DNA of 48,606 nucleotides from Desulfobacterales bacterium (lineage in GTDB: Bacteria > Desulfobacterota > Desulfobacteria > Desulfobacterales > JAHEIW01). The stretch lies in the NCBI GenBank assembly GCA_050124655.1, contig JASFEV010000003.1, positions 1 through 48,606 on the forward strand, read 5' to 3'. A program made the translations under genes and the position numbers. How positions within the stretch are numbered: position 1 is the stretch's first letter; each line of letters begins with the position of its first letter. The notes beneath the pieces were generated by a model. The model had not been told where the DNA came from, searched no databases, and saw nothing but the letters and a program-made list of their open reading frames with translations. Of the stretch, positions 1-48,606 are shown piece by piece.

Positions 1-146
<146 letters not shown>

Positions 147-179
147 TTTCACAAGAGATATTTTTCAAAGGAGCTAACC

Positions 180-659
180 ATGTCTTCATTTACCCATCTC
201 GATGACCAGGGGCGTGTTCGGATGGTGGATGTGACTGCCAAAGAGCCCACGGTTCGCACCGCAATGGCCGGTGGATTGATCTCGATGAATGCTGAGACAT
301 TCGACCTGATTCAAAGCCAGAAAGTGAAAAAAGGCAATGTCCTTGAAACCGCCCGTATTGCCGGTATTATGGCCGCCAAAAAAACCGCGGACCTGATCCC
401 CATGTGCCATCCCTTGAATATTACCCATATTCAGCTAGACTTTACCCCGCATGCCGCCAAAAGCTGCATCGGCATTGAAGCAACCGTGCGCGCCATCGAT
501 CAAACCGGTGTTGAAATGGAAGCCATCACCGCTGTTTCGGTTGCAGCGCTGACCATCTATGACATGTGCAAAGCCACCGATAAAGCAATGACCATTTCAC
601 AAATTCAATTGTTAAAAAAAACCGGCGGTAAAAGTGGCACTTACGTTCGCAAAGGATAA
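180..659 (+). CDS. moaC: cyclic pyranopterin monophosphate synthase MoaC
   Basis: FTHLD..G.VRMVDV, LIPMCHPL, TGVEMEA, LTIYDMCKA, KTGGKSG motifs; GGAG RBS. Confidence 0.97.
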   Translation: MSSFTHLDDQGRVRMVDVTAKEPTVRTAMAGGLISMNAETFDLIQSQKVKKGNVLETARIAGIMAAKKTADLIPMCHPLNITHIQLDFTPHAAKSCIGIEATVRAIDQTGVEMEAITAVSVAALTIYDMCKATDKAMTISQIQLLKKTGGKSGTYVRKG

Positions 660-667
660 CAAAACCG

Positions 668-1894
668 ATGAAGAATCGCCTTATTCTGAAAACCAAATGC
701 GTGCTCGTATTAACCGTTGCCCTTGCAGTATTGATCGCCGGTTGTCCGGCTCCTATTAAAAAGCCTCCGGAAGAGGCCGCCCTGGTCCGCACGTCCCATT
801 TTTCATATCCGGATTTCCAGGATGATCTGGAACTTGACGGTCTGGAACACAGTATTTTAAAAAGCCTGGAATACCTGCAAAGAGTGCCGGCCGATCGAAC
901 CTATACGTTTGCCGAAGACCGCTTCGATGCGGCCCATATGATAAAATCGCTGCAGCATTTTCTGGATTTTATTCGGACAAGCCCCAACCAGAGGGAATTA
1001 GAAAGCTTCATCCGTTCCAATTACATCGTCTATCAGTCGATCGGCAGGGACCAAAAGGGTGAAGTCCTGTTTACCGGCTATTACGAGCCCCATTTAAGCG
1101 GTCGTTTAGATAAGAACGAAGAGTATCGTTATCCGATTTACGCCCGGCCGACAGATTTGATGAAAATTGATCTGTCACCCTTTAATGAAAAATACAAGGG
1201 GCAAAGTATCGTGGGGCGCTACACGGATCAAACGGTGGTGCCTTACTTTGATCGCCGGGAAATCGACGAAGAAAAAGCACTGGTCGGCAGAGCTGAGGCC
1301 CTGGCGTGGGTGAAAGATCCGGTGGATGTGTTTTTCCTGCAAATTCAGGGCTCCGGCAAAATTTTTCTGAACACCGGTGAAGTCATCAATGTGCATTACC
1401 ATGGCAGCAACGGCCGACCGTATCGCAGCATCGGAAAACTTCTCATTGAAGAGCAAAAGATACCCCGCGAAGAAATGTCCATGCAAAGAATCCGTTCCTA
1501 TTTGCAGGCTCATCCGGAGGAAATGGCGTCGGTTTTTAACTACAATCCCAGTTATGTCTTTTTCAAAATCGAACCGGAAGGTCCCCTGGGCTCTCTGAAT
1601 GTGTTGCTAACACCGGGACGTTCCATTGCCCTGGACCGACGAATCTTTCCGCATGCGGCCCTGGCGTTTATCCAGACGAAAAAGCCGGTGGTCAACAGCG
1701 CCGGTCAAATTGATCGCTGGGTGGAATGTCAGCGCTTTGTGCTCAATCAGGATACCGGTGGCGCCATTCGAGGTCCCGGACGTGCCGATCTGTTCTGGGG
1801 CAATGGGCCCTATGCTGAAATTGCCGCCGGACATCTGGCACATGTCGGAGAATTGTATTTTTTAATTTTAAGACCAGAGACACCAAAAGGGTAA
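668..1894 (+). CDS. mltA: membrane-bound lytic murein transglycosylase A (lipoprotein)
   Basis: Lipobox LIAGC; FTGYYEP, FFLQIQGSG, NPSYVFF, QDTGGAIRGPGRADLFWG (3D domain) motifs. Confidence 0.95.
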   Translation: MKNRLILKTKCVLVLTVALAVLIAGCPAPIKKPPEEAALVRTSHFSYPDFQDDLELDGLEHSILKSLEYLQRVPADRTYTFAEDRFDAAHMIKSLQHFLDFIRTSPNQRELESFIRSNYIVYQSIGRDQKGEVLFTGYYEPHLSGRLDKNEEYRYPIYARPTDLMKIDLSPFNEKYKGQSIVGRYTDQTVVPYFDRREIDEEKALVGRAEALAWVKDPVDVFFLQIQGSGKIFLNTGEVINVHYHGSNGRPYRSIGKLLIEEQKIPREEMSMQRIRSYLQAHPEEMASVFNYNPSYVFFKIEPEGPLGSLNVLLTPGRSIALDRRIFPHAALAFIQTKKPVVNSAGQIDRWVECQRFVLNQDTGGAIRGPGRADLFWGNGPYAEIAAGHLAHVGELYFLILRPETPKG

Positions 1895-1900
1895 CTGATA

Positions 1901-2024
1901 TTGGAGTATTGGAGTAGCCTACTCCGCCGAAGTAGCTTCGGCTACGAAAGCCGGACTGGAGTAATGGTTAAAGGATTGACGCATTTTTTCATCACTCCAA
2001 TACTCCATCGCTCCAGTACTCCAA
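1901..2024. repeat. octamer (TGGAGTAN) tandem-repeat hairpin with nested 37-nt GC-rich palindromic insert (1918-1954)
   Basis: Left arm tggagtat/tggagtag/tggagtaa, right arm tcactcca/atactcca/tcgctcca/gtactcca; near-identical inverted copy of left arm plus insert at 9943-10018. Confidence 0.85.
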
Positions 2025-2134
2025 GTCTGAGACCTTTAAAAAAATTTGGAAAAACTAAAATTATCTTATTTATCGGTCACAGTACCAATTAACTGTATAA
2101 GACGCTTCGGCAACCATAGGAAAGCTGGTTATCC

Positions 2135-2163
2135 TTGACACTTGTACCTAAAACCAGTAGTTT
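2135..2163 (+). promoter_or_regulatory. sigma70-type promoter for tat genes
   Basis: TTGACA-17 nt-TAGTTT, 35 nt upstream of the ATG. Confidence 0.6.
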
Positions 2164-2198
2164 CAGCCTTCTAAATAGATTTTAACCAGAGGTAGCAC

Positions 2199-2654
2199 AT
2201 GTTTGGCATCGGCATGCCCGAATTGCTTTTATTGCTGGCGATCGCGCTGATCGTCATCGGACCCAAAAAATTGCCGGACCTGGCCAAATCGCTGGGTCGT
2301 GCAATGCGGGAATTTAGAAAAGCAACCAATGAGTTTAAAGAATCCATCCAGATTGATGAGGACCTTTCCGACGTCAAAAAAGCCTTCGATGATCTTGGCA
2401 GCGATATCAAGGATTCCGTTAGTCCGACCGAAGACACATCCGAGTTTAAACGACCCGCTGATCCGTATTCCGCCGAAGAGCAAAAAGATGAAGGAAAACA
2501 AACTACCGAGGTAGACGATCACACCGACAATGTGAAACAGGCGTTTGATCAATTAGATGACAGTGACAACGCATCTTCTGAAGCAGCAAAAGAAAGCAGC
2601 GCCGGCTCTGATGAAAAAGAAACGCCCAAGGAATCCAAAAAAGATGCTGGATGA
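2199..2654 (+). CDS. tatB: twin-arginine translocase TatA/TatB-family subunit with long acidic tail
   Basis: MFGIGMPELLLLLAIALIVIGPKKLPDLAKSLGRAMREFRKA; overlaps tatC start. TatA versus TatB is uncertain. Confidence 0.85.
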   Translation: MFGIGMPELLLLLAIALIVIGPKKLPDLAKSLGRAMREFRKATNEFKESIQIDEDLSDVKKAFDDLGSDIKDSVSPTEDTSEFKRPADPYSAEEQKDEGKQTTEVDDHTDNVKQAFDQLDDSDNASSEAAKESSAGSDEKETPKESKKDAG

Positions 2655-3408
2655 AGAAGAAAAAATCCCGTTTACCTCTCATCTTGAAGAGCTCAGAAGT
2701 CGGCTGATAAAATGCTTTATTGCGGTGGGTATCGGTTTCGCAGCCTCCTATGGTTTTAAAGAGATTTTATTCGATATCCTGGTGAATCCTTTGGTAAAGA
2801 TAATGGAGCCGGGAGATCACCTGATATTTACCGGCCTGCCGGAGGCGTTTTTTACCTACTTGAAAGTGTCGCTGCTAACCGGCATAATGCTGGCCAGCCC
2901 GGTCATCCTGTATCAATTCTGGATGTTTGTGGCACCGGGGCTTTATCAAAAAGAGCGCCGGCTGATGGGCCCTATCGTTTTGCTTTCCTCGTTTTTTTTT
3001 ATCGCCGGCGCGCTGTTCGGTTATTTTATCGTGTTTCCCTGGGGGTTTCGGTTTTTTTTGGGGTTTGCCACCGAATCCATCCGCCCTTTGCCTTCCATGA
3101 AAGAGTACCTGGCGTTTTCAGCCAAACTGCTGTTGGCCTTCGGGCTGGTATTTGAACTGCCCATGGTGCTAACCTTTATGGCGCGTCTGGGCATCGTTTC
3201 CGTGGATTTTTTGAAGCGTAATCGTAAATACGCCCTGCTGTTATTTTTCGCCGGGGCAGCTCTTTTGACCCCGCCCGATGTCGTCACCCAAGTAATGATG
3301 GCCGTTCCCTTAATGGTCATGTATGAGCTCAGCATTATCGGCGCCCGCATTTTTGGCAGAAAAAAGCAAGAGAATGAAACAGATAAAGCCGAGCAAAGTG
3401 CATCTTAG
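2644..3408 (+). CDS. tatC: twin-arginine translocase subunit TatC
   Basis: HLEELRSRL, YQFWMFVAPGLY..E, FGLVFELP, LLTPPDVVTQ motifs; start moved to ATG 2644 (MLDEEEK). Confidence 0.95.
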   Translation: MLDEEEKIPFTSHLEELRSRLIKCFIAVGIGFAASYGFKEILFDILVNPLVKIMEPGDHLIFTGLPEAFFTYLKVSLLTGIMLASPVILYQFWMFVAPGLYQKERRLMGPIVLLSSFFFIAGALFGYFIVFPWGFRFFLGFATESIRPLPSMKEYLAFSAKLLLAFGLVFELPMVLTFMARLGIVSVDFLKRNRKYALLLFFAGAALLTPPDVVTQVMMAVPLMVMYELSIIGARIFGRKKQENETDKAEQSAS

Positions 3409-3591
3409 ATTTGACCCTACCGGTTTCACTCTATAATAAACAAAAATTTGTCGTCTTTTTAGGATAGACGTGCGTCCGTATCTTACGGGCGCTTGTCGTA
3501 TGCTGTTGCATCCCGTTTTCTTATTTCAGCGGAAAATTTTTATGGCAATAATTTCAGAATATTACAATATTTTTGCATAAAATGTTTGTGA

Positions 3592-3620
3592 TTGACAGAA
3601 TACTTTTGGCCTGATAAAGA
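3592..3620 (+). promoter_or_regulatory. sigma70-type promoter for cytochrome c3
   Basis: TTGACA-17 nt-TAAAGA in an AT-rich intergenic region. Confidence 0.5.
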
Positions 3621-3687
3621 AATAATCTTAATTTTGTGAAACCTCGGGGAAAAGTTAACCGTTGAACAAAGGAGGGGATAGAGAATC

Positions 3688-4191
3688 ATGAATAAAAAGT
3701 TGTTGATTTTGATTGTTGTCGGCTGTGCTGTCCTATTTTTTGCCGCCGGAATTTATGCCAAAAAAGTTGCTGACGTCATCCCTTTGCAGGACCCGGCCTA
3801 CAAAGAGCACACCAAAGGGATTGTTCAGTTTTCACACGGTAAACACCAGAAAGAATATGCTGAACAGTACCCGGATTTATACAAAAACGGTTGCGGGGAG
3901 TGTCACCACGACAAAGACGGTAAGCCGCTTGCCAGTCTGAAAGAAGGTGACGATGTTCAAAAATGCATCGAGTGCCATACGAAACCCGGTGAAGTCTCCA
4001 AAGAGCTTAAAAAGCAATGGCGCGAAAAAAAGGTTAAACAAGCCGAACAGAAAAAAATCAAGCTCGAATATCACGCTGAAGCCTATCATATGAACTGCCG
4101 CGGTTGTCACAAGGCCTTCAACAAGAAATATAAGCCCAAAAAAGCACCGACAACCTGCACCAAGTGCCATCCGAAAACAGAAGGCGAATAA
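3688..4191 (+). CDS. periplasmic tetraheme cytochrome c3 (class III)
   Basis: Signal peptide; FSHGKH; four CxxCH motifs (CGECH, CIECH, CRGCH, CTKCH); AAGGAGG RBS. Confidence 0.92.
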   Translation: MNKKLLILIVVGCAVLFFAAGIYAKKVADVIPLQDPAYKEHTKGIVQFSHGKHQKEYAEQYPDLYKNGCGECHHDKDGKPLASLKEGDDVQKCIECHTKPGEVSKELKKQWREKKVKQAEQKKIKLEYHAEAYHMNCRGCHKAFNKKYKPKKAPTTCTKCHPKTEGE

Positions 4192-4201
4192 CCTGATCAT
4201 C

Positions 4202-4238
4202 AAAAAAAGCCTGCATCCTCAAGATGCAGGCTTTTTTT
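4202..4238. terminator. bidirectional intrinsic terminator
   Basis: aaaaaaa-gcctgcatc-ctcaa-gatgcaggc-ttttttt between convergent genes. Confidence 0.9.
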
Positions 4239-4289
4239 ATGGAATAATCGAATTATTTCTTACTTCATTATTTTAGAAAAAGTAGAATT

Positions 4290-4365
4290 AAATCTATCTC
4301 AAAAATAGTGGATTACGCTCAAGGGTCCGCCTGCGGCGGATTAGATGCATTTTTGAGATCGATTT
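4290..4365. mobile_element. 76-bp MITE-like element with 17-bp terminal inverted repeats
   Basis: aaatctatctcaaaaat (4290-4306) vs atttttgagatcgattt (4349-4365), 16/17 complementary; internal palindrome gtccgcctgcggcggatt. Confidence 0.5.
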
Positions 4366-5170
4366 TTTTTAGAGCAATAGCTGCCCAGTCATGCTCATCC
4401 GCCGTCCAAACCGCTTCAAGATGCCGACCGGCATAAAGCCCCAATAAATTCTGCATCTCATGCAGCCGAAAACCGGATAGAACCATCCAGCCACCGTTAT
4501 CGGTTAGCTGCAAAATTTGTGGATAAAGGTTTTTCAGCGTCGGGTAGCGCAGGTTGGCCATTACCAATGAATAAGCTGTATCGAGGGTCTCGATTTTACG
4601 CTCCGATATAACCAGTCGATCCTGCAGGTGATTGAGGTCCACATTTGCTCCGGCTTCCGCAATGGCGCAAGGATCAATATCAATGCCCAGTCCCTTTTTT
4701 ATTCCCAGGTAAACGGCGGCCATCGCCAGAATACCCGACCCGGTGCCGATGTCCAGCACAGAGCAATCCGCGCCCAGCCAACTCGGTCGCACTGTCTTTA
4801 AAACATATTCAAGAGCCCGGACCGACAAACGTGTGGTCGCATGCCGTCCGCCGCCAAAGGCTGCCCCGGGCTGAATGCGGATAACCACATCATCGGGCGC
4901 CGGTTTAAATCGATGCCCCGGTGGTTTGACCACGACATGGTCTGAAATGCGCACCGGTTTGTTAAAGGATAGCACCAGAAATGTGCTGCCGAATTCATAG
5001 CTATATTCCAGCTCACCTCTGGCAACCAAATTCTTTAATACTGCTTTAGCGCGAATCTTGTCCAGGCCGTATGTTGCGGTGATGGTCTTTTCAAGATGCT
5101 GGGGCGTTAAGCGGGCGGGTGATGTCGCTATTTTTTTAAGAATCGCTGCTTCAATCCGATGAAGATCCAT
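4319..5170 (-). CDS. PrmA-like SAM-dependent methyltransferase with N-terminal winged-helix (DsrD-like) domain
   Basis: IQPGAAFGGGRHATT (PrmA PG.AFGTG.H.TT), VLDIGTGSGILAMAA (SAM motif I), VMANL, LSG motifs; start set at ATG 5170, 10 nt after the dsrN stop. Confidence 0.85.
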   Translation of the reverse strand: MDLHRIEAAILKKIATSPARLTPQHLEKTITATYGLDKIRAKAVLKNLVARGELEYSYEFGSTFLVLSFNKPVRISDHVVVKPPGHRFKPAPDDVVIRIQPGAAFGGGRHATTRLSVRALEYVLKTVRPSWLGADCSVLDIGTGSGILAMAAVYLGIKKGLGIDIDPCAIAEAGANVDLNHLQDRLVISERKIETLDTAYSLVMANLRYPTLKNLYPQILQLTDNGGWMVLSGFRLHEMQNLLGLYAGRHLEAVWTADEHDWAAIALKKIDLKNASNPPQADP

Positions 5171-5180
5171 TGAACGTGCA

Positions 5181-6692
5181 TCATTGAGCTTTTTTGTGTT
5201 TATAGACGATGGCATTGCGCACCAGCGCCGGCGCCCAATGTGGGGTCCCCAGGGCGTGGATGTGGGTATAGGTGGCCAGTACATTTTTATAGCAGATGCC
5301 GTCTTTGTTCCTGGTAATCCCAACCCCCCGCTGCATGCGGAAAACCAGATCTTTTTCATCGCCGCTCCATTTCAGTACCCGGGAGTAGTGAAACTCGTGA
5401 CCCCGGATCTCAGCACCGATGTCATAATAGGGGTTGTCGCCTTCAACGCTCACTACCGTATAGCCGTGACCCTGGGGCCGGGGATAGAAATCAAACGTCA
5501 ATGGCAACACCCCGACCATGGGATACGAATTTTCTTCGAGCACCAGTTCCTGGCCCAGGTACATTAAGCCACCGCACTCGGCATAAATCGGCAGACCGTC
5601 TTCGGCCATGGCCTTGAGCGCGTCGCGGAAGCTTTTGTTTTCAGCCAGTTGCTGGGCATGGGTTTCCGGAAATCCGCCCCCGATGTAGAGCGCATCCAAT
5701 GCCGGCAATTTGTTTTGCGTCAACGGACTAATGAAAACAATTTCTGCACCGGCCAGTTTGAGGGCATCAATATTTTCCGGATAATAAAACTGAAATGCCG
5801 AATCTTTGATAACTCCAATCCGGGGCCTCTCAGCTTCACCGCCAGCTATTTCAATTCTGTCATCTGCCTTCTGACCTCTGCTTGCCGCGCCGAAGCCTTT
5901 AGGCGAAGGCCGGACCTCTGTTTTCTGTTCTCTGTCCTCTGTCCTCTGTCCTCTGTCTTCTGTATCTAGCGGGGGTAAATCCTGGATGCATTCATAAACA
6001 GCATCCAGGTCAATGTGATCGTTGGCCACCTTTGCAGCAGTATCAATGGATTCGCCGGCCCAATCGTGTTCGGGGGTGGGAACCAGCCCCATGTGGCGTT
6101 CCGGAAAAATCTGGGTTTTCAGCTTGGGAAGGGCACCTAGAACCGGGATCCCGCAATAGTGTTCGATGTTGTCACGCAGGATGCGCTCGTGGCGCGCGCC
6201 CGCCACCCGGTTGAGCACGACCCCTTTGATCATCACATTCGGATCAAATTGAACAAGGCCGGAAATGACCGCCGCCATGGTGCGGGTAATCTTGGTGCAA
6301 TCCACACACATCAAGACCGGGGTTTTGAGCAACTTGGCCAGTTCAGCCGTACTGGTGCTGCCGGCCAGATCAATGCCGTCATAAAGCCCGCGGTTGCCTT
6401 CGATGACGGCAATATCATCTTGGTGGGTATGGGCTAAGAAGGACTGTACAATCTGAGGGGACGCTAAAAGAAACGTGTCCAGATTATAACAGGGCCGATT
6501 GGCCGCCAGGGCCAACCAGCCCGTATCGATATAATCCGGACCCTTTTTAAAGGGAGCGACGGATCTGTTGCGCATTTTCCAGGCAGCAATCAGTCCGATG
6601 GAAAGTATGGTCTTGCCCGAACCACCGCGTAATGCGGCAATCATGATACGCGGAAACCGCATTCTATCCGCTTGTTTTAAGATGGTGTTCAA
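5181..6692 (-). CDS. dsrN: siroheme/cobyrinate a,c-diamide synthase-family amidase DsrN
   Basis: GGSGKT, FKKGPDYID, IEGNRGLYDG, ERHMGL, AECGGLMYLG, GHEFHYS, YTHIH motifs of the CbiA/CobB family; position after dsrD indicates DsrN; start may be ATG 6662. Confidence 0.9.
   Translation of the reverse strand: MNTILKQADRMRFPRIMIAALRGGSGKTILSIGLIAAWKMRNRSVAPFKKGPDYIDTGWLALAANRPCYNLDTFLLASPQIVQSFLAHTHQDDIAVIEGNRGLYDGIDLAGSTSTAELAKLLKTPVLMCVDCTKITRTMAAVISGLVQFDPNVMIKGVVLNRVAGARHERILRDNIEHYCGIPVLGALPKLKTQIFPERHMGLVPTPEHDWAGESIDTAAKVANDHIDLDAVYECIQDLPPLDTEDRGQRTEDREQKTEVRPSPKGFGAASRGQKADDRIEIAGGEAERPRIGVIKDSAFQFYYPENIDALKLAGAEIVFISPLTQNKLPALDALYIGGGFPETHAQQLAENKSFRDALKAMAEDGLPIYAECGGLMYLGQELVLEENSYPMVGVLPLTFDFYPRPQGHGYTVVSVEGDNPYYDIGAEIRGHEFHYSRVLKWSGDEKDLVFRMQRGVGITRNKDGICYKNVLATYTHIHALGTPHWAPALVRNAIVYKHKKAQ
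5856..5965. repeat. 11 x 7-nt (TCTGTCC-like) tandem array with nested 33-nt insert, in frame inside dsrN
   Basis: tctgtca tctgcct tctgacc tctg[5881-5913]acc tctgttt tctgttc tctgtcc x3 tctgtct tctgtat; same heptamer family intergenic at 11214-11323. Confidence 0.85.
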
Positions 6693-6733
6693 AGATCAGA
6701 GAAAATCAGCCCGGCATTAGGCAAATGAATAGC

Positions 6734-6979
6734 CTAATCATGTTCTTCGGCACCCGCCTGTTTGCCGGTACCTTTAAGTCCGTATAATGACGTACTACCA
6801 CTGGACCAGTATTCCAGAACCTCTTCCTGCACCAGACGATTGATGACTTTCTTGGCCTCGCGCGGCTTGGCTTCTAAAATCTTGGCCAGGTCATTGAAGT
6901 AAAATTTGGACTTGGTTTTTTGTTTCTTTTGCAGGGCTGCAACGATTTTCTCTTTTGATTCCTCATAATCCAGAGCCAT
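6734..6979 (-). CDS. dsrD: dissimilatory sulfite reductase activator DsrD
   Basis: KSKFYFNDL...LEYWSSGSTSLYGLKG signature, directly after dsrB; AGAGGT RBS. Confidence 0.96.
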   Translation of the reverse strand: MALDYEESKEKIVAALQKKQKTKSKFYFNDLAKILEAKPREAKKVINRLVQEEVLEYWSSGSTSLYGLKGTGKQAGAEEHD

Positions 6980-7001
6980 AATTTACCTCTTTTCGGCAAA
7001 A

Positions 7002-7037
7002 TGCAGGGGGCATGCTATGAATAATATGCCCCCTGCA
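7002..7037 (-). terminator. strong hairpin between dsrB and dsrD (partial terminator or mRNA stabiliser)
   Basis: tgcagggggcat / atgccccctgca perfect 12-bp stem followed by a short U run on the minus strand. Confidence 0.6.
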
Positions 7038-7052
7038 GTTTTAAATTAGCGC

Positions 7053-8198
7053 TTAAAACTTGAATTGCGTGGTCTGGCGCCAAGTAAAATACGCCGGATC
7101 GCGGAAATCATCGATCAGGTGGTGGGTAAATTCCAGTTCACATTTCTCAAAGAATCTTTCCCACCCGATGCGCTCGGCCCATTCGCCCAGACGCTCATAT
7201 TTATTGGCGCCTTTCTCGTAGGCCTGCACGATATGTTTGATGCAATCCGTGGTCTTCGGCCAGCGCGGCGGCTCGTTCGGAATAAAGGCCACCACGACCT
7301 TGGAAAACTTCGGGGCGCTGATGCGGTTGGATACCTTGCCGCCCGCCATGATAACGATGCCGTCACCTTCCGTGTCGGCCAGCGGCATGGAGGGGCACAT
7401 GGTGTAGCAATTGCCGCAGAACATGCAGCGGGGTTCATTGACTGCCACACTGTTGACCTTTTCGCCTTTAAACTCGACCTTGGCCGGTTTGATGGCAGCC
7501 GTCGGGCAAGCAGCAATGGCCAGCGGGATCTCGCACATCTTATCCAGATATTCATGATCCAGCATCGGCGGTTTGCGGTGGTAGCCCAGGATGGCGATAT
7601 CCGAACAATGCACCGCACCGCACATGTTCAGACAGCAGGCCAGGGATACACGCAGCTTGGCCGGTAATTTGTGCTCTTTAAAATAATCAAAGAGCACGTC
7701 CATGGTGGCCTTGACCGGCCCGGAGGCATCGGTGGCCGGTGTGTGGCAGTGAATCCAGCCCTGGGTGTGCACGATGTTGGTGATGGAGGTGCCGGTTCCG
7801 CCCACCGGAAACTTGAAGCTGCCGCCGGCAAACTTGCGGCTTTCAAGATCCTTGATCAGCGGATCGACCTTGCTTTCCTCGTCCACCATAAATTCGATGT
7901 TGTTGCGCGTAGTAAAACGCAGGTGGCCGCCGCAATGTTTTTCGGCGATATCGCAGATCTCACGGATGTGGGAGGTGCTCATCAACCGGGCACCCCCGCA
8001 GCGGACCGTAAAAACTTTGTCGCCGGATTCGGCCACATGCACCAAGACGCCGGGTTTGATGACATCATGATACAGCCATTTGCCCTTGTTTTTGGCAATC
8101 ACCGGCGGATAAAATTCGTCGTATTTTCGCGGACCGATGTCTGAAATTCTGTTTTCCATCGGTTTGTCAGGATTGTAACCTGATGATACAAATGCCAT
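7053..8198 (-). CDS. dsrB: dissimilatory sulfite reductase beta subunit
   Basis: [64 protein letters not shown] ferredoxin domain, WRQTTQFKF. Confidence 0.99.
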
Positions 8199-8210
8199 GG
8201 TCTTATCCCC

Positions 8211-9524
8211 CTATCTCTGATGATATTTTCTAAATTCGTCGATGTCTCGTTCAAATCCGCCCGGCACCTCATCTTCTTTCCAGAAGATGTACGGGTTGGA
8301 TCTGGGCTCCTGAACCATGCGCGGATCAGGCTGCAGGCCGGTGACTTCCAGCAGTTTCTGAAAGCCCTGGCGTTTCATCAGCTCGCCCAGCCGCTCGCGG
8401 TTCTTGCCTTCTTCCATCCACCAATCCCAGATGGCCTCAATGACTTCTTTAATTTCATCATAGGGCTCTTCGGCTTTGACGAAGGGCACCAGCATCGAGC
8501 TCATCTGGGCACCATCGAGAATCGGGGCCTTGGCGCCGACCAGAATCGACAGACCGGTGTCCTCTCCGATGCGCAGTGCTCTGGGCATAACATTGATGCA
8601 GTGCATGCAGCGGTTGCACTCCTTGTTTTCGATCATCAGCTTGTTGCCTTCCATCCACATGCACTCCGTGGGGCAAAGGTCGCAGACTTCTTTCTGGATG
8701 TCGAATGGGCCCCAGTCATGGCCGTCGTGATCATTGGCATTGGGCGCAATTTCGCCGCCGATGTATGCCTGAACTGCTTCCTGGTCGATGCGGATGTCGT
8801 CTCGCCAGGTGCCGATAAAGGACATGTCCGCCCGGGCAATCGACGCCACGCAGCAGTTGGGGCAGCCGTCAAATTTGAATTTAAACTTGTACGGAAATGC
8901 CGGCCGGTGCAGCTCATCCTGGTATTCCTGGGTAAGGTGATAGCAAAGTTCCTGGGTATCATAGCAGGCGTATTCGCAGCGTGCCTGGCCGATGCAGTCG
9001 GCCGGTGTCCGCAGGTTGGAGCCCGAGCCGCCCAGGTCCTGATTCAGGTTGTGGGTCATTTCATAAAAGATTTCTTCCAGCTGGGGCGTGGTGGTGCCCA
9101 GAAAAATAATGTCACCGGTGGAGCCGTGCATGTTGGTGATTCCGCTGCCGCGGAAGTCCCACAGATCACAGAGCTGTCTTAAGTATTCTGCGGTATAAAA
9201 TTTCCCGCCCGGCTGGGCCACCCGCATGGTATGAAAGTGCGCCACACCCGAAAACTCTTCGGGCTGGTCGCAGTAGCGGCCGATGACGCCGCCGCCATAG
9301 CCGAATACACCGACGATGCCGCCGTGCTTCCAGTGGGTTCGGCCGTGTTTGAACGAAAGCTCCAGTACACCCAGAAGGTCTTCAACAACATCCTTCGGAA
9401 TCTGAAATTCAACTTTCTCCTTGTTTTTCGCCCTGACTTCGGCCTGTTGTTTCAAATCCGAAACAAAACTCGGCCACGGCCCGCTTTCAAGCTGGTCCAA
9501 CAACGGGGTTTTATGTTTTGCCAT
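8211..9524 (-). CDS. dsrA: dissimilatory sulfite reductase alpha subunit
   Basis: TPLLDQLESGPWPSFV, THWKHGGIVGVFGYGGGVIGRY, CIGQARCEYAC and GCPNCC siroheme/[4Fe-4S] ligands; GGAGGT RBS. Confidence 0.99.
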   Translation of the reverse strand: MAKHKTPLLDQLESGPWPSFVSDLKQQAEVRAKNKEKVEFQIPKDVVEDLLGVLELSFKHGRTHWKHGGIVGVFGYGGGVIGRYCDQPEEFSGVAHFHTMRVAQPGGKFYTAEYLRQLCDLWDFRGSGITNMHGSTGDIIFLGTTTPQLEEIFYEMTHNLNQDLGGSGSNLRTPADCIGQARCEYACYDTQELCYHLTQEYQDELHRPAFPYKFKFKFDGCPNCCVASIARADMSFIGTWRDDIRIDQEAVQAYIGGEIAPNANDHDGHDWGPFDIQKEVCDLCPTECMWMEGNKLMIENKECNRCMHCINVMPRALRIGEDTGLSILVGAKAPILDGAQMSSMLVPFVKAEEPYDEIKEVIEAIWDWWMEEGKNRERLGELMKRQGFQKLLEVTGLQPDPRMVQEPRSNPYIFWKEDEVPGGFERDIDEFRKYHQR

Positions 9525-9680
9525 TATTTACCTCCATAAATGTTAGTAATTTCGCTTCAACGCTTAAACATCATCTTCACCTCTCGGGATTCGCTGCGAT
9601 TCACCTCCTCTCAACCTGTTTTTTTCTGCCTTAATCTTAAATATTTTCAGAGATTTTTTTTAAAATGAATTAAAGGATTG

Positions 9681-9709
9681 GATATAGAATTAATCTTCAG
9701 GCTTGTCAA
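9681..9709 (-). promoter_or_regulatory. sigma70-type promoter of the dsrABDN operon
   Basis: Minus strand TTGACA (9709-9704)-17 nt-TATATC (9686-9681). Confidence 0.7.
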
Positions 9710-9766
9710 TAAAAAAGCAGCGTTAGAGCGGATTTAAGCCGCAATAATCAACTGGCGCCGTCGACA

Positions 9767-9813
9767 ATACTATATTTTGCGGCTGGCGAAAAAACAAACA
9801 CCCTATGTGGTGG
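9767..9813. promoter_or_regulatory. tandem NrdR-box-like operators
   Basis: ATACTATATTTTGCGG (9767-9782) and ACACCCTATGTGGTGG (9798-9813), 31 bp start-to-start, resembling acaCwAtATaTwGtg. Confidence 0.45.
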
Positions 9814-9887
9814 AAGGTTCAACCAAATGGCGCGTCAGGTAAATTGAATGGGGAGGGGTCATATTAGAAACCTTGCCCCTTTGAAAC

Positions 9888-10018
9888 AGGAGTATTGGCG
9901 TGTTGAAATGGCCTGGCTTTGAGGATTTTTCAATCGTCACAACCCATTACTCCATCACTGCAGTCCGGCCTTCGTAGCCGAAGCTACTTCGGCGGAATAG
10001 GCTACTCCAATATTCCAT
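9888..10018. repeat. inverted copy of the octamer-repeat plus nested-palindrome element at 1901
   Basis: Reverse complement reads tggaatat tggagtag cctattccgccgaagtagcttcggctacgaaggccgg ac tgcagtga tggagtaa; insert differs from 1918-1954 at 2 positions. Confidence 0.85.
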
Positions 10019-10022
10019 GTTC

Positions 10023-11204
10023 TTATCTAACCATTTCCAACAAATCCTGAATGGCACCATAGAGCGTCTCCACATGTTCGCTTAAATTTTTCTTGATGAC
10101 AGGCAGCTCCGGCATGCGGGGGTTGAAGCGGTTTACGATCGCCTCTGATAAATCGCGCAGGTCTGATGCCTGACACGCTGAAAGATACGCCAAAAAACAG
10201 GCCAGCGGAGAATCCGGCAAAATGTCAACATCCGGTTTCATGGACAGGGCCTCCAAAAAGCCGGTTAAGCTCGCTTCAACGGCGGCTTTATCCGACCAGA
10301 CCATCTCACCGATCCCTTCGAGGCGATCCAGACGCATCTGAAGCGAAAGCTTTAAAAAGAAAACCAGCAGTGTCTGCAATAGCAGTTGCGGGTTGTTTGC
10401 AGTCGTTTCGGCTTGCTTTTGGTTTTCGAAGGTGACTGCATACCGCCGCACGGTAACCAGTTTTAATCTGAGCCTGTCGTTTACCAGATTCACAACAAAA
10501 TCACCGGCTGCATGGTGCCAGGCCAAAATCTGCTCAAAGGACATCAGATTATAGTAACAGGTCAGTATTTTAGCCGCCTGGGCATAAAGTGTTTTGGTCT
10601 GTTCGGCTGTCAGAAAAAACCTTCCGCCAGCCTCATCCCAAACGATTATTTTGAGCGTTTTGTCAGTGGGATCCGGCGCCAGGTGGAATTCATGATAATC
10701 CTCAAACCAGTCACCCAAAAAAATACCGAAATTCAACCCTTCTGCAAGGGCAACGCGATCCCATCCGTACACACGCGGTAAATAGTGAAACGACGTTTCG
10801 GCATTCAGGCGCCTTAAATGATGATAGTCGCTTTCAATAAAGCGCCGGCCGGATTCAGATAGGGCCACATTGAGAACAAAGGAAAGCTGCTTTTGATCGA
10901 TGCTAATCACGATCCGTGCTGGATGATAATAGGCACCGTGTTTTTCGAGATAGATTCGAATGTCGTCGATGTTTTGCGGTTGCACCTCGTGGTCGAGTCG
11001 TTGCGAAGCCGCCCGGGTGATAACATCGTATGAACGTGCTTTAAGAAAGGCCTGGGCTGCCTGAAAATAATCTGCATGGCGCACTGAAGCGTCATCTGCT
11101 TTGAGCAACACATCGAGTCTTAGGGGTATCGGCTGCTGCCAAAGCGGACTGTCTTGCGTGACAGGTTCTTTGCTGTGGGATGTAAAGAATGAGAAATGGG
11201 GCAT
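10023..11204 (-). CDS. hypothetical protein, possible atypical protein-kinase-like fold
   Basis: ~393-aa ORF co-oriented with dsrA; start uncertain because the track start 11228 lies inside a repeat; kinase-like spacing of motifs only suggestive. Confidence 0.8.
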   Translation of the reverse strand: MPHFSFFTSHSKEPVTQDSPLWQQPIPLRLDVLLKADDASVRHADYFQAAQAFLKARSYDVITRAASQRLDHEVQPQNIDDIRIYLEKHGAYYHPARIVISIDQKQLSFVLNVALSESGRRFIESDYHHLRRLNAETSFHYLPRVYGWDRVALAEGLNFGIFLGDWFEDYHEFHLAPDPTDKTLKIIVWDEAGGRFFLTAEQTKTLYAQAAKILTCYYNLMSFEQILAWHHAAGDFVVNLVNDRLRLKLVTVRRYAVTFENQKQAETTANNPQLLLQTLLVFFLKLSLQMRLDRLEGIGEMVWSDKAAVEASLTGFLEALSMKPDVDILPDSPLACFLAYLSACQASDLRDLSEAIVNRFNPRMPELPVIKKNLSEHVETLYGAIQDLLEMVR

Positions 11205-11213
11205 GTTTTTATT

Positions 11214-11323
11214 CAGAGGACAAATCACAGAGGGCAGAAGACAGAGAAAAAAGACATCATTAAAATTATTTGTCCTATGATTTCAGACAGCTGTCCTCCG
11301 TCATCTGTCCTCTGACTTCTGTC
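11214..11323. repeat. heptamer (CAGAGGA / TCTGTCC) tandem-repeat hairpin
   Basis: cagagga caaatca cagaggg cagaaga cagag ... ctgtcc tccgtca tctgtcc tctgact tctgtct; abuts the TPR gene stop. Confidence 0.8.
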
Positions 11324-11950
11324 TTATGATTGCTTGAGTTTCTCGATCTCTTTCAGTATTTCGGGCGGCACCTCGTATCCCAGCTCAGTTGCCCGCTCAC
11401 AATGTTCGATGGCCGCTTGGGTCTCGCCTTTTTCAAGATAGGCAATGGCAAGGTTGTTGTGGACCGGCGCAAAATCCGGGTGCAGTTTTAAGGCTTCCAG
11501 GTTCGCTTCGATGCTTTCTTCCACCATGCCCTTCATTAAATAGGCGTTGGCCAGATTGGCAAAGGCCTGGACGTACCTGAAATTAAAGGTAGTCGCCTTT
11601 TCCAGGGCCTTGATGGCTTCGTCGAGGTTTCCCTTTTGAAGTTCGATAAAACCAATGTTTCCCCAGCCCTCGGAAAAACCGGGCCTGGCTTTGACTGCCG
11701 TTCGGTTATGCTGCAAGCAGCCATCCAGATCGCCGCGTTGCAGGGCGATTCCGCCAAGGGCCACATATGCTTCCGCCAGACCGGGGCTGTTCTCAATGGC
11801 TTCATGGAGATGTTTTTCGGCCTCGTCATATTTTTTCTGGCCCATCAAGGCGACGCCCAAATTGTAATGGGAATTGCCGCATTCCGGATTTTGAGCAATG
11901 GCCTGTCGCTGCTGGGCTATAAATTCATCCGCGTTTTTCGCTTTTGTCAT
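11324..11950 (-). CDS. tetratricopeptide repeat protein
   Basis: About five 34-aa TPR units (HYNLGVAL, AYVALGGI, GWGNIGFI, AFANLANAY, VHNNLAIAY). Confidence 0.92.
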   Translation of the reverse strand: MTKAKNADEFIAQQRQAIAQNPECGNSHYNLGVALMGQKKYDEAEKHLHEAIENSPGLAEAYVALGGIALQRGDLDGCLQHNRTAVKARPGFSEGWGNIGFIELQKGNLDEAIKALEKATTFNFRYVQAFANLANAYLMKGMVEESIEANLEALKLHPDFAPVHNNLAIAYLEKGETQAAIEHCERATELGYEVPPEILKEIEKLKQS

Positions 11951-12017
11951 GGTATGACTTCCTTCTGTCGGGTTGTGATATTGCCAAGAATTTCAAATTA
12001 TAAAAACAATGAAAGGG

Positions 12018-12103
12018 CTTGTACATGAAACAAGAACGTTTTTCAAGCACCCATCGCGGCACCCATCTTTTTGCTTGACATCAATTTGGCTTTTAACTAC
12101 CGT
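12018..12103. promoter_or_regulatory. divergent sigma70-type promoters (TPR gene on minus, dapA on plus)
   Basis: Minus TTGAAA(12046-41)-17-TACAAG(12023-18); plus TTGACA(12075-80)-17-TACCGT(12098-103). Confidence 0.5.
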
Positions 12104-12167
12104 TTGAATACCCTTAATATTAAGACCTTACAGGGATAAAACAAGATGTAACCATAAGGGGGCCATT

Positions 12168-13202
12168 ATGAAAGCAGGGTGCTATACCGCAATCATTACA
12201 CCATTTAGCAACAATGCTGTTGACTATGACGGTCTGGAAAAACTGGCCGATTTCCAGATTCAAAACGGTATTACCGGAATTCTGGCGGTGGGGACCACCG
12301 GGGAAAGCCCGGTTCTCAGCTGGGATGAACACAATAAAGTGACCCAAACGATTGTCCAAAAGACCAAAGGCAAGTGCCTGTGCATTGCCGGCACCGGCAG
12401 CAACAATACCGCAGAATCCCTGGCGGCAACAAAGCATGCGGCCGAAGTCGGGGCTGAGGCCGTATTGCTGGTGGAACCCTATTACAATGGGCCCAGCTCG
12501 TTAGAAATTCGCAAAGAGTACATCGCCCCGATCGCCGCGGCCTATGGCGATCTCGACATTATTCCTTACGTCATTCCGGGCCGCACGGGAACCCAATTGT
12601 TTCCGCCGGACTTGGCCCTGTTGTACAAAGAATACCCCAATGTCCGCACGGTAAAAGAAGCCACCGGAAGTCTCGATAACATGAAGCGCACCCGCGAATG
12701 CTGCGGGCCCGATTTTATGATTTTATCCGGCGATGACGGCATAACCTATGAAATGATGACCGACCCCCAGATCAAAGGCGCCGGGGTCATTTCGGTGGCG
12801 TCCAACGTGGCGCCCAAAGCGGTTACGCAAATGGTCCAATTGATCAACGAAGACAAATCGTCTGAAGCCAAGTCTTTGATGCAGAAGCTGGAGCCCCTTT
12901 TCAATCTGGTAACGGTCAAAACAACCGAACAGACTCCCTATGGCGAGGTCTCCTTCCGGGCCAGGAATCCGCTGGCCTACAAGGCGCTGATGTCTATTTT
13001 GGGGATGCCGTCGGGCATGTGCCGGCAGCCGCTGGGCAAATTGACACAAAACGCTTTACAAACCGTATTGGATGCCGCACGCAAGGTCCAGACAACCGCA
13101 CCTGAAATTTTACAGCCTGTTGCAGAATTTTTTAATGTGGATATCGGCGAGCGCCTGGAGAATGAGAAGTATTGGGAAGGCTTGGCCTATAAAGATTATT
13201 GA
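12168..13202 (+). CDS. dapA: 4-hydroxy-tetrahydrodipicolinate synthase
   Basis: TAIITPF, GTTGES, IAGTGSNNT, PYY, Y.IPGRTG, VKEATG (Schiff-base Lys), LSGDD; C-terminally extended. Confidence 0.93.
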   Translation: MKAGCYTAIITPFSNNAVDYDGLEKLADFQIQNGITGILAVGTTGESPVLSWDEHNKVTQTIVQKTKGKCLCIAGTGSNNTAESLAATKHAAEVGAEAVLLVEPYYNGPSSLEIRKEYIAPIAAAYGDLDIIPYVIPGRTGTQLFPPDLALLYKEYPNVRTVKEATGSLDNMKRTRECCGPDFMILSGDDGITYEMMTDPQIKGAGVISVASNVAPKAVTQMVQLINEDKSSEAKSLMQKLEPLFNLVTVKTTEQTPYGEVSFRARNPLAYKALMSILGMPSGMCRQPLGKLTQNALQTVLDAARKVQTTAPEILQPVAEFFNVDIGERLENEKYWEGLAYKDY

Positions 13203-13235
13203 TTTTCGTTAAGCGGTCAAATTAAAATAAAAATA

Positions 13236-13317
13236 ACCACGAAAACACGAAATATAGAAGGCGCGAAATTTTTATATTTCCTTTTTCGTGGTTTTATTTT
13301 TTTCGTGCTTTCGTGGT
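13236..13317. repeat. CACGAAA-type repeat hairpin between convergent genes
   Basis: accacgaaaacacgaaa...cgcgaaa / tttcgtg...tttcgtgctttcgtggt inverted arms. Confidence 0.75.
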
Positions 13318-13398
13318 AAAAATCCCAATTATCTGCAGTTTTTTTCGGGTCTGATGTTTGTAATTGGACACCTCTTACTTTTACACGGGATCGCTGCC

Positions 13399-13866
13399 CT
13401 ACAAAAGCGCTCCTTTCAGCAGGTTCATAACGGTCTCGCCACCTTCGGATTTCGCATAATCCAGGATAACGGTAATATATTCGTTGACCATTTTGTTGTC
13501 CAGACCCAGCGTTGAAAAACGGTCCGTCAGGCTGGCCATGCCTGCCGCCGAACCCGATTGGCCGCCAAGTGATGGGACAGAGCTCTCGAGTTTATTGGCA
13601 AAAGCGCTGCTTTGGGGTGCAGAATCGGTGAGAGCATCTACACCGGGAAGTGCGTCGGTCACTCTTGAAAAGTCTTCTGCGCCGAGTTTTTGCTTTGCAT
13701 AATCAAAAATGGCAGCGGCGCCTCCCTCGGCCTGCTGCTCGCTAACACCAAGCTTGCCAGTCAGCAGTCCGATCAGGTTCGAGACATCAGCAGATACGGG
13801 TTGGACGGCACCGAAAAGAACCAAGAGAATAATAATCAAACTCGATTTGCGTAATATGGTTTTCAT
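13399..13866 (-). CDS. DUF2780-family exported protein
   Basis: Signal peptide; L...LGVSEQQAEGGAAAIFDYAKQKL...DFS and FS.LGLD..MV..Y..VILDY patterns. Confidence 0.8.
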   Translation of the reverse strand: MKTILRKSSLIIILLVLFGAVQPVSADVSNLIGLLTGKLGVSEQQAEGGAAAIFDYAKQKLGAEDFSRVTDALPGVDALTDSAPQSSAFANKLESSVPSLGGQSGSAAGMASLTDRFSTLGLDNKMVNEYITVILDYAKSEGGETVMNLLKGALL

Positions 13867-14078
13867 TGCTTATCTCCCTTTATGTTAAGGTTTGAATGCA
13901 TACCGGATCGACTGTCAGCCTGTTTCAGCGCAGTTTCTTTATGGCCGGCTCACAATCGAAAGTAGCATCACTTTCGTTTTTTAGTTGGTTCAAAAGATCA
14001 TCACGATTTCAATTCAGGTCAATATGCCCCCAAAAAATTGAGCCGGCAAGCCGGCAGAGCTTCTTTTTCATAAGTTAT

Positions 14079-14885
14079 TTACTGTTCCGCCTCGCCAGTC
14101 CCGGGCTTCATTTTGAAATCGCCTTCCTTGAACAGTAGCCATTTAAGCCAATTCAAGCCAAATTTGAGCAGCTCGATTTCGTCATCTTTGATCCGCTTAA
14201 GGACCGATTTATCAAATGCGTAACGATCCAAAAAAGAACTTTCAAAAACAAATTCCCGAAATTTATCGATGTTATAGCTCACCAGAAAAAACATATTCTT
14301 CGTTTGTTCGGTCAGCTGCATGTTGGGCGGGAAGGATCGTTTGCGAACCAGCAGGTCGGTCCACTCCGCATTGATTTCATCGTGAATATCGACGCCCTGA
14401 TCTTTGCGCCATTCTTTGACGGTCCAGAGTTTTTCTTCCTTAAAACCCAAGCAGTGGGGTTCATGCACAAAAAAATAGAATTCTTCTCCGTCCGCATCTT
14501 CTTTGTGGCTAAGCGACGCCACACCCAGCGGGTAATAGCGGCAGGTGGTCGGCCGGTGGTCATAGACCAAACAACCATTTTCTCTGACAAAAGGACACAG
14601 CTTGCTGTCCGAATCCGATTCTTCGTCTTTTAAAAACTTAAGCGTAATCACCGGCAACCCTGTTTTTTCAAGCATCTGCGGTTCGGTATAGATGGCTAAA
14701 AATTCCTCAGAGTTCAGCTGAAACTTGTTTTTAAGCTGGATGATGTCATAGGGCGTTAAGATGATATTGATATCCCGGCAGCATTCGGTAAAGCATTCCA
14801 CGCCCGGGTGGCACTTAAATTTGAACTGACTTTTGGGACCCAGCCGAACCGGTTCGACATTGGCCATTCGATCTGTATCGCTCAT
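14079..14885 (-). CDS. YkgJ-family cysteine-cluster (CxxCxxCC) protein
   Basis: FKCHPGVECFTECC, LTPYDI, CPFV...CLVYDHRPTTCRYYP; AAGGAG RBS. Confidence 0.9.
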   Translation of the reverse strand: MSDTDRMANVEPVRLGPKSQFKFKCHPGVECFTECCRDINIILTPYDIIQLKNKFQLNSEEFLAIYTEPQMLEKTGLPVITLKFLKDEESDSDSKLCPFVRENGCLVYDHRPTTCRYYPLGVASLSHKEDADGEEFYFFVHEPHCLGFKEEKLWTVKEWRKDQGVDIHDEINAEWTDLLVRKRSFPPNMQLTEQTKNMFFLVSYNIDKFREFVFESSFLDRYAFDKSVLKRIKDDEIELLKFGLNWLKWLLFKEGDFKMKPGTGEAEQ

Positions 14886-14939
14886 GCAATACTCCTTTCC
14901 TTCAACGCAATAACGCTAGCTTTGAGATTCAAAAGCCCG

Positions 14940-14968
14940 CTTATATCCGAGGTCGCGGTTGATGTCAA
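14940..14968 (-). promoter_or_regulatory. sigma70-type promoter for the YkgJ gene
   Basis: Minus TTGACA(14968-63)-17 nt-TATAAG(14945-40). Confidence 0.65.
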
Positions 14969-14987
14969 TAACGCGCGTTCCCTCTTA

Positions 14988-15136
14988 GGTTCCATGTTGC
15001 GCGTTGTAGGTATTAGGCCTCTGGCTGCTGGCAACTAATTCCCTGCTTCTTGCCAGAAGCAAGCAGCGAGAAGCCAGGAGCCACAATCCCCGACACCCGC
15101 CTGCATGCGCGGCGAAAGCCCGACACCTGAAACCTG
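14988..15136. repeat. two nested heptamer-repeat hairpins (GCCAGAA type inside CCCGACA/CCTGAAA type) with a short GC-rich insert
   Basis: ctctggctgctggc / gccagaa gcaagca gcgagaa gccagga gcc; cccgaca cc[cgcctgcatgcgcggcgaaagcc]cgaca cctgaaa cctg. Confidence 0.6.
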
Positions 15137-15253
15137 TGAATTAGACGAAGATAACTTATTTCTTGATTTACCACCTAAATATACTATATCCATGAATAGT
15201 AACCATGAACGGGTTGCGCATCAAATAATTTATGGAATCATCGAGGAGGATCC

Positions 15254-16321
15254 ATGGAATTGAAAGTGATAGAAGCTACACCATTAAAGGAAAAGCCGGA
15301 TGAATCCAAGCTGGGTTTTGGGACCCTGTTCACCGATTATATGTTTATCATGGATTACGAACCGGATAAGGGCTGGCATTCAGCTCGCATCGAACCTTAC
15401 GGTCCCATGGCTTTGGATCCATCCACCATGTTTTTGCATTATGCCCAGGGCGCTTTTGAAGGACTCAAAGCCTACCGCACAGATTCCGGCCATATTCAGC
15501 TTTTCAGACCCCAGGAAAATTTCAAGCGTTTAAATCGCTCCTGTCGAAGACTGTGCATGCCGGAAATCGATGAAGCTCAAGCATTGGATGTTCTCAAACA
15601 GCTCCTCATAATGGAAAAAGATTGGGTTCCAAGGGCGCCGGAAACGTCGCTCTACATTCGACCCACCCTTATCGCCACGGATCCCTACATCGGAGTGCGG
15701 GCTTCATTCAATTATCGCTATTATATTATTCTTTCACCGGTGGGCGCCTATTACCCCGAGGGATTTAACCCGGTAAAAATTCTGGTCACCCATGAATACG
15801 TCCGGGCGGTGCGCGGCGGGGTGGGTGAAGCCAAAACACCCGGCAACTATGCTGCTAGCATCCTGGCCGGTGAAAAGGCACACAAGGAAGGGTATGCGCA
15901 GGTGCTTTGGCTCGATGGCGTCGAGCAAAAATATATTGAAGAAGTCGGCTCCATGAACATCTTTTTTGTGATTGACGGTGAGATCATCACCCCCGAGTTA
16001 AACGGCAGTATCCTGCCGGGAATTACGCGGGATTCAGTGATCCGGCTGGCCAAGCACTGGAGCGATAGGGTATCTGAGAGAAAAATCAGTATTGATGAGT
16101 TGATGCAGGCCCATGCTGCCGGAAAACTAACGGAAGTTTTCGGCTCCGGGACCGCAGCCGTGATCTCACCGGTCGGTGAGATCAAATACGGGGATCAGGT
16201 CTTCACCATTGCCAACGGCAAGGTTGGCCCGGTGGCCCAGAAATACTACAATGCCATCACCGACATTCAATATGGCAAGGCCGAAGATCCACTGGGGTGG
16301 GTCGTTCCGGTCACCGATTGA
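15254..16321 (+). CDS. ilvE: branched-chain amino acid aminotransferase
   Basis: LGFGTLFTDYM, LHYAQGAFEGLKAY, LYIRP, GEAKTPGNYA (PLP Lys), EEVGSMN, ILPGITR, FGSGTAAVISPVG. Confidence 0.97.
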   Translation: MELKVIEATPLKEKPDESKLGFGTLFTDYMFIMDYEPDKGWHSARIEPYGPMALDPSTMFLHYAQGAFEGLKAYRTDSGHIQLFRPQENFKRLNRSCRRLCMPEIDEAQALDVLKQLLIMEKDWVPRAPETSLYIRPTLIATDPYIGVRASFNYRYYIILSPVGAYYPEGFNPVKILVTHEYVRAVRGGVGEAKTPGNYAASILAGEKAHKEGYAQVLWLDGVEQKYIEEVGSMNIFFVIDGEIITPELNGSILPGITRDSVIRLAKHWSDRVSERKISIDELMQAHAAGKLTEVFGSGTAAVISPVGEIKYGDQVFTIANGKVGPVAQKYYNAITDIQYGKAEDPLGWVVPVTD

Positions 16322-16325
16322 AAAC

Positions 16326-16427
16326 TTGGAGTACTGGAGTAGCGGAGTGTTGGAGTAATGGAAAAATGGTCAGACAATACTCCAATACTCCATCACTCCA
16401 TTACTCCATTGGACCATTGGACCATTT
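16326..16427. repeat. octamer (TGGAGTAN) tandem-repeat hairpin without nested insert
   Basis: tggagtac tggagtag cggagtgt tggagtaa tggaaaaa / atactcca atactcca tcactcca ttactcca ttggacca ttggacca. Confidence 0.85.
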
Positions 16428-16438
16428 AGGAGACATTG

Positions 16439-17842
16439 ATGACGCATCGCGAGGTTGAAGGCCATCTGCCCGCCTTTTTTGCCAAGATGCAAGCCGAAGG
16501 TCTGCAGCCACTGGTGATCGATACATTTGCTTATTACTACCATCAGGTGCTGAGCGGTGAAACCGGTTTGGTTTATGATCGCGAGATTCAACCGGTTGAT
16601 ATTCAGGATATAAAAAATTTTGATCGGTTAGAAAAATACGCTGCTGCCGGCCAACGCGCTCTGCAACATTGCGTTAGAATTGTTTTAAATGGCGGGCTGG
16701 GAACGACCATGGGGTTGGTCGGGCCCAAATCACTGATAGAAGCCAAAAACGGAAAAAACTTTCTTGAGATTATCTTAAAACAGGTCGATCACAGTGGGAT
16801 TCAGCTGGCATTAATGAACAGCTTTAATACCCACGCTGCCACCCAAGCGGCCTTGTCCAAAATGAATCCTTCCCGGACACCGCTCCAGTTTATCCAGCAC
16901 AAGTTTCCAAAGATCCAGCGTAAAGATCTACGACCAGCGATATGGCCAGAAAATCCGGAATTGGAATGGAACCCACCGGGTCACGGGGATGTGTTTACCG
17001 CCCTTTATACATCCGGGATGCTTGCCGACCTACTAAAAAACGGGATTCGGTATGCTTTTATTCACAACCTGGATAATCTCGGCGCTCAGATGGAAGCTCG
17101 GCTGCTGGGCTATTTTGCAGAGCTTGGGTTCCCGTTTATGATGGAAGTGGCTGAAAAAACGCCGGCGGATATCAAAGGCGGGCATCTGGCCAGGCACCGA
17201 AGCGGGCGTCTGATTTTGCGCGAGGCCGCCCAATGCCCGCCGGATGAAATAAAGGCCTTTCAGGATATTACCCGCTATCGTTTTTTTAACACCAATAACA
17301 TCTGGATTAATTTGGAATCCTTAACCACATTGTTTGAAAAGGAACACACCCTGAATCTTCCGATGATTCTCAATCCTAAAACAATAGATCCCAGAAATGA
17401 GAACAGCCCTGCGGTATTTCAGGTCGAGACCGCCATGGGTGCCGCCATTTCGCTTTTCGAGGGTGCCGCTGCTGTAAGGGTACCCCGTTCCCGATTTTTC
17501 CCGGTCAAATCCTGTAATGATCTTATGGCGCTGCGCTCGGATTGTTACGTCTTGGAAGACGAATATCAGCTGCGCTTAAACCCAAAGCGCACGTCGGCCG
17601 GCAAAGGCGAAACACTTAAAATAAGACTGGACCCGCGTTTTTATGGAAAGATAGATCTGCTGGAGCAACGTTTTAAGGAGGGATTGCCCTCTTTAGTGGA
17701 ATGTGAATCCCTCGATATTGAAGGCGACGTCTTTTTTGAAAGTGAGGTCGTCATTCAGGGCCGGATATCGATTAAAAATACACAAAGCACCGCGGCCATC
17801 GTCAAAAAAGGAACCCTCATATCCAGCGACCTGGTATTCTAA
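16439..17842 (+). CDS. UTP--glucose-1-phosphate uridylyltransferase, eukaryote-like UDPGP family
   Basis: LNGGLGTTMG..GPKS, LMNSFNTH, WNPPGHGDV, NLDNLGA, DIKGG, FFNTNNIWI, ETAMGAAI, VPRSRF.PVK motifs; not GalU-type. Confidence 0.92.
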   Translation: MTHREVEGHLPAFFAKMQAEGLQPLVIDTFAYYYHQVLSGETGLVYDREIQPVDIQDIKNFDRLEKYAAAGQRALQHCVRIVLNGGLGTTMGLVGPKSLIEAKNGKNFLEIILKQVDHSGIQLALMNSFNTHAATQAALSKMNPSRTPLQFIQHKFPKIQRKDLRPAIWPENPELEWNPPGHGDVFTALYTSGMLADLLKNGIRYAFIHNLDNLGAQMEARLLGYFAELGFPFMMEVAEKTPADIKGGHLARHRSGRLILREAAQCPPDEIKAFQDITRYRFFNTNNIWINLESLTTLFEKEHTLNLPMILNPKTIDPRNENSPAVFQVETAMGAAISLFEGAAAVRVPRSRFFPVKSCNDLMALRSDCYVLEDEYQLRLNPKRTSAGKGETLKIRLDPRFYGKIDLLEQRFKEGLPSLVECESLDIEGDVFFESEVVIQGRISIKNTQSTAAIVKKGTLISSDLVF

Positions 17843-17860
17843 GCTCCTAACTTACTTTTT

Positions 17861-19294
17861 CTATTCTCTTTCACGAATCAAATATTGAATCGTAACCTTA
17901 TCTTTGGAACCGGACGCAATTTTCAAAGAGGCCGGGCTCAAAACGAGATTGGCTGATATTTCGCCTTCACCACTCAACTCATCAAGCAACACTTTTTCAG
18001 TATAAATGGTCACAATGTCTTCAAGGATGCGCTTGCTGCCAGAGACCTCGACTTGAGCCGGATTGATAACGGAATCCACCAAAATCAGATTGTCGGAGAG
18101 TTTACCCACCCAGTCAATCTGGACCGGTAGTTTCTTTTTGATGGTCTCATCGATTAAAACATCTATTTCAGATGGCGTCACTTCACGCAGCACGATACCG
18201 GGCGGCAGCGAAACGTTATCAGAGGTAAGCGTAAATGTATTGCGACCGACGGTGGTTTTACTCAAATCCAGCCGGACACCAACCTGGTCCGGCGTGATGG
18301 ATTTAACCAGAGCACCCGATCCGCTTAACACCAGACTGACCGATTTAACCGACGTATCGACAATTTCGGTGCCAGCCGCCCGATTGATATAATCGATTGG
18401 AATATCTAAAGAAACCAGCGTATCCTGCCCCCTGGAAACACTGAACCAGATGCCGGTGATAAATAAAATCGACAGCATTGCAGCTGCCGTGATTTCAAGA
18501 CCTTCTTTTCGAGCGGCCCTTTTTTCGACGGCGCCTGTGCCCACATGCTCCCGGATATTATTTTCCAGCGTCTGTTTCTGCTTGATTTCGCGTAGGCGGT
18601 TGCCCTTGGCAATGAGAACATCACCTCTTTCTTCTGACACCACGATAACCATCGCATCGGAAGCTTCGGCCAGTCCCAGCGCAGCACGGTGCCGGGTACC
18701 ATAGCGCGACGGCAAATCATCTCGTTCGGATAACGGCAAAATCGTTCCCACAAACGTTATCTGGTCTCCCTGTACAATGGCGGCACCATCGTGCACCGGA
18801 TTTTCGGGCCAGAAGATACTGGCAATCATTTCTTTGGTGATCAGACCTTTCCAGGGTGTACCGCCTTGCACCAGGCCGCTGAGATCCTCTTTGCCCGGAA
18901 AAACAATCAAAGCACCGCATCTGCGGGCAGCCATTTGAAACACAGTGTCAGCAATTATTTCCGTTGGTGTCGTGGTCGTTTTGTAAGACAGCCCCCAGAG
19001 GATGGACTTTAAATTTTTGGCCTGAAGAACCCGGCGAATTTCATTGCGGAACACCACGATAATAATAATGGCACCCACTGCCACGATGCCCTGGACCACC
19101 CAGCTGGTGACAATCAGCCCTAAAGAGACCGCAATTCTTTGCAGAAACCACAGAACCGTCATACCAACAAGGACCTGAAAAACATTGGTCCCTCTAAAGA
19201 GAACATAAAAACGGAAAAGAATGTAGCTGTTCACGCTGATATCAACAACATCCTGCCAGCGAATGGTGGATATGAATAAAAGAATTTTTTCCAT
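17861..19294 (-). CDS. cdaA: membrane diadenylate cyclase (CdaA/DisA_N) fused to C-terminal YbbR (CdaR-like) domains
   Basis: Three N-terminal TM helices, VFRNEIRR.L, PVHDGA and YGTRHRAALGL catalytic motifs, VVSEE.G; then a TM helix and YbbR-like beta repeats. Confidence 0.9.
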   Translation of the reverse strand: MEKILLFISTIRWQDVVDISVNSYILFRFYVLFRGTNVFQVLVGMTVLWFLQRIAVSLGLIVTSWVVQGIVAVGAIIIIVVFRNEIRRVLQAKNLKSILWGLSYKTTTTPTEIIADTVFQMAARRCGALIVFPGKEDLSGLVQGGTPWKGLITKEMIASIFWPENPVHDGAAIVQGDQITFVGTILPLSERDDLPSRYGTRHRAALGLAEASDAMVIVVSEERGDVLIAKGNRLREIKQKQTLENNIREHVGTGAVEKRAARKEGLEITAAAMLSILFITGIWFSVSRGQDTLVSLDIPIDYINRAAGTEIVDTSVKSVSLVLSGSGALVKSITPDQVGVRLDLSKTTVGRNTFTLTSDNVSLPPGIVLREVTPSEIDVLIDETIKKKLPVQIDWVGKLSDNLILVDSVINPAQVEVSGSKRILEDIVTIYTEKVLLDELSGEGEISANLVLSPASLKIASGSKDKVTIQYLIRERE

Positions 19295-19299
19295 TACGA

Positions 19300-19749
19300 T
19301 TATTCCGTGACACTGAATCTTAATACTTCCAAAACATTGCCGGATTCATCGGTGATTTCGACCCGCCAGGGACCGATATCGGATTTGTTCAGTTCAATGC
19401 TGCTATACGTTGACCACCTGGGCGGTTTGAGCGTTAATCGGATCTTGGCGCTGGGCACATCGCGATGATACCAGTTATGGTAGATAATCAATTTTTGCGG
19501 TACCGTGCTGAAGGACGTAAAAAAAACCGCTTTCTTGCGCTTGATAGAAAATACAGCCGTCGGGTTACGGGGGGCGTTGGCAAAAATGTCTTCACACATC
19601 AGCGCTTCAAACAACTCTAGCTTTGATGGTTCAGCACCAATAACCGTTTTGGCCGTCTGGAATGGCAGGAGAAAAAGAAGGTTAACACCAACACATACAA
19701 TCCAGATAAGCAGGTAACGACATCGCATTTTGGCCCGTCCTAATCTCAA
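19300..19749 (-). CDS. DUF2914-domain exported protein
   Basis: IYHNWYH, RWSTYSS, GPWRVEITDESGNVL...F.V pattern; N-terminal hydrophobic segment; start uncertain. Confidence 0.8.
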   Translation of the reverse strand: MRLGRAKMRCRYLLIWIVCVGVNLLFLLPFQTAKTVIGAEPSKLELFEALMCEDIFANAPRNPTAVFSIKRKKAVFFTSFSTVPQKLIIYHNWYHRDVPSAKIRLTLKPPRWSTYSSIELNKSDIGPWRVEITDESGNVLEVLRFSVTE

Positions 19750-20079
19750 TCTAACCTCATGGGTGTTACATGATTGGGTGTCTATGGATAAACATTCCGA
19801 ATGTCATTTAATCGGTTCTTTATAAATCTTTAAAAATTTCTTATGCTTATATTTTTATTTTTTCAAGAAGAAATTCGATTTCCACATTTAAAATGTCCGC
19901 GATAAAGGCATTTGAATCGGCTCAGCAGTGAACCGTATTGACCTCTTGACACCGTATCGCATACATTTTAACAGAGGAAGATGGATTTAATCTTTTTAAC
20001 AGTTGCAAGGACGATTTTCAAATAAGATCTGTCACCCATTCATACCAACATTGCGATGGCAAACGACCGGATTTAAAAA

Positions 20080-23000
20080 ATGACTGTTGACGACCAAATT
20101 GTGCAAGATCCTTCTCCGGGAACCCGCATGGTCCGCTTTTGCGGAGACATGCTGACCTTGACCCTTGAACTACCCGATACCCAAGCCGGCACCGCGTGGG
20201 TGCGCACCAACATCGGGAACGCCAGCATCATCCGGCATGAAATTATCCGTGAGGTGGAAGAGAAAAAAACGCCGCTCGGTAAAGCCTGGTTTGACCGTCC
20301 CATGCAGCGCATAGATGATCGGCGTTTTACGGTGAGCCTGCCGCTTTGTGAAGCCGGCCATTTTGAAGCCAAATGCTATTTTCTAAAAAAGGGTCAGGTT
20401 CACCCCACATGGCCGCCGGGAACCAACGCCGCTGTTAACGTGGAGGCGGCCGACGCCTGTTGCGCCAACATCATCTACAATGCCTTTGTGCGCCAATTCG
20501 GCCCCAACAAAGCCGGCAGACAGATGCTCAACCCCGCTGATGCCACGTGTGTTGAGAGCCTGGACAGCAACGGTTACACGGTGATTCCCCCTTCGGGGAC
20601 CTTTCGTGATCTGATTGGAAATCTTGATTTTATTATCGGCGAGCTCGGCTGCCGCTTGTTGATGTTGCTTCCTATCCACCCCACTCCGACAACCTATGCC
20701 CGTATGGGAAGATTCGGCAGTCCTTACGCCGCCTTGAGCTTTACTGAAGTGGATCCCGCCCTAGCGGAGTTCGATCCGCATGCCACACCGCTGGAGCAAT
20801 TCATCGAACTGGTGGATGCGGTTCACCAGCGTAATGCCAAAATCCTGATCGATATCGCCATCAATCACACCGGCTGGGCCGCGCGTCTGCATGAAACCCA
20901 TCCGGAATGGCTGGTCAGAAGCCCTGAAGGACGCATCGAGGTACCCGGCGCCTGGGGTGTTGCCTGGGAGGATCTGACAAAATTGGATTATTCCCATTCT
21001 GAGCTATGGCAGTACATGGCCGATGTTTTTCTTAAGTGGTGTCGGCGCGGGGTAGACGGTTTCCGTTGTGATGCCGGTTACATGATACCGCTGGCGGCCT
21101 GGCGCTACATCGTTGCCAAGGTGCGGGAACAATTTCCAGAAGCCATCTTTTTGCTGGAGGGTTTGGGCGGTAAAATTTCAGTGACCCGCCAACTGTTAAA
21201 CAGCGCCAACTTAAATTGGGCATATTCAGAGCTGTTTCAAAATTATGACCGCAGTCAGATCGAACATTATCTACCCGAAGCTATTGATATATCCAATACA
21301 GACGGTATAACGGTGCATTTTGCCGAAACCCATGACAATCCCCGACTGGCACAGACATCTGAATCTTACGCCCGCATGCGAACCGCCCTGTGCGCCCTGA
21401 GTTCTCACAACGGTGGGTTTGGTTTTGCCAACGGGGTGGAATGGCTGGCCACAGAGAAAATAAACGTCCACGATGCCGCTTCGTTAAACTGGGGCGCAAA
21501 AAGCAATCAGGTCGCTGAAATTCGACGCTTGAATCATCTGCTGAAAGATCATCCCGCGTTTCACGAAGACGTTGCTTTGAGCATGCATCAGCAAAAAGAC
21601 GGCAATTTTATCGTCTTACTGCGTCACCATCGAGACTCCGGAAAAAAACTATTAATCATCGTCAATCTGGACCCCGACAAGCAGACGAGGGCCGTATGGG
21701 ACCCCGACGCAACCGGATTGGTAGAACCCCCATTTTATGATCTGCTCAGCGGAGCGTCGGTGACACCCGCGACATCTGAAAAATTGGAAAAATTGTACAA
21801 CTTGCTGTTGGCGCCCGGCCAGGTTTTGTGTCTTTCAAGACAGATAGAAGATCTGCAGCAAGCCCAGCAGTACCCCGAGCGGCCCTTTTCACTGCCCGAA
21901 CGAATTGAACAGCAGCGTCTGTCTGCCAAAGCATTAGAAGTGGTGTCTTTTTACCGGGGTATCGCCCATTTCGATGCGTTTGATCGTCTCCAGGCGACAC
22001 AGCAGCTAAAAAAGGATCCGCTGGCATTTTGTCAACAGCAAGTACCCGCTGAAGCATCGCCCCGGGTCATCATCTGGCAGTGGCCGCAGGATTTGCATCG
22101 GGAAGTGATGATCCCGCCGGATCATTTCTTGCTGATCCGCGCCGATTGCGCTTTTCGGGTCCGCATGGACGCCGGTGAACAAACCCTGGCGTCGGAGGCC
22201 AGCCTGGCGTCAGGTGAAAAAGATCACTTTGTGCTCTTTTTACCTAAAGCAACTCCGCGAACGCTAAAATCGTGCACCCTGGTGCTGTCGGTCTATGAGC
22301 AGGCTGAGCCATCCGGTTGCCGCCATGAAGAAGCCCATGTGGTGTTGCTGCCCCGTGCTGAGGATATGCGCATCAAGCAAGCATTTAACCATTCCGAACT
22401 GCTCGCTGAAGATTTTACATTTCTGGGAACCAACGGCCGCGGGGCGATGCTGCATTGTCCGGTCGCCTGGAACAAGCTGGCCAGTCGCTATGACGGGTTG
22501 CTGGCCGCCAACCTGAATCCGCAGTATCCGACAGATCGCTGGATTATGTTCAGCCGCTGCCGGGCCTGGGTGGTTTTTCAGGGCTACTCTCAAGCCCTTA
22601 ATATGGACTGTCTGGAAAAATTCCGAACAGCGGCAGACGGCAGCGGCTGCTGGCAATATCATATCCCCACGGGTCAGGGTGAACATGTCTTGCTGACGGT
22701 CCGGATGACAATGGTGGCCGGCCAAAATGCAGTCACATTACGCTTTTTTAGGCATCCGGCCGAAGGCTTGCCCCAAAGACTGGCCGATTCGGAACCCGTG
22801 GAAATCATTTTACGACCCGACATTGAAAGCCGCAATTTTCACACGGCCACCAAGGCCTATCAAGGGCCTGAAAAACAATGGCCGAATGCGGTACACGCTT
22901 TTGCCGATGGCTTTGATTTTACCCCGGATGCCGACCATCAGCTCAGGATCCAAATGGATAAGGCCGCCTTTGTGCCGGAACCGGAATGGCTTTACATGAT

Positions 23001-24396
23001 CCACCGTCCGCAGGATGCCGGACGGGGCCATGACCCGGATTCAGATCTGTTCAGTCCCGGATACCTGTCCGTTTTTGTCGAAGGCCATCAGAGCGTCACC
23101 CTGCAGGCCACAGCCGGAACGGCAGAAGAAATGTCGCAAGCAGCCTTACCGGCGGCGGTTGCGACGACCGAGCCTGCCTTGGCAGAAGGGGAGACTCACA
23201 CCGCCGTCACTGAAAAGTTGAAAGCGGCCATGGATCACTATGTCGTCAGGCGCAGTGATCTAAAATCCGTCATCGCCGGTTATCCCTGGTTTCTGGATTG
23301 GGGGCGGGATGCTTTAATTTTTACGCGCGGGCTGGTGGCCGCCGGAAAACTAGCGGATGCCCGTGAGATTCTCATCCAGTTTGCGCGGCTTGAGAAAAAC
23401 GGAACCTTACCCAACATGATTCAGGCTGAAAATGACGCCAACCGCAATACATCCGACGCGCCCCTGTGGCTGCTGACTGCCTGCGCTGATTGGGTCCAGG
23501 CTCAGGATAAAGACGCCTTGCTCGAATCCGATTGCGGGGGGCGCACGCTGGGACAGATTCTGCTGTCCATCGGCCAATCCCTTAAAAGCGGTGCTCCCAA
23601 TGGCGTTCACATGGACTTAGAGTCGGGATTCATTTTCAGTCCGATCCATTTCAGCTGGATGGATACCAATCATCCTGCGGGCACCCCTCGCCAGGGCTAT
23701 CCCATTGAAATCCAGGCCCTGTGGTATGCTGCCCTGAACTTTCTGGCGCAGATCGATCCAGCTAAATCCGGTCAAAAGTGGCTGCAGTTGGCCGAGCAGG
23801 TTCAAGCGGCCATCCTAAAATATTTCTGGCAGCCGGACCTCGCCTATCTGGCAGATTGTCTGCATGCCGCTCCCGGCCAAGCAGCCCGAGAGGCTATCGC
23901 CGACGACGCCCTGCGCCCCAACCAGCTGCTGGCCATCACACTGGGCGCCATCACCGATCAGGCCAAATGCCGCGGCATCCTGTCCGCCTGCGAAACACTT
24001 CTGGTCCCGGGCGCCATTCGCAGCCTGGCTGATCGACCGGTTCGACATAAGATCAACATCTTTCACCAGGGCAAGCTGATCAACGACCCCCGCCATCCTT
24101 ACCAAGGAAAATATGAAGGAGACGAAGACACCCGGCGCAAACCGGCCTATCATAATGGCACGGCTTGGACCTGGCTGTTTCCCTCTTTTAGCGAAGCATG
24201 GGCGATGACCTACGGAGAAGAAAGCAAAGCAGACGCTTTGGGATGGCTATCCAGCGGGGCGCATCTTTTAGAGCACGGCTGCCTGGGGCATATCCCGGAA
24301 ATTTTAGACGGCGATTACCCTCATACGGCGCGTGGATGTGATGCCCAGGCCTGGGGGGCAAGTGAGTTGCTGAGGGTCTGGCAAAAGCTTAAATAA
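20080..24396 (+). CDS. glycogen debranching enzyme: GH13 alpha-amylase/glucanotransferase domain plus amylo-alpha-1,6-glucosidase (GDE_N/GDE_C)
   Basis: GH13 regions IDIAINHTG, GVDGFRCDAGY, FLLEGLG, FAETHDN; C-terminal IAGYPWFLDWGRDALI, YHNGTAWTWL, GHIPEILDG...GCDAQAWG. Confidence 0.9.
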   Translation: MTVDDQIVQDPSPGTRMVRFCGDMLTLTLELPDTQAGTAWVRTNIGNASIIRHEIIREVEEKKTPLGKAWFDRPMQRIDDRRFTVSLPLCEAGHFEAKCYFLKKGQVHPTWPPGTNAAVNVEAADACCANIIYNAFVRQFGPNKAGRQMLNPADATCVESLDSNGYTVIPPSGTFRDLIGNLDFIIGELGCRLLMLLPIHPTPTTYARMGRFGSPYAALSFTEVDPALAEFDPHATPLEQFIELVDAVHQRNAKILIDIAINHTGWAARLHETHPEWLVRSPEGRIEVPGAWGVAWEDLTKLDYSHSELWQYMADVFLKWCRRGVDGFRCDAGYMIPLAAWRYIVAKVREQFPEAIFLLEGLGGKISVTRQLLNSANLNWAYSELFQNYDRSQIEHYLPEAIDISNTDGITVHFAETHDNPRLAQTSESYARMRTALCALSSHNGGFGFANGVEWLATEKINVHDAASLNWGAKSNQVAEIRRLNHLLKDHPAFHEDVALSMHQQKDGNFIVLLRHHRDSGKKLLIIVNLDPDKQTRAVWDPDATGLVEPPFYDLLSGASVTPATSEKLEKLYNLLLAPGQVLCLSRQIEDLQQAQQYPERPFSLPERIEQQRLSAKALEVVSFYRGIAHFDAFDRLQATQQLKKDPLAFCQQQVPAEASPRVIIWQWPQDLHREVMIPPDHFLLIRADCAFRVRMDAGEQTLASEASLASGEKDHFVLFLPKATPRTLKSCTLVLSVYEQAEPSGCRHEEAHVVLLPRAEDMRIKQAFNHSELLAEDFTFLGTNGRGAMLHCPVAWNKLASRYDGLLAANLNPQYPTDRWIMFSRCRAWVVFQGYSQALNMDCLEKFRTAADGSGCWQYHIPTGQGEHVLLTVRMTMVAGQNAVTLRFFRHPAEGLPQRLADSEPVEIILRPDIESRNFHTATKAYQGPEKQWPNAVHAFADGFDFTPDADHQLRIQMDKAAFVPEPEWLYMIHRPQDAGRGHDPDSDLFSPGYLSVFVEGHQSVTLQATAGTAEEMSQAALPAAVATTEPALAEGETHTAVTEKLKAAMDHYVVRRSDLKSVIAGYPWFLDWGRDALIFTRGLVAAGKLADAREILIQFARLEKNGTLPNMIQAENDANRNTSDAPLWLLTACADWVQAQDKDALLESDCGGRTLGQILLSIGQSLKSGAPNGVHMDLESGFIFSPIHFSWMDTNHPAGTPRQGYPIEIQALWYAALNFLAQIDPAKSGQKWLQLAEQVQAAILKYFWQPDLAYLADCLHAAPGQAAREAIADDALRPNQLLAITLGAITDQAKCRGILSACETLLVPGAIRSLADRPVRHKINIFHQGKLINDPRHPYQGKYEGDEDTRRKPAYHNGTAWTWLFPSFSEAWAMTYGEESKADALGWLSSGAHLLEHGCLGHIPEILDGDYPHTARGCDAQAWGASELLRVWQKLK

Positions 24397-24404
24397 AAAA
24401 AGAC

Positions 24405-24520
24405 AAATCTCAAGCACCAAATTACGACTCGGCCTGAGCTCGTCGCAGGCCAGATAAATTCCAAATTTCAATTGTCCAATAATCCAAACTTTGTTATTTG
24501 ATATTTGATATTTGTAAATT
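24405..24520. repeat. AT-rich CAAAT/ATTTG short-period repeat element with nested GC hairpin
   Basis: aaatctcaagcaccaaattac[gactcggcctgagctcgtcgcaggcc]agataaattccaaatttcaa ... ttatttgatatttgatatttg. Confidence 0.6.
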
Positions 24521-24713
24521 ATGATGCCGGGAAATCATCTTAATTCATAAAATTAAACGAACTGATAATGAAAATAAGAATTTGTCATGAAGGATATATT
24601 GCTTTTTAGCGCTTTAGGCTTTATTCTTCTGTGATTCAACATCCAAGATTGTTTGCCAGAAGAGAATCATAACAGCGATTCCGGCTGTAAAACAACTTAA
24701 GGATTCTGATCAT

Positions 24714-27263
24714 ATGAAAAAATTTCAAACATTCCAGGTGGTTCCAAATATACCCAAACCGCTACTATTTATCGAAACCCTCTCCCGCAATATGTGGTGG
24801 TGCTGGAATAAAGATGCCATCGAGCTTTTCCGGCGCATGGATCCGCCGCTGTGGGGGGAGGCCGGCCGCAACCCGATTGTCTTCTTATCGAAGATTCCAC
24901 AAGGCCGTTTTGAAAAATTGGCCAGGGATAAAGGGTATCTGGCCCACTTAAAAGGCGTTCAGGAGCAGTTTCAAAGCCGGGTTTTGGATTCAGCCGAGAG
25001 CGTCATGCACGATTTTGGGCCGCAGGACACCAATGCGTATTTCTCCATGGAGTTTGGCATTCATGAAAGCCTGCCGTTATTTGCCGGTGGCCTGGGAATT
25101 TTGGCCGGCGATCATTTAAAGGCGGCATCGAATCTGGCCCTTCCGCTAACCGGTGTGGGGCTCATGTATCGCCGCGGCTATTTCCGCCAGTATCTCAATC
25201 CGGATGGATGGCAACAGGAAGCATATCCGGAAACCGACATCTACGATCTTCCGGTCAAGCGCGTGCGCGATGAAGCCGGTAACGAATTGCGCATCTCGGT
25301 TGTCGGCCCTGAAGGCCCGATCCAGGCAATTGTCTGGAAGATCATGATCGGGCGCATTTCCCTTTACCTGCTGGACACCAACATTCTTGAAAACCCGCTG
25401 CCGTATCGCGAAATCACGTCACGGTTATACGCCGGTGATCAGAAATCGCGACTGGCCCAGGAGGTGTTGCTGGGAATCGGCGGAATGCGTGCCCTGGCGA
25501 AAATGAATATCACGGTCAAGGTGCTGCACATGAACGAAGGGCATTCGGCTTTCGCCAGCCTGGAACGGCTGGCCCTCACCATGGCCAACCACGATGTTGA
25601 CCTCAAAACCGCCCTTGAGATCGTGCCTCGCACAACCGTCTTTACCACCCATACGCCGGTGGCTGCCGGGCATGATGAATTTCCCGCCGCCGACGTTCTG
25701 CCCTACCTAAAACCCATGGAGGAACCCTTAGGCACGACGGCCAAAGACATTTTATCCTGGGGACAGCCCGATGGCGCCCCTGCCGAAGCGCCCTTGTCGA
25801 TGTTCATCCTGGGGCTGCATCTGGCATCCCATTGCAACGGTGTCAGCCGGCTGCACGGCTCTGTGGCCCGGCGCATGTGGTCGCATGTCTGGCCGCAGCG
25901 ACCGATCGAAGAAGTCCCCATTTCCCATATCACCAATGGCGTTCATATATCCTCGTTTATTTCGCAGGAATTTGCCAACCTTTTTGGACGCTATCTCGGG
26001 CCGGATTGGTACATGAGTTCCCGTAAACCGGAAAATATCAAGCACATCGATGATATTTACGACGAAGAGCTGTGGCGCAGCCATGAAATGAACCGCTCGC
26101 GTCTGGTGCGCACCTGCCGCGAACAACTGGTCAAACAATATGCGCGCCGCAACGCACCGCGAACCGTGATTGAGGCGCTTGAATCCTTAATGGATCCGAA
26201 TGTACTGACCATCGCATTTGCGCGCCGCTTTGCAACCTATAAACGGGCTTATTTGCTCTTTCAGGACCCCCGGCGTCTGGAAGCCATCATCAACTCGAAA
26301 AAATACCCGGTTCAGTTTGTTTTTGCCGGCAAGGCGCATCCAAAAGACAACGAGGGCAAAGATCTTATTAAACGGCTTTTTGAGTTTGCCAGCAAACCGG
26401 AGCTGCGCGATCATATTGTTTTTCTGGAGGATTACGATATGCATCTGGCCCGCCATCTGTATCAGGGCGCGGATGTATGGTTAAATACCCCCAGACGGCC
26501 ACTTGAAGCCTGCGGGACATCGGGGATGAAAGCCGCCATTAACGGCGTGTTGAACGTCAGCATTCTCGATGGCTGGTGGTGTGAAGGATATACCGAGGAA
26601 AGGGGATGGCGCATCGGCAACGGTGAGGAATACGAGGATCGCGACTACCAGGATGCCGTTGAAAGCCAGGCGCTCTATAATGTTCTGGAAAATGAAGTGA
26701 TCCCCTGCTTTTATGATCGCAAAAACGGCGATGTCCCCGGCAACTGGTTAAAAATGATGAAGGCCTCGATGAAGATGGCAATGGAAATGTTTTGCAGCAT
26801 TCGCATGGTGGCCGATTATGAAAAGCGTTTTTACACCCCGGCCGCCCAATATTATGACGCCTTGCTTGCCAACCAGGCCCAGGAAGCCAAAAACCTGACG
26901 GCTCAAATCAGCCGACTGCGATCGCTCTGGAAACATATCAAAATCAATCCGCCGGTCAGACATGCCCATGGTCCCTGTCGGGTGGGTGAAAAATTCGAGA
27001 TCACCTCAGAAGTCAACCTGGCAGAGCTGCAACCCGATGAAGTCGACGTCGAGCTATACTACGGCCACATGAAATCTTTGGAAGACCTGGATGCCAGTCA
27101 ATCCGAACCCATGCGCGTATTGGAAGACCACGGCAACGGGCAATACCTCTACGGCTGTGAATTGGATTGCCAGAGCTCGGGACGATTCGGCTTCACCGTC
27201 CGGGTCGCACCGCGGGGTGATCTGCGCGTAAAATCAACGCCTGGATTACTAACATGGGCGTAG
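24714..27263 (+). CDS. glgP: alpha-glucan (glycogen) phosphorylase
   Basis: YFSMEFG, GGLGILAGDHLK, HMNEGH, FTTHTPVAAGHD, ARRFATYKRA, EACGTSGMKA (PLP Lys), LDGWW. Confidence 0.97.
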   Translation: MKKFQTFQVVPNIPKPLLFIETLSRNMWWCWNKDAIELFRRMDPPLWGEAGRNPIVFLSKIPQGRFEKLARDKGYLAHLKGVQEQFQSRVLDSAESVMHDFGPQDTNAYFSMEFGIHESLPLFAGGLGILAGDHLKAASNLALPLTGVGLMYRRGYFRQYLNPDGWQQEAYPETDIYDLPVKRVRDEAGNELRISVVGPEGPIQAIVWKIMIGRISLYLLDTNILENPLPYREITSRLYAGDQKSRLAQEVLLGIGGMRALAKMNITVKVLHMNEGHSAFASLERLALTMANHDVDLKTALEIVPRTTVFTTHTPVAAGHDEFPAADVLPYLKPMEEPLGTTAKDILSWGQPDGAPAEAPLSMFILGLHLASHCNGVSRLHGSVARRMWSHVWPQRPIEEVPISHITNGVHISSFISQEFANLFGRYLGPDWYMSSRKPENIKHIDDIYDEELWRSHEMNRSRLVRTCREQLVKQYARRNAPRTVIEALESLMDPNVLTIAFARRFATYKRAYLLFQDPRRLEAIINSKKYPVQFVFAGKAHPKDNEGKDLIKRLFEFASKPELRDHIVFLEDYDMHLARHLYQGADVWLNTPRRPLEACGTSGMKAAINGVLNVSILDGWWCEGYTEERGWRIGNGEEYEDRDYQDAVESQALYNVLENEVIPCFYDRKNGDVPGNWLKMMKASMKMAMEMFCSIRMVADYEKRFYTPAAQYYDALLANQAQEAKNLTAQISRLRSLWKHIKINPPVRHAHGPCRVGEKFEITSEVNLAELQPDEVDVELYYGHMKSLEDLDASQSEPMRVLEDHGNGQYLYGCELDCQSSGRFGFTVRVAPRGDLRVKSTPGLLTWA

Positions 27264-27271
27264 CCCATGTT

Positions 27272-27356
27272 GTTATTCGTTATTGGTTATTCGTTATCAG
27301 TAGAATGAATTTTGTAGCGGCTCGTTTCCAATAACCAATAACAGATAACCAATAAC
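27272..27356. repeat. heptamer (GTTATTG / CAATAAC) tandem-repeat hairpin
   Basis: gttattc gttattg gttattc gttatca ... caataac caataac agataac caataac directly after the glgP stop. Confidence 0.85.
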
Positions 27357-27418
27357 TTACCCGTTAATAGAGGCAGGACGTCTAATTTATTTGAGCTCTA
27401 CAAGAAAGTATAATCCGT

Positions 27419-28987
27419 ATGAATGACATAGCGTGCAATCCTCGGGTCCTGGTTGTGACCCCCGAGGTCACCTATCTGCCGCATCGCATGGGCGGTTTGG
27501 CCTCCTTTTTTACAGCCAAAGCCGGCGGATTGGCCGATGTGTCGGCGGCTCTGGTGACGGCCTTGTTTGAACAGGGTGCTGATGTGCATGTGGCCATCCC
27601 GGACTATCGGTCTATTTTCAGTGACGGAATAGCGCCGGTCTTAAGGCAAGAATTCCGAAAAATACGGCGAAAAATGCCCGATGATCGCATCCACTTGGCC
27701 GAGGACCGGGCTTTTTACTATATTAACCGTGTTTATTCTGATTATGGTGAGGAAAATATCAAGCTGGCGCTGGCATTTCAGCGAGAGGTCATCAACAACA
27801 TTGTTCCCCGGGTACAGCCCGACCTGATCCACTGCAATGATTGGATGACCGGCCTGATTCCGGCCGTGTCCCGCCAGATGGGCATCCCCTGTCTTTTCAC
27901 CATTCACAATGTGCATACGGTCAAAACCACCCTGGCCTTTATCGAAGACCGTGGGATCGATGCGGCCTATTTCTGGCAAAATCTTTATTTTGAAAACATG
28001 GCCAATCATTACGAAGAGGCCCGGGAAACCAATCCCGTGGATCTGCTGACCAGCGGTGTCTTTGCGGCCCATTTTGTCAATGTTGTCAGCCCCAATTTCT
28101 TAGCGGAAGTCGTCAACGGTCGGCATGATTTTGTCTATCCCCCCCTGAAACAGCAACTGGCCAATAAAGTAACGGCCGGCTGCGCTAGCGGGATACTCAA
28201 TGCCCCGGATCCGTCATTTAATCCCGCCACAGACACAGAATTGAAAAAAACTTACGACCCCAAAGATTTTGTGTCCGGCAAAAAAGCAAATAAAATTTTC
28301 CTCCAAAAAAAATTGGGCCTCATTCAGGATGAAACTGCCCCGGTCTTTTTTTGGCCCTCACGCCTGGATCCGGTTCAAAAGGGCTGCCATTTGCTGGCAG
28401 ACATTTTTTACAAAGTTCTGTCAACCTTTTGGAGGCAAAACCTGCAGGTGATCTTTGTTGCCAATGGCGATTATCAGCGGGTGTTCCGGGATATCATTGC
28501 GTTTCATAAGATAAAAAAACGCGTCGCCATTTGCGATTTCGATTTCCATCTGGAGCATCTGGGGTACGGCGCGGCCGATTTTATCCTGATGCCCTCAAGC
28601 TTCGAGCCCTGCGGCCTGCCCCAGATGATCGCACCCATCTATGGCGCTCTGCCGGTTGCCCATGACACCGGCGGGATCCATGATACCATCATCGATCTGG
28701 ACGTGAGCCGCAACCAAGGAAACGGCTTTTTGTTTAATACTTTCGATTCCAACGGTCTTTTTTGGGCAATCCGGCAAGCCATGAATTTTTACACTTTGCC
28801 GAAAAACATTAAACATCCACAAATCGCGCGCATTATGAAAGAAAGCGCAGAAACTTTCACCCATGCCAATACAGCGCGCCAATACATTGCGCTATACGAA
28901 CGGATGCTCGAGCGCCCGCTGATACTTGAAAATGCGTCCGCAAAAGACGCCTGCGAACCTGGGTTCAAACCGGAGCTTTCCAGATGA
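27419..28987 (+). CDS. glgA: glycogen/starch synthase (GT5)
   Basis: KAGGLADV, IHCNDWMTGL, FTIHN, SRLDPVQKG, MPSSFEPCGLPQM, TGGIHDTI motifs. Confidence 0.92.
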   Translation: MNDIACNPRVLVVTPEVTYLPHRMGGLASFFTAKAGGLADVSAALVTALFEQGADVHVAIPDYRSIFSDGIAPVLRQEFRKIRRKMPDDRIHLAEDRAFYYINRVYSDYGEENIKLALAFQREVINNIVPRVQPDLIHCNDWMTGLIPAVSRQMGIPCLFTIHNVHTVKTTLAFIEDRGIDAAYFWQNLYFENMANHYEEARETNPVDLLTSGVFAAHFVNVVSPNFLAEVVNGRHDFVYPPLKQQLANKVTAGCASGILNAPDPSFNPATDTELKKTYDPKDFVSGKKANKIFLQKKLGLIQDETAPVFFWPSRLDPVQKGCHLLADIFYKVLSTFWRQNLQVIFVANGDYQRVFRDIIAFHKIKKRVAICDFDFHLEHLGYGAADFILMPSSFEPCGLPQMIAPIYGALPVAHDTGGIHDTIIDLDVSRNQGNGFLFNTFDSNGLFWAIRQAMNFYTLPKNIKHPQIARIMKESAETFTHANTARQYIALYERMLERPLILENASAKDACEPGFKPELSR

Positions 28988-31032
28988 CGACAAACGGACC
29001 GGATGGCTGGCAGGCAGATCAGATTCATCAGGCGCTTCAGCGTCTGATAAAAAGCGATCCGTATTTAGCACCCTATCACGACATCATCTATCGCCGCCTG
29101 AAGAAAATCGCCCAAACGCGCCAGCAATTGACTGGCGGACGTGCATCTTTAGCTGACTTTGCTTCCGGACACGAATATTTTGGTCTGCATTTCAAGGACA
29201 AACAATGGGTTTTTCGCGAGTGGGCACCCAATGCCACAGCGGTGTTTTTGATCGGAGAGATGTCGGGCTGGCAGGAAAGAAAAGAGTTTGCCCTCAATCC
29301 TTGCCCTGACGGGATCTGGGAGATCCACCTGCCCGCCGATAAGCTTCGACACGGCGCCTTGTACCGCTTGCGCATCCACTGGCCCGGCGGGGAAGGGGAT
29401 CGCATTCCCGCTTACGCCCGTCGTGTGGTCCAGGATCCGCAAACGCTCATATTCAACGCCCAGGTGTGGCGACCGGATTCACCTTATCAGTGGCAGTGTA
29501 CGGATTTTATGCGTGATTTTAATTCGCCGCTGATCTACGAAGTTCACATCGGCATGGCCCAGGAAGCGGGTAAAATCGGATCCTATGCGGAATTTACCAA
29601 AAATATATTGCCCCGGGTGGCGGCCAGCGGTTATAACACGCTTCAGATCATGGCCATACCGGAGCATCCCTACTACGGGTCTTTCGGCTACCAGGTGTCC
29701 AGCTTCTTTGCGGCATCCTCACGATTCGGCACCCCCGAAGATTTTAAAGCCTTAATCGACGCTGCCCATACGTCCGGCCTGGCCGTCATTATTGATCTGA
29801 TTCATTCCCATGCCGTCTCCAACGAAGTCGAAGGCCTCAGCCGCTTTGACGGCACCCTGTATCAATATTTTCATGACGGTCCACGCGGGCGCCACGAGCT
29901 ATGGGATTCGCGTTGCTTTGATTACGGCAAGCATCAAGTCTTGCATTTTCTGCTGTCCAATTGCCGCTTCTGGCTGGATGAATATCAGCTGGACGGCTTT
30001 CGCTTTGACGGCATCACCAGCATGCTTTATTTGCACCACGGCTTGAATAAGGCCTTTACATCCTACCAGGATTATCTCAATGAGCAGGTGGACGACGATG
30101 CGTTGGTCTATCTGGCGCTGGCCAACGAAGTCATCCACCAAGTCCGCCCGGATGCCATCTCGATCGCTGAAGATGTTAGCGGGATGCCGGGATTGGCCGC
30201 CGCGGCTGAAAACGGTGGCTTCGGATTTGATTTTCGCTTTGCCATGGGCATACCCGATCTGTGGATCAAATTAATTAAAGAAGTGTCTGACGAGGATTGG
30301 CCCATCGGACACCTGTGGTACGAGCTCACCAATCGGCGCAGCGATGAAAAAACGATCAGCTACGCCGAATCCCACGACCAGGCCCTGGTGGGGGATCAAT
30401 CCATCATTTTCCGTTTGATCGGCGCCGACATGTATGACCACATGCACATCGATTCTGTTAATATGAAAGTGGATCGCGGCCTGGCCTTACAGAAAATGAT
30501 CCGGTTGATTACCCTGGCGACCGCCGGCAACGGTTATTTGAATTTTATCGGTAATGAGTTCGGGCATCCGGAATGGATTGATTTTCCGCGGGAAGGCAAC
30601 AATTGGTCTTATCACTACGCCCGCCGCCAGTGGCACCTGGTCGATGATCCGCAATTAAAGTACCAATTTCTGGCGCGCTTTGACCGCGATATGATTGCGC
30701 TGACGAAATCCCATCACCTGTTGGACAGTGGTGATTTGCGTCTGCTTTACGAATACGCCGACCATCAGATCATCGTATTTGAGCGGTCCGACCTTTTGTT
30801 TGCATTTAACTTTCATCCCCACCAATCCTACCCCGACTACCGCATTGAAGCCCCGCCGGGCAGCTATCGCATGCTGTTATCCAGTGACGATGCGCAATAC
30901 GGCGGTCACGGACGCCTGGAAACCGGTCAGGAGCATTTGACCCTGCCAGAAAAAGGCCGTCAAGAAAAGAAACACGTTTTAAGCCTTTATTTTCCCAGCC
31001 GAACGGCATTAGTGCTGCGGCATGTTACCTGA
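28984..31032 (+). CDS. glgB: 1,4-alpha-glucan branching enzyme, eukaryote-like GH13_8 type
   Basis: FREWAPNA, HPYYGSFGYQV, DGFRFDGITSMLYLHHG, YAESHDQALVGD, GNEFGHPEWIDFPREGN; ATGA overlap with glgA. Confidence 0.95.
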   Translation: MTTNGPDGWQADQIHQALQRLIKSDPYLAPYHDIIYRRLKKIAQTRQQLTGGRASLADFASGHEYFGLHFKDKQWVFREWAPNATAVFLIGEMSGWQERKEFALNPCPDGIWEIHLPADKLRHGALYRLRIHWPGGEGDRIPAYARRVVQDPQTLIFNAQVWRPDSPYQWQCTDFMRDFNSPLIYEVHIGMAQEAGKIGSYAEFTKNILPRVAASGYNTLQIMAIPEHPYYGSFGYQVSSFFAASSRFGTPEDFKALIDAAHTSGLAVIIDLIHSHAVSNEVEGLSRFDGTLYQYFHDGPRGRHELWDSRCFDYGKHQVLHFLLSNCRFWLDEYQLDGFRFDGITSMLYLHHGLNKAFTSYQDYLNEQVDDDALVYLALANEVIHQVRPDAISIAEDVSGMPGLAAAAENGGFGFDFRFAMGIPDLWIKLIKEVSDEDWPIGHLWYELTNRRSDEKTISYAESHDQALVGDQSIIFRLIGADMYDHMHIDSVNMKVDRGLALQKMIRLITLATAGNGYLNFIGNEFGHPEWIDFPREGNNWSYHYARRQWHLVDDPQLKYQFLARFDRDMIALTKSHHLLDSGDLRLLYEYADHQIIVFERSDLLFAFNFHPHQSYPDYRIEAPPGSYRMLLSSDDAQYGGHGRLETGQEHLTLPEKGRQEKKHVLSLYFPSRTALVLRHVT

Positions 31033-31051
31033 TCGCAATAAAACCCGGCGC

Positions 31052-31462
31052 TTACTCACTCTCATGATCGTAAACATTACAGATACAGCATAAAAAAGTG
31101 GCTGTATCGGTGTCGCTGATGTTTTTCATGCCGTGGGGCTCTAAGCTGGGGACATAAATCACATCGCCGGCACCGCAGAGCTTTTTTTTGACGACTTCAT
31201 CGGATTGGGGATCATACTGGTAGCATTCAAAACGACCGCTTAAGATGTACATGGTCTGGTGATAAAAATGGTTGTGGATTGGGATTTCACCACCGGGTTG
31301 GGCGGTAAAAAACCGCAGACCGTACTCAGGATAACCGGTGCCGTCATCTCCATGCTTTGAAAGCCAGCGGATGCTAATGCCCTTAACGTCGAGTTGCTGA
31401 CCCCGGTAGGGAAATTTTTTTATCTGAACGTCTTCGCAATCTTTCCAATTTAAAACTTCCAT
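31052..31462 (-). CDS. cupin-domain protein
   Basis: PGGEIPIHNH...YILSG and GDVIYVPSLEPHGMKN cupin motifs; AGGAGG RBS. Confidence 0.88.
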   Translation of the reverse strand: MEVLNWKDCEDVQIKKFPYRGQQLDVKGISIRWLSKHGDDGTGYPEYGLRFFTAQPGGEIPIHNHFYHQTMYILSGRFECYQYDPQSDEVVKKKLCGAGDVIYVPSLEPHGMKNISDTDTATFLCCICNVYDHESE

Positions 31463-31475
31463 GATGACCTCCTAG

Positions 31476-31572
31476 GGCGGTTAACCGGTTTGGCCGGTTC
31501 GCCCGTTGAGCCCGTAAAACATCATAATTTTTTCCCATTATGATGGACTCAAGAGAACAACGGGCTAAGCGA
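31476..31572. repeat. GCCCGTTGA / AACGGGC-type repeat element
   Basis: ggttaaccggtttggccggttcgcccgttgagcccgt ... aacgggctaagcg; related text at 36590-36613 and 46222-46342. Confidence 0.6.
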
Positions 31573-31763
31573 TTAATGTGGATCCGCTAAAACAGATTCG
31601 AGCAACCGTATAAAGGCGATTCGCGAAACTTTCTCAATCGAGAAAAATAAACATTTGTGCGCCGGTCAGCAATCTTTATATGATTAAAAGGATCAATTTT
31701 TAATCGATTACGTTTATTGCTGGTATTTTTAAACACAAAAATTTGCGACCTAAAGCAATTTCC

Positions 31764-31785
31764 GATATACTATATATAGTATATC
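31764..31785. promoter_or_regulatory. perfect 22-bp palindrome, candidate operator
   Basis: gatatactatatatagtatatc is its own reverse complement; lies 60 nt upstream of the 31845 gene. Confidence 0.5.
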
Positions 31786-31844
31786 CAACGCGTTTGCTCA
31801 ACATCGATCACTAAACGTTAAAAATTTGAGAGTACAGCAGCCAA

Positions 31845-32492
31845 ATGAAAATCGCTCGACATTTGATGTTTGCCGTATGGATATTCTCAAGCGCCCTGCT
31901 GTTCAGTTGCAGTGATAAAAAGGCAATTGATTTCGGCACGTTTGAAGCGGGTACCTATTCCAATTCGTTTTTCGATCTGGCGCTCAGCATCCCGGATTCC
32001 TGGCATGTGCTGGACATGGAATCCCGGCTGGAAATAATGAAACGGGGAGGTGAAATTGTCGCCGGAGACAATAAAAGTTTAAAGGCGGCTATCAAGACGG
32101 CGGATTTGCAAAGCATCAATTTATTAACCGCCTATGAACACCCACCGGGGGCGAGTGTGGCCACCAATCCCGGGATTATGTTGATTGCCGAAAAAGTAAA
32201 ACATGCACCGGGTATCAAAAGGGGTCGTGATTACCATTACCACGCCAAAAAGCTGATGAAATTCAGCCGTATGAAGGTTTCATATCCACAGGAAATATAC
32301 GAAAAAACCATTGATGGGGTACCATTTGACATCATGGAAACCGAAATTAACATGGCACCGGGTGTCGTCATTCGCCAACGGCAGTATGCGACCATCATAA
32401 AAGGTTATGCCTTAATGATGGCGTTGACATATCAGGACGAATCTGGCCTTAGCCAGTTAGAAAAAATCGCTCATACCCTTTCATTTAACTAA
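31845..32492 (+). CDS. hypothetical lipoprotein
   Basis: Lipobox LLFSC; YSNSFFDLALSIPDSW pattern; 215-aa ORF. Confidence 0.8.
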   Translation: MKIARHLMFAVWIFSSALLFSCSDKKAIDFGTFEAGTYSNSFFDLALSIPDSWHVLDMESRLEIMKRGGEIVAGDNKSLKAAIKTADLQSINLLTAYEHPPGASVATNPGIMLIAEKVKHAPGIKRGRDYHYHAKKLMKFSRMKVSYPQEIYEKTIDGVPFDIMETEINMAPGVVIRQRQYATIIKGYALMMALTYQDESGLSQLEKIAHTLSFN

Positions 32493-32605
32493 CGATAATC
32501 GGCCAAATCCCGCCTATAAAGATCATTTGGCCGGTTAAACGAGCGCAATACGGGCATCAAAAAGCCGGTATTGAAGAATACCTTAACGGCCAATGGGGGA
32601 ACAAA

Positions 32606-32974
32606 ATGATGCGACAGGTTTACAACCGGCAAGGGCACCTGGTTAAGCCCTTGCGAGCAATTTTGTTGTTTGCTGCCATGCTCTTGTTTATTTTCACTGT
32701 TGTCTTCCGCATGGTAGAAAGTGATAGTTTCAGCACGGCCATGGCCACCTTAATCGAATCCATTTTAATTGTCGCTTTTTTTATTTTTCTCGGCCTCTTT
32801 ATTGCTTATTTTTTATATTTTATACATGATAAAATCCGCCAAAGGGCCAGATCCAAGCAGATTTACAGCATTTTTGGCGACCTCTCCGCCAAAGATGAAT
32901 CCGCTTGCAAACCTGATCGCGCTGAAGTTAAGCGCGATTTGGGCGAAAAGGCTGAATCCAGACCGAACTCCTGA
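32606..32974 (+). CDS. hypothetical membrane protein (2 TM)
   Basis: GGGGGA RBS, two hydrophobic segments. Confidence 0.65.
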   Translation: MMRQVYNRQGHLVKPLRAILLFAAMLLFIFTVVFRMVESDSFSTAMATLIESILIVAFFIFLGLFIAYFLYFIHDKIRQRARSKQIYSIFGDLSAKDESACKPDRAEVKRDLGEKAESRPNS

Positions 32975-33112
32975 AACCATTTTTAAGAACGCCTAAATAA
33001 ATGTCGACAAAAATATGGCTTTTATGCGTCTATCCCGGTGAGTGTTCGGCGAATTGTGTTTTAAATATAGCTACCCCTGCACACAATTATTCGATATGAT
33101 AAAAACGCCTCT

Positions 33113-33553
33113 ATGAAAGCTTTCACTGAAATGAAAAGATTACCGACCCTCATCATTAGTTTGCTTGGAATTGCCATCCTAATGATGGCCTGTGCTAAAA
33201 AGCGCCCGGTTCTTTATCCGAATCTAACCTACAAGACCGCCGGCGCATCCGCCGCCATGGCCGATATAGATGAATGTATTCAGCTGGCCGCCAATCATGG
33301 CCATGCCACCGACGCCGGCAAGAATGTCGCCACCTCTACAGCCAAAGGGGCTGCCACCGGTGCCGTGGTCGGCGGTGCCGTCGGCGCGGTTACCGGTCGG
33401 CCCGGCCGGGGCGTGGCGGCTGGAGCGGCCGGGGGTGGCGCCGGGGGCTTGATGAAGGGCGTTTGGAAATCAGGCGATCCGGATGACATCGAACGTCGCT
33501 TTGTTGAGCAGTGTTTAAGGGATAAGGGGTACAAGGTCATTGGATGGAAATAA
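33113..33553 (+). CDS. glycine-zipper lipoprotein
   Basis: Lipobox MMAC; GAATGAVVGGAVGAVTG...GVAAGAAGGGAGG; C-terminal FVEQCLRDKGYKVIGWK; start may be ATG 33131. Confidence 0.85.
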   Translation: MKAFTEMKRLPTLIISLLGIAILMMACAKKRPVLYPNLTYKTAGASAAMADIDECIQLAANHGHATDAGKNVATSTAKGAATGAVVGGAVGAVTGRPGRGVAAGAAGGGAGGLMKGVWKSGDPDDIERRFVEQCLRDKGYKVIGWK

Positions 33554-33697
33554 AAATGGCTTTAAAACACCCTATCATGGCCGATGGCTTTGTTATAAAT
33601 CGATTCAAAATGCTCGCGTACTGCCGTGTACGCTCCACTTTTGAATCGATTTGCGCCGCGCCCTCGACCATGCTAAGCCATTTTAAAGCCATTTTTT
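33553..33697. mobile_element. ~145-bp long-hairpin REP/MITE-like element
   Basis: aaaaatggctttaaaa / ttttaaagccattttt outer IR, aaatcgattcaaaa / ttttgaatcgattt inner IR, apical gcgtac-tgccgt-gtacgc. Confidence 0.7.
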
Positions 33698-33719
33698 ACT
33701 TCAACATAAAGAGGTGCAA

Positions 33720-33893
33720 ATGAATAAAGCAGAGTTGGTTAAACGAGTGGCCGAAAAGCTGGGCGATCTTCCCAAAAAGACAGCCGCCAAAGCCGTGGAC
33801 GCGGTGTTTAAATCGATTCAAGAGGGTTTGGAAGAAGATGGTATCGTTAGAATCGGTCAATGGGGAACCTACACAGTAGATGATATCCAGTGA
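33720..33893 (+). CDS. short HU/IHF-family protein lacking the DNA-binding beta-arm (57 aa; functional mini-protein or pseudogene)
   Basis: MNKAELVKRVAEKLGDLPKKTAAKAVDAVFKSIQEGLEEDGIVRIGQWGTYTVDDIQ*; GAGGTG RBS; below ORF-track size cut-off. Confidence 0.8.
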   Translation: MNKAELVKRVAEKLGDLPKKTAAKAVDAVFKSIQEGLEEDGIVRIGQWGTYTVDDIQ

Positions 33894-33947
33894 TGTCATC
33901 GGTACCATATTAATATTAAACGGTAATTAAGCCTAATATCATGGCTG

Positions 33948-35387
33948 TTACCGACAGCACAAATCTGAGACGATCTCACCTAGCTTCTCAATTCCCCTTT
34001 CCATATCTTCCGTGAAAGGCGAGCCACAGCTTATCTGGATAAAATTCTTGAACTGCCGTGAGTTTGAGCACACCACTCCTGGTATAATGGCAATATGGTG
34101 CTCCAATGCCCTGTGATATACGTTTAAGCCGGCGACCTGTTGGGGCAGCTCGATCCACAGCAGGGTTCCGCCATCCGGTATGGCCAGCCGTGTTCCGGCT
34201 GGAAAGTATTTTTGAATGGCCAAAGCGGTTCGCAAGACTTGCTTTTTTAGGGTGTTGCGCAATTGCCTGAGGTGTCGTTCAAAGGCACCGTCGGCCAAGT
34301 ATTGCGATATGAGATATTGATCAAGGGTTGACGTCGAAACCGTTGTGGCGGCTTTTAAATTCTGAATTTTTTCTTTTACTTGCTTTCCCGGAATCACCCA
34401 TCCGATCCGCAAACCGGGTGCCAGCATTTTTGAAAATGATGAGCAGGTAATGACGCGGTCTTTCTGATCAAATGATTTCAAGGGCATGGGGCGTTTACGC
34501 CCAAAATGCAGTTCGGAGCTGATGTCATCTTCAATAACAGAAATATCGTATTGATCGATGAGTTGAATCAGTCTGATCTTTTGGTCGTCAGGCATCAGGG
34601 CACCTAAAGGATTGTGAAAATTCGGTATCAGCAGGCAGGCCTTGATATTATTGCGGCGTAAGATATTTTCCAATTCATCTAAATCCACACCGTATCTGGG
34701 GTCGGCCGGCACTTCCATCACCAGAAGTCCCAATTCCTGAAGCAACTGCAGAAAACCGAAATTTGTCGGCGTTTCTAAGGCAATGGTATCCCCCGGTCGG
34801 GCAATGGCCAGCAGTGATAGGGCCACTGCCTCCATGCAGCCGTTGGTAATAATAATATCTTCCGGTGTGATGCCTTCCAAAACGCCCACGGTTCGCAGGG
34901 CAATCTGGCGGCGCAGTTCCGGAAAACCTTCAGATAGCGAATAGGAAATCATGGATTTCATGTCGGCATGTGAGAGATCCTTCAATATCCGGGAAAAGTG
35001 TTTAAACGGCATCAGCTCCGAATCGGCCGCCGTCGAACCCAGAGGCAATAGATATGGATTGCTGATCGCAGAAATGACCGAATTCATCATGGACGACAAT
35101 CTTACTTTTTTAGGCGGAAAAGAAACTTTTTTAAATCGCGGGACTTTTAAATCCTGCAGAACAACCGGATTGACGTAATAACCGGACTTTGGCCGCGCTT
35201 CCACCAGTCCTATTGATTCCAGCTCCATGTAAGCATGATAAATCGTCGATATACTTAGATTCGATTGCTTATGAAGCTTGCGAATGGAAGGCAGCCTTTC
35301 TCCGGACTGATAGGTTCCGTTCCGAATTTTTTGTTCAATTTCTTCCGCCAGGGACCGGTAACGGAACATTTTTTTGGTCTCATCCAT
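33948..35387 (-). CDS. MocR/GntR-family PLP-dependent transcriptional regulator (PdxR-like)
   Basis: GERLPSIRKL...SISTIYHAY..LE..GLVEARPKSGYYV wHTH plus aminotransferase domain (ITNGCMEA, NFHNPLG, SSFSKMLAPGLRIGW); divergent from pdxST; start ATG 35387. Confidence 0.92.
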   Translation of the reverse strand: MDETKKMFRYRSLAEEIEQKIRNGTYQSGERLPSIRKLHKQSNLSISTIYHAYMELESIGLVEARPKSGYYVNPVVLQDLKVPRFKKVSFPPKKVRLSSMMNSVISAISNPYLLPLGSTAADSELMPFKHFSRILKDLSHADMKSMISYSLSEGFPELRRQIALRTVGVLEGITPEDIIITNGCMEAVALSLLAIARPGDTIALETPTNFGFLQLLQELGLLVMEVPADPRYGVDLDELENILRRNNIKACLLIPNFHNPLGALMPDDQKIRLIQLIDQYDISVIEDDISSELHFGRKRPMPLKSFDQKDRVITCSSFSKMLAPGLRIGWVIPGKQVKEKIQNLKAATTVSTSTLDQYLISQYLADGAFERHLRQLRNTLKKQVLRTALAIQKYFPAGTRLAIPDGGTLLWIELPQQVAGLNVYHRALEHHIAIIPGVVCSNSRQFKNFIQISCGSPFTEDMERGIEKLGEIVSDLCCR

Positions 35388-35481
35388 ATGCTTGCCCCCC
35401 AAAAGACAACCTTGATTCACAAATTGAAAAAGGTTGTGCAAATTCAGTCGAATGAATTCGATCACACTAGAAAAACAGCTA

Positions 35482-35521
35482 AAACTGTTATGCTTATTTT
35501 TTTGATTATCTGTATCTGTTT
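35482..35521. promoter_or_regulatory. candidate MocR operator in the regulator/pdxS divergon
   Basis: aaactgttatgc...atctgtatctgtt CTGT repeats, preceded by inverted aacag at ~35474. Confidence 0.5.
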
Positions 35522-35590
35522 TTTTTTATCATAACCGCTACGATGGCGGCAATCAGAAAGTTAACCTTAAAAACATGGGAGGTGATATTC

Positions 35591-36499
35591 ATGGGAACGA
35601 ATGAAAACCATTTGGATGCGCGCAAAGGTGGCTTTACGGTGAAAAGTGGCCTGGCGCAGATGCTCAAAGGCGGCGTGATTATGGACGTGGTGTCAGTGGA
35701 GCATGCCGTCATTGCCGAAGAAGCCGGTGCTGTTGCCGTCATGGCCCTGGAGAGAGTGCCGGCAGACATCCGGGAACACGGCGGTGTCGCACGTATGTCT
35801 GATCCGGCTTTGATCAAGGAAATCATGGAGTCCGTCAGCATACCGGTCATGGCAAAATGTCGCATCGGTCACTTTGTAGAGGCTCAGATTTTAGAGGCCA
35901 TCGGTGTTGATTATGTTGATGAAAGCGAAGTGCTGACCCCGGCCGATGAGCGCCATCATATCGACAAGCATCCGTTTACGATTCCGTTTGTCTGCGGATG
36001 TCGGGACTTGGGCGAGGCGCTGCGCCGCATCGGAGAAGGGGCCGCCATGATTCGAACAAAAGGCGAGGCGGGAACCGGTGACATCGTTGAAGCGGTGCGT
36101 CACGCACGCACGGTACTGGGCGCCATCCGTGATCTGAAAGCCAAACCGGACGATGAATTGATGGCTTATGCCAAGGATATGGGTGCCCCCTATGAGGTGG
36201 TGAAGCAAACCAAAGAACTGGGCCGGTTGCCAGTGGTCAATTTTGCGGCCGGTGGCATTGCCACACCGGCGGATGCCGCCTTGATGATGCAAATCGGCGT
36301 GGACGGCGTTTTTGTGGGCTCCGGTATTTTCAAATCCGACAACCCGGCGCGCCGGGCCAAGGCCATTGTTGAAGCCACCACCCACTACAAAGATCCGAAC
36401 ATCCTGGCTGAAATCAGTCAAAACTTGGGCGAACCGATGGTCGGTATCAGCGTCAGCACGCTGGCGGAAGGGGAAACCCTGGCCGATCGTGGGTGGTAA
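35591..36499 (+). CDS. pdxS: pyridoxal 5'-phosphate synthase lyase subunit
   Basis: [62 protein letters not shown]; GGAGGT RBS before ATG 35591. Confidence 0.98.
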
Positions 36500-36523
36500 G
36501 AAGATTTGTACAATCGGCGATCT

Positions 36524-36613
36524 CCACCACAAAGGCACAAAGGCCACAAAGAAAGTCATTTAACGATAAATCGTTAATACTCCTTTTCTAACCGGCCAAC
36601 GGGCTCAACGGGA
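36524..36613. repeat. two short repeat half-elements between pdxS and pdxT
   Basis: caccacaaaggcacaaaggccacaaag (CACAAAG units) and aaccggccaacgggctcaacggg. Confidence 0.5.
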
Positions 36614-36624
36614 AAACCTGAACA

Positions 36625-37209
36625 ATGAAAATCGGCGTACTGGCGTTGCAAGGGGCATTTAGTGAACACATCCACATGCTGGGACTACTCGGTGTGGACA
36701 CAGCGGAAGTGCGCTTGCCCGAAGATCTGGCGGACCTGGACGGCCTTATAATACCGGGGGGTGAAAGCACCACCATCGGCAAATTGGCTGTCATGTATCA
36801 AATGCTGGATCCTTTGCGCCAATTCGCTGTCGACAGGGCTGTCTGGGGCACTTGTGCGGGAATGATCTTAATGGCCAAGGCGATTGGCGTTGATCAGCCC
36901 CTGCTGGGTATTATGGATATTGTCGTCGAACGCAATGCCTTTGGCCGGCAAATCGACAGTTTTAAAGAGGATTTATACGTGAATATTTTGAAAAACGGTG
37001 ACGCCGTTCCGTTTCCAGGAATTTTTATTCGTTCGCCCAAGCTGGTTCAAACAAAAGGCCGGGCCGTCACCATTGCCCGTCTGGCGGACGGCACCCCGGT
37101 GGCAGCCATTGAAGATCGGCTTTTGGCAACTGCATTTCACCCCGAACTGACCAATGATACCCGGTTCCACCAATACTTTCTGAGCCTGATTCGGCCGTCA
37201 CCATCTTAA
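36625..37209 (+). CDS. pdxT: pyridoxal 5'-phosphate synthase glutaminase subunit
   Basis: MKIGVLALQGAFSEH, PGGESTT, GTCAGMI, RNAFGRQIDSF, AFHPEL. Confidence 0.97.
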   Translation: MKIGVLALQGAFSEHIHMLGLLGVDTAEVRLPEDLADLDGLIIPGGESTTIGKLAVMYQMLDPLRQFAVDRAVWGTCAGMILMAKAIGVDQPLLGIMDIVVERNAFGRQIDSFKEDLYVNILKNGDAVPFPGIFIRSPKLVQTKGRAVTIARLADGTPVAAIEDRLLATAFHPELTNDTRFHQYFLSLIRPSPS

Positions 37210-37324
37210 TTGTGATCGCTGATTATCATCATCCGGCCGGTGGCTTCGGCCACCATGGAATCATCCTGCATTTAAAAAAATCTAAAGCATTTCCGTAATT
37301 TAGCCGAAAATAGACTTAGCATTG

Positions 37325-37350
37325 GCAGCAGCATCGCTGCTGTTTTTTTT
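37325..37350 (+). terminator. intrinsic terminator downstream of pdxT
   Basis: gcagcagc-atc-gctgctg followed by T8. Confidence 0.6.
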
Positions 37351-37440
37351 AAGGTGTTCATATTGTTTGATTTTTCTATCAAAGCGCTTTTGCAATGCTT
37401 TGCGTTAACCATAGCGGGGTGACAAAGCGGCGCTATAAAA

Positions 37441-37544
37441 GAGTGTCGGAAAAACCATCGCGTAGCGAGATGGTTTTTAACAGCCCCTTATAGTGGTTGT
37501 CAAAAAAACGTTCCGATTGCGGAACGCTTTTTTGCGACAACACT
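37441..37544. repeat. two adjacent hairpin elements (MITE/REP-like)
   Basis: aaaaaccatc / gatggttttt (37450-37478) and ttgtc-aaaaaaa-cgttccg / cggaacg-ctttttt-gc-gacaa (37492-37544). Confidence 0.55.
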
Positions 37545-37611
37545 TATGCCGCCATCCTTTTTTTCGGAACTTTAATATGACAAGCGGTACAATATCACCA
37601 TCAAGGAAACC

Positions 37612-38937
37612 ATGATGTCTGCAATGCTATACAATGTCGACTTTTCAGGGCGCATTATTCCCGGGTGGGAACTCGATGAGGTCAAGGCCAATCTGGCAAC
37701 GTTATTAAAAGCAGATGAAGACACGATTGTTAAGCTGTTTTCCGGCAAGCGTATTGTGCTCAAGAAAAATGTCGATCATCAGACCGCGCTGAAAATCAAT
37801 AATATGTTTAAAGAGGCCGGAGCGGATTGTATCATCTCTCCGATCCATAATGGCGAAGCTGCCGCACCGCCGCCCCTGCCCGACCAGTCGCTCCAGATGG
37901 ACCAGACGGCTGCGGTGGATCAGGCCGCGCCCGTTCCGTCAGCTGCTACCGTGTCAGCGGTTGAATCCTCACCGGCAGCCGTTGCAAAACCGTACCCAGT
38001 CGTAACAGGCACCGGCCCCAGCGCTTTCTGGTATGTCATTGCGGTATTGTTTTTCTTGGTTCCGGTCATTGCCGGTGGAACCACCCTGTTTAACACCCTG
38101 GATACCTATTTGAGCAGCGAAACCCGCTTGATGGTGCCGGGTGAAACCGACCTTCAGATCGACAACCCCGGTACCTATGTATTTTTATATGAAACCTCCG
38201 CTTATAGCGGATTCAATATGGCCAAATATCAGCTGGGTCGGGATTTTGATATCTTTATCATGGATCTCGCCACCGGAGAACAAATCAGACTGAAGCCGGT
38301 TGAAATGCCCTATACCGAAGAAAATGGCAGCAACGTTTTGGTGGCCATCGCCCAAATTCAGTTCGACACCCTCGGCGCCTATAGCGCCACAGTTGCCGGT
38401 GAAATCGGGGGTGCGGACAGTCTCCTGGTACGCCGGTTTGAAATATGGGAATTGGCCAAAGGGCTCATCTGGGGAGGGGTGCTGTTATTTTTGGGTTTTA
38501 TCATCGCGCCGATTATAGGATTGATCGTTTTCGTCAGACGCCAAAAACGAAACAGCAATCCGGTTGAAGGCACGCTGAGCGAAGAACAAGAGAACAACTG
38601 GGCCATGTGGGCCCATATCAGCACTTTTCTCTCGATGCTGGTGCCGTTGGGTAATTTAATCGGCCCGATCATCGTCTGGCAACTGAAGAAAAATGAATCT
38701 GAATTCGTTGCCGATCAGGCCAAAGAAGCGCTCAATTTTCAGATCTCGCTGGTTATCTACATGTTGATTTCAGCTGTCTTGATTTTTGTGGTGATCGGTA
38801 TCTTTCTGCTCATCGGTCTGGCCATTTTCAGCTTAATTATGGTCATCGTTGCCGGCGTCAAAGCCAATCAGGGCGAATACTACCGATATCCGATGTGCCT
38901 GCGGTTTATTTCGCAAAAAGCATATCCGAGCCGATAG
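37612..38937 (+). CDS. multi-domain membrane protein with C-terminal DUF4870
   Basis: WAMWAHIS...GNLIGPIIVW..KKNESEFVADQAKEALNFQIS...GEYYRYP (DUF4870); N-terminal FSG.I..G...DEVKANLA.L domain, Pro/Ala linker, periplasmic domain. Confidence 0.85.
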   Translation: MMSAMLYNVDFSGRIIPGWELDEVKANLATLLKADEDTIVKLFSGKRIVLKKNVDHQTALKINNMFKEAGADCIISPIHNGEAAAPPPLPDQSLQMDQTAAVDQAAPVPSAATVSAVESSPAAVAKPYPVVTGTGPSAFWYVIAVLFFLVPVIAGGTTLFNTLDTYLSSETRLMVPGETDLQIDNPGTYVFLYETSAYSGFNMAKYQLGRDFDIFIMDLATGEQIRLKPVEMPYTEENGSNVLVAIAQIQFDTLGAYSATVAGEIGGADSLLVRRFEIWELAKGLIWGGVLLFLGFIIAPIIGLIVFVRRQKRNSNPVEGTLSEEQENNWAMWAHISTFLSMLVPLGNLIGPIIVWQLKKNESEFVADQAKEALNFQISLVIYMLISAVLIFVVIGIFLLIGLAIFSLIMVIVAGVKANQGEYYRYPMCLRFISQKAYPSR

Positions 38938-39067
38938 CCCGTCCAAACCCCAAAGACATGCCAATGACGAGTTGTAAAAACCGTTTGCTTCTGGTATCGA
39001 TTTCTTAAAACACGATCACGTAGCAAACCATGTCAGTCACAATGACGATGACCATAGGAGTTGATAC

Positions 39068-39448
39068 ATGAATACCGTCTTGCAAACCTGGATGGAAAGA
39101 GTCAACGCCGGTGATATAGAAGGCGTTCTTGAACTGTATGATGAATCAGCAACATTACTGCCAACCTTTTCTCCTCAGCAAGCCTCCACCAAAGCCGCTA
39201 TTAGAGACTACTTTGAGAACCTGGCTGCTAAAGGTGCGATATCCGTCGAGCTGCACGCCGATACATTATCTGGTTATCAAATTGGCAACACCGCTGAATG
39301 TGTTTGTGGCAATTACACCTTTTCGTATGAAGTTGACGGAAAGATTCAATCATTTGCGTCCAGATTTACGTTTGTCATCGATGCCAACAGCGATCATCCC
39401 ATCATTCATCATCATTCGTCACAAATTCCGCAGCCGCATAGCGAATAA
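39068..39448 (+). CDS. NTF2/SnoaL-like fold protein (DUF4440/SgcJ-like)
   Basis: W....NAGDIEGVLELY...ATLLPT, RFTFV, IIHHHSS motif; AGGAG RBS. Confidence 0.85.
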   Translation: MNTVLQTWMERVNAGDIEGVLELYDESATLLPTFSPQQASTKAAIRDYFENLAAKGAISVELHADTLSGYQIGNTAECVCGNYTFSYEVDGKIQSFASRFTFVIDANSDHPIIHHHSSQIPQPHSE

Positions 39449-39480
39449 CCGTCCTGATGATAGCTAAACAATGAGATAAA

Positions 39481-40011
39481 ATGAACCGGGTTATCCGCCG
39501 CACAAAAAAAACCTTATTCTCCCTCATCGGGGTGGTTTTTTTCTTGACGGCCTTCGCCTGCTCGCAGGAAGACGATGTGGCGGCTATTCGGGCGTTGATT
39601 CAAAAAGGCGCCGCACTGGCCGAAGCGCATGATATCAGCGGGATGATGGCGCTGACCACAGAAGATATCGTCGCCCAGTCGGGCACCTACACTCGTCTGG
39701 AAATCAAACGCATCATCTGGACGGCGCTGATGCACTACGGACAAATCAATATTTTATATCCCAAGCCCTCGGTCGATCTTTCCAACGAGAATAACCAGGC
39801 ATCCTGTGGAATGTTTTTGCTGATTGTCAGAAAAAACCGCGTGGTCCCTGATGTAAAAGACCTCTATGATGACCCCCGAGGCTGGCTCGAAACAGTGGGC
39901 GACAACGCCGATTTGTACCAGCTTAAGCTTGAAATGCGCAAAACAGACAGCGGCTGGCGGGTGAGCAAGGCCCACATAGAACCGTTTCGAGGGTTAGGTT
40001 TCAGTCAATGA
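39481..40011 (+). CDS. NTF2-like lipoprotein
   Basis: Lipobox AFAC; DDVAAIRALI...AEAHDISGMM; MRKTDSGWRV end. Confidence 0.75.
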   Translation: MNRVIRRTKKTLFSLIGVVFFLTAFACSQEDDVAAIRALIQKGAALAEAHDISGMMALTTEDIVAQSGTYTRLEIKRIIWTALMHYGQINILYPKPSVDLSNENNQASCGMFLLIVRKNRVVPDVKDLYDDPRGWLETVGDNADLYQLKLEMRKTDSGWRVSKAHIEPFRGLGFSQ

Positions 40012-40221
40012 AACACAGCCATTTTGAAAGGGGCGATTTTGCTGATTGAAGCCAATGTGTGTACGGATGCTTAAGCGGTGCATTCTTGACTCCGCAAATG
40101 ATTTATGCGTAAAAAACACCCATCACACTGCACCTTGCCATGTGAAGCGTCATTTCCCCACTATTGCGGTGCAATCCGGCTGAGAGGAGTGGTGAGACTG
40201 AATTTGGGCACACAATCAAAA

Positions 40222-40941
40222 ATGCGGCTTTATACGCGCACATTCTATCTATGCCTGAGTGTATGGCTGATGTTGATTGGCGGATTATGTTTGAGCCCAA
40301 ACACAGGCGCAGGAGCCGACAGCTGTAGAACAACAGCGCAATTATGGAATGCGGCCATTCCAAAAGATGATCCCGTCGTACCGGATACCCGGGAAGGATT
40401 GGCTAAAGGAAAATTTTTAGTGGCCAGTCGCCGGCTCAATGATCCCAATTTTAGCCAGACGGTGGTGCTGTTGATCGAATACGGACCGGACGGTGCCATG
40501 GGTCTGGTTATCAATCGTCCTTCAACCATCAAACTGTCGACCGTGTTTCCGGATGTAAACGAGCTAAAACAGCGCAAGGATACCGTCTACGTCGGTGGTC
40601 CGGTAGCCGTCAATCAGATGCTGATGCTCATCCGTTCAACCCAGGCGCCGGCAGCTTCCGTGCCGGTCATAAAAAATATCTATCTGAGCTCAAGCTGGAA
40701 GGTGCTGGAGCGCCTTATTAAAAAGGCAACGACCGAGGAGCAGTTTCGCCTTTTTGCAGGCTATGCCGGCTGGGCGCCCAATCAGCTCGATTTTGAGCGC
40801 AATCGGGGCGACTGGCATGTTTTAAAAGCCGATGCCGATAGCGTTTTTACCCATGACCCCAAGGCACTCTGGCAGGAACTGATTCGCCGGGCGAGCGTAA
40901 AATGGGTGCATTTAGAAAAATCCGCCGCTAAATCCAACTAA
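40222..40941 (+). CDS. YqgE/AlgH (DUF179) family protein with N-terminal extension
   Basis: GKFLVAS..LNDPNFSQTVVLL, GAMGLVINRP, VYVGGPV, FAGYAGWAPNQL..E; start uncertain (track 40105). Confidence 0.88.
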   Translation: MRLYTRTFYLCLSVWLMLIGGLCLSPNTGAGADSCRTTAQLWNAAIPKDDPVVPDTREGLAKGKFLVASRRLNDPNFSQTVVLLIEYGPDGAMGLVINRPSTIKLSTVFPDVNELKQRKDTVYVGGPVAVNQMLMLIRSTQAPAASVPVIKNIYLSSSWKVLERLIKKATTEEQFRLFAGYAGWAPNQLDFERNRGDWHVLKADADSVFTHDPKALWQELIRRASVKWVHLEKSAAKSN

Positions 40942-40949
40942 GCCAGGGG

Positions 40950-41110
40950 ATGTCCATGCAATACCTTGACTCGGAAGCATCGGCTGTTGAGATTGGTGAC
41001 TACAGCATTATTTGCGAAAACGCGGTTATCCGGGCAACCAAAGTCGAAGATATTGATCATCCGGTGGATATTGGCGACCATGCCTTTATCAGCCCGCATG
41101 CCACCCTTTC
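40950..41110 (+). pseudogene. fragment of a hexapeptide-repeat (gamma-carbonic anhydrase-like) gene
   Basis: VEIGDYSIICENAVIRA....HPVDIGDHAFISPHATL left-handed beta-helix turns, with neither N- nor C-terminal parts present. Confidence 0.6.
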
Positions 41111-41145
41111 GATGATATTATTTTGGAACCTTGAGGAAAAATATC

Positions 41146-41574
41146 ATGACCGATGAGATCATTAAAAAATACGGAGAGCGTGTGGGCTATACGAAATCCC
41201 AGCTAAATTTATTTCATGAAGGCGGTCACCGTATTCGACAGGTGGAATGCCTCTCGCAGGCTGCTCCGCACTACAGCATAGAAGCTGAAATTGTTGACGC
41301 CCAGCATTGCAATTCCGGACACCAGGTCGGACAAAAGCTCGTTCTGGATGTGGATGGCAATTTTATTACCAAATTGTGTCCGAAGAAGATGTGCGTCTAC
41401 CTCATATCTCAATTGGCCATTCCGGTGGCTTTAATCAATGAAAGATTGAGTGAAACACTGGACCCCAACGATTTCCATTTCATGCGTTATGTTAAATGCC
41501 TCGATGCCGGTGTTGAATGTCTTGGATACGGTCACGTCATGATGAAAGTCAGGGTGGTTGAAAGAGTAAAATAA
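41146..41574 (+). CDS. Cys-rich hypothetical protein (TIGR04076-like)
   Basis: CNSGHQVGQK, LCPKKMC, VKCLDAGVEC...VMMKV; GAGG RBS before ATG 41146. Confidence 0.75.
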   Translation: MTDEIIKKYGERVGYTKSQLNLFHEGGHRIRQVECLSQAAPHYSIEAEIVDAQHCNSGHQVGQKLVLDVDGNFITKLCPKKMCVYLISQLAIPVALINERLSETLDPNDFHFMRYVKCLDAGVECLGYGHVMMKVRVVERVK

Positions 41575-41717
41575 AAAGTTACGATCCAACGGCTCCGCTG
41601 AACCGCCCGGTTATCTGGTGCACCTCCCGCCGGTTGTTTTAATTCAGCCTTGACCCGCTGGTTTTCTTCAGATAATGCTTATCTTTTTCAAACAAGCGAT
41701 CTCACAAATAAATCAAA

Positions 41718-42224
41718 ATGGACACGAAAAGAATGGTTCGACAATTATTCATATGGATCTGTCTGGTGCTCTGGGGATGTGCTTCCCAGCCGGTGGCAAC
41801 AATTGAAAGCAGCCAACCCGCTGTTTCAAATAAAAAGGTCCTGCTGGCCACCCAGAACAGCAAATTTAAACAGGCGGTGGTGTCGGAAATCTATGATGAA
41901 TTGAATCAAAACGCCATTTATATTAAAATAATTGATGTCAAGGGCCTTAAAAATCAAACTGCTGATAAATTTACGGCGGTCGTGATCATCAATCGCTGTA
42001 TGGCCGGTCGGCCGGATCCCCGCGTGGAAAGTTTTATTGATCGTGAGCCTCAAAAAAACAAAATTATTGTATTGACCACCGGCATGCTGGACAGCTGGAC
42101 CCCCGATGCGCCGGAGGTGGATGCCATTACCTCGGCCTCGGTTTTAGATAAATCCGATCAAGTCGCCCGCACGATCGTAAAGCGGGTTTTGGCGATGGTC
42201 AATTCAACGGGTCCTACGCCCTGA
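41718..42224 (+). CDS. hypothetical lipoprotein (alpha/beta fold)
   Basis: Lipobox LWGC; KVLLATQNSKFK, VDAITSAS. Confidence 0.75.
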   Translation: MDTKRMVRQLFIWICLVLWGCASQPVATIESSQPAVSNKKVLLATQNSKFKQAVVSEIYDELNQNAIYIKIIDVKGLKNQTADKFTAVVIINRCMAGRPDPRVESFIDREPQKNKIIVLTTGMLDSWTPDAPEVDAITSASVLDKSDQVARTIVKRVLAMVNSTGPTP

Positions 42225-42298
42225 TCCCGGTCATCGCGCTCATCTTCACACCAACGCCTTTTCACAAATAACAAATTCATGAATTCAGGTGTCCTAAA

Positions 42299-43423
42299 AT
42301 GATCCCTTTGTCGGTTCAGATAAAAGCATCCCGTCTTTTGGCCTTATGCCTTTTGCATGTTTTGTTGCTGTTTGGCTGCGGCGGTGAAGAGAAGCATCCG
42401 CAGAACATTATGTTATTTATTGGTGACGGCATGGGCGTGGCCCACATTACCGCCGGCAAGATCGCCGCGGGCACATTACACCTGGAAAGATTTCCCATCA
42501 GCGGTCTGGTCACCACCCACTCGGCCAACCGGCTGGTGACCGAATCAGCGGCGGCAACAACCGCGCTGGCAACCGGGAAAAAAACCAACAACCGGGCCAT
42601 TTCGGTTTTGCCGGACGGTACACCGCTAAAGACCCTTTTTGAATACGCTCGGGATATAGGCAAATCCATCGGCGTGGTGGTGACCTCTGCGGTTACCCAC
42701 GCCACACCGGCAGCGTTTATGTCCCATGTCGATAACCGCCGCAAGCAGGCCGATATCGCCGAGCAGATTGTCAACAGCGGCGTTGATGTTTTAATCGGCG
42801 GGGGCTGGGTGTATTTTGTGCCGGCATCCAGCGTCGGCAGCCGGCGTAAAGATGATAAAGATTTACTGGCAGCACTCGAATCCCGCATGCCGGTGGTGCT
42901 GAGCATTGACAAAATATCAGCGCACAGCAACGGCAAAAAACTGGCGGCCCTTTTGGCACCCGATAGATTGCCTAAAGCAGCGGACCGAGATTTCTCTCTG
43001 GCCCGGCTGACCCGGCTGGCCATCCATGTCCTTTCAAAAAATCCCAACGGATTTGTGCTCATGGTGGAAGGCTCTCAGATTGACTGGGCCGCCCACGATA
43101 AGGATACGTCAAACATCATTTCAGAAATGCTCGATTTTGACGATGCAATTGGAGCAGCACTGGATTTTGCCCAACAGCAGGGTCACACCCTGATTGTGGC
43201 GACCGCCGATCACGAGACCGGCGGGTTTGCAGTCCATGACGGTTCGATTCAAGACCAGCAGGTTTCCGCCACCGCATTCACGACCGGCGGGCACACGGCA
43301 TCAATGGTCCCCATTTTTGCCTATGGACCATCGAGTGCCGACTTTAGCGGGATTCTGGATAATGCCCGCGTCGGGCAAATGCTCATTGACTGTTTGTTGA
43401 AAAGAAAAAAACCGCCTTCATAA
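42299..43423 (+). CDS. alkaline phosphatase (PhoA-family lipoprotein)
   Basis: NIMLFIGDGMG, VTESAAATTALATG, THATPAAF, MVEGSQIDWAAH, VATADHETGG; lipobox LFGC. Confidence 0.95.
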   Translation: MIPLSVQIKASRLLALCLLHVLLLFGCGGEEKHPQNIMLFIGDGMGVAHITAGKIAAGTLHLERFPISGLVTTHSANRLVTESAAATTALATGKKTNNRAISVLPDGTPLKTLFEYARDIGKSIGVVVTSAVTHATPAAFMSHVDNRRKQADIAEQIVNSGVDVLIGGGWVYFVPASSVGSRRKDDKDLLAALESRMPVVLSIDKISAHSNGKKLAALLAPDRLPKAADRDFSLARLTRLAIHVLSKNPNGFVLMVEGSQIDWAAHDKDTSNIISEMLDFDDAIGAALDFAQQQGHTLIVATADHETGGFAVHDGSIQDQQVSATAFTTGGHTASMVPIFAYGPSSADFSGILDNARVGQMLIDCLLKRKKPPS

Positions 43424-43568
43424 TACCGCAGAGTGCCCCCCCCCTAAAAGGATACTGACCGTTTGATAGAGCAATCAGACTTTTGCATTAAAAAATGTAA
43501 ATAAAAATTAAAGGTATTTTCGGCTTTTGCCAATAATACGTTTGAGCAAGTCTACATTGCAAAATTCA

Positions 43569-43621
43569 CATTAATCGGTTCAATCTATTCTTCATCAAGA
43601 TACACGCATTAATCGGTTCAA
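43569..43621. promoter_or_regulatory. perfect 15-bp direct repeat upstream of the MuiA-family gene
   Basis: cattaatcggttcaa at 43569-43583 and 43607-43621. Confidence 0.55.
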
Positions 43622-43647
43622 CCAATTTTTTTTATTAGAGAAATACA

Positions 43648-45306
43648 ATGAGCCAACCGTTTCAGACCATCAGCTGTCTGACTGAAACCATCAAAGATGG
43701 TAAAAACAATCGGATAACAGAAGCCGTTGTTTTCACCGACCAGGCCTTTGTCAAACGGCAGGTGAAAACCCGGGCCCAAAGAGGTCTCAATCGATTTCAT
43801 ATTGAAGTGCAGGCCGATGCGGTGGATGTTGATTCGGTGCAGGCCGGTGTTGCTGGAGATGGCGAGATTTTAAGTGTACAATACCGGAAAGTTCCCATAG
43901 AGGATGCACCGGACAAGGACATCAGCAAGCTTGAAGATAAAAAAGAACGATTGACGCGCAAACGGTTGCAGTTGCGAAAAGAAAAAACGGTTGCCAAAAA
44001 ACAGATTCGTTTTCTGGATTCGATTGTCGGGTTTGCTGAAACGGATATGCCCCTAAAAATAAAATCAGAATTTCCCACCCGGGAAAAACTGGCCGAGGTG
44101 CTGGAATTTTTAAGTGAAAACTATGAAGCACTGGCAGAAACGCATTTGGACGTTCGGCATCAGATCAAGGATTTGGATCAAGAAATTCGTCTGCTTGACG
44201 AACAACTGAAAAATTTGCGCAAATCGCACAGCAAAACCCTCAGCGGAATTGAAGTGGTCTTCGGATCTTACAAAGATCAGCCTTTGACGATCGAGGCATC
44301 TTATCTGACCCGCCAGGCGAGCTGGGAACCCGTATACAAGGTGGATGTTCCCCGGGATCTATCCGGAATCACCTTGACCCAGATGGCGCGCGTTCACCAA
44401 AAAACCGGTGAAAACTGGCAATCGGTTAAACTGTCGATTTCAAACGCCGCACCCCTCAAAGGGGCGTCCTTGCCGGATCCTCAAAGCTGGTTTATAAATC
44501 ATCCCTACGACGAGATGCTATTGACCGGTGGGGTTGCAGATAGGGCCACTGCACCGTCGGCCGTGGACGGACAACCTGGCTTCCAAAAAATACTTCAGGC
44601 TGGGGAATCTCAGCTTTTTAATAATTTGGAATTGAGCGCAGCATCGCCAAAACTGATACAAACGGAACAAAAAGAGCTGCCGCTGGCATTTGAATATGAC
44701 CTTCTTCAACCCGTCACTCTGATAACGGGCAATGGGGATGCGATGCTGCCACTGAGCACCAATGATTTGCCCTGTGAATTTTTTCATTATACCGTGCCGC
44801 AAAATGATCCCCGCGTCTACCTGGTCTGCCGCAGCGCATCCGGCAATGCGCTGCTGGCCGGTCAATTAAGCATTCATTTCGGCGGCCGCTATATGGGCCG
44901 GACCGATCTGGCAGAAAAAAAAGCCGGTGAGGATCTGTTGATCAATCTGGGGGTCGAATCGGGAATAAAAATTAAGCGTGAGCAATTAACCGACAAAATC
45001 AACGAAACCCGATTTGGCAAAATGGAGCAGTCCAGCGTGGCCCATGAGATGGAATATCGTATTACCATTGAAAACCTCAACGACAACCCCGTGCAGGTTC
45101 AGATTCTGGACAGTATTCCGGTTTCAACAAGCGATTGTGTCCAGATCATGGACCTCAAAACCTATCCCGAGCCGACCCTCAGAGATTATCTGCAGCAGGA
45201 AGGGGTGATGCTCTGGATTCTTCAAGTCGACCCGCAAGCCGATAGAGATATCCGCATTAAATTTTTCGTCAAACACCCCAAAAACAGTTTTCCCTGGGGA
45301 CTATAA
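43648..45306 (+). CDS. mucoidy inhibitor MuiA-family protein (DUF4140/DUF4139)
   Basis: ITEAVVFTDQAFVKR, coiled coil, ASWEPVY, A.V.QKTGENW..VKLSISNA.P, LLAG...I.FGG.YMG motifs. Confidence 0.88.
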   Translation: MSQPFQTISCLTETIKDGKNNRITEAVVFTDQAFVKRQVKTRAQRGLNRFHIEVQADAVDVDSVQAGVAGDGEILSVQYRKVPIEDAPDKDISKLEDKKERLTRKRLQLRKEKTVAKKQIRFLDSIVGFAETDMPLKIKSEFPTREKLAEVLEFLSENYEALAETHLDVRHQIKDLDQEIRLLDEQLKNLRKSHSKTLSGIEVVFGSYKDQPLTIEASYLTRQASWEPVYKVDVPRDLSGITLTQMARVHQKTGENWQSVKLSISNAAPLKGASLPDPQSWFINHPYDEMLLTGGVADRATAPSAVDGQPGFQKILQAGESQLFNNLELSAASPKLIQTEQKELPLAFEYDLLQPVTLITGNGDAMLPLSTNDLPCEFFHYTVPQNDPRVYLVCRSASGNALLAGQLSIHFGGRYMGRTDLAEKKAGEDLLINLGVESGIKIKREQLTDKINETRFGKMEQSSVAHEMEYRITIENLNDNPVQVQILDSIPVSTSDCVQIMDLKTYPEPTLRDYLQQEGVMLWILQVDPQADRDIRIKFFVKHPKNSFPWGL

Positions 45307-45329
45307 ATCCTTCAGATCTAAAAGTTGAA

Positions 45330-45929
45330 TTATAACTGCTTAAAGGTTCGATAATATCTTAGGACCCGACGAACATACTCTTCGGTTTCTTTATATGGTG
45401 GGATTCTTTTGTAGCGGTCGACTGCGGTGGGACCGGCATTATAAGCTGCCAGCGAAAGCGCCAGTTTACCGTTGAAGCGTTGATAGAGTTGTTGAAAATA
45501 GCGTGCACCCGCCCTGATATTTTGCCAAGGGTCAAAGGGATTTTGCAAATCCAGCATTTTAAAATTCTCAGGCATGATCTGCATCAAACCCATGGCACCT
45601 TTTTTGGAGACTGCCCGTGGATTAAAATCGGATTCGGCTTTAATCATGGCTTTCAACAAGCGCGAATCAACACCGGTTTGTGCAGATGCATCTGAGATGT
45701 AACGGTCATATTTGTCGGGGGCGTAAAAATTCCTGGAAAGGCTTGCTTTTTCTCTAATGTACAGTTTGTATTCGTGGGCGTTGGATGTCGGTGTGTTGGT
45801 GAAATGCATCACCCCGTTTTCATCGATATAGCGATATATATCCGCATGCACCGGTGATATCAGTGTTATTAAAAAAAGAAAGGGAACCCAAGCCTCTGTA
45901 AATATGAACTTAATTCTGCGTCCGCCCAT
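45330..45929 (-). CDS. soluble lytic transglycosylase (SLT) with N-terminal DUF4124
   Basis: ADIYRYIDENGVMHFTN; AMIKAESDFNPRAVSKKGAMGLMQIMP; LAAYNAGP; ETEEYVRRV. Confidence 0.93.
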   Translation of the reverse strand: MGGRRIKFIFTEAWVPFLFLITLISPVHADIYRYIDENGVMHFTNTPTSNAHEYKLYIREKASLSRNFYAPDKYDRYISDASAQTGVDSRLLKAMIKAESDFNPRAVSKKGAMGLMQIMPENFKMLDLQNPFDPWQNIRAGARYFQQLYQRFNGKLALSLAAYNAGPTAVDRYKRIPPYKETEEYVRRVLRYYRTFKQL

Positions 45930-46221
45930 AGCACCTCAAGAACAAATTCAAATCTCTTTGGCGCCCTGCATTAACAAAAGCCCCCCTTGGCGCATCCTGA
46001 TTGTTTCTGTCATAAATTTTACAATATTTTTTGGTGAAACTCAAGGGATTAATAAAAATATTGTATTATTTTAAATACTTATATGTAAAATTGCCTATAT
46101 CTTGCAAGCGTGAAAATCGGTGAATCCAAGGTCTAGACCTCACATTCCACACGGTTATCATTTCCATTAAAAATATCGACCAAAATATTAGAAAATTTAA
46201 GGTTTTCTATTATTGGGGGTT

Positions 46222-46342
46222 GCCGGTTTAGCCCGTTGAGCCTGTTGAGCCCGTATCGGTTTGAATGTTGTCGTATTTTGTCTTCAACCGGTGAACGGGC
46301 CAATCCACCAGAGGCGGACAAGCGGGCAACGGGCTTCAACCG
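46222..46342. repeat. GCCCGTTGA / AACGGGC repeat hairpin with nested 18-nt palindrome
   Basis: gccggttta gcccgttga gcctgttga gcccgt ... aaccggtg aacgggcc [aatccaccagaggcggac] aagcgggc aacgggc. Confidence 0.7.
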
Positions 46343-46373
46343 ATGGGTTTTAGATGCATTTTTGAGGGCGTTT

Positions 46374-48606
46374 TTAAAAGAGTTTGAGCTGTTTTTGCTG
46401 CTTCCTTTTAGACTTTTTCTGTGGGGATTCGTTTTTCTTGAGGCGGTTTTCAATATCGGACAGAAATGGAGAGGGCGAGCGCGTCAAAAGCTTTCCATAT
46501 ATGCTGCGTTTTTTAGCCCGGGTCAGATATAATTGCTGCATGGCCCGGGTCATGGCCACATAAAAAAGCCGACGTTCCTCAGCCGGGTCGGCCTGTCTGC
46601 TGCCCTGATGGTTTAAGGGTATCAAATCGTCTTCGCACCCGGCGATAAACACCACCGGAAATTCCAGGCCTTTGGCGGCATGCATGGTCATCAACGCTAC
46701 TTTCTCCGCGCGCGAAACGTAAACATCGGTGTCACTATGCAGTGATGCTGTCGCTAAAAATGCGGCTATGTCATTGCCGTAATCTTCGGCCAAAGCAAGG
46801 AGGTGGCGAAATGCCTCCCGGGATTGTCGAGCAGTGCCCAGAATGACAGCAAGCTGCGGGATTCGGGACAAATGCTGTAATTTTGCGGCAATACTCATAT
46901 CGATCGTCTCGTTTTTGATGCCGGCCAGCGTTTCGCCAAAATCGATGAGCTTTTGCTGTTGAGTACGGTTTAATCCCGGCACCGGAAAACGTCTGGCATT
47001 TTCCAAACCTTTTTGCTGGGAAAATTTCTTTGAATAGCACCAGGATTTAAATTGATCGGTTGTCTTTTTATTCAGGCCGACGGGATATAGCGACAGGCAG
47101 TTGTTTAAATCCAGATCGCTACCGTATCCCCCCACAATGCTTAACAGTGAGATGAGTTCGGTCAAGCCCCCGCCTTCAAGCCAATTTTTGCGGCTGGCTA
47201 CCTGGAAGGGCACCCCCTCCTGTAAAAAGACCTCGGCGATAATTTTGAGCTGATAGTGGGTGCGAACCAGAACGGCAAAATCTGCATAACTGCGGGCAGA
47301 AACAAGATTGGCATCAGCCACCTGGCCGGTGTCGATGGAATGAAAACCGGAACCACCCACCAACTGGCCGATCGTTGCGGCGATAGCCCGGGCTTCGGCT
47401 TTGCCGCTGGCCGACTCGAGGATGTTGATGGTTTTTACACCATCGATCATGGAATAGGTCCGCGCGTCACCGGTATGCAACCGCTGGTCCTGAATGATCT
47501 GATAAGATGCATCCAGAATGGTTTCTGTCGATCGATAATTACGGGTTAATTCAATAACGGTTGTGTTGGGATAATCATCCACAAAACGCGTAAAATACCG
47601 GACGTCCGATCCTCTGAACCCGTATATGGATTGGTCAGGGTCGCCAATGGCGCATAAATTTTGTTGGGTGGCATCGGAGGGGACCAGCGCCCGTACGATA
47701 CGGTACTGTCCGTGATTTAGGTCCTGATATTCATCGACGAAAATATGCTCAAATTGACGGCGGTACGTTTGGCAGATCTTTTGATCGTTTTCCAGCAGCC
47801 GAACAACTTCAAAAATCAGATCTTCATAATCATAAAGCCCCTGAATGGACAACAGGTTTTGATAACTGTGATACACTTCGGCCATGGCGCGGTCGTCAGC
47901 GCTGATGTGTTCCGACGGGGCGATGTCTTCCGGACCCAATATGTGCTGTTTGGCCGCCATGATTTGGTTGCTTAAATGTTGCGGCTTTAAGGAAACCTCA
48001 ATCCCCAAATCCCGAACCCTTTTGACCGCTTCTCCGATGAATTCTTTGCGATCACCGTCGTCAATGATACCAAAGGTCTTTTGGGAATTGAGATCACTCA
48101 ATATTCTATAGCACAGGGAATGAAAGGTGACCGTCAGAGGCAATTGATGCCGCTGGCCCAGAATTGTGCGTAAGCGCTGCTGCATCTCCTCAGCCGCTTT
48201 GCGGGTAAAGGTCACTGCCAGTATATGTTCAGGGCCAACGCCTTTTGTCATGATAAAATGCGCTATTCTCATCGTCAGGGTCAGGGTTTTACCGGTCCCG
48301 GGCCCGGCAACAATCAGCAGAGGACCATCAGCATGCTCTACTGCCCGGCGCTGTTCGTCATTCAGTTCACGAATATGGATTTGCGGCGAAGTGCGTTTTA
48401 ATTTATCCTCACGGGAAGCACGCGCTTTTTTAGGAGCCGGTTTAGTAGGAAGGCGTGTGCCGCCGCTATTGGATTCAGACGCCTGAGGCGCGCTGATTGC
48501 AAAAAGTGATTGCTGGCCCAAAAGGGCTGCTCGATCATCGTCCTTAAAGATTTGAACCCGACCATATTGCCCGTCAAATCCGGGAATGACGTTAATTTCC
48601 CGCTGC
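46374..48606 (-). CDS. UvrD/PcrA-family helicase fused to an N-terminal PHP/endonuclease Q-like domain (5' part outside window)
   Basis: AGPGTGKT, VTFTRKAA.EM, FVDEYQD, IGDPDQSIYGFRG, NYRS, TMHAAKGLEF, EERRLFYVAMTRA; frame open to the window edge with VIPGFDGQYGRVQIF. Confidence 0.92.
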   Translation of the reverse strand, partial: QREINVIPGFDGQYGRVQIFKDDDRAALLGQQSLFAISAPQASESNSGGTRLPTKPAPKKARASREDKLKRTSPQIHIRELNDEQRRAVEHADGPLLIVAGPGTGKTLTLTMRIAHFIMTKGVGPEHILAVTFTRKAAEEMQQRLRTILGQRHQLPLTVTFHSLCYRILSDLNSQKTFGIIDDGDRKEFIGEAVKRVRDLGIEVSLKPQHLSNQIMAAKQHILGPEDIAPSEHISADDRAMAEVYHSYQNLLSIQGLYDYEDLIFEVVRLLENDQKICQTYRRQFEHIFVDEYQDLNHGQYRIVRALVPSDATQQNLCAIGDPDQSIYGFRGSDVRYFTRFVDDYPNTTVIELTRNYRSTETILDASYQIIQDQRLHTGDARTYSMIDGVKTINILESASGKAEARAIAATIGQLVGGSGFHSIDTGQVADANLVSARSYADFAVLVRTHYQLKIIAEVFLQEGVPFQVASRKNWLEGGGLTELISLLSIVGGYGSDLDLNNCLSLYPVGLNKKTTDQFKSWCYSKKFSQQKGLENARRFPVPGLNRTQQQKLIDFGETLAGIKNETIDMSIAAKLQHLSRIPQLAVILGTARQSREAFRHLLALAEDYGNDIAAFLATASLHSDTDVYVSRAEKVALMTMHAAKGLEFPVVFIAGCEDDLIPLNHQGSRQADPAEERRLFYVAMTRAMQQLYLTRAKKRSIYGKLLTRSPSPFLSDIENRLKKNESPQKKSKRKQQKQLKLF

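Follow-up and report, generated by a model that had tools for sequence, protein, structure and literature searches.

A PrmA-type methyltransferase with a DsrD-like winged helix, linked to dsr genes in Desulfobacterales

Introduction

The key enzyme of sulfate respiration is DsrAB, whose small activator DsrD reportedly had no assigned function until 2022. DsrD (PF08679; solved for D. vulgaris as 1ucr and 1wq2) is a winged helix whose genes lie in or near dsr loci. According to the account in PMC8794893, DsrD activates DsrAB, and in Bilophila wadsworthia the DsrD module is naturally fused to a larger sulfite-reduction protein, DsrB. The second described relative of the protein studied here is PrmA (PF06325; solved for T. 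thermophilus as 2nxe and 3cjt, and for L. delbrueckii as 3grz). The PrmA catalytic core methylates a protein on lysine side chains and on its N-terminal amine. As PMC10293735 describes it, PrmA consists of two modules, an N-terminal targeting domain and a C-terminal class I SAM methyltransferase, and substrate recognition is performed by the N-domain.

Here we describe a gene in a 48,606-nt stretch of Desulfobacterales DNA (the window) that encodes a 283-aa protein, the fusion methyltransferase, with parts like both. It has the two-module layout, the catalytic fold and the motif blocks of PrmA, but a 70-aa winged helix (the N-domain) stands in place of the L11-recognition domain and linker; it falls under the PrmA equivalog cut-offs and is found in a genome that also has a canonical PrmA. 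The N-domain resembles DsrD in length, in the order of its elements and in a wing (L-E-Y...G-S-T) whose Tyr and Gly are invariant, and the gene, like dsrD, occurs in or near dsr loci. It differs from DsrD in being part of a larger enzyme, where DsrD is a stand-alone protein of about 80 aa, and in lacking the lysine richness and the KSKFYF motif. In the Bilophila fusion, as PMC8794893 presents it, DsrD is joined to a subunit of its own target enzyme, whereas here a DsrD-like module is joined to a methyltransferase.

A first-pass annotation, made from the letters of the window, had read the gene as a DsrD-like domain fused to a PrmA-type methyltransferase, the fifth gene of the dsr operon, and had proposed that it could methylate a Dsr protein. 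The architecture, the separate prmA and the place of DsrD as the closest tested winged-helix (wHTH) family stand, while the operon position and the weight of the fold have to be qualified.

Results

The locus

The fusion methyltransferase gene is the last one after dsrA-dsrB-dsrD-dsrN in the window (Table 1). Its frame starts with an ATG at 5170 and ends at 4319; this start is fixed by an N-terminus conserved in the 34-37 aligned homologues. A gap of 10 nt separates the ATG from the dsrN stop (5183-5181). Open reading frames and Pfam confirm the coordinates, the gene order and this spacing, all of which the first-pass annotation had given. The convergent c3-type cytochrome gene holds the same position in the syntenic loci and in locus L171, and is a conserved neighbour of the dsrN-methyltransferase arrangement. 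Between the two convergent genes, the hairpin is a putative two-way terminator-like structure, with folding energies of -25.8 and -24.9 kcal/mol on the two strands (z -6.0 and -7.5); a consensus terminator scan of the window does not list it. RNA-library contigs cover most of the fusion methyltransferase gene and bridge its junction with dsrN in two of four runs. Positions 4205-4325 are without such contigs in four of four runs, which is compatible with termination at the hairpin, but a contig gap proves nothing.

Table 1. Features of the dsr locus, in positions of the window.
Feature	Position	Strand	Basis
Fusion methyltransferase gene (DsrD-like/PrmA-like, 283 aa)	4319..5170	-	ORF and translation; stop included
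N-terminal domain, DsrD-family winged helix, residues 1-70	4961..5170	-	AF2, hhalign, profiles
PrmA-type class I SAM methyltransferase core, residues 71-269	4364..4960	-	Pfam, Foldseek, motifs
dsrN, siroheme amidase type, CobB/CbiA-like	5181..6692	-	Pfam GATase_3 and CbiA; NCBIfam CobB-type
dsrD, canonical stand-alone paralogue of the N-domain	6734..6979	-	Pfam DsrD, 102.9 bits
dsrB	7053..8198	-	ORF; DsrB 86-99% identical in syntenic loci
dsrA	8211..9524	-	ORF; DsrA 86-98% identical in syntenic loci
Convergent class III (c3-type) cytochrome gene	3688..4191	+	Pfam Cytochrom_CIII
Hairpin, 9-bp, GC-rich, A-run and T-run on its flanks	4209..4231	.	Sequence, folding

The catalytic core

Residues 71-269 match the Pfam PrmA model at 151.9 bits (cut-off 22) over model positions 106-295/296, with weak generic matches to Methyltransf_31/25/23 besides. 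Model positions 1-105, the L11-recognition part and linker, have no counterpart in the Pfam comparison, and a match that begins at position 106 upholds the earlier description of a PrmA-like SAM domain without the L11-recognition domain. Among solved structures the best relatives of the protein are those of PrmA: Foldseek finds T. thermophilus PrmA at E 6.5e-17 and places the AF2 core on the L11 methylase 3grz with a TM of 0.89 and an rmsd of 2.3. The class I SAM glycine-rich motif D-x-G-T-G-S-G is present together with the acidic residue that follows it. The blocks GAAFGGGRHATT, DIGTGSGILA, IDID, ANL and SG vary little or not at all among the 34-37 homologues, and they align with the equivalent blocks of solved 3grz.

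Public sources label these homologues '50S ribosomal protein L11 methyltransferase'. The protein scores 124.4 bits with the NCBIfam prmA equivalog TIGR00406, under its cut-off of 183.15, and 71-105 bits with four NF0017xx prmA models whose cut-offs are 188-327, all below. The separate canonical prmA that the first-pass annotation had suggested looking for is found elsewhere in the genome (G000:C121), full-length with 307 aa and 263 bits over model positions 10-294, and the genome has a third PrmA paralogue besides these two.

The N-terminal domain

The AF2 model of the N-domain has three helices and two strands (H3-16, H23-34, H38-50, E54-59, E62-67) at pLDDT 88-89, and confidence is high over the domain junction. 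In a wide structural search, DsrD (1ucr_A) is at rank 17 with Z 8.7 and an rmsd of 2.8 over 65 aligned residues; BlcR stands above it at Z 10.9, and 56 chains have Z>=8. Foldseek with the N-domain model yields nothing at E<=0.001, and the 50 matches listed do not include DsrD. An ESM Atlas feature search with residues 1-70 gives no usable match. Because the winged-helix fold is common to many wHTH families, it cannot discriminate DsrD.

Single-sequence methods miss the relationship as well. BLASTP aligns nothing in the N-domain, and the Pfam DsrD model (gathering threshold 24.2 bits) has no match to the fusion methyltransferase at E<=1; in a six-frame scan of the genome at E<=10, its sole match is dsrD itself. 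Across the family, three of 19 N-domains touch Pfam DsrD (best E 0.04) and six of 19 touch MarR_2. The GMT-wHTH family is found in one of 16 relatives.

Using hhalign, the N-domain aligns to canonical DsrD with 97.1% probability over 61 columns (score 56.0), and to canonical and divergent DsrD taken together with 98.3% probability over 66 columns (score 73.0); with the divergent DsrD-slot type, described below, the score is 61.6. The controls, three wHTH families only, score 36.5 (GntR), 30.8 (IclR) and 21.3 (MarR). For scale, canonical against divergent DsrD scores 48.4 and MarR against IclR 57.4, so a score of 56 alone is at the level of two related wHTH families. The hhalign alignment sets ...EKTITATYGLDKIRAKAVLKNLVARGELEYSYEFGST against ...AK-I---LEAKPREAKKVINRLVQEEVLEYWSS-GST, in the same register as the alignment of N-domain and DsrD that had been drawn by eye; that alignment thus holds at 97-98% in hhalign while being invisible to BLASTP and Pfam.

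An N-domain HMM run over the 38,217 ORFs of the organism's own genome returns its DsrD as the second match (E 0.045), and a DsrD HMM (canonical and divergent) returns the fusion methyltransferase as its second (E 3.5e-4), in a genome with at least seven GntR, four MarR_2 and one IclR domains. Against 1.84 billion proteins, the N-domain profile finds stand-alone 70-71-aa proteins at E 9.4e-13 and 8.4e-12, of which one shares 51% identity with a protein of the dsrD slot. Against the sequences of solved structures, its best match is the GntR-type repressor AraR (E 5.2e-4), with D. vulgaris DsrD at E 0.39. ML trees of 58-65 short wHTH sequences leave the grouping of N-domains, DsrD and GntR unresolved, and AU tests, run without the long-branch row L025, reject neither N-domain with DsrD (p-AU 0.30) nor N-domain with GntR (p-AU 0.078). 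The lysine fraction is 0.07 in N-domains against 0.16 in DsrD, whose conserved lysines are mostly lost, and the net charge of the N-domain is near neutral (median +1).

By these profile comparisons, DsrD is the closest wHTH family to the N-domain among those tested. The first-pass annotation had cautioned that the likeness might be that of any winged helix and had called for a comparison with other wHTH families. The caution applies to the fold, in which DsrD at Z 8.7 is only one of many, but the profiles favour DsrD; likewise the comparison separates DsrD in hhalign (56-73 against 21-37), while Foldseek and the structural search do not set DsrD apart.

Closest to the N-domain in sequence are divergent DsrD-slot proteins from other Desulfobacterota families (such as L059:3971-4210 and L062:3977-4201). 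These end in ...VYTYFGGSF(I/V)E, share with the N-domain the wing motif Y-x-Y-x-x-G-(S/G)-(T/S)-F, and reach 28-40 bits per genome scan. They differ from it in being stand-alone proteins of 75-84 aa, encoded between dsrB and dsrN, with no fusion to an enzyme.

Distribution and gene neighbourhood

Of 301 genomes sampled from the class, 235 have the fusion methyltransferase gene, and in the samples searched the paralogue occurs only within the order Desulfobacterales of the class Desulfobacteria. In a phylum sample of 401 genomes, the N-domain profile has matches in 41 genomes that do not belong to the order: a single match is an orthologue, 22 that were checked are DsrD or a 75-84-aa dsrD-slot protein, and 12 further matches, counted without checking, are small frames of like kind. 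A tblastn search of 12 loci outside the order with the fusion methyltransferase and the canonical PrmA finds no methyltransferase beside dsr and no unfused precursor. In the phylum sample, 12 of 12 carriers also carry DsrD. Six genomes with the gene have no Pfam DsrD match, at a completeness of 87-96%.

The gene has several locations. In 13 of 19 related loci, dsrN is directly 5' of it. It directly follows dsrN, by positions, in three genomes (G010, G124, G197), and dsrN is directly upstream in locus L171 too; it is convergent with dsrN in two (G013, G113), and in three more (G001, G012, G173) some 2-3 kb separate it from dsrA, which is downstream. One metagenomic protein even runs as a single frame from dsrN into the fusion methyltransferase. 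Among the best 30 loci of the class, however, dsrN adjoins the gene in only six. The commonest location is the end of the housekeeping cluster rnpA-yidD-yidC-jag-mnmE, where genes that we call c4-c6 sit between mnmE and the fusion methyltransferase. The gene follows c4-c6 in 15 of 24 further loci; in seven of the 24, the neighbours are unrelated (YceG/NagZ-type, YcaO, Na/H exchanger, TOBE) or none can be assigned. The gene c4 is an unannotated dsr-linked gene with a CxxCxxCC motif, and c6 encodes a small unannotated protein that has no match to the models of any library searched; DsrT is a conceivable identity for it. In 12 of 12 fetched loci outside the order, the distance from c6 to dsrA or dsrD is at most 3 kb, and this neighbourhood gives indirect support for a Dsr link of the fusion methyltransferase where dsrN is not adjacent.

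The description of the gene as the fifth of the dsr operon is therefore correct for this genus and several other families, but in many Desulfobacterales the gene is elsewhere. A check of synteny and phyletic profile, also proposed at the outset, gives three arrangements near dsr genes and DsrD in 12 of 12 carriers, with a linkage that is not universal. The carriers all come from a single clade of sulfate reducers; their having DsrD as well may reflect inheritance, and the linkage may be left over from the place where the gene arose.

Discussion

On our best reading, the fusion methyltransferase is a PrmA paralogue that has kept its SAM-dependent core and exchanged the L11 module and linker for a DsrD-family winged helix. 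The DsrD-like domain would dock the enzyme on a partner in the dissimilatory sulfite reduction system, with DsrAB at its DsrD site, DsrD itself, DsrC and the dsr-linked c6 as candidates, and the catalytic core would then methylate a lysine or the N-terminus of the docked partner. Since the PrmA N-domain selects the substrate and DsrD binds and activates DsrAB, docking on a Dsr partner is the most likely role for the new N-domain. Retargeting to a protein of the Dsr system is probable; the full reading, with docking on that protein and its methylation, we hold to be evenly balanced between right and wrong. The architecture, the family relations, the separate prmA, the conservation and the linkage to dsr genes or c6 are observed, whereas which protein is methylated, where the enzyme docks and whether sulfite reduction is affected are what we infer from them. 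A complex prediction of DsrA, DsrB and the N-domain, all given as alignments and run without controls, scores 0.23 and 0.01, where the mark is 0.32, which counts neither for nor against docking. More specifically, the protein might be a dedicated Dsr methyltransferase, in which the DsrD-derived helix brings the PrmA core to the DsrD site of DsrAB, to DsrD, to DsrC or to c6 as a SAM-dependent layer of post-translational control, forming with c4 and c6 a hitherto unrecognised accessory Dsr module; this version is possible but doubtful.

The main competitor is that the N-domain is a generic wHTH, that the substrate lies outside the Dsr system (for example nucleic-acid-associated or translation-related), and that the dsr and c6 neighbourhoods are inherited synteny. 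We consider this unlikely, though a serious contender. Many wHTH proteins stand above or level with DsrD in the fold search, a GntR-type repressor is the best match of the profile among PDB sequences, the ML tree is unresolved, and the commonest gene location is the end of the rnpA-yidD-yidC-jag-mnmE cluster, with unrelated or unassignable neighbours in those seven of 24 loci. But among the four wHTH families in the profile comparison DsrD comes first, with a lead of 20-50 score units over almost the full length, and the two HMMs give near-reciprocal second-best matches in a genome that has GntR, MarR_2 and IclR domains of its own. The library-wide matches at E about 1e-12 are of the stand-alone dsrD-slot type, the c4-c6 genes that separate the gene from mnmE are dsr-linked in other orders, and the gene is kept near dsr in three different arrangements. 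In small-molecule O/N-methyltransferases that have an N-terminal winged helix, this helix serves dimerisation, and the N-domain could likewise be a module for dimerisation or scaffolding, with the catalytic domain picking the substrate. Foldseek matches to the whole model do include the O-methyltransferases MfnG, RdmB and BchU, with N-terminal domains, at E 1e-9 to 2e-11. Among the matches to the N-domain model are a plant methyltransferase, PaOMT9, at rank 7 and human ASMT at rank 24, and the AF2 confidence across the domain junction suggests a rigid unit in the predicted structure. The core is nonetheless PrmA-type, at E 6.5e-17 against 2e-11 at best for O-methyltransferases and with that TM of 0.89 to the L11 methylase core; it keeps the PrmA-family motif blocks, and at sequence level the N-domain is related to DsrD-type proteins and not to the dimerisation domains of methyltransferases. 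We hold this explanation to be improbable.

Somewhat more improbable still is a nucleic-acid role, in which the DsrD-like wHTH binds DNA or RNA and the protein either regulates dsr expression in a SAM-dependent way or methylates a target that is bound to nucleic acid. Non-specific DNA binding by DsrD in vitro is reported in PMC8794893, and the nearest structural neighbours of the N-domain are DNA-binding repressors and Z-DNA/B-DNA binders. Against this, the role of DsrD in the account of PMC8794893 is activation of DsrAB, not regulation, the targets of the PrmA family as given in PMC10293735 are proteins, and the N-domain has a charge near neutral. The remaining alternative, the cell's ordinary L11 methyltransferase of the public annotation, has in its favour the names that the sources give to the homologues and the Pfam PrmA match. 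It is contradicted by the missing model positions 1-105, by scores below all five NCBIfam prmA equivalog cut-offs and by the separate canonical 307-aa PrmA, and we regard it as very improbable.

We find no description of a DsrD-like/PrmA fusion in the literature searched, outside which lies one relevant paper, and two large comparative papers on dsr use neither the word 'methyltransferase' nor 'PrmA'. For this family, the 'L11 methyltransferase' label in public annotation is misleading. The DsrD family, for its part, extends beyond Pfam's model, and its breadth matters because the presence or absence of dsrD serves to infer the direction of sulfur metabolism in genomes. The fusion methyltransferase points to a so far undescribed step of methylation in sulfate respiration, and a conserved enzyme with a module of DsrD type would give the first indication that methylation regulates Dsr proteins.

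The dsr locus and the methyltransferase gene

The features discussed here are collected in the table. A longer alternative frame of the methyltransferase gene opens at 5359, overlapping dsrN; the conserved N-terminus of the homologues begins at 5170, also in homologues without dsrN upstream. Between the gene and a convergent c3-type cytochrome gene lies the hairpin, whose folding energy is -25.8 kcal/mol on one strand (z -6.0) and -24.9 kcal/mol on the other (z -7.5). In the RNA-library contig sets of four wetland metatranscriptome runs, the gene is covered, and in two of the four runs a contig bridges the dsrN/methyltransferase junction (4851-5382 in X1, 5128-5451 in X3), which for contigs of this kind is not proof of a single transcript. 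Within DsrN there is a charged insert of repeat-like character (...EDRGQRTEDREQKTEV...) at which the RNA-library contigs break or diverge from the window; their loose ends fall at 5917-5963 and one run shows a depth spike, suggesting that the length of this stretch varies between strains.

Positions of the features discussed (plain numbers, the window; L, loci of related genomes; G000:C, contigs of the same genome as the window)
Feature	Position	Strand	Remarks
dsrA	9524..8211	-	
dsrB	8198..7053	-	
dsrD	6979..6734	-	Pfam DsrD 102.9 bits
dsrN	6692..5181	-	CbiA + GATase_3
DsrN insert	5900-5965		
DsrD-like/PrmA-like methyltransferase gene	5170..4319	-	ATG at 5170, 283-aa frame, 10 nt past dsrN stop
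GC-rich hairpin, 9-bp	4209-4231		downstream of methyltransferase gene; preceded by A-run, then T-run
third PrmA-like paralogue	L003:1453-2316 (G000:C122)	-	287 aa
stand-alone winged-helix ORF	G000:C77:15228-15407	-	about 56 aa
c4	L020:6765-7505; L180:3285-3944; L181:10578-11222	+;; -	precedes c6
c6	L020:7505-7867; L177:7453-7776; L181:10209-10550; L182:4550-4873; G000:C2:45917-46261	+;; -;; 	
orthologue with in-frame stop	L015:5066-5113		stop at codon 12
divergent dsrD-slot protein	L059:3971-4210; L061:3971-4210; L062:3977-4201; L066:3971-4213; L067:3977-4228	-; -; +; -; +	between dsrB and dsrN
dsrD-dsrA-dsrB-dsrN	L183:8922-13148; L186:8937-13261; L187:2697-6897	;; -	other families

A PrmA-type core distinct from housekeeping PrmA

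The Pfam PrmA model matches residues 71-269 with 151.9 bits, at model positions 106-295 of 296 only, and the protein scores under every NCBIfam prmA equivalog cut-off (best 124.4 versus 183.15). Its AlphaFold2 model, with 37 homologues, is confident (pLDDT 89.5, pTM 0.83). The closest solved structures are PrmA: 2nxe_B matches at E 6.5e-17, while 3grz_B, a structure of the catalytic domain, superposes with TM 0.89 and rmsd 2.3. The blocks GAAFGGGRHATT, DIGTGSGILA, IDID, ANL and SG, invariant or nearly so across the methyltransferase family, have aligned counterparts in 3grz.

Homologues carry the L11 methyltransferase name in public sources. The first-pass annotation called for a check for a separate canonical PrmA, and there is one in the same genome (G000:C121, 307 aa, 263 bits, positions 10-294). 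The third PrmA-like paralogue scores 120.9 bits over positions 114-283 of the PrmA model, differs in its N-terminal region (about 110 aa, unassigned), and adjoins a CBS-domain-like gene. Because the genome carries both, the methyltransferase is not the housekeeping L11 methyltransferase; the annotated function is contradicted by the canonical PrmA and by the equivalog scores alike.

The N-domain and its relation to DsrD

Residues 1-70 are predicted to fold as three helices and a beta hairpin, in the full model and when modelled alone. The first-pass annotation had aligned this N-domain by eye with DsrD, in the same register that hhalign returns. The likeness to DsrD, which it cautioned might be generic winged-helix similarity, is supported at the level of profiles, but not by fold searches or single sequences. 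Comparison of the predicted structure does not pick out DsrD: Foldseek returns generic winged helices only (RPC34, PerR/Fur, F-93, MarR and Z-alpha, with E of at least 3.9e-3), and in a wide structural search DsrD (1ucr_A) ranks 17th (Z 8.7, rmsd 2.8, 65 aligned residues), below BlcR (10.9) and SAMD1 (10.5) and among 56 chains with Z of at least 8. A Pfam search of residues 1-70 gives no match, the Pfam DsrD model fails to reach the N-domain, and BLASTP aligns nothing within it. Among 19 N-domains of the family, Pfam DsrD touches only 3 (best E 0.04) and MarR_2 touches 6. Against the sequences of solved structures, the best match of the N-domain profile is the GntR-type AraR (E 5.2e-4), with D. 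vulgaris DsrD at E 0.39.

For the profile comparisons, an alignment of 19 N-domains was the hhalign query, and control alignments were made from genomes of relatives. The N-domain scores 56.0 against canonical DsrD (97.1%, 61 columns), 61.6 against the divergent winged-helix proteins encoded between dsrB and dsrN in other families (the dsrD slot), and 73.0 against the two types combined (98.3%, 66 columns), versus 36.5 for GntR (44 columns), 30.8 for IclR and 21.3 for MarR; between canonical and divergent DsrD the score is 48.4, and between MarR and IclR it is 57.4, a caution on how these values are read. Over the 38,217 six-frame ORFs of the genome, which include at least 7 GntR, 4 MarR_2 and 1 IclR domains, the N-domain HMM places the genome's own DsrD second (E 0.045); the methyltransferase comes second for a DsrD HMM of canonical plus divergent sequences (E 3.5e-4) and third for a canonical-only one (E 0.62). 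The small stand-alone winged-helix ORF on C77 is the next-best, non-significant match of the N-domain and DsrD HMMs (E 0.09-1.8).

Across 401 genomes of the phylum, the N-domain profile has matches in 52 at E <= 0.001, of which 11 are the window's genome and same-order orthologues. The other 41 comprise one orthologue (G307), 16 canonical DsrD (14 by coinciding coordinates, 2 from retrieved loci where Pfam DsrD scores 65-75 bits), 6 retrieved loci with a 75-84-aa protein between dsrB and dsrN (Pfam DsrD 19 bits or none), 12 small frames that share these sizes and families, and 6 other or unknown. Against 1.84 billion representative proteins there are 350 matches at E <= 0.001. The best 150 are nearly all the methyltransferase family or its fragments, and they include two proteins complete at 70-71 aa (E 9.4e-13 and 8.4e-12), of which one shares 51% identity with a dsrD-slot protein. 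A tree unites canonical and divergent DsrD in one clade (96/81). For the place of the N-domain, the AU test rejects neither a grouping with DsrD (p 0.30) nor one with GntR (p 0.078). N-domain and DsrD share an invariant wing Tyr and Gly. On these profiles, we consider it likely that the N-domain belongs to the DsrD family in the broad sense, with the divergent dsrD-slot type nearest to it.

Distribution and neighbourhood

With E <= 0.001 as the limit, a protein search finds 1,266 homologues; the top 120 are 260-317 aa long and come from Desulfobacterales MAGs. Of 301 class genomes sampled, 235 have the gene by N-domain profile, usually in one copy, and all of these are labelled as the same order; DsrD is found in 283 of the 301. 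In the phylum sample, the 12 genomes (of 401) with the gene all have DsrD, which occurs in 184 overall. Six class-sample genomes have the gene and no Pfam DsrD match (completeness 87-96%).

The proposed linkage to dsr holds in part: the gene lies directly behind dsrN in 13 of 19 related loci from named MAGs, but dsrN adjoins it in only 6 of the 30 best class loci (own included). One of the 13 has an in-frame stop, which may be a sequencing error or mark a pseudogene. A count by hand over about 78 genomes with coordinates for both gene and DsrD puts the two within 7 kb in 8, the gene being behind dsrN in three (G010, G124, G197), convergent with dsrN in two (G013, G113) and 2-3 kb upstream of dsrA in three (G001, G012, G173); in 9 they share a contig at least 20 kb apart, and in the rest they are on different contigs. 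We also inspected wider flanks at 24 loci from genomes without a known dsr linkage of the gene. At 15 of them the gene has c4 and/or c6 directly upstream, usually in the order rnpA-yidD-yidC-jag-mnmE-c4-c6-gene. One (L171) repeats the window's arrangement, dsrN upstream and a c3 cytochrome downstream; another (L022) has c6 four genes away, and 7 have unrelated or no assignable neighbours. Family f2 has the genes in the order c6-gene-(about 2 kb)-dsrABD. The metagenomic protein P0153 (467 aa) joins in a single frame the DsrN GATase_3 domain, a DsrD-like domain and the start of a PrmA core, either by fusion or because gene calls were merged.

Here c4 is a 216-247-aa CxxCxxCC protein (PF03692), and c6 a conserved Lys/Arg-rich protein of 115-136 aa that neither Pfam nor NCBIfam matches; it counts 3,533 homologues, and the names given among the best 120 are all 'hypothetical'. 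Within Desulfobacterales, c4 stands behind mnmE and c6 between c4 and the methyltransferase gene; in the window's genome c4 and c6 are behind mnmE, without the methyltransferase gene there. c6 occurs in 70 of the 401 phylum genomes. In all 12 fetched loci outside Desulfobacterales it is within 3 kb of dsrA or dsrD, three of them with the order c4-c6-dsrABDN; in none of the 12 was a methyltransferase found beside dsr genes. c6 is itself dsr-linked, and looks like an unrecognised dsr-associated protein family.

Divergent dsrD-slot proteins

The divergent dsrD-slot proteins (75-84 aa, winged-helix) reach 19 bits or nothing with Pfam DsrD (cut-off 24.2). In the coded family f65, one is detected by the N-domain profile in 12 of 12 genomes, and by Pfam DsrD in 1 of 12. 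Where marker-gene surveys rely on the Pfam model for dsrD, such proteins may be overlooked. A 2026 paper (PMC13047784) describes dsrD as once reported missing in cable bacteria and found later, a history that would fit divergent DsrD escaping the models, should our coded families include those organisms. Other arrangements include dsrD ahead of dsrA instead of behind dsrB; in L182, dsrD is oriented convergently to dsrA-dsrB-dsrN and has c6 directly upstream. The library protein P0180 (161 aa) consists of two small winged helices in tandem, the one weakly DsrD-like, the other GntR-like.

Proposed function

PrmA has two domains, an N-terminal one that recognises L11 and a C-terminal one that methylates lysines and the N-terminal amine (PMC10293735). 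In the methyltransferase, a DsrD-type module would stand in place of the L11-recognising one. PMC8794893 describes DsrD as an allosteric activator acting on DsrAB, its DNA binding as non-specific only, and a fusion of DsrD to DsrB in Bilophila.

The main rival to retargeting is that the N-domain is a generic winged helix, the substrate is unrelated, and the neighbourhood is a relic of the gene's birthplace. The fold searches and single sequences, which do not favour DsrD, suit this reading; the hhalign scores, higher for DsrD than for the GntR, IclR and MarR controls, point the other way. Two lesser rivals are dimerisation through the winged helix and a nucleic-acid-directed role.

Full-text literature searches turned up no account of a DsrD-methyltransferase fusion, and two broad comparative papers on dsr (PMC10591310, PMC10504309) have 0 occurrences of 'Methyltransferase' and of 'PrmA' in their main text. 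The PrmA-family methyltransferase is known as a kind; the new part would be its putative DsrD-family targeting domain. Given the module replacement and a gene kept beside dsr genes or the dsr-linked c6, the protein is most simply read as a protein methyltransferase that its DsrD-type module would retarget to the Dsr system; each step that leads from the architecture to a substrate is inferred.
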